Assembly (NCBI GenBank): GCA_965222225.1
Contig: CBDCTK010000002.1
Span: 4,960,001-5,024,000 of the forward strand
Reading direction: 5' to 3'
DNA: 64,000 nucleotides
From: Candidatus Poribacteria bacterium
GTDB lineage: Bacteria; Poribacteria; WGA-4E; JAJDTR01
In this document: positions 1 to 64,000 of the stretch, piece after piece
Numbering within the stretch: the stretch's first letter is position 1
Layout of the letters: the number at the start of each line of letters is the position of its first letter
Made by a program: the position numbers and the translations under genes
The notes under the pieces: model-generated
What the model was told of the DNA's origin: nothing
The model's input: only the letters and a program-made list of their open reading frames with translations
Database searches by the model: none

Positions 1-756
1 GAACTCTCCGAGGACGGGATGGAGTTACTGACTCGGATTGCGGATGGAGACATTCGACTCGCTCTCAATGCCTTGGAGCTCGCGGTGCAAATGTGTAAGC
101 CTGACGACGAGCGCCGCCGGCGTCTTGACGCGGAAATCGTTCATACGGCTGTACAGAAACGGTTGTTGCGCCACGATAAGGCGGGCGACGAGCATTACAA
201 CCTGATTTCGGCATTCATCAAGAGCGTGCGGGGCTCCGACCCCGACGCTGCTGTTTACTGGTTGGCTCGATTGCTGGAAGGCGGAGAGGAACCGCGTTTC
301 ATAGCGCGCCGAATGGTGATTCTAGCTTCTGAGGATGTGGGCAATGCGGATCCGCAAGCGTTGTTAGTCGCCGACGCAGCGGCGAGAGCAGTTGAATTCG
401 TCGGTCTTCCGGAAGCACAATTGAACCTGGCTCAAGCAGCGGTATATTTGGCATGTGCTCGCAAAAGTAATGCGGTATATATGGCGTTGATCGCAGCTCA
501 AAAAGATGTGCGCGAAGAGCCCGCATATCCGGTACCCCTGCACCTGAGGAACGCACCGACGCAGCTTATGCGCGACTTAAACTATGGAAAGGGATACCAG
601 TATGCACACGATTTTCCCGGTCATGTGACAAACCAAGAAAACCTGCCCGAGGCCTTACGAGGAAGAACTTACTACAAGCCTACGGATATCGGTGCAGAGC
701 GGCAAATCCATGAATATTTGAAGGAGATAAGAGAAACGCCGGATGATGACTCGTGA
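1..756 (+). CDS. rarA: Replication-associated recombination protein A (MgsA/RarA AAA+ ATPase), C-terminal part; 5' end lies outside the window
   Basis: ADGDIRLALNALE, HYNLISAFIKSVRGSDPDAA, ASEDVGNADP, VPLHLRNAPT, YQYAHD motifs; frame open from base 1. Confidence 0.93.
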   Translation, partial: ELSEDGMELLTRIADGDIRLALNALELAVQMCKPDDERRRRLDAEIVHTAVQKRLLRHDKAGDEHYNLISAFIKSVRGSDPDAAVYWLARLLEGGEEPRFIARRMVILASEDVGNADPQALLVADAAARAVEFVGLPEAQLNLAQAAVYLACARKSNAVYMALIAAQKDVREEPAYPVPLHLRNAPTQLMRDLNYGKGYQYAHDFPGHVTNQENLPEALRGRTYYKPTDIGAERQIHEYLKEIRETPDDDS

Positions 757-780
757 AGAGTAAGTTTGACTTGTACAGTT

Positions 781-881
781 GTAGGGTGGGATCAACTGAG
801 CGAATAGTGAAGGCGATAGAAGATCCCAATAGAAATCCTAGGACGATAAAGATCCCACTGCGATAGAAGTCCCCGCCCACC
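781..881 (+). repeat. GTAG-type REP palindrome (GTAGGGTGGG...CGCCCACC) interrupted by one full and several truncated GA-hairpin units
   Basis: Intact version GTAGGGTGGGCACCGCCCACC occurs on the minus strand near 24672-24692. Confidence 0.75.
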
Positions 882-891
882 ATCTTTTTTA

Positions 892-1272
892 GAACCTGTT
901 TGAAAATTCATTTCGGGTAGAACTTTTGTCCTGAAACCGAGTATTTTCTTGAAAACACCGTTTCTTTCTTGCGCAATCCCGTAGGGTGCGCACTGCGATC
1001 AAGTGACCGAATAGGGAACGCGATAGAGATCCCACCAGCCTTTGTGAGCCCCAGAGTGGGATCAAGGGAGCGAGTAGCGACTGCGATAGAGATCCATGAA
1101 GGTTTATAGAAACGCCGAAACCCAAGAATCTAAGCCCTAGCGTGGGATCAAACGAACGGATAGTGAGTGCGATAGAGATTCCACAGGTATGTAGCAGACA
1201 AGAACAGAAACATGAAAAAACTTCCTACAAAGTGACCAAAATTGCTTTGCCACCTATTATTCAAACAGGCTC
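892..1272. mobile_element. MITE-like element with GAACCTGTTTGAA / TTCAAACAGGCTC terminal inverted repeats and TTA target duplication (IS5-family-like ends); contains nested REP and GA-hairpin units
   Basis: TTA at 889-891 and 1273-1275 flanks the inverted ends; related ends at 24043, 24334, ~40094 and ~40360. Confidence 0.6.
997..1182 (+). repeat. Three GA-hairpin repeat units (GATCAA-NN-GA-NN-GRRTA-NN-GA-NN-GCGATAGA) starting at 997, 1060 and 1146
   Basis: Direct alignment of the copies; NN pairs are complementary. Confidence 0.85.
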
Positions 1273-1332
1273 TTAGTCCTGTAGGTTTTCCGCCGCTTAA
1301 TATAGTCATTACAACTAAGAGTTTTACATTTC

Positions 1333-1435
1333 TGTAGGAGCGATCTCCTATCGCGAGCAAAACTCGCTCCTACAGAAGACGCGCAATAAAGGGATTTCTA
1401 TCGCAGTCGCTATTCGCTCCCTTGATCGCGACTAC
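1333..1435. repeat. Inverted GTAG-REP pair (GTAGGAGCG...CGCTCCTAC) plus a minus-strand REP carrying a GA-hairpin unit (1391-1427)
   Basis: TGTAGGAGCGATCTCC...AACTCGCTCCTACA; reverse strand reads GTAGTCGCG-ATCAAGGGAGCGAATAGCGACTGCGATAGAAATCC-CTTTATTGCGCGT. Confidence 0.7.
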
Positions 1436-1730
1436 AAACCGAACAGTGTAAATCCTATATGCATAATTCTTGGTTGAAATGACTATATCTGTTGTAATCA
1501 CGGCAGAAACCACCCGGTAGTTGGAAGTGTCAAGCAGTTGTGTCAAGAGCGCATACATCGGGGCCTCCAGAACCATATTGGGTACCATTGCAATTAACTT
1601 GAACTCATAGGGCAAACGCGCGTTCCCGTAGCAAGTTTCATTCCCACACTTAACCCTGAAAACCCAATATAAATTGCAACCTTCGTCATCGGTAAGTGTG
1701 TACATCGGCGGGAGTCGCGGAGGATTGATT

Positions 1731-2339
1731 ATGCCTGAACTCGACGATGAATTGATGAAACGCTTCCGGAAAGGGGATGTGGACGCATTTAATCTTATTG
1801 TACGGCGCCACCGCGTTTCCCTTGTAAATTTCATCGCGCACTTCATTGGCGGTAATCGCGATTCCGCTGAAGACTTGGCGCAAGAGACCTTTGTTCGCAT
1901 GTTCAAGGCGTCGAGCCGCTATAAAGCGGGTACAGCCAAATTTAGCACGTGGATGTATCATATTGCGTCAAACCTCTGTAAGAATGAATTACGAAATCGG
2001 GGAAGACGTGGTCGCTTCTTCGTAGATAATGTTGGAACGAACGGTGAAGATACCGGTCAATCGGCGAGAGAAGACTTAATTGCCACGGCTCCCGCAGATT
2101 CCGCGTTTCAACCCGAAATAGAATTGGAACGAAAGGAGTTACAACACACCGTACAAAATGCTATCGCAGAATTACCTGAACGATATCGATTGCCAGTTTC
2201 ACTCCGTGATTTGCAAGGTCTGAGCTACGAAGAGATAAGTGAGGTTTTGAACTTACCGCTGGGCACAACCAAGTCGCGGATCAATCGTGCGAGGTTAATG
2301 CTCAAGGATAAATTAAGGAGTTTCGTGGAGTCACTATGA
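1731..2339 (+). CDS. ECF RNA polymerase sigma factor (RpoE/SigW-like)
   Basis: Region 2 SAEDLAQETFVR and FSTWMYHIASN; region 4 GLSYEEISEVLNLPLGTTKSRINRAR; GGAGG RBS before ATG 1731. Confidence 0.93.
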   Translation: MPELDDELMKRFRKGDVDAFNLIVRRHRVSLVNFIAHFIGGNRDSAEDLAQETFVRMFKASSRYKAGTAKFSTWMYHIASNLCKNELRNRGRRGRFFVDNVGTNGEDTGQSAREDLIATAPADSAFQPEIELERKELQHTVQNAIAELPERYRLPVSLRDLQGLSYEEISEVLNLPLGTTKSRINRARLMLKDKLRSFVESL

Positions 2340-2938
2340 ATTGCTTAATGGCAGAAGAGCACTTCTCCGCATACCTTGAAGACGAACTAGACTATCGGAC
2401 AATAAAGGAATTTGAAGCGCATCTTACAGATTGCGGATCGTGCAGCAGTGAATTTGCGCTGTTTCGTAAATCGGTAAACTTACTTCATCAACTACCGCGT
2501 ATTGAACCCTCATCGGGCTTTGACCGTTCCATGCAGTCTAGAGTTGGCAATCTTGATGTCGATAGAATTCCCGGTTGGCATCAATTCCTTGATTCCCTAC
2601 GCACTCGGCCTGTGTGGGCATTCAGTGGGATTGCCACTATTTTGCTCGTTGGATTACTTACCGCCTACTTTTACCAGAACGGTCTGGATGGGTATAATCC
2701 CTCCTCGTCCGGAATTGTGTTTGAGACTGATTCAAGCCCGGCCTATCGGCGTGTAGACAGAATCGATACTCAGGAGCCATCGGCTCTGCGGGTGCATCAA
2801 GTCAATGTTCCGTTAGATTTTGGCAGTGGAGGTTTTTCTGGAAGAGAAGTCTTGGAATGGCGCCCGCAGCGTACTCAACAAAATTTTATCTTACAAACGG
2901 TTAATTATAGCTCTGCGCCCCGTGGCGGAGGCTTGTAA
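2336..2938 (+). CDS. Zinc-finger (zf-HC2) membrane-anchored anti-sigma factor
   Basis: HLTDCGSC HxxxCxxC motif, one TM helix, ATGA overlap with the sigma gene. Confidence 0.88.
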   Translation: MNCLMAEEHFSAYLEDELDYRTIKEFEAHLTDCGSCSSEFALFRKSVNLLHQLPRIEPSSGFDRSMQSRVGNLDVDRIPGWHQFLDSLRTRPVWAFSGIATILLVGLLTAYFYQNGLDGYNPSSSGIVFETDSSPAYRRVDRIDTQEPSALRVHQVNVPLDFGSGGFSGREVLEWRPQRTQQNFILQTVNYSSAPRGGGL

Positions 2939-2961
2939 AGGCACCGAGAAGGTCTTGGAAG

Positions 2962-4050
2962 ATGCGACTTAGAACACTGCGAATTAAACTTGCCATCGGT
3001 TTCGGAATCGCGCTACTCTACTTAACTTCCCACCTATCTGCAGAACAGAATATATTGCAGTCCATGGAACAACAGTTTCAGACGATTGTAAACGCAGTAA
3101 AGCCTTCTGTGGTAGAGGTCATCGCGACGCACGAAGTTACTGAAGTCAGATTGGGACCAGTCTTCAAGAGTTTCGAGGATACCGTCCGCGGTAAATCGGT
3201 TCCCGTACAACACCACCAGAACATTGGCTCGGGCATCGTGATCGATTCAGATGGGCACATTGTAACGATGGGGGCGGTGGTTGGGAACGCGGACAAGATT
3301 GAAGTAGAATTCATGGGGGGACAGCGTCAACCCGCGGTGCTCTTGGGAATCGACGCCTACTCCGATATTGCGGTCCTCCGAGTTGAGCATGACTATCCTA
3401 CCAAGACAGTCCTTGGCGATTCCGATCAGCTTCGCGCCGGATCGTGGGTTGTGACTGTCGGGTGTTCTTTTGGGGCATGCGCAACGTTGTCGTTTGGAAT
3501 TGTAAATGGGCTTGAGGTGTTGTCGGATAATCCACACTATGAAGCCATCCAAATCAACGCGCCTGTAAAGCCCGGGAATAGCGGAGGTGCTGTTGCGAAT
3601 ACGTCCGGTCAGATAGTGGGTGTCATCACTGCCACACTTGCCCACACACCGATTGCGCACAAGAACCGATCGTCGGATGGACCTCTCCTGTCTAACAGGA
3701 TTTTATCGGGGCAGGATATAAGTTTTGCCATGCCGATAAAAACCGTCCAAACAATAGCTAGCCATATAATAAAGCATGGTGAAATGCCGAGAGGTTGGCT
3801 AGGAGTCTGGGTAGACCACCATGATGCCCGGGGGGTACAGGTCACAAGCGTTGCTGAGAAAAGTCCCGCTGAAGACGCAGGCATTCTACGGCGAGATATA
3901 ATCGTGGATTTCAACGGTACGCCAATTGATACATACGACGATTTGATTAAGCTAGTAACATCTTTGGCTCCGAATACGCCAGTGAAAGTCAGGGTATTGC
4001 GGGGCAATGAACACCTCGCTTTGGACGCGGTGCTCGGCACGAGAGACTGA
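2962..4050 (+). CDS. HtrA/DegP-like trypsin-fold protein with one PDZ domain; catalytic His appears absent
   Basis: Signal peptide, GSGIVID, SDIAVL, PGNSGG, RGWLGV PDZ; TMGAVV where HtrA has TNxHVV. Confidence 0.85.
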   Translation: MRLRTLRIKLAIGFGIALLYLTSHLSAEQNILQSMEQQFQTIVNAVKPSVVEVIATHEVTEVRLGPVFKSFEDTVRGKSVPVQHHQNIGSGIVIDSDGHIVTMGAVVGNADKIEVEFMGGQRQPAVLLGIDAYSDIAVLRVEHDYPTKTVLGDSDQLRAGSWVVTVGCSFGACATLSFGIVNGLEVLSDNPHYEAIQINAPVKPGNSGGAVANTSGQIVGVITATLAHTPIAHKNRSSDGPLLSNRILSGQDISFAMPIKTVQTIASHIIKHGEMPRGWLGVWVDHHDARGVQVTSVAEKSPAEDAGILRRDIIVDFNGTPIDTYDDLIKLVTSLAPNTPVKVRVLRGNEHLALDAVLGTRD

Positions 4051-4088
4051 ATTCCTCCTTGCTCTTGCCAATTTGGAAAGTTCCCTCC

Positions 4089-4478
4089 CTATTTCCCCTC
4101 TTTCCCCGAATCCAACATAATTTGTGCAAACATCATTACGTCGTTTCGGAACTCCGGCGTAAAATCCTCCGCTTGCTTTACTTTTGAAAAGTTCCCAAAC
4201 ACCGACTCTAGAGTCTCGCAAAATTCCTTCGATTTACCTGTCGCCTGCGCTTCCTGGGTCATCTCCTGAAAAATCCTAACCTTAGCAGCTTCCTCTCTTT
4301 CTGCTTGTACTTCCTTTATAGATTTGTCATAGGTTAATCGAAGGGTTTCAACGATGTGGTACGCCATTGATCTGCCATACTTCTGAGAATCTCTTTTTGC
4401 GCCATCATAAATTTCAAATGGCACTAGTATGCTTATCTGCTTTTTTAACGAATGCTTTGGTTGTCGATATTCTTTCAT
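4089..4478 (-). CDS. Hypothetical protein, possible ribbon-helix-helix N-terminus
   Basis: ORF downstream of the recombinase; KQISILVPFEIYDGAKRDSQKYGRSMAYHIVETL resembles an RHH pattern; start uncertain. Confidence 0.5.
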   Translation of the reverse strand: MKEYRQPKHSLKKQISILVPFEIYDGAKRDSQKYGRSMAYHIVETLRLTYDKSIKEVQAEREEAAKVRIFQEMTQEAQATGKSKEFCETLESVFGNFSKVKQAEDFTPEFRNDVMMFAQIMLDSGKEGK

Positions 4479-4638
4479 GGCTATCCTCGGGAATTCTAAG
4501 TCCTGAAAATAATAAACTTCCAAATGCACAATTTGAAATGTTATCCTTCGGATAATTATACCATATACAGATGTGGCTATGCAAATCGTAATTCATCGTT
4601 ATTTATGGGATATAGTAAACTTGGTATATACAGCAATT

Positions 4639-5544
4639 CTATTCCCATGAAATGCTGTCCATAGTCATATGTAAGTCCCGTTCTGTAGGCATTGTATAAA
4701 GTGACGTTGTATTAATACTGGAATGTCCTAAAATTTTCGCTACTCTATCAATTGGGTTTCCGGCATCTATAAGGTTCTTAGCACAAGTATGTCGAAGGAT
4801 GTGAGGAGACACATTTGGTATTTTGGATAAATAGCTATATTTCTTTATCAGATATCGAACTCCTCTATCCGTTAGTGGCATCTGTTTCTGACCATAGAAC
4901 AGAAACTCGGCGTTTTTACTCCCAGCCATATCGGCTACTATGCCATTCTGGCTTCCAATCGTCTTGATGTAGTCTTTCAAAACTCTCGATACAGTCGGAT
5001 TTAACGGTATATTCCGGCGTTTAGTGCCCTTCCCTTCACGCACCGTAAGCATATTACTATTATCTGAAATAGAAATATCGGAAACTCTGAGATTACATAG
5101 CTCGCTTACACGTATCCCAGTATGAAGGAGCACGGTAATAATCGCTAAATCCCTTATTTTACCGGTTCTGCGTACTGCCCGCAGCAATGCGAGTTGTTCT
5201 TTGCGGTCTAGAGCGCGTGGCCCAAGAGGCTCTTCGACGACATTGCGCACTCCTTCCACCGGGTTGTTCGGAATTAAATTGCAGTCTTGTGCCCATTGAC
5301 AGAAACCTGAGATGCTAATCAACGTACGGTTTATCGTAGCGGGCCTCTTATGCTCGCGCAGCATCGAATTTCGGTAGTCAATCACATCCATTGGTGTGAT
5401 GTTGTCAGGGGTAGCCAATTCGCCGGTAGTGCGCTGCAACCAAATTGAAAACAGCCGTAAATCTGCCATATAGGCTCTTATGGTGTGCTCGGACTTGTCG
5501 TGGTCGCAGAGATGGTCTTGATAATCCTGCAAAAAATCGTTCAT
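4639..5544 (-). CDS. Tyrosine recombinase, TnpI/Xer-like
   Basis: TGIRVSEL (R), GKGTKRR (K), PHILRHT (HxxR), LGHSSINTTSLYT (H,Y); SAM-like N-domain. Confidence 0.92.
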   Translation of the reverse strand: MNDFLQDYQDHLCDHDKSEHTIRAYMADLRLFSIWLQRTTGELATPDNITPMDVIDYRNSMLREHKRPATINRTLISISGFCQWAQDCNLIPNNPVEGVRNVVEEPLGPRALDRKEQLALLRAVRRTGKIRDLAIITVLLHTGIRVSELCNLRVSDISISDNSNMLTVREGKGTKRRNIPLNPTVSRVLKDYIKTIGSQNGIVADMAGSKNAEFLFYGQKQMPLTDRGVRYLIKKYSYLSKIPNVSPHILRHTCAKNLIDAGNPIDRVAKILGHSSINTTSLYTMPTERDLHMTMDSISWE

Positions 5545-5555
5545 ATTTGCTGTAT

Positions 5556-5681
5556 CTTATCGGACATATTTTTAGTGAACGCAGTCTATACAAGGGTTTG
5601 AACGTTGTTAATCGAGTGGCTGTTTCACTTATCGGACATAAAAAAGCCCTAGAACGTCCGATAAGGTTAATTATCGGACAT
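5556..5681. promoter_or_regulatory. Putative recombination (res/IRS-like) site: 11-6-11 inverted core plus two direct repeats
   Basis: ACGTCCGATAA-GGTTAA-TTATCGGACAT at 5654-5681; CTTATCGGACATA at 5556-5568 and 5628-5640. Confidence 0.8.
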
Positions 5682-6209
5682 TTTAGGACTGAAGGTTCTT
5701 ACACCCAATAAAAACATACTATTTGACGTCTTAAGGGTGTTTAATCTTGGAACTCAGGCAAATCGGTGTGTACTAGCAATCTCGGGCTATTAAATGAAGA
5801 TACAATTTTCATTCACTGCGCGCTTTCTGTAGGAGCGATCTCCGAATCGCGACCACCCCACTCGTCATAGTTATTAAATCACAAACTCGTAGCGCTTCAA
5901 AATCAATACTGACGAAAAAGGAATCGCTCTTACTGACGTACACGCGGGTGTAGAGATTGATAAATTAACGCCGGACTTGCAACAATGAATGCTCCGCCAG
6001 AGATTTCGGATTTACCGGCGACTAGGAAGGGCTGTTTTCCTATCCAAGTGAGCTAAATCCTCCGCCTCATGCACCTAATCAAATGTTTCCGCTGGTTACC
6101 TGCTGTTCCTTTCCATCAACTGAATCATGTTCATTCGCTCAAGCGCGGCGCGAATCTAGTCTATTGGTATTGAGTGGTTCTTTCGCTAAGTAAATAATTC
6201 ATCCGAAAC

Positions 6210-6322
6210 CGATCAAAGACCCGAATAGATTAACCGAGTGAATAACGAGAACGTTAGGAATCCCACTGTCTTGTCGCTCCAGAGGGGATCAAGCGAACGG
6301 ATAGTGAGTGCGATAGAAATCC
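6210..6322 (+). repeat. GA-hairpin repeat units (intact unit 6287-6322, degenerate units upstream)
   Basis: GATCAAGCGAACGGATAGTGAGTGCGATAGAAATCC. Confidence 0.75.
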
Positions 6323-6599
6323 TCCATGTGAGACTGTCTACTGTACGTTGTCGTGCTTTCCGGCAGTCAAAATACGCACTCCTTATATCTTATTCTCTTA
6401 GCGAATAAACCATTGAGTCGGTGCTTGGGGTCCAGGCATCCTATTTCACCTAATTTTCTGACGAGACCGCGAGAAGTCGTTCGTTATGATAAATAGCGTC
6501 ATTTACTCCCGAGGTTGACTCATTTGGATTCGGTTAATTAGAGCTACCTGAAGTTTCAATTCATCGCAGGAATGACACACTGTTTGGAAATCGAACGAT

Positions 6600-8681
6600 T
6601 TACTGCGCTGCGCCCAGCACGTTTTGCCCGAAGGGGTGATACTTACGTGTTGGCAACAATTGATCTTCGAGTTGAAAGAAATCCTCTGCGAAACTGGTGT
6701 TAAGCAGTGCTTTTCTTATTTCCCACTCCTCTGTGTTGCGGATTTGACGAACACCTTCTTTCATCCAATAGTCGACTCGCGTGATTTTACGTGGATGCCA
6801 AATGCCTGAGGATAATTGGTAGTCAAGAAACTCAATAACCGTTTCAGGAAGTTCGGCATCCGGTGATGAGAAACATTCCATACGCTTGATACCAAATCCC
6901 TTTTCTACATCAATCGTCACCTTCTCGAGCATCTTTCCCCTGACTCCGGTTTGAAAAGTTAGAACATACTCACCGTGACTGCCCTTTATTGAAGAAAGGG
7001 TTTCTATATTTACCTCCCGTAGGTCAATCTCTTGCCATCTACCCAAAAGATGCCACATTCCACCCTCAATTATCAGAGGTAAGCGCAGCCTGGCGACCAT
7101 GCTACTATGGGACACTTGTTCGTGTAGGCCATCAGAAATGAAGTGACTTCGTCACCGGCCCCGTAAAATTCCGCGGCTTCCGCAGTTGCATATTCTTTGA
7201 CATTTTTTCTGGTGAACCGGTACGCAAAGATACGGGCTTTCGTTTTTGCAGAAATGTAAGCGAGCTCGAAAGCAACATTCCACTTTTCATGGAGTTGCTC
7301 TTCTCCCGCCAGTACCTGGGATAAATATTGGCGAGATAACCGTATATTTTTTTCGTGATTTGTGCGATAACGGGGACGGTTCTGGACCTCAAGTGATAAC
7401 TCTGAAAACCGTTCATCCAGCTCATGAATAGCGGCTTGTGATTTGCCACGCGCTTCTGCCTGGGATATTCTTGCAACTGTGTCTCGCTTGTAGATGATTT
7501 CCAATTCGCCGCTGGATACTTCGGTTTGGGCAGATTGGAGACCTTCAAGAACCGCCTCAAGTGACAATTCTGCTTCCGCCACCCGCATCGCCCCCATCTG
7601 TACGGCAAAAAAGGTCATGATGCAGCATCCGACGACAACGGCTAGCTTCGTCAACGGACGCCGGTTTAAGTTTTCGGCGAGAATCGTTCGGATTCGTTCT
7701 TCAATTCTTGATGAACGCGCTATCGCCACCGCCGTTCGCGAAACCGAGCCAACCGCCTTCACATTTCGCGCATTATCAAGTAAGTGCTCAGCGTAGTTGG
7801 TCGATTGATACCCCGCGTTGAGGACATGGTCATCGCACGCCCGCTCCGCCTCAACCCGCCTCCGAACGCGCCGCAAACCACACGAGTGGATTAAACCAGT
7901 AGACCGCACATCACGTGTGCGATTAACTGTGACTCCCAGTCTCATTCCGCTGGATGTGCGCCAATTCGTGGAGCAGAACAGCGCGTAGCCGTTCCTCTTG
8001 CCAGTTGCTCGCATCAGCGGGCAACAAAATCGTTGGGTGGAAAACCCCCCAAACCATCGGCACGGTGACTGCGTTGCTTTTTTTGACTCTAACCTGTCGC
8101 TTCCAACCGAGTCGCAAGCCCTGTATTGAACCGCTGAAATCGTCGCTGCGGGCGGTGATGTGCCAAACGGCACCCACGCCAACAACCAAACGGGCGAGCA
8201 GAAACAGTCCGACCGACGCCCAGGCCAACGCCAGCCAATCAGTCCAATGGAGGGAGACGAAGGTCGTCCACGACCCGTCCAAATGAGGGGCACTGCTCTC
8301 GCCGGTCGCGGGTTCCGGTTGAATTCGCGCTGGTGTGGCGTGGGTTAATGACGCCGCGGTTGTCGGCAACGGCCGTGGTGCCATTGGAACCGGTGTGACG
8401 GCGAGCTGATTGTCCTCTATCCACACATTTGTCTCAAATCCGACCGGCTTTCCCGGCAGGACGCCAATCTCATACGGCGAAAGCGTGAGAAAAAATACCG
8501 AGACCATGAGGCATCCGAGGATTGCGATGTTCCAAACCAACCCCCGCAATGCCGCTGATTTACTGCGCAAAAGAAATGCCAATACTCCGGCAACAGCGAA
8601 AATCACTAGGCTCTTCATCGTAGCGTTAAGTAGAAATCTCAACCAAGAGTTGGAATTGAGCACATCAATTAATTGCATCAT
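6600..8681 (-). pseudogene. BlaR1/M56 family peptidase with extracellular C-terminal domain, multiply frameshifted
   Basis: AVLLHELAHIQR, YWFNPLVW and EAERACDDHVL lie in different frames near 7860-7950; further shift near 7100. Confidence 0.8.
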
Positions 8682-9067
8682 GAGGATTTGCCTCCCTTCT
8701 TGGCTTGTTCAATGAGTTGACTTAAGCGGTCAAGTTCGTCATCCGAGATTTCGGCGTCGGAAACCAATGTTGCTACCGTTTTTTCAACCGATTTATCGAA
8801 GAAAGTTTGAACAATCTGTTTCAGCGCGGAACGTCCCACTTGATGGCGCGGTTGCGTGGCGCGATAGATATAACGCGGCCCATCTTTTTCGTGGACGAGA
8901 TGCCCCTTCTCCTCCAAAATCCGTAAAAGCGCGCGAACCGTGGAATAACTGGGTGCGTCCGGCGGCTCCGACAGCACATCGGCAACAGAAGCGCTTCCGC
9001 GTTCGTAGATAATATTCATTATCTGCCGCTCACGGCGACTGAGTCTTACGGTACGATAATCTTTCAT
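8678..9067 (-). CDS. BlaI/MecI/CopY family transcriptional repressor
   Basis: LSRRERQIMNIIY, YSTVRALLRILEEKGHL, FFDKS; overlaps the M56 start. Confidence 0.92.
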   Translation of the reverse strand: MKDYRTVRLSRRERQIMNIIYERGSASVADVLSEPPDAPSYSTVRALLRILEEKGHLVHEKDGPRYIYRATQPRHQVGRSALKQIVQTFFDKSVEKTVATLVSDAEISDDELDRLSQLIEQAKKGGKSS

Positions 9068-9196
9068 TATGTCACCTCTTTCGGAAAGATGCGAATATTT
9101 TAGCATCAAAGGCAAAATAAACAACACCCATCAAGAAAACGGTGAAACTAAACCATTCGCACCAATGCGCCCACTGTATTCAGTCTATAGATTGTC

Positions 9197-9730
9197 TCAA
9201 GTCGCTTTCGGCAGGTACTGGGACAATAGCTTGTCAACGCTCTCCCGCTGGCATCGCTGAAACTTGTCCCACTCGAGCCACCATGGAAACTTGTCACCTG
9301 ACTTGATTAAGCCGAGTATATATGCCTCTTTTCCTAAGCCAAGCTTGTAGTCCCCTTCCTCTTTCCATTGGAACGCGTTGAGGTCTTTCCACTTCGTAAA
9401 CTTACCTTGGGAATTGAGTCCTGCTGCCCTGATCTGAAACCGATTCACGGAGGTAGCAGAGAAAAGAGGGAGTGTTAATCCTAGCAATGGCCACAATTTC
9501 GATGAAGACTCCCAACCGCTATTTATCACGAACACGATATGAAAAAGTATTACAGCGATCCAAATCACAATAAAAAAGCCTAAAGACACCTTGTGGGACC
9601 TCGGTGTAGGAAGATGAAATAGAACACGTCCCATGATTCGCTGTTTCCGGAGCAGATGCCAAGGTAACGCCACCAGAAGCGAGAGAAACAGAACTAGAAA
9701 TACGATATTAAATAGACGCTCAACTAACAC
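9197..9730 (-). CDS. Hypothetical membrane protein (about three TM helices plus soluble C-terminus)
   Basis: 177-aa ORF with GAGGTG RBS and hydrophobic segments. Confidence 0.65.
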   Translation of the reverse strand: MLVERLFNIVFLVLFLSLLVALPWHLLRKQRIMGRVLFHLPTPRSHKVSLGFFIVIWIAVILFHIVFVINSGWESSSKLWPLLGLTLPLFSATSVNRFQIRAAGLNSQGKFTKWKDLNAFQWKEEGDYKLGLGKEAYILGLIKSGDKFPWWLEWDKFQRCQRESVDKLLSQYLPKAT

Positions 9731-10010
9731 CGTTCACACCTCGTTGAATAATCGTTTCTTGGATTGGCACTTGTTCTTGGGTTGTGCCCAATCTAATTCA
9801 TTTGCATCAAGTCGGTTTCAAGAGCGAGGTGGTGTTGTATTGAAAGGTTCCACGGGTTAATCCGGTAGTAGCCGAAGAAGTGGCGTTTGTGACCAGTTGA
9901 CAGTGTGGTCGCGATAAGTTGGGATTTTGCCTAATCATCTAGCGGCTGCTGTCACGAGCGTAAATGCAACTACGCGAGTAAAATGTGCTTTACAACGTAA
10001 CAATTTCCAA

Positions 10011-11117
10011 TCAGAACGAGATACGCATCAATTCCATTGAGAATCCCTCATCGACCGATGATAGATTGTCCTCGACAGAGGCGAGTTCTTCGCCCCAACC
10101 TCGTGTGAAACGGTGTGTGTACCACATCCCGAGGGCAGAGCCAAGAATGTTTGCCAGCACATAAGACTTGGAATTCTCGCCACTGACATCAGCAATAAGC
10201 AGCGCACCGCTACCGGATAGGGTACCGACGAATCCGCCAAGGGTTATCAAAAGTGCCCGACCGAACGTGTACTCGCCGCTATCGGTCAATTGACCGCTAA
10301 TGTACGCCCCAAGGGGTAAACCGAGCATTGCGGCGGATACGTAAGGGCGAGGATGTTCAGCGAACTCTACTCCCGCAAGGTGGACTATTCCGGCGGCGTA
10401 GGCAGCCCCAACGACGCCTCCGAGTGAGATGAGATGCGCGCGGCCTTGTGAAATCGATTTGCCGCGAATCAAGCGTGATGTTGTCCAGACGCCAACCGGG
10501 ACGCCGACCATTGCAAATGCCGTGTATATTTGTGCTTCATCCCACTTTTCAAGGTTGTCAATGTTGATGAGATACGGGATGGCGAGGCCGTAAAAACCTC
10601 CGACCAATCCGCCGTTGGTTAGCAGATCCGTTTCACCCTTCTCGTACCATCTGTGAGAACTCAACATATTGGCGGTTAGCCCACCCAAAGGGGTACCAAG
10701 CATGGCCCCTGTCCAATACGCCTTGTCGTTCTCGGTTTCAAAGAATACAGGGATACCGAGCCCAAACAGTGTGCCTGCATAACTCCCCCAGCGCATGAGT
10801 TTGGAACGTCCGGCGCCGAGCCGATGGTCTTCCGTAAGTTTTAGCGCACTCCAGAATGCACCGCTGCCAAAGAGCAGTTCTAGTCCGACCACCTGACGAG
10901 CTGATTCAATGTCCAATAGACTGACCGTACCAGGCCCGTACAACATCAACCCGTACAGTGTTGCATCAAATACAATCCGTCTCCTGCCCTCCTGTTGTTC
11001 TTCCAAAAGGACTTGCGATTCGTCACTGGGTCCGGGACTTGCCTCCGATGCAAGATTGGTGAAGGTGAGGTTCATAAGACAGAAAAGCAGAGCAAAAGCA
11101 GTGTTACGTTTTATCAT
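10011..11117 (-). CDS. Hypothetical Gly-rich multi-pass membrane protein with signal peptide and internal repeats
   Basis: Repeated GR(A/S)xLIxxGG...G and AMLG.PLG units; ends in F. Confidence 0.7.
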   Translation of the reverse strand: MIKRNTAFALLFCLMNLTFTNLASEASPGPSDESQVLLEEQQEGRRRIVFDATLYGLMLYGPGTVSLLDIESARQVVGLELLFGSGAFWSALKLTEDHRLGAGRSKLMRWGSYAGTLFGLGIPVFFETENDKAYWTGAMLGTPLGGLTANMLSSHRWYEKGETDLLTNGGLVGGFYGLAIPYLINIDNLEKWDEAQIYTAFAMVGVPVGVWTTSRLIRGKSISQGRAHLISLGGVVGAAYAAGIVHLAGVEFAEHPRPYVSAAMLGLPLGAYISGQLTDSGEYTFGRALLITLGGFVGTLSGSGALLIADVSGENSKSYVLANILGSALGMWYTHRFTRGWGEELASVEDNLSSVDEGFSMELMRISF

Positions 11118-11138
11118 AAATTTCCTTGGCAAGCAGGT

Positions 11139-11583
11139 TCAGTTCCTGTTCCAGAGGGAGACAATGGCATCGTGAATCCTGCCTTCGATACCGACGGCAA
11201 ACGGGGCGTGCGTCTCGCAACGTAAAGCGTGCCCGTGAATGCTGAGACAAGAACCCGCCTCGTAACCGCCTTTCCCGCCGCGCGCCAGCGCCTTATCCGT
11301 AGGGACATACCCCATTGTAGCCCATTTTGTAACCGAAAACCATTGTATGATCGAATGGAGCGTTTTCATCAACCCACAGCTCGTACTCACAAAACGGTTC
11401 TTGCGGCATGGTTATGAGACACCACTCTGTGCCAATCATAAAAGCGGTTATATCGAATCGCGACTCCGGTTTCTCGCCGCGCTCAATCATGTCTTTCATG
11501 GCCTCTAAAGACCCAATCATTCCGAGATAAAGTTCATGTCCGGCAGTACCCCGCTCATGAGAAGTTTTTCGTGCATGTCCCAT
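11139..11583 (-). pseudogene. Remnant of a neutral/alkaline ceramidase-like hydrolase C-terminus
   Basis: PQEPFCEY, TMVFGY and GYVPT...GGYEAG split across frames. Confidence 0.5.
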
Positions 11584-11764
11584 CTTCCATCTACATTCTC
11601 CTAAGGGGCATGGGTCACCGATTTCCGCGAGCCAAGCGATTTGTGCGTCGGTACACCGTCTTTTCCGCTATGGGCACAGACACCGAAATACTCATGACAC
11701 AAGGCGGTTCCCACGGGATTGAAGATCTAGGGCGTGCGCTTACAAGAGCATTGCTTACCACGAC

Positions 11765-12781
11765 TTATTCCGGTTCGGATACCTTAACCAGTTGCTTACC
11801 GATGTTACCGCCTTTCAGCATGCCGATAAATGCTGCTGCCGTATTTTCAAATCCCTCAGTAATCGTCTCTCTATATTTTAGTTTACCCTCTTGAACCCAT
11901 TCCGCCATTTGGCGGAGGCCATCTTCGTGCCGGTCTGCGAAATCGTTCACCAACAATCCTTCAACCCTAGCGCGTTTGGCAATCAACTGCCACAGTAGCC
12001 TCGGCCCTAGGTCAGGTTCTTGCAAGTTATACTGGGAAATCTGGCCGCAAATTACCATACGTCCTCTCAAGTTGATATTTAGAAAGACCGCATCGGTAAC
12101 AGGACCTCCGGTGTTGTCAAAATAGACATCGATTCCATCCGGACAGACCTCCTGCAACTTTGCGTTATAATCCGTGACAGAATTGTAGTTGAATGCGTCG
12201 TCAAAACCGAGGTCGTTTACGACATGGTTGACTTTTTCGTCGGTACCGGCAACACCGACAACACGGCAACCTTTGATCTTTGCGATTTGGCCCGCGGTGG
12301 AACCGACAGCCCCCGCCGCTCCCGAGACAAGCACATGCTCCCCATCTTTGAGTTGCCCAATTTCAAGCAGACCAAAGTACGCCGTTAGTCCAGGCATACC
12401 GAGTACACCAAGTGCCGCGGAAATCGGCGCGAGTGAGGCATCAACCTTCTGAATCGCATTGCCTGGTGCAACGCCGTATTCCTGCCATCCCAAGTATGCC
12501 TTGACAATGTCACCCTCTTGAATATCGGAGTGTTTTGATTTGACGACCTGTCCTACAGTTCCGCCGAGCACTACATCACCAATCTCTTGGGAGGCGGCAT
12601 AGGATTTGGCTTTCCTCATCCGTCCACGCATATAGGGGTCGACAGAAAGATAGCAGGTGCGTATCAGAACCTCTCCGTCTCCTGGCGTGGGAATCGGCGA
12701 AGCCACGAGGTTGAAATCAGACTCTTTCGGATAACCTACTGGCCTTGAGGCAAAGATGAATTGTCGGTTTTGTTCAGGCAT
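11765..12781 (-). CDS. NADP-dependent oxidoreductase (CurA / prostaglandin reductase family)
   Basis: YLSVDPYMRGRM, LGMPGLTAYFGL, VSGAAGAVGS, CGQISQYN, GNIGKQLV. Confidence 0.93.
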   Translation of the reverse strand: MPEQNRQFIFASRPVGYPKESDFNLVASPIPTPGDGEVLIRTCYLSVDPYMRGRMRKAKSYAASQEIGDVVLGGTVGQVVKSKHSDIQEGDIVKAYLGWQEYGVAPGNAIQKVDASLAPISAALGVLGMPGLTAYFGLLEIGQLKDGEHVLVSGAAGAVGSTAGQIAKIKGCRVVGVAGTDEKVNHVVNDLGFDDAFNYNSVTDYNAKLQEVCPDGIDVYFDNTGGPVTDAVFLNINLRGRMVICGQISQYNLQEPDLGPRLLWQLIAKRARVEGLLVNDFADRHEDGLRQMAEWVQEGKLKYRETITEGFENTAAAFIGMLKGGNIGKQLVKVSEPE

Positions 12782-13094
12782 TTAGTTTTTTCTCCTTCGA
12801 GAACACTGTTAGGATTTGCATAGGAATCTGGCATGTTTTTGTGAAAATCTGTGGTAAAGCAGAGCGGTTGCAAGTTTACAGGACCACTACAGCCACTAGG
12901 GTTGTCCACTGTGGATTCATCCTCATAGCCGGATGCTGATAATCCGATTGAACAAACGCTCAATCACTGATAAAATAGTGCATTATGGAGCCTACAATAA
13001 AACGATGCCATTATATCACGAAAAGGCTGGACTCACCATATACAAATGCCATCTGGAAACACCTGGAACATTAGTTGTCCTACAATTTGGAGCA

Positions 13095-14213
13095 ATGTCA
13101 AAAGGTAATATCACTCTCAAGAATGTTACAAAATACTTCGGCGACACCGTTGCCGTTAATGACATCTCGCTTGAAATCGGTGGTGGTGAATTTTTTTCGC
13201 TACTTGGGCCGAGTGGCTGTGGAAAAACAACAACGTTACGGATGATTGGTGGGTTCGATCATCCGACATCCGGGGGGATTTTTATCAACGACACAGCAAT
13301 CGGACGCACGCCACCTTATCGTTTGGATGTCAACACAGTATTTCAGAATTATGCACTGTTTCCGCACAAGACTGTCTCGCAGAATATAGGGTTTGGATTA
13401 CAGATGAGAAACGTTGCCAAGAGGCAGATAGAATTGCAAGTTGACGAATTTCTGGAGATGGTTCACCTGCCGAGGTATGGCAATCGAAAGCCGGGTGAAC
13501 TTTCCGGTGGCGAGAAGCAGCGCGTGGCGCTGGCACGTGCGCTCATCAATCGTCCATCAATCCTGTTGTTGGACGAGCCCCTAGCTGCTCTTGATTTAAA
13601 ATTGCGAAAACAAATGCAAATAGAGCTTAAGGAGTTGCAGCGCGAAGTGGGAATTACTTTCGTCTACGTTACTCACGACCAAGGCGAAGCCTTTGCGTTA
13701 TCCGACCGTATCGCCATCATGAACGAGGGTGTCGTGTGCCAAGTTGGAAGTGCGGCTGAAATCTACGATGAACCAAACAGCCGGTTTGTCGCGGATTTTA
13801 CCGGGACATCAAATTTCTTTGACGGAAGATTGCTTGCGGTAGAAGGCGAAAAGGCAAGAGTACAGTTGCACAATTACGCCGAGGTTGAATTCGTCGGTAG
13901 AAACAACAAAGATTTGAAAGAGGGTGACGCCGCCACGGTGGCAATTCGCCCCGAACACATTTTCTTGACGGCTCAAACCACAGAAAACTCTATCAATCGG
14001 ATAAAGGGGACCATTCGTGACGAGATGTACCTTGGGACAGTAATGCAGTATACCGTGGAAGCATCTGACGGAGCATCAGTGATCGCGTACGAGCAGAATC
14101 GCGGCAGCGGGAAGGAAAATCGTTGGCAAATTGGGGACAGTGTCTATCTAACATGGCAATCTGAAAACGCAACTGTTTTGAAAGCCAGCGATACTCTATT
14201 GCAAGAAGAATAA
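13095..14213 (+). CDS. potA: Polyamine-type ABC transporter ATP-binding subunit (PotA-like, TOBE domain)
   Basis: GPSGCGKTT, LSGGEKQRVALARAL, LLLDEPL, YVTHDQ. Confidence 0.85.
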   Translation: MSKGNITLKNVTKYFGDTVAVNDISLEIGGGEFFSLLGPSGCGKTTTLRMIGGFDHPTSGGIFINDTAIGRTPPYRLDVNTVFQNYALFPHKTVSQNIGFGLQMRNVAKRQIELQVDEFLEMVHLPRYGNRKPGELSGGEKQRVALARALINRPSILLLDEPLAALDLKLRKQMQIELKELQREVGITFVYVTHDQGEAFALSDRIAIMNEGVVCQVGSAAEIYDEPNSRFVADFTGTSNFFDGRLLAVEGEKARVQLHNYAEVEFVGRNNKDLKEGDAATVAIRPEHIFLTAQTTENSINRIKGTIRDEMYLGTVMQYTVEASDGASVIAYEQNRGSGKENRWQIGDSVYLTWQSENATVLKASDTLLQEE

Positions 14214-14237
14214 ATGGGTGACGCACTGACTGAATTG

Positions 14238-16931
14238 CTATTCAGCACTTAGACGACTCGTCAACGCCTTTCTGATTTCCTCAATGCGGTCTATATTTGT
14301 AACTTTTCCGCCATCTGCCTCCGTAACATAGAAAGTATTCTTGATTTCTTCAATGGGCTTTGTCTTTGTAGCCTTTCTCTCAACCGCTTCAGCAGCATAG
14401 AACGAATCCATCGCCGTAAAGCCCTCTGTGGTGATTTTGGCGATATAGACATCAATCTTCAAATCATAGAACACATCTGCGATCGAGTAAAGCAAACCAA
14501 TTCGATCTTGAGATTGGATATCAATGATGGTTGCCAACTCCGATCCGCCATTGTCGACTACAACCTCAAGAGGTAGGTTGCGTCGGCCCCTGCCTGATGA
14601 AATCGTTTTCTCCTGCTGTTGCAGAGTGGTGTCGAAGTCGGCTTGGTCATGCCAAATGTTGTCTAGTGCTTGAATAACTCGATCGCGATGCTCAACACTC
14701 AAACCGCGCCGGGTTGTTTCGTCTGACAAATTGATGGTGTCAATCACAATTTCATCGCCGCGTGTCTCTATGTCTGCACGCAAAATATTGGCTTTTTCTG
14801 CAGCAATCACGCCTGCGATTTGGCGGAAAGTCCCGCGTTTATCTCGCGTGCAGATTCCAATCTGTGTGTGTAATTGGGAATCCTGAAAACAGGCAACCGC
14901 GATGGGTTTATCCCCAAGTTTCTCGACTAATTCAATCTGTTTGCAGATGAACGCAGGGGAATTGCCCACCAATTGCTGATCGGGCATCGCGTCAAAATGT
15001 CGCTGGATTGCGACTTCCCCAACAGTTCCCCCGATTAGGTCGCTGACCTGCGTGTGTAAGTTATCCAATTCTATCCGATAGGGTTCGCCTCGCAAGTGTT
15101 TTATGGTCCTATCGTAAAGGGAACGTAATAGTGTTGCGCTCCACTCCGTCCAGATGTTTGTACTGACAGCGCGCATATCTGCGAATGTCAGCAGGTAAAG
15201 CATCTTAGCGTTTTGTTCATTCCCAACCAACTTGGCGAACTGTTCAATTGTCTTTGGATCGTCCAAATCTCGATGTTGCGCCGTGTGCGACATATCAAGG
15301 TGCTTGGAGATCAGAAACAGCACGATTTCCCGATCTTCCTCCGAAAGTGCTAAGCGGTCCAACATGGTCTTTGCTGCTTCAACGCTTCGTTGGTCATGGT
15401 CACCGGCACCCTCTGTCCCTTTCCCGACATCGTGGTACAGCACTGCAAGCCGCAACAATTCCGGTTTTTCTAGAGACTTTAGCATTTCAATGAAGGCTTG
15501 ACCATCCTTTATTTCTGCCAGCGTTTGCGCCTCCAAGTTCTCTATTGCATACATTGTATGTTCATCAACAGTATATTGATGTGGACGATCATAACGGACG
15601 AGAGATCGGATCTTGCTAAATTCGGGCAGATAGCAGTCCAGTACCTCCAAGCGGTGCATTTCGCGAAGCGTTTCGGCAACTCGGGTCGAGTTCCCTAGAA
15701 TCGAGAGAAATGCCTCCGCGTTTATGGGAGTGCGCTGAAACTCGTCATCAATAAGATGGAGATTCGCGACGATTGCATGCTTTACATCGCTGCTGATACG
15801 GAAACCAAGCTGTTGCGTATGGACAAACAACCGCATTATTCGCGTCGGATAGGTCGAGAAGTCTGATTGTCCGGGCTGGAAAGAGATTTCCCTATCAATA
15901 ATCGAAAAGCCATCAGAAAGTTTTATAGAACGCAAAAGCTTAATTGCCCGACTGCCCGTCCACTCCTTGTCTTTCACGAGTTCGATGATAAGACTGGTAA
16001 ACTCGGATAGATGTTCGGCGCGCAGATAGTAGTCTCGCATCATCGCTTCCTCCGCCAAGATACTTCCCTCATCGGAGTATCCAAGATTCTTGGCGATAGT
16101 CTGCTGTACTTCAAAGGAGAGCTTGTCGGTTTTTCGCTTCGTTACATAATGTAGCTCATTACGTAACCACCACAAAAAATCTAGCGATGCTCTGCTTGCT
16201 TCAGCGACACTTGAGGAGATAATCTTGCGTTTGGAAAGTAGATGGAGATCTTTAATCCCGTACTTGACGGCAGTAATCCATATAGCAGTGTGAAAATCCC
16301 TTAGACCTCCGACGCTTTCCTTTATATCCGGTTCCTGCAAATAGATGGTTGAGCCGTGCGACGCGTGACGCTCTTTCCATTCCCCAATCGACTGCGCGAT
16401 GAATTTCTTGATTTGTCGTCTGTAGACGTGTTTCGCAATTTGCCGTAGCAGCTGTTTATGCACCACTTTGGCGCCCACGATGTAACGAGATTCAATCATT
16501 GATGTCTTTGACACAAAGTCGTCATACGTTGCACGAATGCATTCCTTGATAGATCTGCAACTGTGTCCTACCTCGTAACCGACATCCCAAAGTACTGTAA
16601 TAAGGTGATTGGCGAAGGATTCCAACTCGCCGATTGAGATTTTGGAGTCGTCGTAAACCAGCATCACATCAATATCCGAATACGGATTGAGTTCCGCACG
16701 ACCGTACCCTCCCAATGCTAGAATGGTGAGTGGCGCATCTTCCGGCAGCATTCCCCGCTCTACCCCGTCTTCGTAGATTTGTTGAACCACATTATCGGCA
16801 AGGCGCGTGTATTCTTCGACGATTTCGATTCCTCCGAGCCCAAACCGGTGGCATTTTTCGATCCGGTCCCGCCCATCTGCAGACAACGCTTTGAGTTGTG
16901 CAACGAGCACCTGGCTTTCCGATTGCTGCAT
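14238..16931 (-). CDS. glnD: [Protein-PII] uridylyltransferase / uridylyl-removing enzyme, paralogue 1
   Basis: ALGGYGR...PYSDID NTase, EPDIKESVGGLRD, HQYTVDEH and HDVGKG HD domain, two ACT domains. Confidence 0.93.
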   Translation of the reverse strand: MQQSESQVLVAQLKALSADGRDRIEKCHRFGLGGIEIVEEYTRLADNVVQQIYEDGVERGMLPEDAPLTILALGGYGRAELNPYSDIDVMLVYDDSKISIGELESFANHLITVLWDVGYEVGHSCRSIKECIRATYDDFVSKTSMIESRYIVGAKVVHKQLLRQIAKHVYRRQIKKFIAQSIGEWKERHASHGSTIYLQEPDIKESVGGLRDFHTAIWITAVKYGIKDLHLLSKRKIISSSVAEASRASLDFLWWLRNELHYVTKRKTDKLSFEVQQTIAKNLGYSDEGSILAEEAMMRDYYLRAEHLSEFTSLIIELVKDKEWTGSRAIKLLRSIKLSDGFSIIDREISFQPGQSDFSTYPTRIMRLFVHTQQLGFRISSDVKHAIVANLHLIDDEFQRTPINAEAFLSILGNSTRVAETLREMHRLEVLDCYLPEFSKIRSLVRYDRPHQYTVDEHTMYAIENLEAQTLAEIKDGQAFIEMLKSLEKPELLRLAVLYHDVGKGTEGAGDHDQRSVEAAKTMLDRLALSEEDREIVLFLISKHLDMSHTAQHRDLDDPKTIEQFAKLVGNEQNAKMLYLLTFADMRAVSTNIWTEWSATLLRSLYDRTIKHLRGEPYRIELDNLHTQVSDLIGGTVGEVAIQRHFDAMPDQQLVGNSPAFICKQIELVEKLGDKPIAVACFQDSQLHTQIGICTRDKRGTFRQIAGVIAAEKANILRADIETRGDEIVIDTINLSDETTRRGLSVEHRDRVIQALDNIWHDQADFDTTLQQQEKTISSGRGRRNLPLEVVVDNGGSELATIIDIQSQDRIGLLYSIADVFYDLKIDVYIAKITTEGFTAMDSFYAAEAVERKATKTKPIEEIKNTFYVTEADGGKVTNIDRIEEIRKALTSRLSAE

Positions 16932-17359
16932 CTGGCAACCTCCATTATCTCACTGTACGTGGTTCCCTGTACATCAGTCAGTGATTTCTCACAGCACCTG
17001 GGTGAAAACGCTACTGAGGGCGTTCTCGCCCAATTCTTGGCTATAAACTCTATATGATATGTGCACGTAACGCACGTGTGGCTATCCTACTATACTAGAC
17101 GCGGTTTAGCGGAAGGTGGCTACAATGTAAGGCAATCTTCCATCTGCACACTGACACACTTCCGATGGCTAAAGCTCTGATGCATCCGGCAGTGTCATCG
17201 GTGAAGCCTTGTGGAAACTCGACTTGCATCGCCTTGCGCTCCCCGGCGTCCAAGTTTATCGCCAATGCATTCGTTAAACAAGAGACGAAATCTTCAGGGC
17301 CTTGACGCAACTGGAATCAACGAATTCTGATTGACACGTCAGACAGAGGGGTGAGGCAT

Positions 17360-17848
17360 CTATTCTTGGTCTTGATTAGATTGTGCGAGTGCGTTCGGGC
17401 TATGACTCTCAAGCGCGCGGGACTGTTCCCCGATCATTACAGCGAGGCTAGCGATGATGTCAACGCATTCCTTCACCAGCACAGTCTGCGTAGTGTCGTG
17501 TTTGGTCATGTGTTCCGTAAACTCGTGTGCGTGGTCATCTTGCTGTTGGGTTTTCGAAACAAGATTTTCCATGAGTGTAACACAATCACTTAGCAGCTTC
17601 GTCTGCGTCTTGTTGTGTTCCGTCATGTGTTCGGTCATCAGGACCCGCGATGACACCACTTCCCGATGCAAGACCTTTATCGTCTCACGGCTGTCCTCCA
17701 TATCCTCTTTCATCGTATCAAGGTAGAGGGCATCACGCCGTGGAATGAAATAGACGAGCAACAAGATGATAACAAGCACACCGATTATGTCGAAGCCGTA
17801 ATCGAGGAACCAGAATACGGCTTCAATAAAATTGGCAGGCATCTCCAT
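17360..17848 (-). CDS. Small membrane-anchored His/Met-rich helical protein, copy A
   Basis: N-terminal TM helix; 39-aa internal repeat EHMT(E/K)H...C; close paralogue at 18463-18909. Confidence 0.75.
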   Translation of the reverse strand: MEMPANFIEAVFWFLDYGFDIIGVLVIILLLVYFIPRRDALYLDTMKEDMEDSRETIKVLHREVVSSRVLMTEHMTEHNKTQTKLLSDCVTLMENLVSKTQQQDDHAHEFTEHMTKHDTTQTVLVKECVDIIASLAVMIGEQSRALESHSPNALAQSNQDQE

Positions 17849-18070
17849 GGTATATTCGAAGCCTCTTTTTACTCTTAGTACATCATGGGTGAATTAGGAT
17901 GAGTTTACTGTCGGTCTAGCTCATCCTGAAAATTAGATAAAGACCGTTTACAGATTGTAGGCAAGATACTCCATGTGACAGTAGGCAATAGCCACCAAGT
18001 TTCCTGCCAAAGGCTAGCACTGATACCGGACTTGCCAGGGGCGACAGGACGGTAGCATGGTTGTGAACTT

Positions 18071-18250
18071 GTACCATTTCCCTAAAATGCAAGTGCATTG
18101 ATGACGTGAATTAAGTAAATAAACTTGCGTGTAGCAGAGTAAGAATCCTTGTCTCCGCGCAAAGTCGGCGGGGCAAGATGCCCCGCCTACGGAGAAAGTG
18201 AACGACATAATTAAGACATTACATGCCCTATTATTCAAGCGAAATGGTAT
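18071..18250. mobile_element. MITE-like insertion (GTACCATTTC...GAAATGGTAT ends) containing a GTAG-REP
   Basis: Absent from the paralogous upstream region near 19105. Confidence 0.65.
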
Positions 18251-18462
18251 TAGTTGAGTATGTGGCCAAATACTGTCATATTCTCAGTGAACTAACATTA
18301 AACACCGAGATTCCTGTAGACTAAAAAGGCCTCGTCAATGCAAAACGAGTAAAACGAACTTTGTTAGCTTCTAGCTCTGAATTAGCCGGCTACAGACGCC
18401 TGCATTCTAGATTTGATACGCTGGCCGAGGAAGCGACGGATACAGAAACTACGATACAGATT

Positions 18463-18909
18463 TTAACGCGAAACAGTGTCAGACTGCTCCTGCACCTTTG
18501 CAGTGAGGTTAGCCATGATGTCAACGCACTCCTTCATCAGCATAGTCTGCGTTGTGTCGTGTTTGGTCATGTGCTCTGTAAGCGCGTGCGCGTGATTATC
18601 TTGCTGTTGGGTTTTCGCAACGAGGTTTTGCATGAGCGTAACACAGTCACTTAGCAACTTCGTCTGTGTCTTGTTGTGTTCCGTCATGTGTCCGGTCATG
18701 AGGCCCCGCGATGACACTACTTCATGATGCAAGACCTTTATCGTCTCACGTCTGTCCTCCATATCCTCTTTCATCGTATCGAGATACAGCGTATCGCGCC
18801 GCGGAATGAAATAGGCGAGCAGCCAGATGATGACAAACACTCCGATAATGTCGAAGCCGATATCAAGGAGCCAGATCAGGAATTCAGTAAAATTTGTAGG
18901 TATGTCCAT
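18463..18909 (-). CDS. Small membrane-anchored His/Met-rich helical protein, copy B
   Basis: Paralogue of 17360-17848; GGGAGG RBS-like sequence upstream. Confidence 0.75.
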   Translation of the reverse strand: MDIPTNFTEFLIWLLDIGFDIIGVFVIIWLLAYFIPRRDTLYLDTMKEDMEDRRETIKVLHHEVVSSRGLMTGHMTEHNKTQTKLLSDCVTLMQNLVAKTQQQDNHAHALTEHMTKHDTTQTMLMKECVDIMANLTAKVQEQSDTVSR

Positions 18910-19164
18910 GGTATATTCGAGGCCTCCCTTTATTCTTAGTACATCGTGAGTGAATAGGATGGGTTAAGCAGTAATCTAGCCCATCCTCGAATTTGGAAAA
19001 AGATCGCTACAGATTGCAGGCAATAGCACTCAAGTTTATTGCCGAAGGCTAGCGCGAATACCGGACTTGACGGCGGCGAATGGCGCAGCAGCATGATTGT
19101 AAACTTAGTTTGTTAGAGGGCCAACTTCTGTCAGATTCTTAGTGAACTAACACTAAACACCGAG

Positions 19165-19193
19165 GTTCTAGTAGACTAGAAAGATCCTGTCAA
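19165..19193 (-). promoter_or_regulatory. Putative sigma70 promoter for copy B
   Basis: TTGACA-17 bp-TAGAAC; TTGACG at the equivalent position of copy A. Confidence 0.45.
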
Positions 19194-19376
19194 TACAAAA
19201 ACGAGTGTAACGGATCTTGTAAGATTCTAGTTCTGAATTTGCTGGCTAAAAACGAGCCTACTCTAAATTTGCTGCGCTGACCGAAGAAATCGGACAACGA
19301 ATACTGGAACTACGATACAGATTTTAACATGCAACGGCGGAACTTCCGATTGGGCCTCAGAGAGTACTTCGGCAAC

Positions 19377-22004
19377 TCATCTCGCTGAGGACAGACGATC
19401 TATCAACGACTTCTTAATCTCGTCTAGTCGCTGTAAATTTGTAATCTTGTAGCCGTCTTGCTCCGTGACATAGAATGAATCCATGGCCGTAAAGCCTTCT
19501 GTGGTAATCTTGGCGATTCGGATGTCAAGATTCAGATTGTAAAATGTATCCGAGATAGCGTAAAGTAAACCGACTTGATCTTGCGCACGGATGTCGATAA
19601 TTGTTGCTAGAGAGGAGCCACTATTATCAATCGTAATCCTGGAGGACAAATTGCGCCGTCCCCTGCTTTGCGGATTTTCATCCTCTTGCTTTTGAATGGC
19701 GGCTTCAAAATCAACGTTTCCGCCCCAAACGCCCTCAAGTGCCTGGGTGATTCGTTCGCGCTGTTCAGGACTTAGGCTTTTTCGACTTGATTCGTCCGTA
19801 AGATTCACTGCGTCAATAACAAGTCCGTCGTAACGTGTTTCGATTTCTGCACTCATGATATTCGCGTTTTCCGAGGCTAGGACCCCGGTAATCTGACGGA
19901 AGGTCCCACGCTTATCCCGAGTACAGATTCCGATCTGTGTGTGAGTTTCGACTTCTTTAAAACAGGAAACCGCGATGGGTTTATCTCCAAGCTGGTGAAC
20001 GAGTTGAATCTGTTTGCTGATAAATCCGGGCGAATTTCCCGCCAATTCCTGATCGGGCATCATCTCGAAGTGCCGCTGAATCAGGTCTTTCCCAACAGAT
20101 TCACCGATGAGTGCGATAACCTCTTTCTGCAGCTCGTCTAATTTTAGACGATAGGACTCGCCCCGGAGGAATTTCACTGTACGTTGGTAGAGTTCTCGCA
20201 GTAGAACTGCGCTCCACTCCGTCCAGATGCCAGCACTGACAGCGCGGAGATCTGCAAATGTCAGTAGGTATAGCATCATGGCGTTCTGTTCGTTTCCAAC
20301 TAGCTTGGCGAATTGTTCAATGGTTGTCGGATCGTCAAGATCCCGTTGCCGAGAAGTATAATGCATGTCAAGGTGCCGCGCAATCAGGAACAGCACGGTT
20401 TTGCGATCAGGCTCCGGCAGCCCTAAGCGGTCCAACATCGCTTTTGCCGCTTCCACGCTTCGTTCGTCATGGTTTCCGGGCCCTTCTATTCCTTTGCCAA
20501 CATCGTGGAATAGGACTGCCAGTCGCAATAACTCCGGCTTTTCTAGCGAGTTCAGCATCTCTATGAAATGCTTGCCGTCCTTCATTCCCGCGAGCGTTTT
20601 CTCCTCCAAGTTTTCTATCGCGTACATTGTATGTTCATCAACGGTGTATTGGTGTGGACGGTCATAACGGACGAGGGATCGAATCTTGCCAAACTCGGGC
20701 AGGTACCGGTCCAGTACCTGCCAACGGTGCATTCGGCGCAGCGTCTCGGCGACGCGTGTTGGATTGCCCAAGATTGAAAGGAATATTCTTGCGTTCTCAC
20801 GAGTGCGTCGAAAGTCCTCATCAATGAGCGCCAGGTTAGCGGCAATTTCGTACCGCACATCGGCACCAACACGATAACCAAGCCTTTGTCTATGAACGAA
20901 CAACTTCATGATGCGGGTCGGATCGGTTGAAAAGCCCGAGTATCCCGGCTGGAAGCAGATTTCCTTCCGACTGACGAGGAAGCCATCAGACAATCTTACG
21001 GAACGTAATCGGTTGAGCGCTCGACTGCCCGGCCGTGCTTTGTACTTCACGAGGTCGATGATGAGTTTGGCAAATTCGAATAGATGCTCGGCGTGCAGAT
21101 AGTAGTCTCGCATCATCGCTTCCTCAGCAAGGACATTTCCTTCGTCGGTGTACCCCAGGTTTTTAGCCATGGTATGTTGCACCTCGAACGCGAGTTGGTC
21201 GCTCCTGCGCTTCGTCACGTAATGGAGTTCGTTGCGGAGTCGCCACAGAAAATCAAGCGATGCCTCGCATGCTTCCGCGACTTGCGAAGGAACAATCTTG
21301 CGTTTTGCGAGATCAGCCAGCTCTTTAATTCCGTATCGTACGGCTGCGACCCAGATGGCGGTGTGAAAATCCCTAAGTCCACCGACGCTTTCCTTGATAT
21401 TTGGTTCTTGCAGATAGATGGTTGAACCGTATGACTGGTGACGTTCATTCCACTCACGAATCGTCTGAGCGATGAATTTGTTGATTTGCCGCTTGTAGAA
21501 GTGTTTCGATGTTTGATTTTGGAACTGTTGGTGCACCGTTTTGGCGCCGGTGATGTAACGCGCCTCAATCATAGAGGTTTTCGAGAACAGGTCTTGATAC
21601 GTTGCTTTGATGCAGTCTTTGATCGATCTGCAACTGTGTCCTACGTCAAATCCGACATCCCAAAGCATGGCAATAAGTTGATTTGCGAATGGTTCTATTT
21701 GCGATGTTGAGAGTTTGGAGTTGTCGTAGACCAGCATCACGTCAATGTCTGAATGCGGGTTGAGCGCCACTCGGCCGTATCCCCCAACAGCGAGAATGAC
21801 GAGCGGCATTTCTTTCGAGAGAATCCCGCCTTGTATGCTCGCTTGGTAGATTCGTTGGATTACGTTATCTGCGAGGCGGGAATATTCTTCGACTATCTCC
21901 GTCCCCCTAATTCCGAATCGATGGCGATTCTCTATGCGTGTGCGTTCTTGTACGCAGAACGCCTTCAGTTGTTTGACGAGTGTTTGGTTATGTAACTGTT
22001 CCAT
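19377..22004 (-). CDS. glnD: [Protein-PII] uridylyltransferase / uridylyl-removing enzyme, paralogue 2
   Basis: AVGGYGR...PHSDID, EPNIKESVGGLRD, HQYTVDEH, HDVGKG, ACT domains. Confidence 0.93.
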   Translation of the reverse strand: MEQLHNQTLVKQLKAFCVQERTRIENRHRFGIRGTEIVEEYSRLADNVIQRIYQASIQGGILSKEMPLVILAVGGYGRVALNPHSDIDVMLVYDNSKLSTSQIEPFANQLIAMLWDVGFDVGHSCRSIKDCIKATYQDLFSKTSMIEARYITGAKTVHQQFQNQTSKHFYKRQINKFIAQTIREWNERHQSYGSTIYLQEPNIKESVGGLRDFHTAIWVAAVRYGIKELADLAKRKIVPSQVAEACEASLDFLWRLRNELHYVTKRRSDQLAFEVQHTMAKNLGYTDEGNVLAEEAMMRDYYLHAEHLFEFAKLIIDLVKYKARPGSRALNRLRSVRLSDGFLVSRKEICFQPGYSGFSTDPTRIMKLFVHRQRLGYRVGADVRYEIAANLALIDEDFRRTRENARIFLSILGNPTRVAETLRRMHRWQVLDRYLPEFGKIRSLVRYDRPHQYTVDEHTMYAIENLEEKTLAGMKDGKHFIEMLNSLEKPELLRLAVLFHDVGKGIEGPGNHDERSVEAAKAMLDRLGLPEPDRKTVLFLIARHLDMHYTSRQRDLDDPTTIEQFAKLVGNEQNAMMLYLLTFADLRAVSAGIWTEWSAVLLRELYQRTVKFLRGESYRLKLDELQKEVIALIGESVGKDLIQRHFEMMPDQELAGNSPGFISKQIQLVHQLGDKPIAVSCFKEVETHTQIGICTRDKRGTFRQITGVLASENANIMSAEIETRYDGLVIDAVNLTDESSRKSLSPEQRERITQALEGVWGGNVDFEAAIQKQEDENPQSRGRRNLSSRITIDNSGSSLATIIDIRAQDQVGLLYAISDTFYNLNLDIRIAKITTEGFTAMDSFYVTEQDGYKITNLQRLDEIKKSLIDRLSSAR

Positions 22005-22049
22005 CTATTTTGTCGGATAATCTCCCTTGGTTTATTGCTTTTGTACTCA

Positions 22050-23030
22050 TTATGTAACCACGTTGCGTGGTTGTCCTTGCAGGAACGCAATGACGTTGTC
22101 CACCGCCCCCTCGTTGAGGAGATCCACTCCCTCGGGGGTCATGTCTGCGCAGTGAGGCGTAAGTACGACCTGCTCGCAGCCAAGGAGCGGATGGTCCGCA
22201 GGTATCGGCTCTTGATCGAAAACGTCAATTGCCGCGCCGCCGAGGTGTCCGCTATTCAGAGCACCAACGAGGGCATTCGTATCAACGATGGGGCCACGTG
22301 CAACATTCACTAGAAGTGTGTTGGGTTTCATGAGATCGAACTGTGGTTTCCCGATTAGACTTCGACTGTCGTCGGTGAGTTTAGCGTGTATGCTGACCAC
22401 GTCCGCCGTGCGGAGTAGTTCATCCAAGCCTACGAATTTAACGCCGAGCTTCTCCGCCCGCTCCGGCGAGGGGTGGTACGTCCACGCGATGACATTCATG
22501 CCAATCGCACCACCGAGGCGCGCCATTTCGGCGCCAATGTTTCCCGTGCCTATAATCCCCAAGGTTTTCCCGTGCAGATAGATATGGTCCACCCGTGGCC
22601 ACCGACCGGCACGCATTGATTCCGTAAAAAACGCGGCTCTTTTTGCAATAGCCAACATCAAGCCAAATGCCTGTTCAGCGACGACGGGCGCCGTGCGCCC
22701 CGGCTGGTTGTTGACAGTAATGCCGAGTTCTTTTGCCGCCTCCAGATCTATCATGTCTGTACCGATGGAACAGGTTGAAATCAGGCGTAATTTTGGCAAC
22801 TGATGGAGAATCTCCGAGGGCCATGTGACCATTCCGCGCGAGTTGATTATGATGTCCGCGTCACCTGCGCGTTTGAGTTTCTCTTTGGCGCATGGGCAGC
22901 GGTCGGCGTACAGCACAACGTCGGCATAGGGGTCTAAGCGCTTAAGGTGGGGTGAGCCCTGAATCTGCGGCGGGTTGTCGCCCGGAACCACAACTTTGGG
23001 TCGGTCTGATGAAGTGTTCTGCATAATCAC
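22050..23030 (-). CDS. D-isomer-specific 2-hydroxyacid dehydrogenase
   Basis: GIIGTGNIG, LVNVARGPIVD, DVFDQEP, LTPH. Confidence 0.92.
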   Translation of the reverse strand: MIMQNTSSDRPKVVVPGDNPPQIQGSPHLKRLDPYADVVLYADRCPCAKEKLKRAGDADIIINSRGMVTWPSEILHQLPKLRLISTCSIGTDMIDLEAAKELGITVNNQPGRTAPVVAEQAFGLMLAIAKRAAFFTESMRAGRWPRVDHIYLHGKTLGIIGTGNIGAEMARLGGAIGMNVIAWTYHPSPERAEKLGVKFVGLDELLRTADVVSIHAKLTDDSRSLIGKPQFDLMKPNTLLVNVARGPIVDTNALVGALNSGHLGGAAIDVFDQEPIPADHPLLGCEQVVLTPHCADMTPEGVDLLNEGAVDNVIAFLQGQPRNVVT

Positions 23031-23089
23031 CGGTTGGTGGAGGAGAAAGATTTACCATTCAGTAATTGCATTTATGGGCAGTGGCGAAC

Positions 23090-23941
23090 CTAGATGTCCG
23101 CTTGCACCCAAACCTTATCCAACGATTCAAGGCTGATTTTCGCCGCGGTGTTCGGAGGCATCGCTTCCACTTCATCGTTGCACGGCTCGGGCGTCACCGG
23201 TCCATCGTAGCCAATTCGATCCAGTATTTGCAGTATCTCTGCCGCGGGAATCACTCCCGTCTCCCCGGGCAGGCAGCGTTCATCGTCAAGTTGGTCATCG
23301 GGATTGATGCCCGCTGGCGCGTCGTTGATTTGGACGTAAATTACCTCGTTCTTGGTCAACCTCCGCACGTCATCCAGTGTGGAACGGCAGGTGTACCAGT
23401 GCCAGGTGTCGAAGAGGAGTCCGACGTTGCCGGTGCCGATAGTTGCGGCGAGGTCCAGAACAACATTCATGTCGTATGCAAACGAGAAGCGGTGCATCCT
23501 GCGACTTGCGGCGGGCCCTATAAATTCCAATCCGAGTGAATGGCCGTAGGCGTTCAGTATCTCGGCGGCGGGTTTCAGGCGTCTGATGTGGAAATCCCAA
23601 TTTTCATTAAACGGTGCATTGCTCCAGTTGAAGACCTGTGTCGTTGTGCGGTGGCAGCCGAGGTCTGCGGCGAGCTGTGCCAGTGTTGGGAATGCCTTCA
23701 AGCCATCCTGAAATTCGGCATCGCCCCCTTTCCAATCAATGGGGAATTCCCAGCCGCCCATTTTTAGGCCGAATTCGGCCCACAGGTCTCTGACGTAATC
23801 AATCGAATGTTGCTTCGTTAGCCTGCTTGCTTCGTCTATGTCGAGGTCAAGCCCGTCAAAGCCGGCAGACTTCGCGAGTTTCAGGTTTTCTCGTATACCG
23901 GTCTGAATGCCGATTGCCGGAGGGCACAGATTCTTGAACAT
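23090..23941 (-). CDS. Sugar phosphate isomerase/epimerase (xylose-isomerase-like TIM barrel)
   Basis: LGLEF, LLFDTWH, QIND, RCLPGETG, GYDGPVTPE. Confidence 0.88.
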   Translation of the reverse strand: MFKNLCPPAIGIQTGIRENLKLAKSAGFDGLDLDIDEASRLTKQHSIDYVRDLWAEFGLKMGGWEFPIDWKGGDAEFQDGLKAFPTLAQLAADLGCHRTTTQVFNWSNAPFNENWDFHIRRLKPAAEILNAYGHSLGLEFIGPAASRRMHRFSFAYDMNVVLDLAATIGTGNVGLLFDTWHWYTCRSTLDDVRRLTKNEVIYVQINDAPAGINPDDQLDDERCLPGETGVIPAAEILQILDRIGYDGPVTPEPCNDEVEAMPPNTAAKISLESLDKVWVQADI

Positions 23942-24042
23942 GCTTCGTTTATCGTTTTACCTTGTGTTCGACGGTAAAAAAAGTTTAGCAGGGAAGGGGT
24001 TTCTGGCCAAGGGTTTAATGGCAAACCACATGCAATCCTTGA

Positions 24043-24334
24043 GAACCTGTTTGAAAACCCTGGACACGATTTGAAGAATGTAGTTTGACACTCTGAGAAA
24101 ATTTCATACTTTTCATACTTTTCATACTTTTCATACCAAATGGGGTTTTTCAATGGAAACTAAAAGAGGGCGATAACCCTTAGCTATGACTAGCTTCTGC
24201 AGGGTTTCGACATTAAGGCTATAGGAACGTTGGTATGAAATTTTGGTATGAAACGCTAGTTGCCACCCAGGACAATTTCAAGTCTCACATTGACGCTATT
24301 TTTCAAAAGAGAAAATGATTTTTCAAACAAGTTC
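24043..24334. mobile_element. MITE-like element with GAACCTGTTTGAAAA / TTTTCAAACAAGTTC ends; contains a (TTTCATACT)n tandem repeat
   Basis: Ends match those of the element at 892-1272; about four copies of the 9-mer at 24102-24137. Confidence 0.55.
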
Positions 24335-24503
24335 TGGGCTTTACTTTGTACGTTTAAGCGACACAACAGGCACCGATAATCAAGTGTTTCCAAAAAGCGA
24401 ACGAGATTTTGATTCTCTCGGCTTTTTGCCAGACCATTGAAAAAGTCGGCGGCGGTTGTTGATAGTGTACAACCTGTGAAAATCTCTATCACACGCGTTA
24501 TGA

Positions 24504-24692
24504 GATCTCTATCGCGCTCGTTATCTACTCCCTTGATCTCGCTTGATTCACGCTGGGACTTTGATGTGAGGCACCTCAGCATTACTATACACCTGAAGAT
24601 CTCTATCGCACTCGCTAATCGATCATTCGATCGCTCGTTGTTCGGTCGCTTGATCGCACCCTACAAGAAATGGTGGGCGGTGCCCACCCTAC
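24504..24692 (-). repeat. Cluster of GA-hairpin units and GTAG-REPs
   Basis: Units at 24504-24538 and 24598-24655; REP GGTGGGCGGTGCCCACCCTAC. Confidence 0.75.
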
Positions 24693-24783
24693 AAATGTAC
24701 AAAGTTGAGCTGAGAGGTAACCACAGGGCGTGAGTTCCACGGGCATAGGGCACCCAAAAGATTTCCCCTAGGGTATGAGAGAA

Positions 24784-27373
24784 TCAACTTCCATCGCCCA
24801 GTGATAATACGGATTCGAGGGCTTCCCTGAACTCGTTCTCATCGCGGTTGTTGTAGAACGGCACACCGATTAAGCGGTATTTCTTATTGTTGAACTCCAA
24901 TCGTCTGCCTTTAAAATGGGAGGTGATTTCTGCTAGGAATTTCTCCTTCCATCGATCGTGCTCTCGGAGGTGCGCCCCTTTCGGTTCAATGAAGAGTTGG
25001 TAAACCGACATCTCCCCATTTTTCTCACGCAGGAAGAGGGCAAAATCGGGTTGGAAGGCTCTTCCATCGGAGAAACTATAGATGGCGAAATGTCCCTCGT
25101 TGCGGAGGAGGTAGATTTCGTCGTACTGTTCCTCTAGCTGAATGATGAACCTATCAAGCATACGCACGAAGGCTTTTTCTTCGCTTGTGCCGTAGATGGT
25201 GTTGTTGGCGAACCAGTCTCTGGAAGACACGAAGTGCGCAAATTGTGAGTCGTCTTCGGCACGGGGATTGTTGGCGTCAAATTTCAAGACTTTGTCTTTG
25301 AAGACTTCTCGCACCCAGTTACCCCGAAACTCCTGGGTGCCTTCGTAATCCGTTGTTTGATCGCGCACTTCCGATTCAATTTCACTTAACAAGCCCGACA
25401 CCGCAGCCAGTTTTTCTTCGGGGTCCTCGTCCAATCCGTACAGGTTACCTTCAAAGGTAATCTCCAACCCGCCGAGATAGTCTTCGGAAGTGATGAATTC
25501 GCGGATTGAAGTGAGATGGGGAAAATAGCGTTTGAGCGATACCAAGGTGAAAAACGGATTGCGAGCCATTGCGGCTTGGACTATGTTTCGCCCGAGATTT
25601 CGTATCTTTACATCCCTTCGGTTCTCGTCGTGGAGCACGGACGCTTGACCATCTGTTTCGAAAACTGCCTGCGCGTCGCCTTGACCCGTGGCAATCCGAT
25701 GGACGTAGTTCCTTCGCGTCACACCCAGATCGTTAAACGAATTCACATGCCGGTAATCCTTGGGGCAGCGGGCGTTGAGCCAGACGACGCCGTATTTGTA
25801 GAAGTCGGTGCGCTTGAACGGTTGCTTGAGCTTTAACTCACGGGTTACCTCTCTGCTGTCCATCATCCCTTCTTCTACCAATGCGGTACGGAGTTGGCCA
25901 ATGTAGTTGGAATCGTTGATGCTGTGGTAGTGCAACTCCTCAATGACACGGAGTTCGTGGCCAAGGTCGCCGTCGAATTTTCGGCGGAACCGCTCATCGT
26001 TGTCCGGCAGAACAAAGGGGAAATAACGTGCGCCGCGCCCGATGAGTTGGGCGTCGGATGTAGTAGTCTGTGTGACGCCACTAGTTGCGGAACCAGGCGA
26101 TTCGTTGCAACGGACGATATCGAACAGATTTAGCACGTCCCAGCCTTCGGTGAGTTTCTTCACGGCGAAGATAGCGCGAATACGATTTCCCCGATCTTCA
26201 AGGGTGTTGACCAGAATCTGATAGTTTTCTTTCTCTTGTTTCTTGTTCACCGAGAGACAGTAATTTTCTTGAAATTCCCGTTTCAGGAGCGTCGCCAACT
26301 CGTCGTCGCTGGTTCCTTCCGCGTCGAAAAATTGAAACGCCCGTTGAACGGCTGGTATATTCGATCGGCGAATGGTCCTCACTTGTTCAGCCGTGAGTTC
26401 ATCAATCAGGCGATGAAAGTTGGCTTTGTTCTGTATTGACTGTTCAATTGTACGATGCGCTTTGAAGAGGATTACCGGTTTGAGATCAATCCGATAATCG
26501 CTCTTTGCAGCCACCTCCCGTTTGTACTAATTGAGAATAAGCGCCTGCAGGGTACGTTGGTTGAAATCGAAATCGGATTGGACGATGACGACATCTTTCG
26601 AAAATCCGTCGTTGCGGAATTGGAGCAGGTCGTAACGGTTGATAACCTTGTTTTTATACTTTTGCACCATCGCAGGCGTTTCGTAGTCGTGGGTTGCGGT
26701 AAATTCTAGCAGCAAGTTGTCTCGGTTTTGGTGAAAGATGCGCTCGACGGTGTTCTCCCAACTGTCAAACAACTCCTGCTCAGATCTGGTGCTAACGTTC
26801 ATGTGATGGGCTTCATCGGCAATCAGGACGACGCTTTGCCCTCGGAAGTCTTCAAAGGTGATGGCATTCTCTCTCGCGGTTGTTAGATCGGAGTGGAGTT
26901 TTTGAATGGTAGTGAAACAGATGTTTATGTCGTTGTTGTTGGCGTCTTCAAAGTTGGCGACTGGCGTCACGGAAACCTGATGGCTGCCGAAATGAATGGG
27001 TTCATTGAACAGGTATTTGGATGAGAGGGGATTGAGAAAGTTGTCCTTCGTCTTTTCGATGATATTGGTGGCATTGACGAAGAAGAGGAAATTACGATAG
27101 CCCTTTTCGTAGAGGTAGAGAATCAGACCTGCCATAATGAGGGTTTTGCCGCTGCCGGTTGCCATGTTGAAGAGAAGATGCCCACAGGGGACGTTCTTTT
27201 CCCGGAAAGTCATTGTCCAGACAGTGAAAGAAGCGTGCAAATGCCTCTCCTTGGTATGGGCGCAACTCGAATTTGGGGTTTAGGTTCTCCTTGATCCAAT
27301 CGGGAGTTTCAATCTTCAAAAATCCCAATTGTATCGCAGAATTGAGGTCTTGATATAGGAAATTAGCAGGCAT
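24784..27373 (-). pseudogene. res: Type III restriction enzyme Res subunit, disrupted
   Basis: LRPYQ, FNMATGSGKT, ADEAHH, FTAT, EGWDVLNLFDI, QLIGRGAR, FQPDF...IEPKG; frameshift near 27190 and in-frame TAG at 26527-26529. Confidence 0.88.
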
Positions 27374-28000
27374 TGATGTTCCATTTAGCGTAAGGTGTGG
27401 TTTATTTTCCAAATAGATAGCGCTTATGGGGCGTTTTGGTGATTGTCTGAACTTTGATTTATAGGATTATGGGATTACGTTGATTGTCAGTGTTTATAAC
27501 ATTTCTCTAAAATGACAGTGCATTTACGGGGTGAATTAAGCGCATATTTGACAAAGAGGCAGTACAGCCATTTCCGGTTATAAGACGGTCGCCGAACACG
27601 GATTCCATGTTGATTTGATGGTCGCATAAGGTTGATTGGAAATCCACAATCGCCCCCTACAACGGTGCGAATCAGCGAAACTACAGCGAGAAAAGAGATG
27701 CCAACGGAACGTCGATTTAAGCGGCGTGTTGGCATTTTCTGAAATGGAGGTTTCCTTTGGTAGTGCGGGTTCTCAGCAATCCTAATGCTAACAAAATGCT
27801 AACAGAAAAAAAGTTTGGCTGCGATGACGGTTTGTCATCCTACGAATGGCATTAGCCATAGTTCCATGTAAGGAGGACGGCGGGCACAAAGAGGGAAAAT
27901 CGACGATTTGATGATCGTCGATCCGACCTTACTCGGTTAGCGAATTGCATGCTCGATGCCTACCGATTACGTTCTATTGCTGTAGAGAGTTTCTCATTCC

Positions 28001-28103
28001 ATTTCTATCGCACGGGATTTCCTATGGGATCTACTACCGCCTTGGGATCACTATCGCACTCGCTATCCGCTTGCTTGATCCCTCCTTATCCAGTCGGTTG
28101 ATC
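28001..28103 (-). repeat. Tandem GA-hairpin units plus truncated GATAGAAATCCC-type units
   Basis: Reverse strand GATCAA-CC-GA-CT-GGATA-AG-GA-GG followed directly by a second unit. Confidence 0.75.
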
Positions 28104-28731
28104 GTATGAAAAGGTGCATGATAATGTTGATCCATCGCCCTTTTGCGGCGGTTTTGGGTGAACTTGTCCCCATTTTTTTGTAAAAATACCCCGAAAAAAT
28201 AGGTACAGAAATGTGAACGGAGCGTCGATTTCAAGGGGGTGTTCACATGGTTTGATTTCGTACTTTCCTTTGATAGTGCGGGTTCACCTGCCTGCAAATG
28301 TGAACAAGATGTTAACAGAAAAAAAAGATCGTCGGCGCGAAGGTAAATTCGAGGCATGGGAAAAGACTAAGGCCCAACCCGTTAGGGCAGGGCAGATTGG
28401 CGATTTACAGAGTAGCGTATTGACTGCGCCACTCATCAGATTACTCCATATTATACTATACAGGTGTAAAGTTATCAATGCCAAAGCAGCGGTTCGCAGA
28501 TTTGGACGTGATCTGTATGGGAGTTCTATCGCACACATTGTACATTGGCTTTATCCCTTGTCAGGGGGGAATTGTCATCGGCTGCGAAACAAGACGGTCG
28601 CCCTGTATTCGCGCCTAAAATCAATAGACCGAACAGTTACGATTGTCCTCGTATATTCCTTCGCGGCTGACTGCGTAATCGGAGAGTGGGAGTCAATCGG
28701 GACCAACAAATTCCATGAATTTGTCTGCCAG

Positions 28732-31700
28732 TTAATCTGCCAGAGCCTTTAAATCAAGCCTGCCCGTGCGGAGGAGGTTTTCATGGGCGCGGGCCGCATC
28801 CCGACGCACATTCTCGTCGCTGCTTTCGATTCCGGCTTTCAGGATAGTTTTTGCTCCTTCAGTGTAGATGTCAATGGCGTCATCTCTGAATCCATCTGTT
28901 AGCTTTGTGAAGCAGGCAACTACTTCCGCAGTATAATCCGGAAGCATCTCGCACAAAGCGTCAATCTGAATTGCGACCGCCATATCTTCCGCTTTGCATG
29001 TGTCCAGAACCTTTGAGTATGCACTTAATCGCCAGCGGGCATCAAAGCACTTGGCTTTCAACCAGAAGGTAATTCCTCGGAGTTCCTTGGGCTCTTTAGC
29101 GGCTAGACGCCAATTGAAAAACTCGATTATTTTGTTTCGCTGGTTTATATCCAATTGCTCGTTTGTATCCCACAAAGTACGACCGACATACTCAAACAAA
29201 CTCGCCCAAGGCTCAGGATTATCGACTGTAGCTTTGTAGAATTCTTGAAGAAGACTTTCATTTCCTGTAAGAGGATATTTCTCCCACAAATAGAGGAAAA
29301 ATAGGTGTTTTCCAAGGAGAAAAACCGATTGGTTTCCTCGGATGTGGCGCTCTTTGAGTTGAGTCAGATTTTGGAGGGCAAATACATAGTCGTTTTGAAG
29401 TGCCTCAAAAGTGGGTTTGGACGGACCATTATGGCTTAAAAAACCGTTGAATGCTGCCAACCATTTTGAAAAATCTCTCCGTGGGAACAGGTTTGATTTA
29501 TGTGCAGTTGCCCACGCCTCATTGAGGTAAAGAAGCCGCTCGTAGTTCTTTCCCAGAATGGCATATTCCGGCAGTGTCAAAGGATATTCTGCGGTAGGCG
29601 CCAAGCGTTTTTCAAGAATCACCGTGACTTCCGAAACATCGGCAACCGGATCGCTTCTCCGTAACCATAAACCGAAATTGACCAGCGCTTCTAGCGCGCG
29701 ACAACGTGGGGCATTCATGCTTTCATCAATCAGTTCACTTCCCTTCAAATATCGATCTAATCTCCAATCGAATTGTGTGCAGAATATGTCCAAAAGTTTT
29801 GCCAATTGTGCGCGTGCGGAAACGGGCGGGTTTATCTCCTTTCGGAAACATGACTCAATTAAGTCACTCACAGCCCACCGAGAATTGGACCAGTTGGGCT
29901 TATCTCGCGATTCACCGGCGTGTCTATCGTATATTCCGTTCTCAATGTCGTCAGGATGTGAAAGCACCCACTCGCTGAACGCCAACCATTCATCAAGATT
30001 GTCGAAGTTATTCGCTTCAACGCACTCTCGCATCACGTTAATAATCCTTTCCACGAAAACGGGCCTCTCAATCTTGCGGTAATTTTCCATCCAGAACCTG
30101 TGCCTCATGGGGTCTGAGATAATCTGCTCCCTAAAAACGGTTTGAAACGCTCGGGAAAGCCCTTGAATATTGACCTCTATCAGATTGTTACCCTCGAAAG
30201 TGTCTTCATTTTCGTCCCATTCGTTGATGAAGGAAAGTAATTCCTCATCTGTGAGGCTTGTGAGGTCTTCGGGCGAGCGTGGGCTACGGGTAGAAACGAA
30301 TCCAGTCCTTGTCTTAAATGGCGGATAGTCCTCATCGGAAATCAGCGCATTGGCTTCGTCTTCCAATTCTTGGAAATAGGTTTTATATTCGCCAAACAAC
30401 ACAGGTGCAAACGGCCAAAATTGTTTCCGATGAAAACGACGCTGGTTTTGCCTAAACTCTTCCTCGGTAAGGTCATCTTTCGAGGGACCATTACGGATGC
30501 AATCGAAGATACCTTTTAGTTCGTCCTTTGAAAGCAATGCCGAACCGAAATGTTCACAAGCACCGCGTATCATTTTTTGAAATTCATAGCTGTACTCCCA
30601 CCGATCGTAACTTTCGTATTCCCGAATTAGTTCTTGAATCCAGGGTTTGGTCGTCTGAGTTGGGTACTGAGCAAGCAGATGCTGACGCAAGCGTTTGAAT
30701 ATTCGCCATGGTTGTGATCGCAATGCGTCGTCCAGATCGTCAACTGAATCTGGTCTTTTTTCGTAAACCTGCTGACAAGCAAAGGTGAGTGTATAAACAA
30801 GCGATTTTTCAGCATCTTCGTAATCACCCTTAGATTCAGTGAGCCGTTCATACCAATAGTCGGAATAGTCGACTGCTTTGCCAATGTCCTCTTGGTGCAT
30901 TCGAAGACGGACCATATCTGCGGCAGTCTTGATTAGAAGGTGCGCAACCTCACAGGGTTTTTTCGCTGCAAGCGTACGGACGCCGTCGGACAATATCCTG
31001 CGATATTCCATACTGCCAAAACGAGGTGATGGCTCAAGTCGCGTATCCGCTAACATAGCAAGTAGTGAATCTAGGTCTATCGGCTCTTCTTCCCGGCGTT
31101 TGCGCTTGGCTTTATCTTGGGGATCAGGAACAAAACTAACAAGCGCTTTTGCAAGCCTTAATGCAGCGCTTGTTTGGTCCTCTGCCGTCCAATAGGCTAA
31201 CAGATCTGCGAATCGGTACGCCAAGAAGTGGTATTCCAGATTTGCATATTCGAGTATTTTTGGTTCTAGCTTCGCGGAATGAGTCGCAGGGAGTTGAAGT
31301 GCAATTTCCAAAATCTCATTATAGATGCGCGGATTATTAGTCTCGGGAAGTTGTAACACAATTTTAATAACATCGCCTCGCGCATGTAGTGCCATTTTTG
31401 TCAGGTAACGCATGGGCCACCAAAAGGGATAATTGGCGATGCCCTCGCCGATTGGTTCTGCATTTGGCGGATTGGCAAAGTAATCTCCATTGTCAAGGTG
31501 GGACAACCACGCAATATCTGCGTTATCTGCGGCGTACTTAAAGAAAAAAACGTAGTTTGCACCCTTCCGCTCAATGAGTGAAAACATATTTTCTACGTCG
31601 GTTTCAGACCTATTGGCATTCCCGAGAATGGATTGAATTTCCTTCTGATTTTCCGTAGTTATGGGAGCTAGAAGGTCAAACACTGTGTTTTCAAGTCCCT

Positions 31701-32283
31701 CAAGGCACTTTTTGAAAGATTTAATGTTTTGTTTGCAGTTATGGTGAGTAAAACCTTCCAGTTTTTTCCATAATCCATACAATTCATCGCGCTTTCTTTC
31801 TCGAATCTGCCCGTGGAATCGATTGGCCATCGGATCAATGGTCGTTACCGCCATTTGCATCCGTTCCCGCCGAGTTGGTTGCTGGTTAGACTCGAGATAT
31901 TCCTCAAAGTCCTTAAGTGTTTTGTCCAAATGTGGATTAATCTTTTTGTCTTTCCAGCCATCAGGATAGTGCTTTTTGTCTTTCAAAATGCGTCTATACA
32001 TTTTGTCCCGCTTTTGCTTAAAGTTGGGCGAAGGGACTTGTACGTCACTTCCTTCAACGACTCGCGGGAGTTTTTCGATAAATTCTCGCAACGAGTGTGC
32101 TGTCTGTGCGATGCGGTCTGGATTCTGTAAGTTATTCAAAGCGTAAAGTGCGCCAAGATACCACTGACTCAGCGGGTATTCCTCAGTTTCTCTGTCTTTT
32201 AAGGCTTCCAGTACCCGTTGCTGTTTGGGCGTTAGTCTTGGCAGTTCGTGACTATTGTGATTGTCAATTGCTTGCATTGTCAT
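28732..32283 (-). CDS. Large hypothetical protein (1183 aa) between mod and res; possible defence protein
   Basis: Intact ORF, start overlaps the mod stop; predominantly helical; no family recognised with certainty. Confidence 0.75.
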   Translation of the reverse strand: MTMQAIDNHNSHELPRLTPKQQRVLEALKDRETEEYPLSQWYLGALYALNNLQNPDRIAQTAHSLREFIEKLPRVVEGSDVQVPSPNFKQKRDKMYRRILKDKKHYPDGWKDKKINPHLDKTLKDFEEYLESNQQPTRRERMQMAVTTIDPMANRFHGQIRERKRDELYGLWKKLEGFTHHNCKQNIKSFKKCLEGLENTVFDLLAPITTENQKEIQSILGNANRSETDVENMFSLIERKGANYVFFFKYAADNADIAWLSHLDNGDYFANPPNAEPIGEGIANYPFWWPMRYLTKMALHARGDVIKIVLQLPETNNPRIYNEILEIALQLPATHSAKLEPKILEYANLEYHFLAYRFADLLAYWTAEDQTSAALRLAKALVSFVPDPQDKAKRKRREEEPIDLDSLLAMLADTRLEPSPRFGSMEYRRILSDGVRTLAAKKPCEVAHLLIKTAADMVRLRMHQEDIGKAVDYSDYWYERLTESKGDYEDAEKSLVYTLTFACQQVYEKRPDSVDDLDDALRSQPWRIFKRLRQHLLAQYPTQTTKPWIQELIREYESYDRWEYSYEFQKMIRGACEHFGSALLSKDELKGIFDCIRNGPSKDDLTEEEFRQNQRRFHRKQFWPFAPVLFGEYKTYFQELEDEANALISDEDYPPFKTRTGFVSTRSPRSPEDLTSLTDEELLSFINEWDENEDTFEGNNLIEVNIQGLSRAFQTVFREQIISDPMRHRFWMENYRKIERPVFVERIINVMRECVEANNFDNLDEWLAFSEWVLSHPDDIENGIYDRHAGESRDKPNWSNSRWAVSDLIESCFRKEINPPVSARAQLAKLLDIFCTQFDWRLDRYLKGSELIDESMNAPRCRALEALVNFGLWLRRSDPVADVSEVTVILEKRLAPTAEYPLTLPEYAILGKNYERLLYLNEAWATAHKSNLFPRRDFSKWLAAFNGFLSHNGPSKPTFEALQNDYVFALQNLTQLKERHIRGNQSVFLLGKHLFFLYLWEKYPLTGNESLLQEFYKATVDNPEPWASLFEYVGRTLWDTNEQLDINQRNKIIEFFNWRLAAKEPKELRGITFWLKAKCFDARWRLSAYSKVLDTCKAEDMAVAIQIDALCEMLPDYTAEVVACFTKLTDGFRDDAIDIYTEGAKTILKAGIESSDENVRRDAARAHENLLRTGRLDLKALAD

Positions 32284-33783
32284 TCTCCGTAGAATTGTTT
32301 GTTCAACGCTTTATCGTTCTCGTTGACATCAAAATCTTCGTCGTCGATTTCGGAGAGGTGGACGTATAGTTGGTTTTTATCAAGTAGTTCTGCCAAGAGT
32401 TTCTTCTGTTTGTCTAGGCCGTTTTCGGTTTTGCCGATTGCTTTGAAGTCGTCCACCGCAGCCGCGGGCGTTTCCGGATTGACGTAGTAGTTCAGGAAAG
32501 AGTTTGAGGCGATATTTTCCCAAAGTGCGACAAGTGCCTCGGACGATTGCGTGGCTTGAATTTTATCCATGTAGGCTTCGTTGTATTTCATCAGTTCGAA
32601 ATAGATGAAATCGCCGCCGCCCTGCCAGTTGACGAATTCGGAGATGCCGCCTTCCTCGCCGGAGATAACTTTCTTTAGGCGTTCCACCGGAATCTCTTCG
32701 GCGTAATCCATCTGCTCAATGCCGATGTATTGCCTTCCCATTTTGTGAGCGACAGCAGCCGTTGTGCCCGAGCCTAAATGGTAGTCTAGAACAATGTCCC
32801 CTTCCTCTGTGGAGTATTCAATTATTCGCTGGAGAAGTCGTTCAATTTTGGGATATGCAAACGCCTCTTGTGTACATCAATATCCAGTCAAAATCTTGGG
32901 AAAAGTTATAAGGCACGTTACTACGTCCACTTCGTGTTTTTCTCGGAACAGTTGCAATGAAGTTGTCTCTACCGAATATATCATCGGCAGCAACCTTGAT
33001 ATAGTGCATTTCCTGATCATCAATGTGGATGAAGATAACCCCATCATCCCTTAGCAACTCTCTTGCGACCTCCAGCCGATTTTTCATGAACGTCAGCCAA
33101 CTGGAATGATTGAAGTTGTCGTTGTAACCGAAACTGTCGCTCCCCGTGTTGTAGGGTGGGTCGATGTAGATTAGTTTGACCTTTCCGCGAAACTGATCCT
33201 TGAGCGTATGCAGTGCCACAAGGTTGTTGCTTTTGATAATCAGGTTTTCGCGTATTACGCCGTTTTCATCGCGTTTAATCTCGGTCGGATTCTCCTCACC
33301 TTCCACCGTGTAGCGTTTCCAGTTGGTCAACACCTTCGGGTCGAAGAGGCGGTTAATCTCATCTTGCGCCAGAATCTCGTTGAAGAATATCTCTTTACGT
33401 TTTTCTTCGTCTTTTGTCTGTCCGCCTTCCAGGACGCAAACCTTGTAGGGCCAAACGAGGGATACTTCGCCCCGTTCTCGTAGGAAATTGCCCCCAATGT
33501 TCAAGCCGATTTTGTTGCGGAAGCGGGTGTAAGAGTTGCCGAGGAAATTTTTGTTGGACAGGTATTCGATGAAGGTGTTGGCGTTGAAGATCTAGTGTCC
33601 GTCGATTTCTTCAAAGAATTTGGCTTTGATTTCGTCTTCCGAGAGCAGCAGCCGCACGAGGTCGTGGTCAAGCTGTCTGGCGTGGCGGTGGATGGCAGCG
33701 GTAATGAGTTCGCCACCCTCGTCTAGGAGACGGTCGTCGGTTTTGAGGAGGTCGATTAGTTTTTGGTGGAAGTTGGTTGGCAT
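32280..33783 (-). pseudogene. mod: Type III RM DNA methyltransferase Mod, disrupted
   Basis: IYIDPPYNTG, SSWLTFMKNRL, VLDYHLGSGTT; in-frame TAG at 33592-33594; central region missing with a frameshift near 32866. Confidence 0.88.
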
Positions 33784-33792
33784 GGTGGATTC

Positions 33793-34800
33793 CTACGTCA
33801 GGTTTTCGTTAGCTTGCGCCAAGAAGAGAATGTTTGATGCGGTCAAATGAAGGGCGTAAGTGGCTATGTGTTCGGGAACTAGAATCTCTTGCGTCCCCTG
33901 GCCGTGTCCGCCTAGTTCATTTCGAAGTGTAGGAACTCCAGCCTCCAATGTGTTCCGCAACGCCGAAAAGTGTGATTGCATGAAATTTGGAATCAGCTTG
34001 TTCTTGAATACGATGTCAACCAGGCGGTTGGCGGTAACTTTAGCACCGTAAACCCAGCCTCGCTTGTCACATATTGCTTTGAGGCAACTCTCGAAAGCCT
34101 TGAGACAATCGTTCAGGCATTCTTTGTATCGCTTTGCCCGGTAGTGCTCGTGGGCACTCAGGAATTCGGCATTCGCGCCTTGGTACATAGAATCGGAAAG
34201 CATACAGAGTGCGGGCCGCATCGCTTCAGAATGAAGGTACTGGGAATCTACTCGGATAATTTGGCCAGATTCGTACTGATAGCCTACACCGTGGTTACGG
34301 AATCGCTGGTTGAGTTCATTGACTGCATTCGTATATTGACTATGTTTCTTAATACTATACAAACGCATTTGCTGATAGTTTTTCTTACCAATTTCATTTG
34401 AAGGTAATGCCTCCAAACTTACTAAAGGAGATTGCTTATCGTAGGGATCAGGTTGGTTGGTCTGCTGAAAGAAGAGTTCAATGACATCAATTGCCTTTTC
34501 CGTCTCATCTATCTGGAGGAAAAAGTTCACGACTGCATCGAAATCGGAGTCTGCGTCTTTATCAAGTTCGAAGAGTCCATATTCGCGACATACCGTCTTA
34601 TGAATGAACGCCCATACCTTGGTTGCTTCCTCGGAACAGATAAGGCCTCTGCTGGTACTGATGTGTTGGCCAAGCACATCTTTCATGATGTGCACGATTT
34701 GAACTCGAAGGGTTTCGGGAATATCCGCGTACTGGTAAAAGTCGGGAACTTCACCCCGATGCTGTTTCTGTCTATTGGAAAATATATCAACGACTGACAT
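33793..34800 (-). CDS. AbiJ-like / STM4504-type protein with C-terminal HEPN-like motif
   Basis: N-terminal FSNRQK...YQYADIPETLRVQIVHI; CLKAFES; LRNELGGHG (RNxxxxH). Confidence 0.7.
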   Translation of the reverse strand: MSVVDIFSNRQKQHRGEVPDFYQYADIPETLRVQIVHIMKDVLGQHISTSRGLICSEEATKVWAFIHKTVCREYGLFELDKDADSDFDAVVNFFLQIDETEKAIDVIELFFQQTNQPDPYDKQSPLVSLEALPSNEIGKKNYQQMRLYSIKKHSQYTNAVNELNQRFRNHGVGYQYESGQIIRVDSQYLHSEAMRPALCMLSDSMYQGANAEFLSAHEHYRAKRYKECLNDCLKAFESCLKAICDKRGWVYGAKVTANRLVDIVFKNKLIPNFMQSHFSALRNTLEAGVPTLRNELGGHGQGTQEILVPEHIATYALHLTASNILFLAQANENLT

Positions 34801-35038
34801 GTTTTTCTCCTTGCGGTGCAGGTTTGCTAATGACTGGCGTCCCACCTGCTCTCATGTGCCCTTCAATACTATGACTTAAGTCACAATTACAATATGTGAA
34901 AACTCACAAGCAGAATTCCTTTGTCGACGTGTAGCACAAAGTTATCTGTACGTTGCAGCAAATCCTAGTTGCGCAACAACCATATTTCTATTTTGTACAT
35001 ATGGTTCTCTAGTAAATCGCTCGCAATTATAGCATAAA

Positions 35039-35383
35039 TCACTTTAAATACACAACCAATTTATCTTCATTCTCGTCCCATTCAGCATCATATCGATTGG
35101 TTTTTGTATAGTTTATTCTGTAGTATTCAAAAAACGACCGTGCTGATACGTCTGCGCCAGATGTCCTCTTTCGTAGTTTACATATACCTTCGTTATTTGC
35201 ATCGTTGGTTAGTCCGATTCCTATACGACCACCGTCTTTATCATAATACAATATTGCCCAGTCGTACTGATCTAATTTGAAATGCTTGACGGCACCTTGG
35301 TTAAACCCAATTAAACCGCTCTTTGTAATTGACACCTTGGGCTTATATCCTCTACCAACCTGTGTAAATTTCTCGAATGACAT
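35039..35383 (-). CDS. Small hypothetical protein, AT-rich
   Basis: 114-aa ORF with GGAGG RBS and upstream promoter. Confidence 0.7.
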   Translation of the reverse strand: MSFEKFTQVGRGYKPKVSITKSGLIGFNQGAVKHFKLDQYDWAILYYDKDGGRIGIGLTNDANNEGICKLRKRTSGADVSARSFFEYYRINYTKTNRYDAEWDENEDKLVVYLK

Positions 35384-35429
35384 TGCTCAATTTAACCTCC
35401 CTCACACGAAAATGATTTAACTATCCTTC

Positions 35430-35459
35430 ATTGTATCACAATATATCACATCGTGTCAA
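35430..35459 (-). promoter_or_regulatory. Sigma70 promoter with TGTGATA direct repeat in the spacer
   Basis: TTGACA-18 bp-TACAAT. Confidence 0.6.
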
Positions 35460-35639
35460 ATGAATTATGTGCCCTAATTTCAAGACAGTGAAACACGTCT
35501 CAATACGGACATAGATATACACAGTTAATCACGAGCGTCTATAATTGATACTGAATGCACAATTACACATATTAACTAACCTTGCTACACGCAACATATT
35601 TCATATCAAAATATCATCTTATATGTTTTTTAGTCGATG

Positions 35640-35815
35640 GGGATATGGATGGGATCGAGCATCGAATTGATTAGATGACCTTTTGTTTCCTGTTTGTGAT
35701 GATGCCGGTGATATCTTGATGGAGTTCTGGCTTGTGTTGTTTTGGGATGAGAGGTTGCCTCGCTTTGGCGGCAAAGACGATATGTACGTAGAGTTGGATG
35801 CAGGTGTTTGCCAGA
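35640..35815 (-). pseudogene. IS200/IS605 TnpA-like (HUH Y1) transposase N-terminal remnant
   Basis: ANTCIQLYVHIVFAAKARQPLI...ELHQDITGII; adjacent CTCCGCTGGAG palindromes. Confidence 0.65.
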
Positions 35816-35954
35816 GAGACGGCTGTTATTGGTGAGGACAGAATATGCCGCTCCGCTGGAGCGGGAGAAACTACCAACTTTTTTCTACAGACATTTCACT
35901 CCGCTGGAGTGAAAACCATTCTACGAAGGGAAACTTTCTCAAAGCCAGTTAAAG

Positions 35955-36180
35955 TAGCAATTCTCATTTTGGAACTAAGACCCTATGGAGCCAAGCCAGT
36001 TCTGAGTTGTTTCAGCATGAAATCAAGTAATCGATTCGCTGAGAACGTCCATTTAGGTGCCAATTCTTACACAATCAAATGATTTTGGCCCAAGAATGAC
36101 AAAAAATGAACTTGAGACCCACTGTTCAGACAAGTTCTAATCGGTACAATCGCTCGGCAAATTCAAAATGAGAATTGCTG
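35955..36180. mobile_element. MITE with AGCAATTCTCATTTTG inverted ends and 9-bp target duplication
   Basis: CAGTTAAAG at 35946-35954 and 36181-36189. Confidence 0.75.
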
Positions 36181-36424
36181 CAGTTAAAGAGCGAAAAACG
36201 AGTGTTACTTGAAGAGGGAATAATTCCGTCGGGGATAATGGTGTGCCATATACGTTCAAACCAATGATTCAACCATAATACAAGCTGGCAATTCAAAACC
36301 TGCCAAGTGTCAGTCTATGTTACAATCATAACACAAGCAGACGCAACTTGCGTATCACGCCACAGTGAACGGGTTACGGAAATATCTCAACATAAGCTTG
36401 AGCGTGGGTGTTGTTCGATGTATC

Positions 36425-36625
36425 TACAGGTCCTTAAGCGTGCTTTTTTATTTGGCTTCAAGCGCTTCCGCGATTAAGAAATCCAACTTCCCGCTTGCTG
36501 AATCTTATTCAATATGGCGATCCCACTTTGCCCAGTCCAACTCGTTGAACCATCGTCTAAATTGAAGGTATTCGGCTTCAGGGAGCGCAAGAATCGCTTT
36601 GCTGAATTTCCGTAATGTTTGACAT
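36425..36625 (-). pseudogene. Degraded small antitoxin-like gene
   Basis: Reads MSNITEI...ALPEAEYLQFRRWFNELDWAKWDRHIE*DSASGKLDFLIAEA with stops and a frameshift. Confidence 0.45.
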
Positions 36626-36690
36626 TTTGCTTTCTCCCTGTTTGTCGCGCAAAATCAATCTGATTTTCATAGAAACGGTAAACTACCTTC

Positions 36691-37053
36691 TCAGGCTGAT
36701 TCCCGCTTTAGTGTTGATGGCGAAATCCTTTCATACATTGTTATCCCAACGCGCCGAATGTGCTCGGTTACATCGGGGTCGGTGATGTCGCGGAAGACGG
36801 AGAGGTCGAATGTATAGGGTAAAAGCAGGTCGTCCAAGTCGTTAGCGATGCGGAGCAGGACGTTCAGCGTCAGATCTGTTCCACCATGGAGGGTCAGGTC
36901 GATATCGGAACCAGTTTTGTGTGCCGCTTTAGCGCGTGAACCGTATAGGACCGCTTTCTCCACCTGTGGATAGCGTCTGAAGACATCGCATATTTTCCGG
37001 ATGACAGGTTCTGGCAAACCACAGTCGGATTGGTGCAGGGGGTGGGCACTCAT
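36691..37053 (-). CDS. Minimal nucleotidyltransferase (MNT) antitoxin
   Basis: LYGSRAK...GSDIDL; LPYTFDL. Confidence 0.88.
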   Translation of the reverse strand: MSAHPLHQSDCGLPEPVIRKICDVFRRYPQVEKAVLYGSRAKAAHKTGSDIDLTLHGGTDLTLNVLLRIANDLDDLLLPYTFDLSVFRDITDPDVTEHIRRVGITMYERISPSTLKRESA

Positions 37054-37475
37054 GCCGATTCCTCCTTTTTCAGGCGTTGGAGTTTCACTTGGAGCGCCTG
37101 AAATTCTGCAAAATACACTTCTAGAATCGCTTTAACAATCTGGGCGGCGGTGGACTCGTTGTAGGTGTGTGTAGTCAGGTTGCGACTTTGAATCATCGCC
37201 ATCCATATCTCGCCGTTTTCAATCAAACCCGCTCTGAACGCGGCGCGCGTGGTGTCCTTAGATCCGTATAGGATTTGTGCCCCGTGTTTTTCGAGGAAGT
37301 CCTTTAGCGTATTCCACCCCAATTCGTGTGTGTATTTGAAACGCTGTATTAAACCCAGTGCTTCCAGCTTTGAGAGTTGGCGGCGGCGTGCCAGTTCGAC
37401 AGCGTCCTTCAATTGGGAGAACACCTTGTCAAAGTTATTGGCTCTCTGAATCCAGCGGATGTCTTGGTTGTTCAT
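37050..37475 (-). CDS. HEPN-domain protein, HI0074 family (toxin partner of MNT)
   Basis: DIRWIQR, GLIQRF.YTHELGW, SRNLTTHTY (RxxxxH). Confidence 0.88.
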   Translation of the reverse strand: MNNQDIRWIQRANNFDKVFSQLKDAVELARRRQLSKLEALGLIQRFKYTHELGWNTLKDFLEKHGAQILYGSKDTTRAAFRAGLIENGEIWMAMIQSRNLTTHTYNESTAAQIVKAILEVYFAEFQALQVKLQRLKKEESA

Positions 37476-37500
37476 AAGGGAATCTTTAGTAAGTCTTTAG

Positions 37501-37690
37501 TAGGACTTACGTAGTTCGGTCTGTAGAATCGATTATCCGTCGCAGTCTATTGTCGAGAATCGGAATGGATCTCTATCGCACGGGATTTTCTATCGCATTC
37601 ACTATCCGTTCACTTGATCGTTATTCATTCGGTCGATCCCTCCTACAGACACACACGTAGGAGCGATCTCCTGTTGCTGTGTAAGTCCTA
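37501..37690. mobile_element. MITE-like element with TAGGACTTAC / GTAAGTCCTA ends, containing REPs and GA-hairpin units
   Basis: Perfect 10-bp inverted ends; unit at 37582-37619. Confidence 0.6.
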
Positions 37691-37733
37691 ATTTAGGTTT
37701 GCAGCGAGATTCTTGATTCGAGATTTCAAGGCT

Positions 37734-37788
37734 GGTGCGCAGAGGATCTCTATCGCAGTCATTATTCATTCCTTTGATCGCACCCTAC
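37734..37788 (-). repeat. REP GTAGGGTGCG^CTCTGCGCACC with an inserted GA-hairpin unit
   Basis: Removing the unit restores the palindrome. Confidence 0.75.
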
Positions 37789-37862
37789 GAACGCAATCGT
37801 AAAATTTTTTGCTAACGGATATAAAAAAAGCCATATAGTGTCAGTTCTATATGGCTTACGGA

Positions 37863-37947
37863 TGCCGGAGGTCGGACTCGAACCGACATGGACCCAAGGC
37901 CCGCTGGATTTTGAATCCAGTGCGTCTACCGATTTCACCACTCCGGC
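37863..37947 (-). tRNA. tRNA-Leu(CAA)
   Basis: Cloverleaf with long variable arm; CTGGA-TTCAAAA-TCCAG; GTTCGAGTC. Confidence 0.95.
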
Positions 37948-38341
37948 TAAAGACGGTGTATTTTAGCACATTCTCGGTGTGGGAATCAAGCGCAAAATGG
38001 GCACATGCGAGGGACGATTGCACCTTCAATGACCTACGCCGTCAAGATCCCCTCTGCGATTTGATGATTGTCGATTGTGTGCGATAAAGTGTTGGGTTTC
38101 ACTCGCGTTTCGGTTCTTTCGGGCGGAATGAAACCTCGAAAGTCTTCTTTACTGTGCGCGATACTCTGCGCGATTTCTTTCGGACTTCCGTTCAACCCAA
38201 CCTACGCGCTGCTATGGCACTCCACCGGAGGCAGGACAGGTCGCGATTCGGAGATCGCTCCTACAGTGATTTCCGATGGATTTCCGTTCAACCCAACCTA
38301 CGCATTGGTAAGTTGTACCTGCGGCTGGGCAAAAAGTTGCG

Positions 38342-38370
38342 TTGACGGAAAAAAGGGACTGTGCTAATAT
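38342..38370 (+). promoter_or_regulatory. Sigma70 promoter
   Basis: TTGACG-17 bp-TAATAT with extended TG. Confidence 0.55.
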
Positions 38371-38418
38371 ACTTTAGGATTCGCGACATCATCACTTCAT
38401 CTTCAGAAGGAGCGAGAA

Positions 38419-38880
38419 ATGCAGATAGAGAAACGGCTTGAGGAGCTTGGTATTACGCTGCCCCCGGCGGCAACACCGGTGGCGAATTATGTGACAACCG
38501 TCCAAACGGGGAATTTGGTGTTTACGTCGGGGCACGGTCCGGGGAATGGAGAGGGCAAGATTTATAAGAGTCAACTCGGTACCGATGCGGAGATTAAGGA
38601 CGGGTATCAATCGGCACGACAGGTGGCAATCAACCTAATCGGCACACTCAAACAGGCTCTTGGCGATTTGGATCGGATTCAACGTATTGTGAAGGTGGTC
38701 GGCTTTGTCAACTCCGCGCCGACGTTTACGGATCAGCCCGCCGTCGTCAACGGGGTGTCCGACCTCTTTGTCGAAGTGTTTGGCGACAGAGGGAAGCACA
38801 CACGCTCGGCGGTTGGAATGTCGCAATTGCCCGGGGGAATTCCGGTTGAGGTTGAGATGGTGGTTGAGATTGACGCATAG
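38419..38880 (+). CDS. RidA/YjgF family protein
   Basis: PVANYV, FTSGHGP, GFVNSAPTFTDQPAVVNG.SDL, GKHTRSAVG. Confidence 0.9.
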   Translation: MQIEKRLEELGITLPPAATPVANYVTTVQTGNLVFTSGHGPGNGEGKIYKSQLGTDAEIKDGYQSARQVAINLIGTLKQALGDLDRIQRIVKVVGFVNSAPTFTDQPAVVNGVSDLFVEVFGDRGKHTRSAVGMSQLPGGIPVEVEMVVEIDA

Positions 38881-38901
38881 GGTTACCGGGGGAGGATTGT
38901 C

Positions 38902-40092
38902 ATGTCGGTTCAAGTCGTAAAACCGCGTATTCGGGGATTCATCTGCACCAATGCGCATCCCGTTGGTTGCGAGAGAATTGTGCAAGAGCAGGTTGACTAT
39001 ATCAAATCGGTAGGGGCGCCGAAATCCGCCAATCTCAACGCTCTTGTTGTTGGCGCGTCGGCGGGATACGGACTGGCGTCGCGCATCGCATTGACGTGGC
39101 TATACGGCGCAAAGTCGATCGGCGTTTATTATGAACGACCCGCAGACGGTAGACGGACAGCTACCGCAGGCTATTATAACTCGTTTGCTTTGCGGCGGCT
39201 GGCTCGGGCGGATGGTTTCTTCGCAAGCGATTTGAATGGCGATGCGTTTTCCGATGATTTGAAACGGGAGACAATCGGTCGGATTAAACAGGAATTGGGA
39301 AAGGTCGATGTGTTGGTCTACAGTCTCGCCTCGCCTCGGCGCAATCATCCGCGAACGGGCGCAGAGCATCAGTCCGTGCTGAAACCGATTGGCGAGCCGT
39401 ACAAAGGCAAGACAGTAGACCTTAACCGTGAAGTCATCACAGACGTTCTCATTGAACCGGCAACAGAGGCGGAAGTCGAAGATACGGTCGCAGTCATGGG
39501 CGGCGAGGATTTGGAAATGTGGGTGGAGGCACTGCTGGCGGAGGATTTGTTGGCGACCGAGTCAACGGTTGTCACCTATACGTACATCGGGCATGAACTC
39601 ACATGGCCGATATATCGTGACGGCACGATAGGGAAAGCCAAGGAGGACCTTGAGGCACGCATAAATGCCCTAGACGCGAAACTCTCGTCCGAGTTGGGCG
39701 GACATGCGTATCTTTCGGTCAATAAAGCCGTGATTACGCAGGCGTCATCGGCGATTCCGGTTGTTCCGCTTTACATCAGCGTGCTTTATGACATTATGGA
39801 TGCACAAGGAACGAACGAAGATCCGATTCACCAGATGGGCAGGTTATTCAGTGAACATTTGGGACCTGGTTTGACGCCTACGTTGGATGCTGATCGTCGG
39901 CTAAGACTTGATGACCGTGAACTTCGATCCGATATCATGGTAGAGGTGGCGAGGCGTTGGGAGGAAGTGAACACGGAGAACTTTCTTGATTTGTCCGATT
40001 ACGCCGGATTTAAGCGCGGTTTCCGCAACCTGTTCGGCTTTGAAGTGAATGGCGTTGATTATGATGAGCCGGTGGAAACCGAATTGGTTTGA
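38902..40092 (+). CDS. fabV: Enoyl-ACP reductase FabV / trans-2-enoyl-CoA reductase
   Basis: PRIRGFICTNAHPVGC, GASAGYGLASR, YSLASPRR, YRDGTIGKAK, TQASSAIP. Confidence 0.93.
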   Translation: MSVQVVKPRIRGFICTNAHPVGCERIVQEQVDYIKSVGAPKSANLNALVVGASAGYGLASRIALTWLYGAKSIGVYYERPADGRRTATAGYYNSFALRRLARADGFFASDLNGDAFSDDLKRETIGRIKQELGKVDVLVYSLASPRRNHPRTGAEHQSVLKPIGEPYKGKTVDLNREVITDVLIEPATEAEVEDTVAVMGGEDLEMWVEALLAEDLLATESTVVTYTYIGHELTWPIYRDGTIGKAKEDLEARINALDAKLSSELGGHAYLSVNKAVITQASSAIPVVPLYISVLYDIMDAQGTNEDPIHQMGRLFSEHLGPGLTPTLDADRRLRLDDRELRSDIMVEVARRWEEVNTENFLDLSDYAGFKRGFRNLFGFEVNGVDYDEPVETELV

Positions 40093-40093
40093 G

Positions 40094-40610
40094 AGCCTGT
40101 TTGAATAACAGGTGGCGTTGCCGTTTTTAGGCATTTGAATATTATTACGTGTGGGAGCTCTATCGCACTCCTTATTCAGTCGCTTGATCGCAGTGCGCAC
40201 CCTACGAAATGGTGCATGATTTTAAGCCTGATTTGATGATTGAAGAGAAAATCCCTATCGCGCACGCTAACCGCTTGCCTGATTCTATTCGGTCATTTGA
40301 TCCGTTCAAGAAATGGTGGGCAGTGCCCACCCTACAAAAAATGAATGAAGTCGAGTTAAGAGCTTGTTTGGATAATGGGCGACGAAGCCATCTCTGGTAA
40401 TTTGAAAAAGGCATATTCGTTTTGTTGCCTCAGCTGGTATACGCCTGTTCAGATTCTATCTTCGATTTGATGATCGGAAATCGCACGCTAGTGCTTTCAA
40501 TGGCTAGTGGGATTTCTGTGGGAGTTCTATCGCACGGGATTTACTATAAGATCTCTATCGCCTTCGCTATTCGCTCAGTTGATCGCTCCTTGTCCAGTCG
40601 CTTGATCCCT
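40094..40610. repeat. Intergenic cluster of MITE ends, GTAG-REPs and GA-hairpin units (40153-40189, ~40250-40285, 40550-40607)
   Basis: Matches to the repeat families seen at 781-1435. Confidence 0.7.
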
Positions 40611-41008
40611 CGCGAAACAGAGAGACTCCTTCCTCAACTGTCGGACAAAGACTTCCCTCCATCAGTAGCATTGGACGATTGCAATGGGGGAGATGTGGTT
40701 ATGTCGAGACAATGGCTGTGGTTCTGTGCACGCAGTGTAGGTTCTCGGGCAGACAACTATTTCCCTTAGTCACTACTGCGAATCAGGTTACATCTCTTCT
40801 CATACCCGGCAATTGCACCTCTTTGTTTTCGATTGGCACTGTAATTGCTCAACCTTACCTAGAACTGATATGAGCGGCATGAATCTGACGCTAACGGATT
40901 ATAAAACGTGCCATCTACTCAGTGAATCGAATCTCAATCCGCAATTTTATCCAATAAATCATTCACGGTTCGTCAAGAAAGAGATATTGAACGGAGGAGG
41001 TATCTATC

Positions 41009-44000
41009 ATGAAACTGAACCCCAGCCATTTGCTGATAATCATTGCCATGCTTTGCGTGATAATAGTAGCAGGCGCAGTTTACATCGCCATTCAGAATGT
41101 GAAAGACACGACTCGCTTTACGGTAGAATCGATCTTGCCCGAAGGAACGGTTTCGCAGCGTGAGAACCTCACGTTCGCGTTTTCCGATCCGGTTGTCGAA
41201 GAGCGCTTACTCGATAAGGACCTGGACTATTCTCCGATTGAGTTTTCGCCTGCGATTCCGGGAAAATTTCGTTGGGTAGACACGGATAGGCTTCGGTTTT
41301 TTCCGGAAGTTACGTTTGCTCCTTCTACCGTATACACAGCGAAAGTGTTTCCAACTGTTAGCCACTCGCCGGATCGAGTTCTGAGCGGAAAGCGGACACT
41401 TTCCTTCGCTACCGAGCGGTTCAAGGTCAAAGAATCAAGACTGTCGTTTGAGCAAGGGGCGGGCAGAAAGAGCCGAGCAAAGATCCGTGCGGCGGTTGAA
41501 TTCAACTATCCCGTCGATCCTGCCGCACTGAAGGAAAGACTCACGATATCGTATGAGGACGGAAAGACGATTTCGTATCAACCTGTGACCGAGGAAGCAT
41601 CAGATATAATCGATCTAGAAACTGTCGAGATTGAGCGTAGCGAGGATAAACAGCGCTTTGCACTTAGGCTTGAGAAAGAATTCACATGTGTCAATGGAGG
41701 GGTTGGTCTCAAGAGCGCTTACATCAACAAAACCGCATTGGAAGGACGCGGGCACTTGATTGTCGAAAATGCAGGTGTGCGGGATAGTGGTGGCGGGCAC
41801 TATCTGGAGGTTCGGTTCAATTCAAAGGTCGCCCCTGACCAAGCACAACTGTTCCTGACCGTCGAGCCGGAGGAAAATTATCAATTGGTTTCTCACCGAC
41901 GTTATTTGCGGATTGAAGGCAAATTCGAGCCTGGCGACCAACGTACTGTAAAAATAGGTCGAGGTCTATCTGCCCAAGATGGGACAACTTTAAAGCGGAA
42001 CTTTTCAACAACGCTTACGATTCCGAACCTTCAACCGAACCTGAGATTCGTCGTCGGCGGGTTATATCTTCCTAGGGATGGTAATCTGAACCTCGGTTTA
42101 GCCACGGTTAACGTGAACAAGGTGAAGGTTGGTATTGAGAAAGTGTATGCCAACAATCTTGTTTTTCTGGCGAGTTCCCAAGGTTGGTCGCGGTGGGCGA
42201 GCAACCTTGGGAAGTCTTTACACAGCGAAGAGATTAGGATAGAGTCGGTGTTAAATGAGGAGGTCACGACACCAATCTCCTTGGCAGAATATCTGGAGGG
42301 TGACCGAATCGGTATCTTCAAAGTGACTGCCCGCGAATCGGAGAGGCGGTGGCGTTACGCAACTCAGTGGGTCATGGTAACCGACCTTGGCATAATGGCG
42401 AAGAAGACGGCAGACGAATTGTGGGTGTGGGTCAATTCACTGTCCACGTTGAAAGGAGTTGAGGACGCGGTCATTGAGGTTATCAGCGACAATAATCAGA
42501 TCCTGCTGAGCGGTACTACCAATTCCGACGGTGTTGTGAAATTCTCTTCAGTATCTGAAAAGATTGAAGGATTCGTCCCATTCATGATTACCGCGGCGAA
42601 AGGCAAAGACCTTTCCTTTATTGAGTTAAATCGCCGTAAACTGTCAACCACCAACTTTGGGGTTGCCGGTGCACCATATCTGGATAGCGGTTATGAAGCA
42701 TTCGTATACACTGATCGAGGAGTTTATCGACCTGGCGAGACTGCGAACCTAGTGAATATTGTGCGTGGAAAGGGCAACCTGACTCCACCTTCACTTCCGG
42801 TGCTGATACAGGTGTTGGCGCCCGACAAACGCATCTTTCGAGAATTTCGTTCGCAGACAGGCAGGGGAGGCGCTTTCGAGCTAAGCGTGAAATTCCCTGA
42901 ATACGCCAAGACGGGGCGGTACACTGCCAAGATTCATGTTGCAGACAACGAAATCGGGCGTGCCAGCTTTCAGGTCGAGGAGTTCATGCCCGACCGGATT
43001 AAGGTCACTCTAACGACGGATAAACCGGTTTATGCGGTGGGCGACGAGATTGCAGTTGACGTTGAGGCGGTAAACCTTTTTGGGCCACCAGCGGCCAATC
43101 GGAAAGTTATAGCTAGTTGCGATATTGAGGCAAGCGAGTTTGCACCCGAGAAGTGGAGTTCGTTTACGTTTTCTAATGCTACGTTAAAGTTCAAGAAGCG
43201 TCATATTAATCTTGGCGAGTCACGTACGGATGAATTTGGAAAGACAGTCTATCACCTTCCGATACCCTCGGAATTAAAGCCGCAATCCGCGCTGAGCGGT
43301 GTATTTGTTGCCACCGTCAGCGAACCTGGAGGACGAGCAGTCAGCGCCTACAGAGGGGTGACCATTCATCCTTATACCCATTATGTTGGAATTCGTCGGT
43401 CGCCGGAAGGTTATGCAAAGCTTAATGAGGAGACGACTATCGAATATATTTCTGTCGACAAAGATGGCATCCTGTCCGGCGGGCGAAATTTGAAGCTGAC
43501 GACTTACAAAATCCGTTGGAACTCCATTTTACGCCGAAATAGTAGTGGAAATTATCAGTATGTGTCGGAAAAACAAGCAGAAATACTTCGATCGATTCCG
43601 CTTACTTCGGTAGAAGGGATTGGCAGGTATGCGTTCGCACCGGCAGAATATGGCGAATACCGGATAGAGGTTCGGGATTTGGACTCCGGGGCGTCCGCTA
43701 CGACGGAATTTTACACCGCCGGTTGGGGTTACACGCCTTGGGCAATGGAAAATCCGGACCGGCTTGAGATTGACCTGGATAAAGCGAGCTATCAGCCCGG
43801 CGAAATTGCGAAAGCGCAGATTAAAGCCCCATTTGCCGGCAAACTCATCTTGACGATAGAGCGGGAGAAGGTATTGAGTTACCGAACGGTAACGATGCAG
43901 GAGAACACTGCTGTCATTGACATACCGATTCGGGCTGAATACAAGCCCAACGTCTACCTGTCCGCCAGTCTTATTCGCTCAACCACTTCATTGGAGAAGC

Positions 44001-46393
44001 ATTCCCCTGCCCGTGCCTTCGGTGTCGTTCCGCTTAAGTTGAACGATGACGTCAATCGATTGGCAGTCGAGATTGACGCGGTGGAGAAGTCCCGTCCGAA
44101 TCAAGAACTAGAGGTTGTCGTCCGTGTAGAGGGGCCGTCTCCAGCCAAGAGGGGAGTATACCGACTCACGGTTGCAGCGGTTGACGAAGGTATCCTTCAG
44201 TTGACAAACTTCCAGACTCCGGACGCCCACGGCTTTTTCTTTCGACGAAGGGGTTTGAATACCGACACGTTGGATCTCTATTCAGCGGTATTACCGGAAA
44301 TCGAGTCAGCAACGGGTAAGTCTAGCACTGGCGGCGGCGATGGGGTTGATGCGGGGCGAAAAAAGCGGTTGAGCACCGTCAGCGTGACGCGAGTGAAGCC
44401 TGTCTCGCTTTGGTCGGGTATTGTTACGACTGATGACATGGGCACAAGTGTCGTTCGATTCAGTATACCACAGTTCAACGGCACACTACGTTTGATGGCG
44501 GTTGCGTTCGCAGGCGATCGGTTCGGAAAGGCTCAGGAATCCGTCATCGTCCGCGATCCAATTGTTCTGACACCTACCTTTCCCCGGTTTGTATCGAGCG
44601 GCGACCGGTTCAAAGTTCCCGTGAGCGTGTTCAACGGAACGGTGGAGGACGGTGACTTTGACATCGCGCTGAGTCGGGAAGGAGCCGTTGAGATTCTGGG
44701 GGACAGCACGCAATCAATTCGTCTCAACACCGGTGAAGAGAGGCAAGTGTTGTTTGAACTTGCCGCCCAAGATGCGATGGGTAAGGTCACGTTCAACCTC
44801 TCGGCAAAGGGCAATCGCGAAAGTACACGGATGATTACAGATGTTCCAATTCGCCCGGCGACACCTCCCGTGACACAATCGGGCTACGGTGTGGTTAAGG
44901 CTGAACGCACGGCAGATTTTACTTTTCCGTCGAACTACATTGCGGGAACTGAGGAATTCGGGCTGACGCTGTCATCGTTTCCGGCAGTAAAGTTTGCCGG
45001 TGGAATCTCGTATCTTCTGCGGTATCCTTACGGGTGAGTTGAACAGGTCACGGCGGGGGTCTTCCCGCTGTTAGCTTTTGATAACATTGCCCAAACAATT
45101 GCTCCGGATCTCTTTGCGAAAGGCAGCGCGGATTATTTCATTAACGAGGGTATCGCCAAGCTAGAAAGCATGATGATGCCGGACAACTATTTCGCTTATT
45201 GGCCAGGCGGCAACTACGCGAACTACTGGAGTAGCATATTTGCCGCGCACTTCCTCGTTGAAGCGCGAAAAGCCGGCTATCAGGTTTCCGACCGCATTTA
45301 TCAGATGATGCTGGAGGCGCTGAAACGGGAAGCCAAGCACGGGGCGCGGGGGCGTAATGAACTTGAACGGATTGCCTATGCGGTTTACGTCTTGGCAGCA
45401 GCGGGTCAACCAGAGAAGAGCACCATGCTCTACTTGAAGAACAACCGATTGGAGGACCTCAGCGATTACAGCGAGTTTCAACTAGCCGGCGCGTTCGCGC
45501 TATCTGGCGACCTTGATACCGCGGTTTCAATGCTCCCAAGAGACATTTCACCCACAAGCGACGAGATGCGAGAATCGGGCGGGAATTTCAACTCTCCGGT
45601 TCGGGCTCAGGCTATCATGCTTGATGTACTGGCGGAAGTGCATCCCGACCACCCGACGGTGTCACAGCTTGTAAAGAGTTTGACTGACGCAGCATCTGGC
45701 AAAGGTCGGTGGCAAACGACTCAGGAAAACGCGTTTGCGTTCCTCGCGCTCGGAAAGATACTGAAGCAAGATATTGGAGCACAGTATACGGGCACAATCA
45801 CTATTGACGGGGAACACCTTGCGGAGTTTGGGCCAAGCGATCAACAGTATTCAAGCAAAGAGTGGGGCGGCAAGCGTGTACGGTTGAGCCTTGAGGGCAC
45901 AGGAAACAGCTACTACCAATGGCGGTCTTTTGGCGTCGAGACGGGTTCGTCTATTGAAGAGTTCGATAGGGAATTGCAGGTTAGACGCCGGTATATGTCG
46001 GAGGCTGGCGAGCCGATTGAGGACGGTGTTTTCAAGCACGGCGATATGGTTGTAGCGGAGATTTCAGTCAAGGCGCTGACCGCCAATCTGGAGAATGTGG
46101 TCGTTGTGGATATGCTTCCCGCAGGATTCGAGATTGAAAACCCGCGCTTGGAATCTCGCGCAGGTATTTCATGGCTGTCCAGAAAGCGTTTCAAGCCGGA
46201 CTACGTGGATATCCGCGATGATCGTCTCCTTTTCTTCGGCAAATTCCCGCGAAGGAAAGAGCAGAAGTTCTACTACGCGTTGAGAGCCGTTACACAGGGC
46301 GAATTCATACTGCCACCTGTCACGGCTGAAGCCATGTACGATCCGTCGAAGTCATCGGTGGCATCGGGAGGACGAATCAGTGTTGCACCGTGA
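41009..46393 (+). CDS. Bacterial alpha-2-macroglobulin (YfhM-like), 1794 aa if UGA 45035-45037 is read as selenocysteine in the thioester motif (UVEQ)
   Basis: TDRGVYRPGE, FQVEEFMPDR, AAVDEGILQLT, YPYG*VEQ, TTQENAFA, DMLPAGFEIEN, EAMYDP; the ORFs 41009-45037 and 45170-46393 are in one frame with no other stop. Confidence 0.88.
45050..45071 (+). promoter_or_regulatory. Putative bacterial SECIS element
   Basis: ACGGCGGG-GGTCTT-CCCGCTGT: 8-bp stem starting 12 nt after the UGA; loop begins GGUCU. Confidence 0.8.
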
Positions 46394-46553
46394 TGCGATG
46401 AAGGTTTCATTGACTGAATTCCGGCAACCAAATGCTAACTACCTTTATGCTCGATCTGGATTGTCAACTGCAGTGCTACAAAACCATTTGGCAATCCACC
46501 AGAGGCAAAAGCACAGCTCAATAAACCCGTTAGACGATATGGAGGAAAGGAAA

Positions 46554-47498
46554 ATGAAAAGGCAATTCTGCACGCTGAGTATGTGTTTGATCATGTTTAC
46601 AGTTACGAGTTCAATTCAAGGGAATGAGTTAAGCGACGTTGACATGGCGGAGCAGGCGAAGCATCTTATTGCTTGCTATAGGGAAGGCCATATTGATGCC
46701 TATTATACCTTGAATGCTACAGGCGGCGAGGGGTTAGTTCCAGTGTTTCTCGAAGCGCTGCGTGATTCTGACGCGAACGTTAGGATTCTCGCCGTAAATC
46801 AACTCACAAACTATAGGAAGGTAGAGACGATTGGACCGATTTCGGATGTGCTCAAGCACGACAGTCATGAAGGGGTGCGTGCAGCGGCGGCAACAAGTTT
46901 GGGGCAGCTTGGATATCGTGAGTCGAGTCCTTACTTGCTTGATGCCTTGAATGACAAATCGGCTAGCGTGGTGGAAGCGGCGATACGAGGTTTGGGATGG
47001 CTGAAATCTCGTGAAGCCGTACAACCATTGAAAGACAAACTGCGCGGCGACAACGAAAAGGACTGGGTAATTCAGCGCGCTGCCTCGGACGCCTTACAAG
47101 ACATTACTGGCGAGGACTGGGGTCAAGGTATACACGAATTCCCCCCGGAACTCAGAGTGCGTGATGCTGATATCACGCTTGAAGCCTATCAACGCGCGAT
47201 GGAATATCTCGGAGAGAGGCCTCCAGAGATGATTGATACCACCATCACTACGGAGGAGTTAACTTCGGCGGAGGGGTTTTACGTCGGGTATTGGAATCGC
47301 CTGACGATTATTGAGGGGTATCATTTGAAACAGAACCTACAAGTTTGCAAAGGTGCGCTGCAGCAAACATTGCAATCGAGGAAATTGAACGAAGTGATAG
47401 AGGATATAGAGGATGATGTCATGAACGCGCAGAAGGAGTATGATGAGGCGTGACAGAAATACGAGGATTTCTTGGCTAATAGTGTTTGGGCGGATTGA
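46554..47498 (+). CDS. Exported HEAT-repeat protein, paralogue 1 (premature TGA at 47451-47453, 15 codons before the conserved end)
   Basis: Signal peptide; PBS-lyase HEAT repeats; frame continues QKYEDFLANSVWAD as in the paralogues. Confidence 0.75.
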
Positions 47499-47655
47499 TG
47501 TACCCCCGGTAGGAAAGTATTGTAATTCATGTTGTTCCGATTTTAAGATCCTGCAGTAAACGGAACTATGCGTAGGGAACACAGATCTGCGTTCCCTACA
47601 GATACAATTGTAAAACGAAAAACATAACGTGTTGTATGCGCAAATGGAGGCAACT

Positions 47656-48594
47656 ATGATGAAACAGCTACTAACGTTGATGAGCGCGTGCTTTATATTC
47701 TCTCTAATGGTACTCTCGGTTCGGGGGAGTGGGCGACCCGACGATGACATGAAGAATCATGTGAAAGAGCTTATTGGCCGCTATAAGCAGGGGGATCGTG
47801 AAGCCTACGACCTACTGATTGTAAACATTGATGAAAAATTGTTTCCGGTGTATCTTGAGGCGCTCAAGGATGCTGACGCCAAAGTTAGAAGGCTTGCGAT
47901 TAGGCAACTCGCGAGGTATAAGAAAAAGGAAGCTATCGCACCGATAGGACAGTTGCTTGAGAGCGACGCCAGCGAAGGCGTGCGTCGGGAGGCAGCTTCA
48001 AGATTGGGGCATTTGACCTACCCAGAGTCTAGTCGACTTCTGATTGATGCGCTGGACGACGACTCACAGCGTGTGGTGGAAGCAGTGATACGAGCGTTAG
48101 GTAGGTTGAAGTCTAAGGAAGCGATTGAGTCGTTGAAGGAGAAGCTGAAAGGCGACAATGAAAAAGACTGGGAAATTCAACGCGCTGCTGCTTACGCGCT
48201 GCGAGTCATCACTGGTATGGATTGGAGTGAAGGTATACATGAAGTTCCGCCGGAATACCGGACGCGTGATGAAGAGTTTACATTTGAAGCATACGAACGC
48301 GCAATTCGCTACTTTTCTAGATCTGTGCCTACTATGATTGACACGACAATCATAATTGATGAGTTGATCCACAGCGAGATGTTCTATATCGGCGGTCCAA
48401 ATCGTTTTACCATTCTTCAGGGATTCCACCTAAAGCAAAATGGACAACTACAGGAAAAAAACCTTAATCAGGCTCTGTTAGCACAGAAGTTAGGTACAAT
48501 GACGGACGATGATGTGACCAAAGCTAATGCCGCGTACGATCAAGCGCAGAAAAAGTACAAAGATTTCTTGGGGAAAAGTGGATGGGCGGATTGA
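47656..48594 (+). CDS. Exported HEAT-repeat protein, paralogue 2
   Basis: LEALKDADAKVRRLA-type repeats; ends GWAD. Confidence 0.85.
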   Translation: MMKQLLTLMSACFIFSLMVLSVRGSGRPDDDMKNHVKELIGRYKQGDREAYDLLIVNIDEKLFPVYLEALKDADAKVRRLAIRQLARYKKKEAIAPIGQLLESDASEGVRREAASRLGHLTYPESSRLLIDALDDDSQRVVEAVIRALGRLKSKEAIESLKEKLKGDNEKDWEIQRAAAYALRVITGMDWSEGIHEVPPEYRTRDEEFTFEAYERAIRYFSRSVPTMIDTTIIIDELIHSEMFYIGGPNRFTILQGFHLKQNGQLQEKNLNQALLAQKLGTMTDDDVTKANAAYDQAQKKYKDFLGKSGWAD

Positions 48595-48741
48595 TTCCCA
48601 TACTCCGAATGGCAAGGCATTGTCATTATGAGATTATTTTAACAATAAACTAGCGGGGGCGATGACCGCAGTCCCGGGAGGGTTACAAATTCAATCGCAT
48701 CAGGTGGGAAAATATTCATACGCCGAAAACTGGAGGAAATA

Positions 48742-49680
48742 ATGTCAGAAAAACTGTTGATTTTCTTGGGCACATGCTTGTTAAGCTTTTCTATTACGTC
48801 TTCAATCCAAGGAAACGGGGCGCTGAAAGGTGAAGACATTGCGGCACAGGCAAGAGAGCTAATCGTGCGTTATGGGCAGGGGGATTCGGGAGTCTATTAC
48901 AGGATGGCAAACACTAGAGATGATAGGTTGGTTCCGGTGTTTCTTGAAGCACTCAAAAATTCCAACTCCAGGATAAAGATTCTTGCGATAAGTCAGCTTC
49001 GAAAATACGGAAAAAAAGAAACTATCGTCCCCATGGTGGAATTGCTCAAACACGACGAAAATGCCGACGTACGTGCGGCAGCCGCTGCCAGTTTAGCTCG
49101 GTTTCGCACCGCGGAGTCAAGCCAAGATCTCCTCAATGCTCTACATGATGAGTCCCCCAGGGTAGTAAGGGCTGCGATAAGGGTATTGGGACACCTAAAG
49201 TCAAAGGAAGCGGTTGTACCGCTGAAGGCGAGATTGTCCATAGATAACGAAAAGAATTGGGCAGTTCGGCGGGCCGCTAAAGACGCATTGGAATCCATCA
49301 TTGGTGCTGACTGGAAGCGAAGCATGCGCGAGATTCCGCCCCAGTTTCGAGCACGAAATGAAGATATCACGCATCAAGCCTATGAGGCCGCGATGGAGAA
49401 TCTGGGTAGCGCGCTTGGTAAAATTAACAGAGCTGGCTCAATAAGGGAACTAAGTGTAGATGAGGAATTCTTACGCGACTATGGAAAGACGGTAATTGTT
49501 ATTGAAGGATACTACCTGAAACAGAACGCAGAGATTTACAGAAAGGCGCTTGAAAACGCACGGCTTTCAGTGGAATTAGGTGAGATGACGAATGATGATG
49601 TGACAAAAGCCGAAGCCACTTACAATCAAGCCCAGTCTAGGTACGAGGATTTTCTGGCAAACAGTGTTTGGGCGGATTGA
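48742..49680 (+). CDS. Exported HEAT-repeat protein, paralogue 3
   Basis: DENADVRAAAAASL-type repeats; ends SVWAD. Confidence 0.85.
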   Translation: MSEKLLIFLGTCLLSFSITSSIQGNGALKGEDIAAQARELIVRYGQGDSGVYYRMANTRDDRLVPVFLEALKNSNSRIKILAISQLRKYGKKETIVPMVELLKHDENADVRAAAAASLARFRTAESSQDLLNALHDESPRVVRAAIRVLGHLKSKEAVVPLKARLSIDNEKNWAVRRAAKDALESIIGADWKRSMREIPPQFRARNEDITHQAYEAAMENLGSALGKINRAGSIRELSVDEEFLRDYGKTVIVIEGYYLKQNAEIYRKALENARLSVELGEMTNDDVTKAEATYNQAQSRYEDFLANSVWAD

Positions 49681-49747
49681 ATTAAGAAGATGTGAGGAAT
49701 CTCTGGCACATCTCAATGGTGGGCAGTGACCACCCTACAAGTGTTTT

Positions 49748-50749
49748 CTATAGGGAATAGCCATCCACGGCTCGACGGAATGCTTTGATATGCGCCGGTG
49801 TTGTCCCGCAGCATCCACCAATGAGATAGGCGCCCTCTTCGATTAACTCGGGCACGTAGCTTTCCATTTCTTCCGGCGCTTGTGAATAGTAGGTGCGGTG
49901 ATTTTCGTCAAGCTGCGGCATGCCGGCATTGGGATAAGCCATTATGTGTTTTGGCTCCACTCCACCCTCCTCCATGGCGATTCGTGCCTGTCGCACGCCG
50001 TTGATGGCATACGGCATCCCAGAGTGTTCGCTCCTCCTCGTTTCAGCGCCGCAGTTTAGTCCAAGCAGGTGAACATCATCAAGTAGGTTGTTTCCGTCGG
50101 AATACTCGCCGCTCGACAGAATATTGAGTAGGTCGGTAGCGGAATGTCCCCAGTCCGTTTTATAGATTATCTCACCGGTGCGCCGATCTTTGGTATACTT
50201 GTAGGTCAGATTTACCGCAATCGGGATCCCTACTCCCCTAGCCAAATCGACTGCAACTGCTGCCTCTTTCGCAGAGAACATCGTCTCAATACAGAAAAAA
50301 TCCACCCCGCCTTCCGCTAACGCGGAGATAACCCTCTCGTGGGCGTTCCTGACATCCTTGTTTGGAATTCCGAAGTCGGTGCCGCCGCTGTCGGCTTCGA
50401 TTGCTCCGGGAGAGGGACCAACCGATCCCGCAATATATACATGTTTGCCGCTTTCTTCAACCGCGGCTCTAGCGTGTTTAACGGCAGCCGTTACCAGTTG
50501 TTCGGCTTCAGCCGCGCTTTTTCCCGCCATTTCCAAATGCAGCGGTGACACGACAAAGGTATTCGTGCCAACCACGTCAGCTCCTGCGTTAATGTACGAC
50601 AAATGGATGTCAACGACGGCTTGCGGGTACAGTTCGTTGGCTAACGCACTGTTCACTAGCTCTATACCCTTGGCGAATAGTTGAGAACCGAAGCCGCCGT
50701 CATAAATCATTGGCTTAGGTTCTTCGAGTCGTTCCAGAAAGGTTTTCAT
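49748..50749 (-). CDS. Homocysteine S-methyltransferase family protein
   Basis: DGGFGS, AGADVVGTNTF, IETM, GLNC, YPNAG, IGGCCGTTPAHI. Confidence 0.92.
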   Translation of the reverse strand: MKTFLERLEEPKPMIYDGGFGSQLFAKGIELVNSALANELYPQAVVDIHLSYINAGADVVGTNTFVVSPLHLEMAGKSAAEAEQLVTAAVKHARAAVEESGKHVYIAGSVGPSPGAIEADSGGTDFGIPNKDVRNAHERVISALAEGGVDFFCIETMFSAKEAAVAVDLARGVGIPIAVNLTYKYTKDRRTGEIIYKTDWGHSATDLLNILSSGEYSDGNNLLDDVHLLGLNCGAETRRSEHSGMPYAINGVRQARIAMEEGGVEPKHIMAYPNAGMPQLDENHRTYYSQAPEEMESYVPELIEEGAYLIGGCCGTTPAHIKAFRRAVDGYSL

Positions 50750-51005
50750 GAGCGATTTAGGTGGATAGTTCTGTTGGATTGTGTTTTTTGACTATTGAGG
50801 CATGGAGTTTGGTTTTGACAGGAAATTGGAGCAAAGTTGTTGGTGAATACATTCGCTGGCCAAAATTAGTCACAATTATTTTATCAGACTCAATGGAGTA
50901 GTTTCAATCCATTCTTCAGAATCTGCCAGGGGATGGTGTCTGATTTTGATGTATGGTGGTGTCTCTACACACTCCCGAAGTCGCGATGCGGAGAGGAATC
51001 TTTAT

Positions 51006-51042
51006 GGGATTTCTATTGCACTCCTTGTTCAGTCGCTTGATC
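51006..51042 (-). repeat. GA-hairpin repeat unit
   Basis: Reverse strand GATCAA-GC-GA-CT-GAACA-AG-GA-GT-GCAATAGAAATCCC. Confidence 0.75.
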
Positions 51043-51077
51043 GGGTGAGATCGGTCTCTTAACCTAGTCAAATTCGC

Positions 51078-51106
51078 TTGACGGAATAAGAAAAATGGTG
51101 TACACT
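51078..51106 (+). promoter_or_regulatory. Sigma70 promoter of tRNA-Leu
   Basis: TTGACG-17 bp-TACACT. Confidence 0.65.
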
Positions 51107-51136
51107 CTATATGTCTCTAGAGCGGAGTTTTTGTGT

Positions 51137-51222
51137 GCCGGGATGTCGGAATTGGTAGACGAGCTAGATTCAGGATCTAGTGGGCATTATTGCCCGTAGG
51201 GGTTCAAATCCCCTTCCCGGCA
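51137..51222 (+). tRNA. tRNA-Leu(CAG)
   Basis: CTAGA-TTCAGGA-TCTAG anticodon arm; long variable arm. Confidence 0.95.
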
Positions 51223-51308
51223 TTCGCAGTGAGACGCTACGAGCGTCAACTGTTTCGTTGATAGTCGTTGAGTTAATTCGTACGAGGTTGGCAACCTTGC
51301 TACCCAGT

Positions 51309-52499
51309 TCACCGTTCAGCATTCAAGGTTTCCGGCACTACACGAAGAAAAAGCATTACTGCGATATAGCCGATTCCCGCTAAAACAAAACTAGAGGCGC
51401 CCAACCCCCACAGATCAGCGACATTTCCAACAAGGAGATGTCCCGCAGCCCCACCAAAGTCTCCTAGCAATCGCCACACACCGAGGAATTCCCCAGTACC
51501 ATCCTTTGGGGCAAGATCAGCCCCGAGCGTCATCATGATGCCCGATCCGACACCGTTGCCAAATCCGATTAGAATGGCTGTCCCCAGGAGGGTGCCAAAA
51601 CGTTCGGTGAACGGCATCAATACCATGCCTGTAGCAAAGATAAAGAAACATGGGACAGCCGAATATCTCCTACCAAATCGGTCCATAAGAAATCCTGCCA
51701 GCGGAAACAACGACATATCCACAGCCGAAGAAATCATGACGATTAGTCTGACGGTACGCGCCGGCAATTCGACATATTCACTGGCATACAAGGGGATTAC
51801 AACCCACCGTCCTTGGCGAAGTGTTTGAACGCAGATTTGGGCGAGACCGGCTGTTAGTAAAGTTCGGTGATGTGTTTTCAGCAGCCTTGGCAAGCGTCCT
51901 AAATTCAGAGAAAGAGGACTAGCAGAAGGATTTCTAGTTTCCGAGATAAAGAGTATACAAAAAATAGATGTCAACCCGCCGACAGCGAAGTATACAAAAA
52001 ATGGGGTGCGTAGGCTCGCGCCGAGGAAGATTGCAATCAGTTGCCCTCCGAAAGCGCCAATGCGGTTGATGCCTCCAAAGAGAGCAATTGATCGTCCCCT
52101 CTCACTTCTCGGAATAACATCTGTCATGTAGGCATGCCGGGAGAGCGACCATAAAGCCCCGCCTATTCCTCCAATTAGTCGATAAATGATGAGTTGAAAA
52201 ACATTGGTGGCGAGTCCTACACCGAGCATGGACAGAGCATCGAGCATGGCGCCGACAATCATTGAAGGTCTTCGACCAATTCGCTCAACCAAAATACCGG
52301 CGGGTAGGTTGCCGACGACTGCAACGGCAATGACGAACGTAGTCAGCCCATACGAAAGAGAAAAAGACTTCACATAAATTGCAAATGTCGGAGTGACGAC
52401 GCCTTGTCCGAAGGCGAGTAGAAGGGCTGGCAGATAAACGGGTAAGATTAACGAACGGCGGGAGAATTTTTCCTTGTCCAAATTTATGCTCAGTACCAC
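51309..52499 (-). CDS. MFS transporter
   Basis: GILVERIGRR and GFLMDRFGRR motif A repeats; about 12 TM segments. Confidence 0.9.
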   Translation of the reverse strand: MVLSINLDKEKFSRRSLILPVYLPALLLAFGQGVVTPTFAIYVKSFSLSYGLTTFVIAVAVVGNLPAGILVERIGRRPSMIVGAMLDALSMLGVGLATNVFQLIIYRLIGGIGGALWSLSRHAYMTDVIPRSERGRSIALFGGINRIGAFGGQLIAIFLGASLRTPFFVYFAVGGLTSIFCILFISETRNPSASPLSLNLGRLPRLLKTHHRTLLTAGLAQICVQTLRQGRWVVIPLYASEYVELPARTVRLIVMISSAVDMSLFPLAGFLMDRFGRRYSAVPCFFIFATGMVLMPFTERFGTLLGTAILIGFGNGVGSGIMMTLGADLAPKDGTGEFLGVWRLLGDFGGAAGHLLVGNVADLWGLGASSFVLAGIGYIAVMLFLRVVPETLNAER

Positions 52500-52726
52500 G
52501 GTATCTGCGTTCGTGCTAAGATGTATTGCCGAAAATGTAGATAAATCTTCTGATATTCGGAGTTATTGCTAAGTGATGGCGGCTCCTTCGCTCGTAACGA
52601 CCATATCTCATGTAGAGAATTTGTGCTTTGGTCAGATAGAAGTCATAACGCACAACGTCAAGGCTGGCAACCGGGTTCTTGGAATGCCCCGGAGTGTTGA
52701 TGGTAATGGACGATTGCCTCGTCAAA

Positions 52727-53272
52727 CTAGGTTTCCAAGTTGGAGAGGGCATCCTTAAAGCATTGATAAGTGACATCGTCAAAAAGAACGAATCGTACTT
52801 CCTCTATTCCCTGATGTGTGCCCACAAACTCTTTCACCGCGTTTAAGCCAATGGCAGCGGCTTTGGGAGTTGGGTAGCCGTAGATTCCCGTGCTGATTGA
52901 AGGAAAGGCGACTGTGCCTAGACCGTGCCGAAGCGCCAAAGCTAAACTTTCATAATAGCAGCTTGCGAGCAATGCGGGTTCATTTGAATTTCCGCCGCGC
53001 CAAATCGGTCCCACGGTGTGGATGACATACCGTGCAGGGAGATTACCTCCTGTCGTAATCACTGCTTGTCCCGTGGGGCATCCGCCCTGTCGAGAGCGAA
53101 TTTCGTTGCACTCCTCCATAATCTTTGGACCGCCGGCGCGGTGGATTGCCCCATCGACCCCGCCACCTCCCGCAAGCCGCTCATTGGCGGCGTTCGTGAT
53201 GGCATCGACTTTCTCTTTGGTGATGTCTCCTTGGACAAGCTTGATTCGTGTTTGGTTAATCGGTTTTTCCAT
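52727..53272 (-). CDS. Macro-domain O-acetyl-ADP-ribose deacetylase (YmdB-like)
   Basis: GDIT, NAAN..L.GGGGVDGAIHRAGG, VIHTVGP, AFPSISTGIYGYP. Confidence 0.93.
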   Translation of the reverse strand: MEKPINQTRIKLVQGDITKEKVDAITNAANERLAGGGGVDGAIHRAGGPKIMEECNEIRSRQGGCPTGQAVITTGGNLPARYVIHTVGPIWRGGNSNEPALLASCYYESLALALRHGLGTVAFPSISTGIYGYPTPKAAAIGLNAVKEFVGTHQGIEEVRFVLFDDVTYQCFKDALSNLET

Positions 53273-53346
53273 TTCCTCCGCCTCCAAGGCATCAACCATG
53301 CGATATCGGTCTGAATCCACGGACGTTAAGATAATGGCATTGCTAA

Positions 53347-54297
53347 CTACGTGATGTTCTTCACCGCGCTTGCCAGAATTTCGAAGATTAACTCTTCATA
53401 AGTGATTCCGTCTGTCTCTGCTTGGGCCGGGAGATCGCTCAATTCTGTTAAACCGGGAAGCGTGTTCAGTTCCATTACGTACGGCGAGCCATCCGTATCA
53501 ACCAACATATCCACTCTTGACGCCCCCCAACAACCGATTGCTCTATGTGTATTGACGGCAATTTCTTGCACGCTCCTTGTTAGACGGTCTGATAGTCTGG
53601 CTGGTAGGATGAATTCTGTCATCCCCTCGGTGTATTTTGCTTCGTAATCGTAGAACTCACGCTTAGGTACCAATTCAAGCACTGGTAGGGCGCGAAGATT
53701 CTCTTTCATCCCCAATAGTCCAACCGTGATTTCTTGGCCTTCAATATATTGTTCGAAAAAGATCCCTCCAAACTCGAATTGGGTCTTGTGGGCGATTCGT
53801 TTCAATTCCGGTACTTCTTTAACAATTGATACACCAATGCTTGAGCCTTCCGAGGTTGGTTTAATCACGAGTGGCAAGCCTAATCTGCCAACCGCTTCGT
53901 CGCATTGCTTGAGCAGATCGGCCTCCGGGTCCACAGCAAGATAGCCTGGCGTAGGGACATTGGTCGTGGACAATACACGCTTCGTCATAATCTTGTTCAT
54001 GGCAAGAGCGCTCGCAAGCACCCCCGAACCGGTATAGGCAATTTCAAAGGCGTCCAAAACTCCTTGAATCGTGCCATCTTCACACCCTTTTCCATGCAGC
54101 GCAAGGAACGCAATCTCGACGGCTTCTGATCGTATTTTGTCAATCCAGTCATCCGAGATTGGATCGATTGCGATTGGATTTGCGCCGAGATTTTGGAGCG
54201 CTGATATTACGCGAGCCCCAGACCGCAATGACACCTCTCTTTCGCTGGACTTTCCACCTAGTAAGACAGCGATTCGCTTGCTCAATAATCCTTCCAT
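53347..54297 (-). CDS. ddl: D-alanine--D-alanine ligase
   Basis: GGKSSEREVSLRSG, LHGKGCEDG, EGSSIGV, FYDYEAKY, ELNTLPG. Confidence 0.93.
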   Translation of the reverse strand: MEGLLSKRIAVLLGGKSSEREVSLRSGARVISALQNLGANPIAIDPISDDWIDKIRSEAVEIAFLALHGKGCEDGTIQGVLDAFEIAYTGSGVLASALAMNKIMTKRVLSTTNVPTPGYLAVDPEADLLKQCDEAVGRLGLPLVIKPTSEGSSIGVSIVKEVPELKRIAHKTQFEFGGIFFEQYIEGQEITVGLLGMKENLRALPVLELVPKREFYDYEAKYTEGMTEFILPARLSDRLTRSVQEIAVNTHRAIGCWGASRVDMLVDTDGSPYVMELNTLPGLTELSDLPAQAETDGITYEELIFEILASAVKNIT

Positions 54298-54319
54298 TTC
54301 CGTATCTATAATGTTCCTT

Positions 54320-54478
54320 GGCACTTGATGTTCCCGGGATGCTGTTGGTGAAACTCTGAAGGACATTATTCCTACCCCCAACATGGGTTGTGTTGGCTTC
54401 ACCTGTCGAACCGCTGCTCGATCGGTTCTGATAGAGGTCGGGGCCTTGGAGAGGCATCGGCATCACGAGATCACGGCA
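54320..54478 (+). ncRNA. Structured RNA, 6S RNA (ssrS) candidate
   Basis: GATGCTG/CGGCATC closing stem, CTCTGAAGG/CCTTGGAGAG, GGCTTC-ACCT/AGGT-CGGGGCC, GAACCG/CGGTTC; TATAAT at 54307-54312. Confidence 0.5.
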
Positions 54479-54606
54479 ATTATGCCATCTCGCCAAAAAC
54501 CAATATTTCGGTTCAACGCGCGGCTGCCAATTCGACTTGGATTCGACTGAGGTGTTCACACAAGCACGGTTATGCTTTTAACGCTTCACAACTGTGACCC
54601 TACTGC

Positions 54607-55485
54607 TCAACGCTGTACAAACCCGATTTCCTGCAAATCTTTATGTACAACCTGCTCTATTGGCGTCTGATTGGTAATACGCAAATAATTCGCCCCACGA
54701 TTCACACAAAATTGTCGCAAGTGGTTACAGAAGGTATCAAGTCGCCGTTTGTATTCGGTGTGTGTACCTTCATCAATCGTAATTTCTTTAGCGTTCCCAG
54801 TCTCTGAGTCTTCCAACCGCCATTCGCCCAAGAGTTGCGGATTTATTTCAGCATCTGCCAGAATTTGAATTAATGTCAAATCGAACTTGCGAGCCAGTAG
54901 CTGTTTAAGACCTGATGCGTAGTCGTTCATGTCAAGAAAATCGGAAATAATTACCACTACCCCAGCTTGCCGTGAATTCGTGATTAGATATCTCAGGCAT
55001 GTCGCCAAATCCGTTTTTCCCCCAACGTGGACGGCTTCAAGCGCTTTTGACATCTTAAGGAATTGGGATTTTCCATACGTTGGGGGAACTATCGGATGTG
55101 CGCGATTCGAGAAGACATGAATAGCAACTCGATCCAATCCAGTTAAACCGATGTAACCTAGGGCAGCAGCAACCTGCTTTGCCTGCGAGAACTTGGTTGG
55201 CTCGCCAAAGTCCATTGACTTGCTATTGTCCAACAAGATACTTACCGGCAGGTCCTCCTCTGCACGGAACAGTTTGATGAAAAGCCGATCCAATCGAGCG
55301 TATACGTTCCAGTCAACATTGCGCAAATCATTTCCTTGCTCGTAGACGCGGTAATCAGCGAATTCTACACCACTTCCTTTGTTGGCGCTACGTCGTTCCC
55401 CTTTGAATTTGCCTCGAAATACCCCGCGAGAATGAATATGTAACCGATCAATTCGCCTGCGAAATTCAACGCTCAAAAGTGTCAT
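54607..55485 (-). CDS. DUF58 domain protein (VWA-like, MoxR-associated)
   Basis: GSGVEFADYRVY..GNDLR.VDWN, LDNSKSM, VIISDF. Confidence 0.9.
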   Translation of the reverse strand: MTLLSVEFRRRIDRLHIHSRGVFRGKFKGERRSANKGSGVEFADYRVYEQGNDLRNVDWNVYARLDRLFIKLFRAEEDLPVSILLDNSKSMDFGEPTKFSQAKQVAAALGYIGLTGLDRVAIHVFSNRAHPIVPPTYGKSQFLKMSKALEAVHVGGKTDLATCLRYLITNSRQAGVVVIISDFLDMNDYASGLKQLLARKFDLTLIQILADAEINPQLLGEWRLEDSETGNAKEITIDEGTHTEYKRRLDTFCNHLRQFCVNRGANYLRITNQTPIEQVVHKDLQEIGFVQR

Positions 55486-55725
55486 AGCTCAGTAATCCGG
55501 TTGGTGTCAAACTTAACTCGTGTCATCTATTTTAACAGACTATCGCCGAGTGTGCAATATCAACCTGACATCGAATTTACGTCGCAATTTCCCCCTCCTA
55601 GTACAACCTTCCGGTACGAATGATTTCAGTTTGAAATCTATCCATTGTACAATAATTAACACCTGATTTAAGAATGTTGGCATTAGCATTTGACCATCGG
55701 ATAGCGAACCTGTTGGAATTTTCGC

Positions 55726-55754
55726 TTGCAACCCCGCCTCAAATATGGTATATT
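55726..55754 (+). promoter_or_regulatory. Putative promoter of the tRNA cluster
   Basis: TTGCAA-17 bp-TATATT with extended TG. Confidence 0.5.
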
Positions 55755-55783
55755 TGGCGTGCTTTTTCTTGGGGCTGTATCGA

Positions 55784-55858
55784 CGGGGCGTAGCGCAGTC
55801 CGGTTAGCGCATCTGCTTTGGGAGCAGAGGGTCGGAGGTTCGAATCCTCTCGCCCCGA
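55784..55858 (+). tRNA. tRNA-Pro(TGG)
   Basis: TCTGC-TTTGGGA-GCAGA anticodon arm. Confidence 0.95.
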
Positions 55859-55878
55859 TTCTTAAATTGATTGCTGAC

Positions 55879-55952
55879 GCGCCCGTAGCTCAGTTGGATA
55901 GAGCAACTGACTTCTAATCAGTAGGCCGCGGGTTCAAATCCTGCCGGGCGTA
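55879..55952 (+). tRNA. tRNA-Arg(TCT)
   Basis: ACTGA-CTTCTAA-TCAGT anticodon arm. Confidence 0.95.
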
Positions 55953-55966
55953 TATCCTTCCCCAAT

Positions 55967-56043
55967 GGTGGGTGTAGCTCAGGCGGTAGAGCGCTTGACT
56001 GTGGATCAAGTGGTCGTGGGTTCAAATCCCATCACCCACCCCA
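55967..56043 (+). tRNA. tRNA-His(GTG)
   Basis: CTTGA-CTGTGGA-TCAAG; G-1 and encoded CCA. Confidence 0.95.
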
Positions 56044-56177
56044 TTTCTTATGAGAATATCGAATATGGCGCTAAGGAACCGGATGGCTACCGTTATTGGG
56101 GCGCAAGCTTAACGTGACGACTCCAAAAATGAATCCGGGCAATTCGTTACTCTTTCGTGAACAGTATTCCGTCGTAT

Positions 56178-56251
56178 GCGTCCGTGGTTCAATTGGATAG
56201 AGCAATAGACTTCGGATCTATAAGTTGGGGGTTCGAGTCCCTCCGGACGCA
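56178..56251 (+). tRNA. tRNA-Arg(TCG)
   Basis: ATAGA-CTTCGGA-TCTAT anticodon arm. Confidence 0.93.
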
Positions 56252-56261
56252 TGTTTCTGAT

Positions 56262-56334
56262 GCGTCGTTAGCTCAATTGGCAGAGCATCTGACTCTTAAT
56301 CAGGTGGTTGAAGGTTCGATTCCTTCACGGCGCA
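56262..56334 (+). tRNA. tRNA-Lys(CTT)
   Basis: TCTGA-CTCTTAA-TCAGG anticodon arm. Confidence 0.95.
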
Positions 56335-56348
56335 CTAAATTCCTTTGT

Positions 56349-56433
56349 GGGCGGGTGTTGGAATTGGTAGACAAGATAGATTTAGGATCTATTGGGGTTA
56401 TTCCTCGTGAGGGTTCGAGTCCCTTCTCGCCCA
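56349..56433 (+). tRNA. tRNA-Leu(TAG)
   Basis: ATAGA-TTTAGGA-TCTAT; long variable arm. Confidence 0.95.
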
Positions 56434-56467
56434 TCATTCCGGATTCGCACGTAAACAGGAGGTCTAC

Positions 56468-57772
56468 TTGAACGTTGAACTTGAACGCCTAGAAAATGGT
56501 CGCGTTCGCTTAAAGATTGAAATCCCTGTTGAGGCCGTTAACGAAGAGCTCGAACGCAACTATCGGGCATTAAGAACGCAGGTTTCCGTGCCTGGTTTTC
56601 GAAGGGGTAAAGTTCCAATCGGTATGATCAGAGCACGATTTGGAGATCATATCAACTCGGAAGCCATCCATAATCTTGTCCTACCCGCTTACGAGGAGGC
56701 ATTGACATCTGAACTACTCCTCCCACTGAGTAATCCTGACTTTTCCCCTCCACTGAATCAGATTAGGGTCAAAGCGGGCAATCCTCTTGTCTTTGAAGCA
56801 AGTGTCGATGTCAAACCTAGTTTCAATCTCCCGAAATACAAGGATTTAGTTGTCGACAAAACTCCCGCCAATATTCCGCGCGAGCAGGTTGACAAGTACG
56901 TTCGAGTGTTGCAAGATCAACATGCAACTTATAATCCGGTTGAAGAAGAACGACCGGTTGGAGAAGGAGATTGTGTGCGAGTTGATGTAGAATGCTTCGT
57001 AGATAGTCAGTTTATAGAAGATTGGTCAAAACAGGATGCGGACATAGAGCTAGGTAAAGGCGACCTAAATGCAAAGGTCGAGGCGGAAATCGTGGGGATG
57101 CATCCCGGTGATACCAAAGAGATTGAAATAATCTTTGATGCAAGTGATTCACCTCCAGCTATCGCGGATAGACATGCGTTATTTAATGTGGTTCTACATG
57201 CAATTACTGAGAAGCAGGTTCCCGATCTTGACGACGAATTCTCTAAGGATTTGGGATATGAAAATTATGGGCAACTTTTCGGTGTCATCTGGAACAACTT
57301 AGTCGAAGAGGAGAAAGCCGTCAGCTACATACGTCAGAGGGAGGAAGTTTCACAACAGTTGATTGAAAAAACCGACATCAAGCTGTCGGAATCGCTCGTC
57401 GATCAATATGTAGAACAGAACATTCAAAATTTTCAACAAAAACTGAAACAGGACAATCAAACACCGGAAGAAGCGGGCGTTGACATGGAAACGTTGCCTT
57501 CACAACTTCGCGAAGATGTGATAAGACAAACAAAACTGTCGTGGATATTCGACGAAATCGCCAAAAATGAGGGCATTCGGGTTACGGATGATGAGTTGGA
57601 TTTGGAAATCCGTCGGGTTGCTGAACAACAGAATAGGGACGTACAGAAGTACACAAGTGCGCTTAAAGCAAGCAACCGGTTAGAAGAGTTTAGAGGACAG
57701 ATACGATCCGAGAAGATTTATCGGTTCTTGATTGATAAGTTCTCTGAAAAGGAATCTTTGATAATTACTTAA
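56468..57772 (+). CDS. tig: Trigger factor
   Basis: [10 protein letters not shown] ribosome-binding signature; AGGAGG RBS with TTG start; position before clpP. Confidence 0.93.
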
Positions 57773-57782
57773 GGCTGTTGCC

Positions 57783-58400
57783 ATGAATCTTGTTCCTATT
57801 GTTGTTGAACAAACGAGCCGTGGAGAGCGATCCTACGACATCTACTCACGGTTGCTTGAAGACCGCATTGTTATGATAGGCTCAGCAATTGATGATGCTG
57901 TTGCTAGCAATGTAATGGCTCAGATTCTGTTCTTGGAGGGGAAAGACCCTGACGCGGACATCGTGATCTACATAAATTCGTTAGGCGGGTCGGTTCCAGC
58001 TGGACTAGCGATTTATGACACTATGCAATATATCAAACCAGATGTGCAAACGTGGTGTCTTGGGCAGGCCTACAGCATGGGGGCAATCTTGCTTGCCGGA
58101 GGTACGGCTGGAAAACGATACGCTCTACCTCACTCGACGGCTCTAATTCACCAGCCGATTACCACAGGGATTAGTGGTCAGGCTTCCGACATTAGTATCC
58201 ACGCTACAGAGATTCTGCGGATACGGGAGGAATTATATTCAATTTTAGCAACCCATACCGGTCAACCGATGGAAAAGATTCAAGCTGACGCGGACCGTGA
58301 TTACTACATGACTTCCCATGAAGCACTTCAGTACGGTGTCGTTGATCATGTTGTATCGGAGCGTGGCGCGGTAACAGAGGAAAAGACCAAAGCTACTTAA
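57783..58400 (+). CDS. clpP: ATP-dependent Clp protease proteolytic subunit
   Basis: [27 protein letters not shown]. Confidence 0.96.
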
Positions 58401-58601
58401 GCTTGGCTGTCTCAATAGTCGTATAGAACGGAAATTTTACTCTAACTTAATTTTCAGTTTAACGCCTACATGACGGGAATGACTCTAGCGCTCTCACGAT
58501 TGTTGCGAGCAGCAATTCCCGTTTTGCAACATATACATCCTTGACAGTCGAGTTTAGTTGTTTCACCTAAAGAATACTTAGTACCCATTTAGAGATTGTT
58601 T

Positions 58602-59882
58602 ATGTCAAGTGGCATTGATGATAAAATTCGATGTTCCTTCTGCAATACGAGCAAGGAAGAGGTGCGGAGAAAACTCTTCTCGGCGCCCGGATCCTCTGGC
58701 GTTAGCATCTGCGATGAATGTGTAGACGTCTGTAATGAAATCCTTGCGGAAGAATATGAAGAGTACAATCAGGAAAAGAAGGAATCTCTTTCCAATTTCT
58801 CCGATCAATTGCCACTCGCTAGTCCTGTCGAAATCAAAGCCAAACTCGACGAGTACGTAATCGGACAGGATCAGGCAAAGAAGAATCTCTCAGTTGCAGT
58901 CTATAATCATTACAAGCGGTTAAAACACCAAAAGAACTCAGATATTGAATTAGACAAGAGCAACATTTTACTGATTGGCCCAACAGGCACAGGGAAAACA
59001 CTCCTCGCGCAAACGTTGGCGAAAATTCTTAATGTCCCATTTGCAATCACTGATGCGACGACACTAACTGAAGCCGGGTACGTAGGGGAAGATGTCGAGA
59101 ATATCATACTAAAATTAGTGCAAGCGGCGGATGGCGATGTCAAGCGTGCGGAAACCGGAATAATCTATATAGATGAAATTGACAAGGTCAGCCGCAAATC
59201 CGAGAACCCATCCATTACAAGGGATGTCTCCGGCGAAGGGGTACAGCAAGCACTGCTGAAAATTCTTGAGGGTAAAATGGCAAGTGTTCCACCACAGGGT
59301 GGCCGCAAACATCCCCATCAGGAATTCATCGAAGTTGATACAACCAAGATATTATTTATTTGTGGCGGAACGTTCATTGGTCTAGAAAAGATTATCCAGG
59401 AGCGGCTTGGGAAGCAGACCGTGGGATTTGGGTCCCCAATCCAAGCCAAGCACGAAAAGAAACTCCACGAGATTCTTGAACAGGTTATTTCCAAGGATTT
59501 GATTAAATACGGATTTATTCCGGAGTTTGTCGGTCGTTTGCCGGTCGTTGCGACGTTACACGAGCTTGACGAAGATGCGCTGATTCGTATTTTAACAGAA
59601 CCCAAGAATGCGCTTGTCAAGCAGTACACTCAGCTATTAGCCTATGAAGATGTTAAATTCCATGCGACGGATGAGGCGTTGAGCGCAATCGCCGGAAAGG
59701 TAATTGAGCGAGAGGCTGGAGCCAGAGGATTAAGAGCAATCTTGGAGAAAATCATGTTGGATCCGATGTATGAGATTCCATCATTAGAAGGTGTGCGAGA
59801 GTGTATAATTACCGCGGATTGCGTGTTGAACAGTAAACCGCCTGATTTGGTTCATGAAGATCGAGAAGCTATTAGCGCCTAA
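58602..59882 (+). CDS. clpX: ATP-dependent Clp protease ATP-binding subunit
   Basis: C4 zinc finger, [33 protein letters not shown]. Confidence 0.97.
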
Positions 59883-59909
59883 TTCAAACTAGTCCAAAAG
59901 GAGACTACC

Positions 59910-62390
59910 ATGGATCCTGATTCAGTTAACACCCGTCAGGACGATCAAAGCACCGTATTGCCCGTGATCGCGTTGCCCGGTAAAGTCATCTTCCCCCGAG
60001 TACGGCAGCCATTGATTGTGGCTCGCAGTATGGGAGTATTGGCGACGAAATATGCCATAAACACGAACCATATTGTACTGTTGGTGAATCAAAAAGAAAA
60101 AGACGTAGAAAACGCTGGGCCGGAAGACCTTCATCGCGTTGGGACTGTAGCAAATATCATTGAATCGTTCGACCCAAACGACGGAACCATTCGTATAGCC
60201 ATTGAAGCGAAGGCTCGCGCAATACTCCTGCGCTGCTTCGAAGAGGATGGCTTTTTGCAAGCGGAAGTAAAAAGAATCGACGAAGAGTCGGATCAATCAA
60301 AGCAAGCAGCGTCGCTTATGAAAAAGGCGCTTGCGAACTTCGAGAAATACATGAAAGCCCATAAACAGATGTCTCCTGATGCAGCAATTGTTGCACAAAA
60401 AGAGAAGGAGCCCGGGCTGCTTGCAGATACAATGATAGACTTCACAAATATCGACTCTGAAAAGAGGCAGGCTGTTTTGGATGAAATTAATCCAATCAAA
60501 CGCCTACAATTGGTCATTGACGATCTGTCTCAAGAGTTGGATCTCGTAGCAATCAAGGAAAAAATCAATACACAAGTCCGTGAATCTGTTCAGAAAACGC
60601 ATCGTGAGTTTTATCTCCAGGAGCAGATGAAGGTAATCCAAAATGAGCTTGGCAGGGGCGATGATGTTGCCGAGATAGATGAACTCCGTGAACAAATTAA
60701 GGCTGCAGGAATGACGGAGGAAGCTGAAGAGAAGGCTCTAAAGGAAGTCGATCGCCTACAGCAGATGCCGCCGATGTCTGCCGAGTCAGGTGTTATTCGC
60801 ACCTATATTGATTGGCTCCTCGCGGTGCCGTGGCAAGATCGGACCGAGAATAAGATTGACATTAATGAGGCGGAGAAAATTCTTGACGACGATCACTATG
60901 GACTGGAAAAGCCGAAGGAGCGAATTCTTGAGTATTTGGCAGTATTGAAATTGGTCGAAAAGCTGAAGGGTCCAATTCTTTGTCTAGCCGGTCCGCCGGG
61001 TGTTGGAAAAACTTCGTTGGGCAAGTCTGTCGCGCGGGCTACAGGGCGGAATTTTGTAAGAATGTCGCTCGGCGGCGTCCGGGACGAAGCTGAGATCCGA
61101 GGACATCGCCGGACATATATCGGGGCGTTACCTGGGCGGATTATTCAGGGGCTCCGGGACGCCAAGTCGAAGAATCCACTTTTTCTCTTAGACGAAATTG
61201 ACAAGATGAGCTCCGATTTTCGCGGCGATCCCGCCTCCGCGTTACTTGAAGTTCTTGATCCCGAGCAGAATGATACTTTCCGAGATCACTATTTGGACGT
61301 GCAATACGATTTATCAGAGGTAATGTTTATTACAACTGCAAACACGCGCGTTACAATCCCGCCCGCGTTGCAGGACAGAATGGAAATTATTGAGTTGCCC
61401 GGGTATACGGAATATGAGAAGCACAAGATTGCCAATCTGTTCCTGATTTCCAAACAGCTCAAGGAGCATGGGCTTGCAGATCGATCGATAGAAATTTCGG
61501 ACGAGGCAATCTCCGAAATTATCCAGCGGTATACTCGCGAAGCCGGCGTCCGAAATCTCGAACGTGAGATTACGAGTATCTGTCGAAAAGTTGCCAAGCG
61601 GATTGTAAAGAATCTGGCGACAGATGGTGAAGGAGATGGCGAGGATAAGCAGATCCATGTCAATACCGAGAACCTTAGCGAATACCTTGGTCCCCCCAAG
61701 TTTACCCGGACCAAAGCTGAAGAACAGGATGAAGTTGGTGTTGCCACCGGCATGGTCTGGACACAAGCAGGCGGGGATATTGTGGCGGTTGAAGCTACGA
61801 CTATGCCGGGAGAGGGGAAGTTGTCAATGACGGGCCTACTGCAAGAGATTATGCGCGAGTCCGTGCAGACGGCTGTCGCCTATATACGCTCTCGTGCAGA
61901 GCTGTTTAAAATCCCTCCGGATTTCTTCGAGAAACATGACGTACACATACACGTTCCTGAAGGTGCAGTGCCGAAAGATGGCCCCTCCGCGGGCATCACC
62001 CTTGCCACAGCCATCGTGTCGGTGCTAACAGGTCAGAAGGTCCGCAAGGACGTTGCCATGACAGGCGAAATTACCCTGCGCGGTCATGTGCTTGCCATCG
62101 GCGGCTTAAAGGAGAAGGTCTTGGCGGCGTACCGAAACGGCATAAAGACCATCATCATTCCTGAAGACAATGACAAAGATCTTCCCGAGATTCCCGACGA
62201 AATTCGCGACAATATCTGTTTCCATAAGGTCGCCGACATCACCGAAGTTTTAGCTTTGGCTTTGAAGGATGTTCAGACAATTGAAGGGGATCTGACCGAG
62301 GACGACGAGGTCGCCGAAGCGCTTGAAGATCTCGCTTTAAGGACGCCCAATGCGATTGGACAAGTTCCTACAGGTGAGTCGAATCGTTAA
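59910..62390 (+). CDS. lon: Lon protease
   Basis: GPPGVGKTS, GHRRTYIGA, PKDGPSAG, IGGLKEK. Confidence 0.97.
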   Translation: MDPDSVNTRQDDQSTVLPVIALPGKVIFPRVRQPLIVARSMGVLATKYAINTNHIVLLVNQKEKDVENAGPEDLHRVGTVANIIESFDPNDGTIRIAIEAKARAILLRCFEEDGFLQAEVKRIDEESDQSKQAASLMKKALANFEKYMKAHKQMSPDAAIVAQKEKEPGLLADTMIDFTNIDSEKRQAVLDEINPIKRLQLVIDDLSQELDLVAIKEKINTQVRESVQKTHREFYLQEQMKVIQNELGRGDDVAEIDELREQIKAAGMTEEAEEKALKEVDRLQQMPPMSAESGVIRTYIDWLLAVPWQDRTENKIDINEAEKILDDDHYGLEKPKERILEYLAVLKLVEKLKGPILCLAGPPGVGKTSLGKSVARATGRNFVRMSLGGVRDEAEIRGHRRTYIGALPGRIIQGLRDAKSKNPLFLLDEIDKMSSDFRGDPASALLEVLDPEQNDTFRDHYLDVQYDLSEVMFITTANTRVTIPPALQDRMEIIELPGYTEYEKHKIANLFLISKQLKEHGLADRSIEISDEAISEIIQRYTREAGVRNLEREITSICRKVAKRIVKNLATDGEGDGEDKQIHVNTENLSEYLGPPKFTRTKAEEQDEVGVATGMVWTQAGGDIVAVEATTMPGEGKLSMTGLLQEIMRESVQTAVAYIRSRAELFKIPPDFFEKHDVHIHVPEGAVPKDGPSAGITLATAIVSVLTGQKVRKDVAMTGEITLRGHVLAIGGLKEKVLAAYRNGIKTIIIPEDNDKDLPEIPDEIRDNICFHKVADITEVLALALKDVQTIEGDLTEDDEVAEALEDLALRTPNAIGQVPTGESNR

Positions 62391-62598
62391 GCAGCGAACC
62401 GTTGCCAATGCTGTGTGTAGTGGTGGGAAGATTTTGGTCAATGGGCAGAGAGCCAAAGCGGGCAAGGAGCTTGCTGTTGGTGATGTCTTGACCGTTACCT
62501 TCAGCGAAGATACTGAGCAGGTGTTTGAGATTGTAGAAATTCCCTCCGGTAATGTCTCAAGAGACAAGGCGCCTACCCTTTATCGTGTGCTCCGGTAA
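62350..62598 (+). CDS. S4-domain RNA-binding protein (YabO/RqcP/Hsp15-like)
   Basis: MRLDKFLQVSRIVKQRTVA...VNGQRAK. Confidence 0.88.
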   Translation: MRLDKFLQVSRIVKQRTVANAVCSGGKILVNGQRAKAGKELAVGDVLTVTFSEDTEQVFEIVEIPSGNVSRDKAPTLYRVLR

Positions 62599-62753
62599 AA
62601 ACTCCCTCTGCACGGGATAGGCACAATCAGCGGAGTGAAATTGTCTCGGATAGTGTCTATTTTTACGCTATCCGCGGGAAATTTCACCACAGCCGAAATA
62701 TGGTGGCAAACAAGTTCGTGTTGAAAGTCAGGGGCTCAAGTGGTCATGTGAAA

Positions 62754-64000
62754 CTACTTCAATATTGCCATTCTCCGCATAGCAACAAAGTCACCTGCCG
62801 AAATCTGATAGAAATATGTTCCGCTTGAAATCGACTCACCCAGTTCATTCTTGCCATCCCAATATGCCGCGTTTGCCTGTGTGACGTATTCTCCAGCCTT
62901 TTGCTGTCCGATATCAAGATGGCGAACCAATGAGCCGCTAGTGTCAAAGATTCGAATCATCACTGAAGTATCTGATTCAATCTCGTAAGGTATCCACGTT
63001 TCAGGATTGAACGGATTTGGGAAGTTCTGTCCAAGTCGATTGGTGTAAAGCGGAATGGAAGTTTTTGCCACGCTTGGCGGTTTGCGAAATACGGTGGGAT
63101 CTTCTACTGAAAGTTCAAAGAGGTACTCGTTTATTTTGAACATGCGCAAGTCGTAGCGATCTGTAACATAAACGGTATCACCGATAACAATCAGGTCAGA
63201 CGGGAATCGTAACGCTGCTTGAAAGTTGGGACGTGAGACTAGATTGCGATTTCGGACATCCACAATCTGCAATCGTTTCTGATCCAGCAGGAAGAGGTGG
63301 TCTCCACGAATTTGTGCGGCGATTGGCAGCGCGTCGGTTTGATATTCGGCTATGGAATCGGGGCGTCTAGGATTGCTCAAGTCCAAGATTTGTACGCCTG
63401 CTAGCGTATCCAACAGATAACCCCTATTTCCAAAGACAGTGATATTTGTCGCATTCCCCTGTGATTCATAGCTTCCGATTGCTCGAGGGTTGGCAGGGTC
63501 GTCCAAGTCGAAAATTTGCAATCCACCGTTGAGAGCCGCCACGTATCCGAGGTTGTCGACGATTGTTATTCGATAAGCACTTCCCGGCATAGAGCGCCGG
63601 GCGACGACGCGGCTGTTCATCGGTTCGCGGCTATCGACTACGATTAACTCGTCCGCACACAAAAAAACATATCCTTCGTTGACTTCGATTCCCCAAGCAG
63701 GCGCGGTGGTCCGAATGTGTGAGACCATACGCGGATTGTTGGGATTGCTTAGATTTATAACAATTAAACCGCTGTCGGCTGCGGCAACGAAGGCGTGGGC
63801 GTTCTCGACCCGAACATCCACTGCAGTGCCCATAAGTGGTATGCGATGCCTAAAAACGGCATCAGACGCGCGCTCAATTTCAACTATCTTGAGCCCACCT
63901 GTCCCACATGCGATGTAGGCAATTCGATTTCCCTCCTCCGTTTCTAGAATGTCCATACCGTGAGCCTCGCCGGAGGCATCGTAACGATGTAGCCACTCTG
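62754..64000 (-). CDS. LVIVD-repeat beta-propeller protein with FlgD-like C-terminal domain; 5' end lies outside the window
   Basis: Repeated AYVA...GL.I.D.S.P units; QNFPNPFNPETWIPY and YWDGKNELGE; frame open to the window edge. Confidence 0.85.
   Translation of the reverse strand, partial: EWLHRYDASGEAHGMDILETEEGNRIAYIACGTGGLKIVEIERASDAVFRHRIPLMGTAVDVRVENAHAFVAAADSGLIVINLSNPNNPRMVSHIRTTAPAWGIEVNEGYVFLCADELIVVDSREPMNSRVVARRSMPGSAYRITIVDNLGYVAALNGGLQIFDLDDPANPRAIGSYESQGNATNITVFGNRGYLLDTLAGVQILDLSNPRRPDSIAEYQTDALPIAAQIRGDHLFLLDQKRLQIVDVRNRNLVSRPNFQAALRFPSDLIVIGDTVYVTDRYDLRMFKINEYLFELSVEDPTVFRKPPSVAKTSIPLYTNRLGQNFPNPFNPETWIPYEIESDTSVMIRIFDTSGSLVRHLDIGQQKAGEYVTQANAAYWDGKNELGESISSGTYFYQISAGDFVAMRRMAILK

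What the first reader, a model, noticed from the sequence alone, without database searches (positions are those of the whole stretch)
41009..46393. Candidate selenocysteine-containing alpha-2-macroglobulin: UGA replaces the thioester Cys (selenoester UxEQ)
Seen: the macroglobulin is split by a single in-frame TGA (45035-45037), reading LLRYPYG-TGA-VEQVTAGVFPLL, and the frame then stays open to 46393 (1794 aa, TGA at residue 1343). Established: alpha-2-macroglobulins and complement C3/C4 use a CxEQ motif whose Cys forms an internal thioester with Gln; bacterial A2Ms read YPYGCxEQ. A UGA aligned with a catalytic Cys and followed by a SECIS is the standard signature of a selenoprotein. Inference: this protein would form a Sec-Gln selenoester, a more reactive non-redox acyl trap for proteases. 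I do not know of a described thioester protein using Sec, but cannot check the literature here. The Sec machinery is not in this window.
Basis: partly seen in the sequence, partly recalled or inferred. Interest (0 to 1): 0.97.

Follow-up and report, generated by a model that had tools for sequence, protein, structure and literature searches.

The report
Selenocysteine at a macroglobulin's thioester site
A sponge-symbiont bacterium (Candidatus Poribacteria) encodes a protease-trapping alpha-2-macroglobulin whose reactive thioester cysteine is replaced by a UGA-encoded selenocysteine, and the same swap has arisen repeatedly in other bacterial phyla, pointing to an undescribed non-redox use of selenium.

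Summary
The gene at 41009-46393 (+) is a 1794-codon bacterial alpha-2-macroglobulin with one in-frame TGA (45035-45037), at the codon that aligns with the thioester Cys of E. coli YfhM (YPYG-C-LEQ). The evidence for Sec decoding is as follows:
- All 10 of 10 species of the genus keep the TGA, although dS is about 0.8.
- dN/dS is 0.08 downstream of the TGA and 0.10 upstream.
- An 8-9 bp hairpin with a GUCU loop, 21 nt after the UGA, meets the published bacterial SECIS criteria, and its synonymous sites are frozen.
- The genome holds selA, selB, tRNA-Sec and a Sec-containing selD.
- The nearest orthologues have TGC or TGT at this codon.

TGA-at-thioester macroglobulins also occur in Myxococcota, Planctomycetota, Verrucomicrobiota, Acidobacteriota and Armatimonadota/Abditibacteriota. 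Each has its own hairpin, and a gene tree needs at least 5 Sec/Cys switches. In a metagenome control that allowed TGA, TAA, TAG or TGG at this codon, all 26 hits with long frames on both sides were TGA.

Public annotation splits these genes. Six full-text searches found no description of them; supplementary tables were closed. The Sec-Gln selenoester itself is inferred, not shown.

Verdict: a real, apparently unreported selenoprotein family, and a new variant of a known kind.

The parts
41009..46393 (+). Full gene for a Sec-containing bacterial alpha-2-macroglobulin (1794 residues with U1343; terminal stop TGA at 46391-46393)
   Evidence: Searches give the frame and the Pfam MG/BRD/A2M/bMG10 domains. 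One search aligns residues 292-1793 to Salmonella A2M 4U48 (E 3.6e-120) and to E. coli YfhM 5A42/4ZIQ/4RTD.
41030..41092 (+). N-terminal hydrophobic segment (about residues 8-28), a likely signal or membrane anchor. No canonical lipobox was seen.
   Evidence: Read directly from the translation. No predictor was run, so this is inference.
43763..44203 (+). Bait-region domain (PF07703, residues 919-1065)
   Evidence: E 7.5e-25
45035..45037 (+). UGA read as selenocysteine (U1343), at the position of the thioester Cys of the CxEQ motif
   Evidence: Searches show the codon. One search aligns it to the Cys of YPYGCLEQ in YfhM. Searches show TGA in 10 of 10 congeners and TGC/TGT in sister genera.
45044..45046 (+). 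CAG coding Gln1346, the acyl partner in the UxEQ motif
   Evidence: Every Sec form examined keeps xEQ, but the pattern and the regular expression used to find them required EQ.
45050..45071 (+). SECIS-like hairpin: 8-9 bp G+C-rich stem, apical loop GUCU at 45059-45062, 21 nt between the UGA and the loop, -14.0 kcal/mol
   Evidence: One search gives the fold. One search shows it meets the four bSECIS criteria quoted. One search shows codons +6 to +10 have no synonymous variation in 10 species, and the two variable stem positions keep their pairs.
45974..46345 (+). bMG10 (MG8-type) C-terminal domain, downstream of the UGA (residues 1656-1779)
   Evidence: E 7.3e-28. One search gives dN/dS 0.083 downstream of the TGA.
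46380..49680 (+). Three tandem HEAT-repeat protein genes (46380-47453, 47629-48594, 48742-49680). The first overlaps the macroglobulin stop by 14 nt and is probably co-transcribed. Given as context; role unknown.

Best explanation
The gene encodes a YfhM-type bacterial alpha-2-macroglobulin, a membrane-anchored, extracytoplasmic protease trap. The cysteine of its CxEQ thioester warhead is replaced by selenocysteine.

Shown or strongly supported:
- UGA 45035-45037 is recoded by SelB and tRNA-Sec, directed by the hairpin 12 nt downstream. This yields one 1794-residue protein rather than a truncated or split one.
- The Cys-to-Sec swap is fixed in a Poribacteria genus.
- The same swap has happened several times independently in other phyla.

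Inferred:
- After export and folding, the selenolate of U1343 attacks the side-chain amide of Gln1346 and forms an internal beta-selenocysteinyl-gamma-glutamyl selenoester.
- When a protease cuts the bait region (residues about 919-1065), the conformational change exposes this bond, and a protease lysine attacks it, tethering the protease covalently.
- Selenol has a lower pKa than thiol and is a better leaving group. The selenoester should therefore form more readily and transfer its acyl group faster than the thioester, and the free Sec should resist irreversible over-oxidation before the bond forms. That would be the selective advantage.
For: 1. Position. U1343 aligns with the Cys of YPYGCLEQ in the solved E. 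coli YfhM structures. The protein aligns over about 1500 residues with Salmonella and E. coli A2M.

2. Conservation. All 10 of 10 genomes of the genus have exactly one TGA, at this codon, at 85-88% protein identity. The 27 strong matches in 22 other genomes of the order have no stop and read TGC or TGT.

3. Translation through the TGA. Among the 10 orthologues, dN/dS is 0.103 for 603 upstream codons and 0.083 for 451 downstream codons. For the 45 codons between the TGA and the next ATG it is 0.082, at dS about 0.8.

4. SECIS.
- The hairpin meets the loop, stem, spacing and energy criteria quoted from PMC13188914.
- By my bulge-free implementation, 22 of 29 Sec forms pass and 0 of 34 Cys forms pass.
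- Mean local MFE is -13.2 kcal/mol for Sec forms and -6.3 for Cys forms.
- Synonymous sites in stem codons +6 to +10 are invariant in 10 species.
- The Myxococcota hairpin has 2 of 7 pairs with compensatory changes and 92.9% of cells paired.

5. Machinery.
- The window's genome holds selA (601 bits), selB (343 bits), tRNA-Sec (76 bits) and a selD with its own in-frame TGA. The selD hairpin has similar geometry.
- selA is over the cut-off in 14 of 15 other genomes that carry a TGA form. The fifteenth has selB.

6. Recurrence.
- TGA at this codon, with long frames on both sides, occurs in Myxococcota, Planctomycetota, Verrucomicrobiota, Acidobacteriota, Armatimonadota and Abditibacteriota.
- A 63-row tree needs 9 Sec/Cys changes, at least 5 of them forced by well-supported branches.

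7. Stop-codon control. In a metagenome scan that allowed TGA, TAA, TAG or TGG at the codon, all 26 of the 26 hits with long frames on both sides were TGA, and none was TAA, TAG or TGG.

8. Not a sequencing error. Contigs from other runs, one from a metatranscriptome library that spans 44987-45696, show no difference at 45035-45037.

9. Sole copy. The query found only one A2M locus in the genome.
Against: - There is no protein-level evidence for Se incorporation, full-length product or the selenoester. Contigs from an RNA library do not prove transcription, let alone translation.
- The hairpin alone is not more stable than shuffles (z -1.15).
- Seven of 29 Sec forms, and 14 of 26 metagenome TGA forms, fail my strict bulge-free version of the bSECIS criteria.
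- The genome pattern scan required TGA and xEQ, so conservation of the motif among those hits is partly built in.
- Related genomes are not independent, so the Mann-Whitney p-value is overstated.
- The tree is the quick search, not the finished careful one.
- One TGA copy (L062) closes 19 codons after the TGA, and one relative (L111) holds only a decayed fragment.
- Whether a selenoester would survive in an oxidising extracytoplasmic compartment is unknown. Its higher lability could argue against a stable stored warhead.
Confidence: 0.85

Rival explanations
1. Sec is inserted, but no stable selenoester forms. In this reading the selenol acts in some other way: as a redox-active or metal-binding residue, as a transient catalytic nucleophile, or as a selenium-dependent switch in which UGA termination yields a truncated MG1-MG7 protein when Se is scarce and the full-length protein when it is available.
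For: Nearly all characterised bacterial selenoproteins are oxidoreductases (passages of PMC13188914 seen). Selenoesters are more labile than thioesters (recalled chemistry). No tool result shows the bond.
Against: All Sec forms examined keep the full xEQ context, and the surrounding thioester-domain sequence stays under strong purifying selection. The swap is always at the thioester Cys and nowhere else in a protein of about 1800 residues. The sole A2M copy found in the genome is the Sec form.
Confidence: 0.1
2. The TGA is a true stop: the gene is a pseudogene or makes only a truncated protein of 1342 residues that lacks the thioester domain.
For: Public gene calls treat it this way. No full-length protein above 71% identity is in the protein collection, and the 3' part is filed as separate proteins of 405-448 residues.
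Against: - The TGA is kept in 10 of 10 species at dS about 0.8.
- dN/dS is 0.08 downstream, including the 45 codons that have no conserved start.
- Only TGA, never TAA or TAG, is found at this codon in macroglobulin context: 26 of 26 in the open control, and every stop reported in strong matches.
- A SECIS-like hairpin is present in Sec forms and absent in Cys forms.
Confidence: 0.02
3. The gene is split: two polypeptides (MG1-MG7 and thioester domain-MG8) are made separately and assemble into a thioester-less macroglobulin like the MagD type.
For: In some species a GTG lies 4 codons after the TGA, and gene callers use it (a 448-residue call; codon +4). Macroglobulins without a thioester do exist in bacteria (recalled).
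Against: That start is not conserved: codon +4 is GTC in 8 of 10 species, ATT in 1 and GTG in 1. The codons right after the TGA are conserved as protein. A break exactly at the Cys codon, always TGA, in at least 5 lineages, all of which have Sec machinery, is not expected for a split.
Confidence: 0.02
4. The TGA is an assembly or sequencing error for TGC or TGT.
For: None beyond the prior that single-base errors occur.
Against: The TGA is present in 10 independently assembled congeneric genomes and 2 more distant Poribacteria, and in contigs from four other runs that were laid on the window. Two of those four cover the codon, and neither shows a difference there.
Confidence: 0.01

Closest known systems
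E. coli YfhM (ECAM) and Salmonella enterica alpha-2-macroglobulin (PDB 5A42, 4ZIQ, 4RTD, 4ZIU; 4U48, 4U4J, 4U59)
   Same: The domain order is the same (MG domains, bait-region domain, thioester domain, C-terminal MG10), alignable over about 1500 residues (E about 1e-120). The same YPYG-x-[VL]EQ warhead motif sits at the same place. Both are N-terminally anchored and extracytoplasmic; this last point is inferred here and is documented for YfhM only from recall.
   Different: The warhead Cys is a UGA/Sec codon followed by a SECIS hairpin. The N-terminus shows no canonical lipobox. No pbpC-like gene was seen next to it, and three HEAT-repeat genes follow instead. The YfhM-pbpC linkage is recalled, not tested.
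Cys-containing macroglobulins of other Candidatus Poribacteria (for example P0002-P0008; loci L031-L040)
   Same: They are orthologues at 57-71% identity with identical architecture and length. The motif is YP[YH]GC[ILV]EQTTS[KRM]VFPLL.
   Different: They have TGC or TGT instead of TGA. The residues TS[KRM] after EQ-T read AG in the Sec forms, which creates the GCG-GGG 5' arm of the stem. The Cys forms have no hairpin that meets the bSECIS criteria (0 of 10 for the Poribacteria Cys forms).
Bacterial selenoproteins with Cys homologues (formate dehydrogenase alpha, SelD and others)
   Same: An in-frame UGA aligns with a functional Cys, a SECIS hairpin follows immediately in the coding region, decoding depends on selABCD, and Sec and Cys forms are mixed across relatives.
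   Different: Here the replaced Cys is not a redox or metal-ligand residue. It is the thiol of an internal acyl (thioester) bond. In the main texts of the selenoproteome surveys searched, the words macroglobulin and thioester do not occur.
Eukaryotic thioester proteins (alpha-2-macroglobulin, complement C3/C4, CD109, insect TEPs)
   Same: They share the thioester-domain fold and the GCxEQ warhead. Weak sequence matches were found to human A2M 7S62 and CD109.
   Different: They are only distant relatives (E 1e-4). No Sec form of these is known to me (recall).

Membership tests
Bacterial alpha-2-macroglobulin, YfhM/ECAM type | Series of macroglobulin (MG) domains plus a bait-region domain | tested here: met
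   Pfam finds bMG3, MG2, bMG5, bMG6, A2M_BRD, A2M and bMG10, all above their cut-offs. The protein aligns with 4U48 and 5A42 over residues 292-1793.
Bacterial alpha-2-macroglobulin, YfhM/ECAM type | CxEQ thioester motif in the thioester domain | tested here: inconclusive
   The motif is present as UGA-V-E-Q at the aligned position. The Gln is kept, but the Cys is replaced by a Sec codon. Whether an equivalent acyl bond forms cannot be tested here.
Bacterial alpha-2-macroglobulin, YfhM/ECAM type | N-terminal lipoprotein signal or membrane anchor | tested here: inconclusive
   A hydrophobic stretch at residues about 8-28 is visible. No canonical lipobox was seen, and no signal predictor was available.
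Bacterial alpha-2-macroglobulin, YfhM/ECAM type | Neighbouring pbpC (penicillin-binding protein 1C) gene; this linkage is recalled from the literature | tested here: not met
   The ORFs of at least 100 aa from 36.7 to 52.5 kb that were scanned are a nucleotidyltransferase pair, YjgF, FabV, three HEAT-repeat proteins, homocysteine S-methyltransferase and an MFS transporter. One further ORF (40422-40769) matched no family. No transpeptidase or transglycosylase was found. The rest of the genome was not searched for pbpC.
Bacterial selenoprotein | In-frame UGA aligned with Cys in homologues | tested here: met
Bacterial selenoprotein | bSECIS hairpin directly downstream: 3-9 nt loop with G in its first two positions, 4-16 bp stem, 16-37 nt spacing, MFE of -7.5 kcal/mol or lower | tested here: met
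   The criteria are quoted from PMC13188914. The window's element has loop GUCU, a 9 bp stem, 21 nt spacing and -14.0 kcal/mol. Rfam holds no matching family.
Bacterial selenoprotein | Sec machinery (selA, selB, selC, selD) in the same genome | tested here: met
   selA, selB and tRNA-Sec are adjacent at G000:C2:1590238-1593758, and selD is at 2933348-2934274.
Bacterial selenoprotein | UGA conserved among orthologues, with purifying selection downstream | tested here: met
Bacterial selenoprotein | Selenium shown in the protein (75Se labelling or mass spectrometry) | not testable with these tools
   No proteomic data were reachable.

The most novel reading that the evidence does not exclude
These proteins carry the first natural, genetically encoded protein selenoester: an internal Se-(gamma-glutamyl)-selenocysteine bond. 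Selenium would be used here for acyl-transfer chemistry rather than redox chemistry. The bond has been selected independently at least five times across bacterial phyla because it makes the protease-trapping warhead form or fire faster, or with a broader range of nucleophiles, than the thioester does.
Probability: 0.55. Interest if true: 0.92.

Novelty: new variant of a known kind. Interest (0 to 1): 0.86.

Why it matters
Known selenoproteins are almost all oxidoreductases. A selenocysteine placed exactly at the acyl-bearing residue of a thioester protein would extend biological selenium use to a covalent-capture warhead.

It would also give thioester-protein research (A2M, complement, TEPs) a natural experiment on how leaving-group chemistry tunes reactivity. 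Natural Sec/Cys pairs at 50-70% identity exist in several phyla, so the comparison can be made directly with recombinant proteins.

In practice, these genes are split into two ORFs in public annotations. Selenoproteome catalogues and macroglobulin surveys therefore both miss them. The gene is also the only macroglobulin found in a widespread sponge-symbiont genus, which makes it relevant to how these symbionts cope with host or competitor proteases.

Tried and rejected
- Folding the single hairpin against shuffles gave z = -1.15, uninformative by itself. The comparative tests replaced it.
- Rfam gave only chance-level hits (E 5-8) and holds no bacterial SECIS family that matched.
- NCBIfam found no family for the protein at all, so no curated selenoprotein model covers it.
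- Of the 36 genome pattern hits, 11 (L041, L043, L045, L049, L050, L053, L055, L064, L065, L070, L075) had short frames and no macroglobulin context. I set them aside as chance without a homology test.
- L062 (Verrucomicrobiota MAG) has the TGA, but its frame closes 19 codons later. A metagenome contig with the same motif (L160) stays open for 480 codons. L062 was left out of the tree as too short.
- L111 (G170) was reported with '1 TGA' but is a decayed fragment with frame breaks, and its TGA is not at the thioester codon. It is not counted as a Sec form.
- L077, L085, L087 and L088 duplicate L042, L046, L051 and L063 and were left out of the tree.
- The careful tree search did not finish within the time limit. 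The quick IQ-TREE result is reported.
- A common structure string could not be applied to the Planctomycetota/Armatimonadota hairpins, because the register of the 3' arm differs between sequences. Only the Myxococcota set was counted formally.
- Some metagenome contigs duplicate MAG contigs. L134, for example, is the same record as L069. The figure of 26 is therefore not 26 independent organisms.
- An early notebook entry wrote '27 genomes' with strong Cys matches. The correct reading is 27 matches in 22 genomes.
- Structure prediction, fold search, complex prediction and the representative-protein search were not used. The sequence match to solved structures made them unnecessary.
- Literature: six full-text searches and term look-ups in three papers found no Sec-containing macroglobulin. 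Supplementary tables were closed, including BSepDB's list of 111 families. Subscription journals are not covered.
- Read laying: runs X17 and X19 did not cover the TGA codon, which says nothing either way.

Full report
**Observation.** Translating window 41009-46393 (+) gives a single frame with one internal stop. This is TGA at 45035-45037, in the context LLRYPYG-TGA-VEQVTAGVFPLL, followed by 451 further codons to a terminal TGA. Pfam places bMG3, MG2, bMG5, bMG6, the bait-region domain, A2M and bMG10 along it, on both sides of the TGA. Residues 292-1793 align with the solved Salmonella (4U48) and E. coli YfhM (5A42, 4ZIQ, 4RTD) macroglobulins at E about 1e-120. In a local alignment the TGA falls on the Cys of YPYGCLEQ in YfhM, the thioester motif. 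TGA is the commonest terminator of long frames in the window, ending 12 of 25. The open frame is therefore not explained by a reassigned code.

**Sec machinery.** The window's genome has 5.70 Mb in 2 contigs and is 94.9% complete. It carries selA (601 bits), selB (343 bits) and tRNA-Sec (76 bits) side by side at C2:1590238-1593758. It also carries a selD that has an in-frame TGA of its own. The selD TGA is followed by an 8 bp hairpin with a G-rich loop, similar in geometry to the one in the macroglobulin. All 41 of the 41 genomes sampled from the same order have selA over the cut-off. The Cys-to-Sec change thus arose in a lineage that already used Sec.

**Conservation in the genus.**
- A 594-residue query around the site found one locus in each of the 10 genomes of the genus, at 85-88% identity, each with exactly one TGA. 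The 27 strong matches in 22 genomes of other genera of the order had no stop.
- The TGA is at the same codon in all 10. The sister genera read TGC or TGT.
- Record titles from the pattern scan identify the group as Candidatus Poribacteria.
- Among the 10 orthologues, mean dS is about 0.8. dN/dS is 0.103 for 603 upstream codons and 0.083 for 451 downstream codons. It is 0.082 for the 45 codons between the TGA and the first downstream ATG.
- The 3' part is therefore translated in this frame and is under the same constraint as the 5' part.
- The genome has only this one macroglobulin locus detectable with the query.

**The hairpin.**
- Twelve nucleotides after the UGA lies an 8-9 bp G+C-rich stem with loop GUCU, at 45050-45071.
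- Alone it is unremarkable against shuffles (z -1.15).
- Codons +6 to +10, which form most of the stem and the loop, show no synonymous variation in 10 species. The gene-wide mean synonymous diversity is 0.35.
- The two stem positions that do vary keep their pairs (G-U to A-U, and G-C to G-U).
- The 7-codon window ties for the lowest synonymous diversity among 110 windows. Another equally low window lies 13-14 codons upstream of the TGA, and I cannot explain it.
- The element meets the four bSECIS criteria given in the legend of Fig. 2 of PMC13188914 (passages seen): loop of 3-9 nt with G in its first two positions, stem of 4-16 bp, spacing of 16-37 nt, and MFE of -7.5 kcal/mol or lower. The values here are loop GUCU, 9 bp, 21 nt and -14.0 kcal/mol.
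- Compared with Cys orthologues (…EQTTS[KRM]VFPLL), the Sec forms read …EQ[VI]TAGVFPLL. The AG codons GCG GGG supply the 5' arm of the stem.

**Occurrence elsewhere.** A degenerate pattern for YP[YH]G-TGA-[hydrophobic]-EQ, scanned over one genome per prokaryotic species, returned 36 loci. Eleven have short frames and look like chance. The other 25 have macroglobulin-like frames: 10 from Poribacteria and 15 from MAGs labelled Myxococcaceae/Myxococcales/Polyangia/'Deltaproteobacteria', Planctomycetota, Verrucomicrobiota, Vicinamibacteria, Armatimonadota and Abditibacteriales. Searches centred on four of these groups gave the following:

| Group | Genomes with a strong match, of 41 searched | With TGA at the codon |
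|---|---|---|
| Myxococcota orthologous group | 12 | 4 (the other 8 have Cys) |
| Planctomycetales | 4 | 4 (only 38-46% identical to the query) |
| Verrucomicrobiales | 21 | 1 |
| Armatimonadota | 21 | 2 (plus one decayed fragment) |

- In every Sec form examined, the TGA is the thioester codon.
- selA is over the cut-off in 14 of 15 of these other genomes that were tested. The fifteenth has selB.
- Each lineage has its own hairpin sequence. The Myxococcota stem shows compensatory changes at 2 of 7 pairs, with 92.9% of cells paired, against 16-61% when the partner columns are slid.
- Across 63 sequences, 22 of 29 Sec forms and 0 of 34 Cys forms contain a bulge-free hairpin that meets the bSECIS criteria. 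Mean local folding energy is -13.2 against -6.3 kcal/mol, and the direction is the same within each of the four lineages that have both forms.
- A quick maximum-likelihood tree of these 63 rows needs 9 Sec/Cys changes, at least 5 of them forced by well-supported branches.

**Control for the kind of stop.** A metagenome scan with the same motif, restricted to YPYG, allowed TGA, TAA, TAG or TGG at the codon. It gave 54 hits: 36 TGA, 8 TAA, 4 TAG and 6 TGG. All 26 hits with long frames on both sides were TGA, and none was TAA, TAG or TGG. Some of these contigs duplicate MAG contigs. Likewise, every stop reported inside a strong macroglobulin match was TGA. This is what Sec recoding predicts. Pseudogenes or split genes do not predict it.

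**Error and expression.** Twenty public runs from nine studies hold the stretch, seven of them RNA libraries. Four runs were laid on the window. A 1488-nt contig from a metatranscriptome library covers 44987-45696, and a 2211-nt contig from another study covers 44400-45684. Neither differs at 45035-45037. Contigs from RNA libraries show presence, not proof of transcription.

**Annotation and literature.**
- In the 5.8-billion-protein collection, the best full-length relatives are only 71% identical, and all 120 listed hits have Cys.
- The 85-98% identical relatives appear only as separate C-terminal proteins of 405-448 residues, named 'hypothetical protein' or 'YfaS'. The Sec forms are thus split by gene callers.
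- NCBIfam has no model that matches the protein.
- Six full-text searches found nothing on a Sec-containing macroglobulin or a natural protein selenoester.
- Term look-ups in the 2026 AEM review, deep-Sep and BSepDB found no occurrence of macroglobulin, A2M or thioester.
- The 15 selenoproteome papers listed have no occurrence of 'thioester'.
- Supplementary tables were closed and subscription journals are not covered. 'Not described' therefore holds for those searches only.

**Mechanism.** Shown or strongly supported: SelB-dependent recoding of UGA 1343 gives a full-length macroglobulin with Sec at the warhead position, and this state is maintained by selection and has evolved repeatedly. Inferred from the established chemistry of A2M and complement thioesters, and from the lower pKa and better leaving-group character of selenol (pKa 5.2 against 8.3, passage of PMC13188914; the rest is recalled):
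- The selenolate attacks Gln1346 and forms an internal selenoester.
- Bait cleavage exposes the bond.
- A protease lysine attacks it and becomes tethered.
- The possible advantages are faster bond formation after export, faster or broader acyl transfer, and resistance of the precursor selenol to irreversible oxidation.

The main rival is that Sec is inserted but does something else, or that UGA termination provides a selenium-dependent switch. I put that at about 0.1. Pseudogene, split gene and sequencing error are each at or below 0.02.

**Verdict.** The gene belongs, by architecture, to the YfhM-type bacterial macroglobulins, and it meets every computable criterion for a bacterial selenoprotein. 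It is a new variant of a known kind, with high interest. The selenoester itself still needs biochemistry.

Noticed in passing
G000:C2:2933348-2934274 (locus L010), outside the window: The genome's selD has an in-frame TGA (…TVECAG-U-ASKLDPGDL) followed by an 8 bp hairpin with a G-rich loop. SelD is therefore itself a selenoprotein here.
   Followed up: partly
window 46380-49680 (+): Three tandem paralogous HEAT-repeat protein genes follow the macroglobulin. The first overlaps its stop codon by 14 nt, which suggests co-transcription. No pbpC-like neighbour was seen. Whether the HEAT genes also accompany the Cys orthologues was not checked.
   Followed up: no
window 36691-37475 (-): Two overlapping small genes carry a nucleotidyltransferase domain (Polbeta/NTP_transf_2) and a nucleotidyltransferase substrate-binding (HEPN-like) domain. 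The arrangement is that of an MNT-HEPN toxin-antitoxin-like pair.
   Followed up: no
window 55784-56435 (+): A cluster of six tRNA genes (Pro-TGG, Arg-TCT, His-GTG, Arg-TCG, Lys-CTT, Leu-TAG) lies within about 650 bp.
   Followed up: no
window about 44990-45015 (codons -14 to -7 relative to the TGA): A second stretch of unusually low synonymous diversity among the 10 congeners lies just upstream of the TGA. It ties with the hairpin window for the lowest of 110 windows. It is unexplained; it may be part of a larger recoding structure.
   Followed up: no
L062 (Verrucomicrobiota MAG) and L160 (metagenome contig): L062 has the TGA at the thioester codon, but a second TGA closes the frame 19 codons later. 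L160 has the same motif and stays open for 480 codons. L062 may be a recent pseudogene or an assembly error.
   Followed up: partly
L111 (G170:C7:40038-43538): An Armatimonadota relative holds only a decayed fragment of the Sec-type macroglobulin. It is 78% identical over 157 residues, then shows frame breaks. This suggests loss of the gene in that lineage.
   Followed up: partly
Loci L090-L092 (relatives of the Planctomycetales MAG): These Sec forms read YP[YH]G-U-T-EQ. The pattern scan therefore missed them, and the true spread of Sec macroglobulins is wider than the 25 genome hits.
   Followed up: partly
41 genomes of the window's order: selA is present over the cut-off in all 41 of the 41 sampled genomes. 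Sec use appears universal in this order of Poribacteria.
   Followed up: partly

What the first reader, a model, noticed from the sequence alone, without database searches (positions are those of the whole stretch)
45038..45071. SECIS-like hairpin immediately downstream of the macroglobulin UGA
Seen: 12 nt after the UGA lies ACGGCGGG-GGUCUU-CCCGCUGU, an 8-bp stem (one G.U) with a loop starting GGUCU, 20 nt from the UGA. Established: bacterial SECIS elements lie in the coding sequence just 3' of the UGA and have a G early in the apical loop; the E. coli fdhF loop contains GGUCU. Inference: the encoded residues VTAGVFP depart from the TTS-type sequence I recall after CxEQ in Cys homologues, as expected if codons were remodelled to host the SECIS. 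This is independent evidence against a simple nonsense mutation.
Basis: partly seen in the sequence, partly recalled or inferred. Interest (0 to 1): 0.85.

Follow-up and report, generated by a model that had tools for sequence, protein, structure and literature searches.

The report
SECIS hairpin in selenocysteine macroglobulin gene
A short RNA hairpin just after an in-frame UGA in a sponge-symbiont protease-trap gene looks like a genuine selenocysteine insertion signal, which would put selenium in place of the sulfur of the protein's reactive thioester.

Summary
UGA 45035-45037 lies at the thioester Cys of a 1,794-residue bacterial alpha-2-macroglobulin. Twelve nt downstream is a hairpin at 45050-45071: 8-9 bp, loop G-GUCU-U, -14 kcal/mol.

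It meets all four published bacterial SECIS constraints. Its loop matches the GGUCU loop of the SECIS in this genome's own UGA-containing formate dehydrogenase gene. The genome has selA, selB, tRNA-Sec and a UGA-containing selD.

The UGA and hairpin occur in 12 of 12 TGA-bearing Candidatus Poribacteria orthologues, which form one clade. One of these has decayed. None of 31 Cys-encoding orthologues examined has a comparable hairpin.

The frame downstream is under purifying selection (dN/dS 0.08). The stem codons are the least synonymously variable 6-codon window of 150.

Weak points: no compensatory covariation, an insignificant single-sequence shuffle test, and no biochemical evidence.

A distant Chloroflexi macroglobulin clade independently has TGA at the same Cys, followed by a GGU-loop hairpin.

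A 2026 catalogue of 119 prokaryotic selenoprotein families does not mention macroglobulins. This scan reached the same reading on two other genomes.

Verdict: very probably a functional SECIS, an ordinary element in a new kind of selenoprotein.

The parts
41009..46393 (+). Bacterial alpha-2-macroglobulin gene. It gives 1,794 residues if UGA 45035 is decoded, and its real stop is also TGA (46391-46393).
   Evidence: Searches give the ORFs and the read-through translation with only one internal TGA. One search gives Pfam bMG3, MG2, bMG5, bMG6, A2M_BRD, A2M and bMG10. One search aligns it to Salmonella and E. coli A2M structures at E 7e-49.
45035..45037 (+). In-frame UGA at the thioester Cys position (YPYG-U-VEQ); candidate Sec codon.
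   Evidence: It aligns with the Cys of CLEQ in 4u48 and with TGY Cys codons in 31 orthologues. TGA is conserved in 12 of 12 members of one clade.
45038..45049 (+). 12-nt spacer between the UGA and the base of the hairpin (codons V-E-Q-V).
   Evidence: Its synonymous sites vary freely among the 10 same-genus orthologues.
45050..45071 (+). SECIS-like hairpin. 5' arm 45050-45058, loop GUCU 45059-45062 (or GGUCUU 45058-45063), 3' arm 45063-45071.
   Evidence: -14.0 kcal/mol. In one search, 96.3% of cells are paired across 10 distinct sequences. In some searches it has the lowest synonymous variability of 150 windows. One search shows the same GGUCU loop as the own fdhA SECIS.
45170..46393 (+). The part a gene caller would report as a separate 407-aa ORF (first in-frame ATG after the UGA). 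It is really the C-terminal part of the same protein.
   Evidence: The 44 codons between the UGA and this ATG have dN/dS 0.084 and align with Cys homologues.

Best explanation
The hairpin at 45050-45071 is a bacterial selenocysteine insertion sequence (bSECIS). When a ribosome reaches UGA 45035-45037, the stem-loop 12 nt downstream would bind the C-terminal domain of SelB carrying Sec-tRNA(Sec). Selenocysteine would then be inserted instead of terminating, and translation would continue for 451 more codons. The product is a full-length periplasmic-type alpha-2-macroglobulin whose thioester-forming Cys (CxEQ) is replaced by Sec (UVEQ). Shown here: the anatomy, its fit to the bSECIS consensus, its strict co-occurrence with TGA, the Sec machinery in the genome, and purifying selection across the UGA. 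Inferred: SelB binding, Sec insertion, and that Sec forms a selenoester with the Gln three residues on.
For: (1) The hairpin meets the four bSECIS constraints quoted in the review PMC13188914 (passages read). The loop is 4 or 6 nt (allowed 3-9). The stem is 8-9 bp (allowed 4-16). G is first in the loop, followed by U or G. The spacing from the UGA is 20-21 nt (allowed 16-37).
(2) The own genome has selA, selB and tRNA-Sec in one cluster. It also has two classical selenoprotein genes with in-frame TGA: selD and an fdhA-like gene. The fdhA hairpin is GGUUGCC-GGUCU-GGCAGCC, with its loop starting at nt 21 from the U of UGA; the A2M loop starts at nt 23/24.
(3) Genome-wide there are 327 GGUC-loop hairpins with stems of 6 bp or more. 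Only 7 sit 16-30 nt after an in-frame TGA inside an ORF. The long two-sided ORFs among these are A2M, fdhA and one member of another candidate family.
(4) TGA and hairpin are present in 10 of 10 genomes of the genus (85-88% aa identity, mean dS about 0.8) and in 2 more distant genomes. The 12 form one clade (SH-aLRT 98, quick tree).
(5) The 31 Cys orthologues examined lack the hairpin (stems 2-6 bp against 5-9 bp). They use TTC in 6 of 31 and CCG in 14 of 31, against 12 of 12 and 12 of 12 in TGA forms.
(6) Codons +6 to +11 are the least synonymously variable of 150 six-codon windows.
(7) dN/dS is 0.104 upstream, 0.083 downstream, and 0.084 in the 44 codons before the first possible restart codon.
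(8) Contigs from two RNA libraries of one study bridge the UGA and hairpin with no differences there. This is weak evidence, because DNA can be present in such libraries.
(9) The RDDR and ExMY motifs that guard the thioester pocket in ECAM and SaA2M (passages of PMC4498604) are present in the C-terminal domain.
(10) An unrelated Chloroflexi A2M clade repeats the pattern.
Against: There is no compensatory (two-sided) covariation. Of the 8 stem pairs, 4 never vary and 3 vary on one side only, and the shuffle controls are uninformative. The single-sequence dinucleotide shuffle test is not significant (z -1.52). A proposed lower stem is not supported (84% paired). No Rfam family matched at E up to 10. 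The simple terminator scan also flags the hairpin. Gly at +7 is not unique to Sec forms. In the two distant TGA forms the loop sequence differs (CGUGUU, GUUU) and the stem is only 5-6 bp. selA is found phylum-wide (163 of 176 genomes), so its presence does not discriminate. There is no protein-level or SelB-binding evidence.
Confidence: 0.85

Rival explanations
1. The UGA is read through, but not by the Sec pathway. A near-cognate tRNA (Trp or Cys) inserts a standard residue, and the hairpin merely slows the ribosome or hinders release factor 2.
For: Purifying selection downstream only shows that translation continues, not which residue is inserted. No covariation or binding data tie the hairpin to SelB.
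Against: The UGA sits exactly on a Cys that pairs with Sec in the classical way. The hairpin has the G/U loop and spacing of bSECIS and matches the own fdhA element. The full Sec machinery is present. Trp at a thioester site would destroy the function that the conserved RDDR/ExMY pocket motifs imply.
Confidence: 0.06
2. The UGA is a real stop. The gene is split or dead, and the hairpin is an intrinsic terminator or a chance G+C-rich stem.
For: The terminator scan flags 45050-45071 with tail TAGCTTTTGA. The shuffle z-score is weak. One TGA-bearing relative (G060) has two further nonsense codons.
Against: TGA persists in 11 otherwise intact orthologues at mean dS about 0.8, with dN/dS 0.08 downstream. 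This includes 44 codons that no ATG, GTG or TTG restart could cover. The T-rich tail criterion is met in only 6 of 12, and the T run is the conserved Phe codon. RNA-library contigs run through the site.
Confidence: 0.04
3. Sec is inserted, but the signal SelB reads is some other element. This hairpin would then be conserved for another reason, such as mRNA stability or translational pausing for folding of the thioester domain.
For: The loop letters differ in the two distant TGA forms. The review notes that some bacterial SECIS elements do not fit the consensus.
Against: No alternative conserved structure was seen in the 60 nt after the UGA. The hairpin appears only together with TGA.
Confidence: 0.05

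Closest known systems
Bacterial SECIS elements of formate dehydrogenase genes (E. coli fdhF type), represented here by the genome's own fdhA-like gene at G000:C2:54841-56112(-)
   Same: A stem-loop in the coding sequence directly 3' of the UGA. The stem is 7-9 bp, the apical loop starts GGUCU, and the loop begins 18-21 nt after the UGA. Both fit the published consensus.
   Different: The host gene is not an oxidoreductase. The closing pair is G.U, so the loop can be read as GUCU or GGUCUU. No bulged U and no supported lower stem were seen. That the E. coli fdhF loop holds GGUC is recalled and was not tested here.
Type I bacterial alpha-2-macroglobulins (E. coli ECAM/YfhM, Salmonella SaA2M; PDB 5a42, 4ziq, 4rtd, 4u48)
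   Same: Same MG/BRD/TED/MG10 architecture. The 652 C-terminal residues align end to end (E 7e-49). YPYG-x-xEQ aligns with YPYGCLEQ. RDDR and ExMY motifs are present.
   Different: UGA (Sec) replaces the thioester Cys. The downstream neighbours are three HEAT-repeat proteins. No NCBIfam model matched.
Catalogued prokaryotic selenoprotein families (119 families and subfamilies, review PMC13188914)
   Same: A Sec/Cys pair at a reactive Cys, a single Sec, a bSECIS in the ORF, and SelA/SelB/SelC/SelD present.
   Different: The review says most known families are redox or metal-binding proteins. Its main text has no occurrence of macroglobulin, thioester, A2M, MG2, PF00207 or PF01835. Here Sec would form an acyl (ester) bond.

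Membership tests
Bacterial SECIS (consensus model quoted in PMC13188914) | Apical loop of 3-9 nt on an upper stem of 4-16 bp | tested here: met
   Loop of 4 nt (GUCU) or 6 nt (GGUCUU); stem of 9 or 8 bp.
Bacterial SECIS (consensus model quoted in PMC13188914) | G in one of the first two loop positions, usually followed by G or U | tested here: met
   GU... or GGU... in all 10 same-genus forms and GU in G060. In G059 the loop is CGUGUU, with G second.
Bacterial SECIS (consensus model quoted in PMC13188914) | [quoted passage not shown] | tested here: met
   20 nt (hexaloop reading) or 21 nt (tetraloop reading).
Bacterial SECIS (consensus model quoted in PMC13188914) | MFE of -7.5 kcal/mol or lower | tested here: met
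   -14.0 kcal/mol for the 22-nt hairpin.
Bacterial SECIS | Follows an in-frame UGA that aligns with Cys in homologues, in a genome with selA, selB, selC and selD | tested here: met
Bacterial SECIS | Structure conserved in UGA-bearing orthologues and supported by covariation | tested here: inconclusive
   Conserved in 12 of 12 (96.3% of cells paired), but there are 0 compensatory pairs and only 3 one-sided, pair-preserving changes.
Bacterial SECIS | Binds SelB and directs Sec insertion | not testable with these tools
   Needs a reporter assay, SelB binding, or Se detection.
Rfam SECIS families | Match to a curated covariance model | tested here: not met
   No relevant match at E up to 10 in 44900-45200. 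Bacterial SECIS elements are poorly covered by sequence-based models, so this weighs little.
Type I bacterial alpha-2-macroglobulin | MG domains, bait-region domain, thioester domain and C-terminal MG domain | tested here: met
   Pfam bMG3, MG2, bMG5, bMG6, A2M_BRD, A2M and bMG10, all over cut-off. Aligns to 4u48, 4rtd and 5a42.
Type I bacterial alpha-2-macroglobulin | CxEQ thioester motif | tested here: not met
   The motif is U(TGA)-V-E-Q. Glu and Gln are kept, but Cys is replaced by the UGA codon. It would function like a member only if Sec is inserted.
Type I bacterial alpha-2-macroglobulin | RDDR and ExMY motifs of the C-terminal MG domain that shield the thioester | tested here: met
   DIRDDRLLFF and AEAMYDP in the translation. 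The motifs are as named in PMC4498604.
Type I bacterial alpha-2-macroglobulin | Formation of an internal (thio/seleno)ester and covalent capture of proteases | not testable with these tools
   Needs protein chemistry.
Intrinsic terminator | G+C-rich stem directly followed by a U run | tested here: inconclusive
   Flagged in the window. The tail criterion holds in only 6 of 12 orthologues, and the frame continues under selection.

The most novel reading that the evidence does not exclude
The hairpin drives selenocysteine into the warhead of a protease trap, so the protein carries an internal selenoester (Sec-Gln) instead of a thioester. This would be the first natural selenoester in a protein and a non-redox, acyl-transfer use of selenium. 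It would have arisen at least twice independently (Poribacteria and Chloroflexi), each time with its own SECIS carved out of the codons after CxEQ.
Probability: 0.5. Interest if true: 0.9.

Novelty: new variant of a known kind. Interest (0 to 1): 0.78.

Why it matters
The hairpin itself is an ordinary bacterial SECIS. What matters is what it certifies: the UGA at the thioester Cys of this macroglobulin is a programmed Sec codon, not damage.

According to the 2026 review, most known prokaryotic selenoproteins use Sec in redox or metal chemistry. Here Sec would form an acyl bond that is attacked by protease amines. From general chemistry (recalled, not tested here), a selenoester should form and react faster than a thioester. 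That makes a concrete question testable: why would a cell pay for Sec in a non-redox site?

The finding also shows that gene callers split these genes into a 1,342-aa and a 407-aa ORF. Such selenoproteins are therefore invisible in standard annotation of sponge symbionts and of groundwater Chloroflexi.

Tried and rejected
- Lower helix GAGCA/UGCUC below the hairpin: only 84% of cells pair and shuffles reach it 207 of 500 times. Dropped.
- Shuffle controls for covariation of the upper stem: uninformative, 500 of 500.
- Rfam scan: nothing relevant.
- NCBIfam: no family for the protein.
- Metagenome pattern scan: 9 hits, of which 7 had no significant A2M similarity or only a very short match at the motif. 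Two were Chloroflexi-type and none was a new Poribacteria form.
- Genome pattern scan: 6 of 20 hits had no A2M similarity beyond the motif itself, against about 9 expected by my own estimate.
- RNA runs: X17 has no contig over 45021-45147 and X19 none beyond 44944. All runs are contigs, so they cannot show starts, ends or expression level.
- Pfam on the 'DESC-U' candidate protein: no family.
- The careful tree did not finish in the time allowed, so the quick tree was used.
- Earlier-findings look-ups by place and by sequence: nothing.
- I considered searching the protein databases for split C-terminal fragments. I did not run it, because no DNA could be fetched for the hits.

Full report
**What is there.** The window holds a 5.4-kb gene (41009-46393, + strand). 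Read through one internal TGA, it gives a 1,794-residue protein. Pfam finds bMG3, MG2, bMG5, bMG6, A2M_BRD, A2M and bMG10, all above their cut-offs. The last 652 residues align end to end with the solved Salmonella and E. coli alpha-2-macroglobulins (4u48, 4rtd, 5a42, 4ziq; E about 1e-48). In that alignment AYPYGCLEQTTSGLFP of 4u48 lies over RYPYG-[TGA]-VEQVTAGVFP, so the internal TGA (45035-45037) is exactly at the thioester Cys. The gene's real stop is also TGA, so TGA is not reassigned in this organism.

**The observation.** ViennaRNA closes one more G.U pair, giving 9 bp and a GUCU loop at -14.0 kcal/mol.

On this one sequence the statistics are modest:
- The dinucleotide shuffle test on 61 nt gives z = -1.52, and 15 of 200 shuffles fold as well.
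- Only 1.0% of 6000 randomly drawn genomic TGAs are followed by an equally stable fold at +9 to +50.
- When the same peptide is recoded with the window's own codon usage, 78 of 5000 versions are as stable. Only 43 of 5000 give as long a stem in SECIS geometry.

**Fit to the known kind.** The 2026 review of prokaryotic selenoproteomes (PMC13188914; I read passages and part 1 of its section 7) states the bacterial SECIS consensus:
- a loop of 3-9 nt on a stem of 4-16 bp;
- G in the first two loop positions, mostly followed by G or U;
- 16-37 nt between the UGA and the loop;
- MFE of -7.5 kcal/mol or lower.

All four are met: loop 4 or 6 nt, stem 9 or 8 bp, GU/GGU, spacing 20-21 nt, MFE -14.0. 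Rfam gave no relevant match.

**The organism can do it.** The genome (G000; its close relatives are titled Candidatus Poribacteria) has selA, selB and tRNA-Sec side by side at C2:1590238-1593758, each above its curated cut-off. It also has two classical selenoprotein genes with one in-frame TGA each: selD (VECAG-U-ASKLD) and an fdhA-like molybdopterin enzyme (NCSRA-U-HAPTV). The fdhA UGA is followed by GGUUGCC-GGUCU-GGCAGCC, with the loop starting at nt 21 counted from the U of UGA. The selD UGA is followed by CUGGAUCC-GGG-GGAUCUGG, with the loop at nt 20. The macroglobulin loop G-GUCU-U starts at nt 23/24. The new hairpin therefore shares the GGUCU loop of a bona fide SECIS in the same cell.

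Genome-wide there are 327 hairpins with a GGUC-initiated loop and a stem of 6 bp or more. Eighty have a TGA 16-30 nt upstream, about what chance gives. Only 7 of those lie in an ORF context. Those with long ORFs on both sides are the macroglobulin, fdhA and one member of another candidate family.

**Comparative evidence.** Among 41 related genomes, all 10 of the genus carry one TGA inside the gene (85-88% amino-acid identity). The other genera showed none. Across the phylum sample, 176 genomes were searched and 142 had a match. Of these matches, 150 rows were listed and 18 were not. TGA-bearing rows were the same 10 plus G059 (1 TGA) and G060 (2 TGA and 1 TAG).

An independent pattern scan of one genome per species (185,579 species) found 20 hits:
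- 10 were Poribacteria macroglobulins: 8 like the genus, plus copies matching the G059 and G060 genes.
- 4 belonged to a distant macroglobulin family.
- 6 had no macroglobulin similarity beyond the motif itself.

In every one of the 12 TGA forms the TGA is in YPYG-TGA-[VI]EQ and is followed by the hairpin. The core GCGGGGGUCUUCCCG is invariant in the 10 genus members. G059 has AGCGGG-CGUGUU-CCCGCU and G060 has CGGGA-GUUU-UCCCG.

The 31 Cys orthologues whose DNA I held have TGY, a TTS-type tripeptide followed by K, R or M, then VFP. I held these 31 out of more than 130 matches, namely those returned as loci. They have no comparable stem: the longest SECIS-geometry stem is 2-6 bp, against 5-9 bp in the TGA forms. 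Fold energies at +9 to +50 are -0.4 to -12.1, against -8.7 to -16.4. Codon choice on the 3' arm is TTC 12 of 12 and CCG 12 of 12 in TGA forms, against 6 of 31 and 14 of 31 in Cys forms. These counts are not phylogenetically independent.

In a quick maximum-likelihood tree of 43 sequences the 12 TGA forms are one clade (SH-aLRT 98), sister to Cys forms of family f3. One Cys-to-Sec change therefore suffices (the careful search did not finish).

**Selection.** Within the genus, mean dS is about 0.8, so the sequences are well diverged. dN/dS is 0.104 for the 708 aligned codon columns upstream of the TGA and 0.083 for the 462 downstream. It is 0.084 for the 44 codons between the TGA and the first ATG, GTG or TTG in frame at 45170. 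Translation must therefore run through the UGA.

Codons +6 to +11, which build the stem and loop, have a mean pairwise codon difference of 0.033. The gene mean is 0.35. This is the lowest of 150 fully usable six-codon windows.

Contigs from two RNA libraries of one study bridge the site (44495-45696 and 44987-45696) with no differences between 45035 and 45071. These are contigs, and DNA can be present in such libraries, so this is only a weak hint.

**What does not support it.** Covariation is absent. Of 8 stem pairs, 4 never vary and 3 change on one side only while keeping the pair (A-U/G.U, G-C/G.U, G.U/A-U). One pair departs only by an unpaired cell, and none changes on both sides. A lower helix is not supported.

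A simple scan calls the hairpin terminator-like. However, the T-rich tail criterion holds in only 6 of 12 orthologues, and the T run is the conserved Phe codon.

selA is almost universal in the phylum (163 of 176 over cut-off), so it does not discriminate. G060's copy has two further nonsense codons at positions where the window's protein has Thr and Pro. It appears to be decaying, and its hairpin is the weakest.

**Mechanism.** I conclude that this is a functional bSECIS. SelB with Sec-tRNA(Sec) would bind the apical G/U loop while the ribosome sits on the UGA 12 nt upstream of the stem base, and Sec would be inserted at residue 1343.

The protein keeps Glu and Gln of the CxEQ motif. It also keeps the RDDR and ExMY motifs of the C-terminal domain (DIRDDRLLFF, AEAMYDP). 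In ECAM and SaA2M these motifs contact and shield the thioester domain (passages of PMC4498604). The inferred product is therefore a macroglobulin with a Sec-Gln selenoester. SelB binding, Sec insertion and ester formation are all inferences.

**Second lineage.** A macroglobulin family only 20-22% identical to this one has TGA at the same Cys (MP[YF]G-U-FEQTTSVTFPN). I found it in 11 genomes of one Chloroflexi order, where 4 further matches had no internal stop. I also found it in 2 metagenome contigs. All 13 carry ACGUC-GGU-GACGU with the loop at nt 20, and the one Cys form I could align lacks it. selA was found in 2 of the 3 Chloroflexi genomes tested. A Planctomycetota relative (L067) has the TGA but a different stem, and selA was not found in that genome.

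**Novelty.** Five literature searches found no paper on a Sec-containing macroglobulin. The 2026 review, which lists 119 families and subfamilies, has no occurrence of macroglobulin, thioester, A2M, MG2, PF00207 or PF01835 in its main text. Supplements were closed. No NCBIfam model matches the protein.

This scan itself reached the same reading on two other genomes (e1-1168202 and e1-1166815). Neither shares sequence words with this window.

The SECIS is a new member of a known kind. The selenoprotein it serves is a new variant, because Sec would act in an acyl-bond warhead rather than a redox site.

Noticed in passing
L061, L062, L065, L099-L108, L114 (genomes); L089, L092 (metagenome contigs): A distant macroglobulin family (20-22% identity) in one Chloroflexi order also has TGA at the thioester Cys. 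It is followed by an invariant ACGUC-GGU-GACGU hairpin with the loop at nt 20. Eleven genomes have the TGA and 4 matches have no internal stop. selA was found in 2 of the 3 genomes tested.
   Followed up: partly
L067 (Planctomycetota MAG): Same family and the same TGA position, but a different 10-bp stem with a 14-nt loop. selA was not found in that genome with TIGR00474. It may be a fossil or come from an incomplete MAG.
   Followed up: partly
G000:C2:3546643(+), 2766758(-), 2765417(-), 2764073(-); loci L097, L098: Four paralogous ORFs of about 390 aa have a conserved DESC-TGA-[AG][NS]GK motif. A 7-8 bp hairpin follows, with its loop at nt 26-27 (GGUC, AGGU, AGUU). Three lie in tandem. One was scanned against Pfam and matched no family. 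They are candidate uncatalogued CU-motif selenoproteins.
   Followed up: partly
L070 / L066 (G060): This TGA-bearing orthologue has two extra nonsense codons. One is TGA at -184, where the window's protein has Thr. The other is TAG at +416, where it has Pro. Its hairpin is the weakest, so it is apparently a decaying copy.
   Followed up: yes
window 46380-49680 (+): Three consecutive HEAT-repeat protein genes (357, 321 and 312 aa) lie directly downstream of the macroglobulin gene. The first overlaps its stop.
   Followed up: no
window 45074-45076 (codon +13) and orthologues: TGA forms have PLL[AT]F where all 31 Cys forms examined have PLL[YS]F or PMLYF. This second amino-acid difference tracks Sec and lies outside the stem.
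   Followed up: no
window about 37864-37947(-), 51137-51221(+), 55967-56040(+), 56349-56432(+): Sub-threshold hits of the tRNA-Sec model (31-36 bits against a cut-off of 47). They are probably ordinary tRNA genes. The true tRNA-Sec is elsewhere, at C2:1593669-1593758.
   Followed up: no
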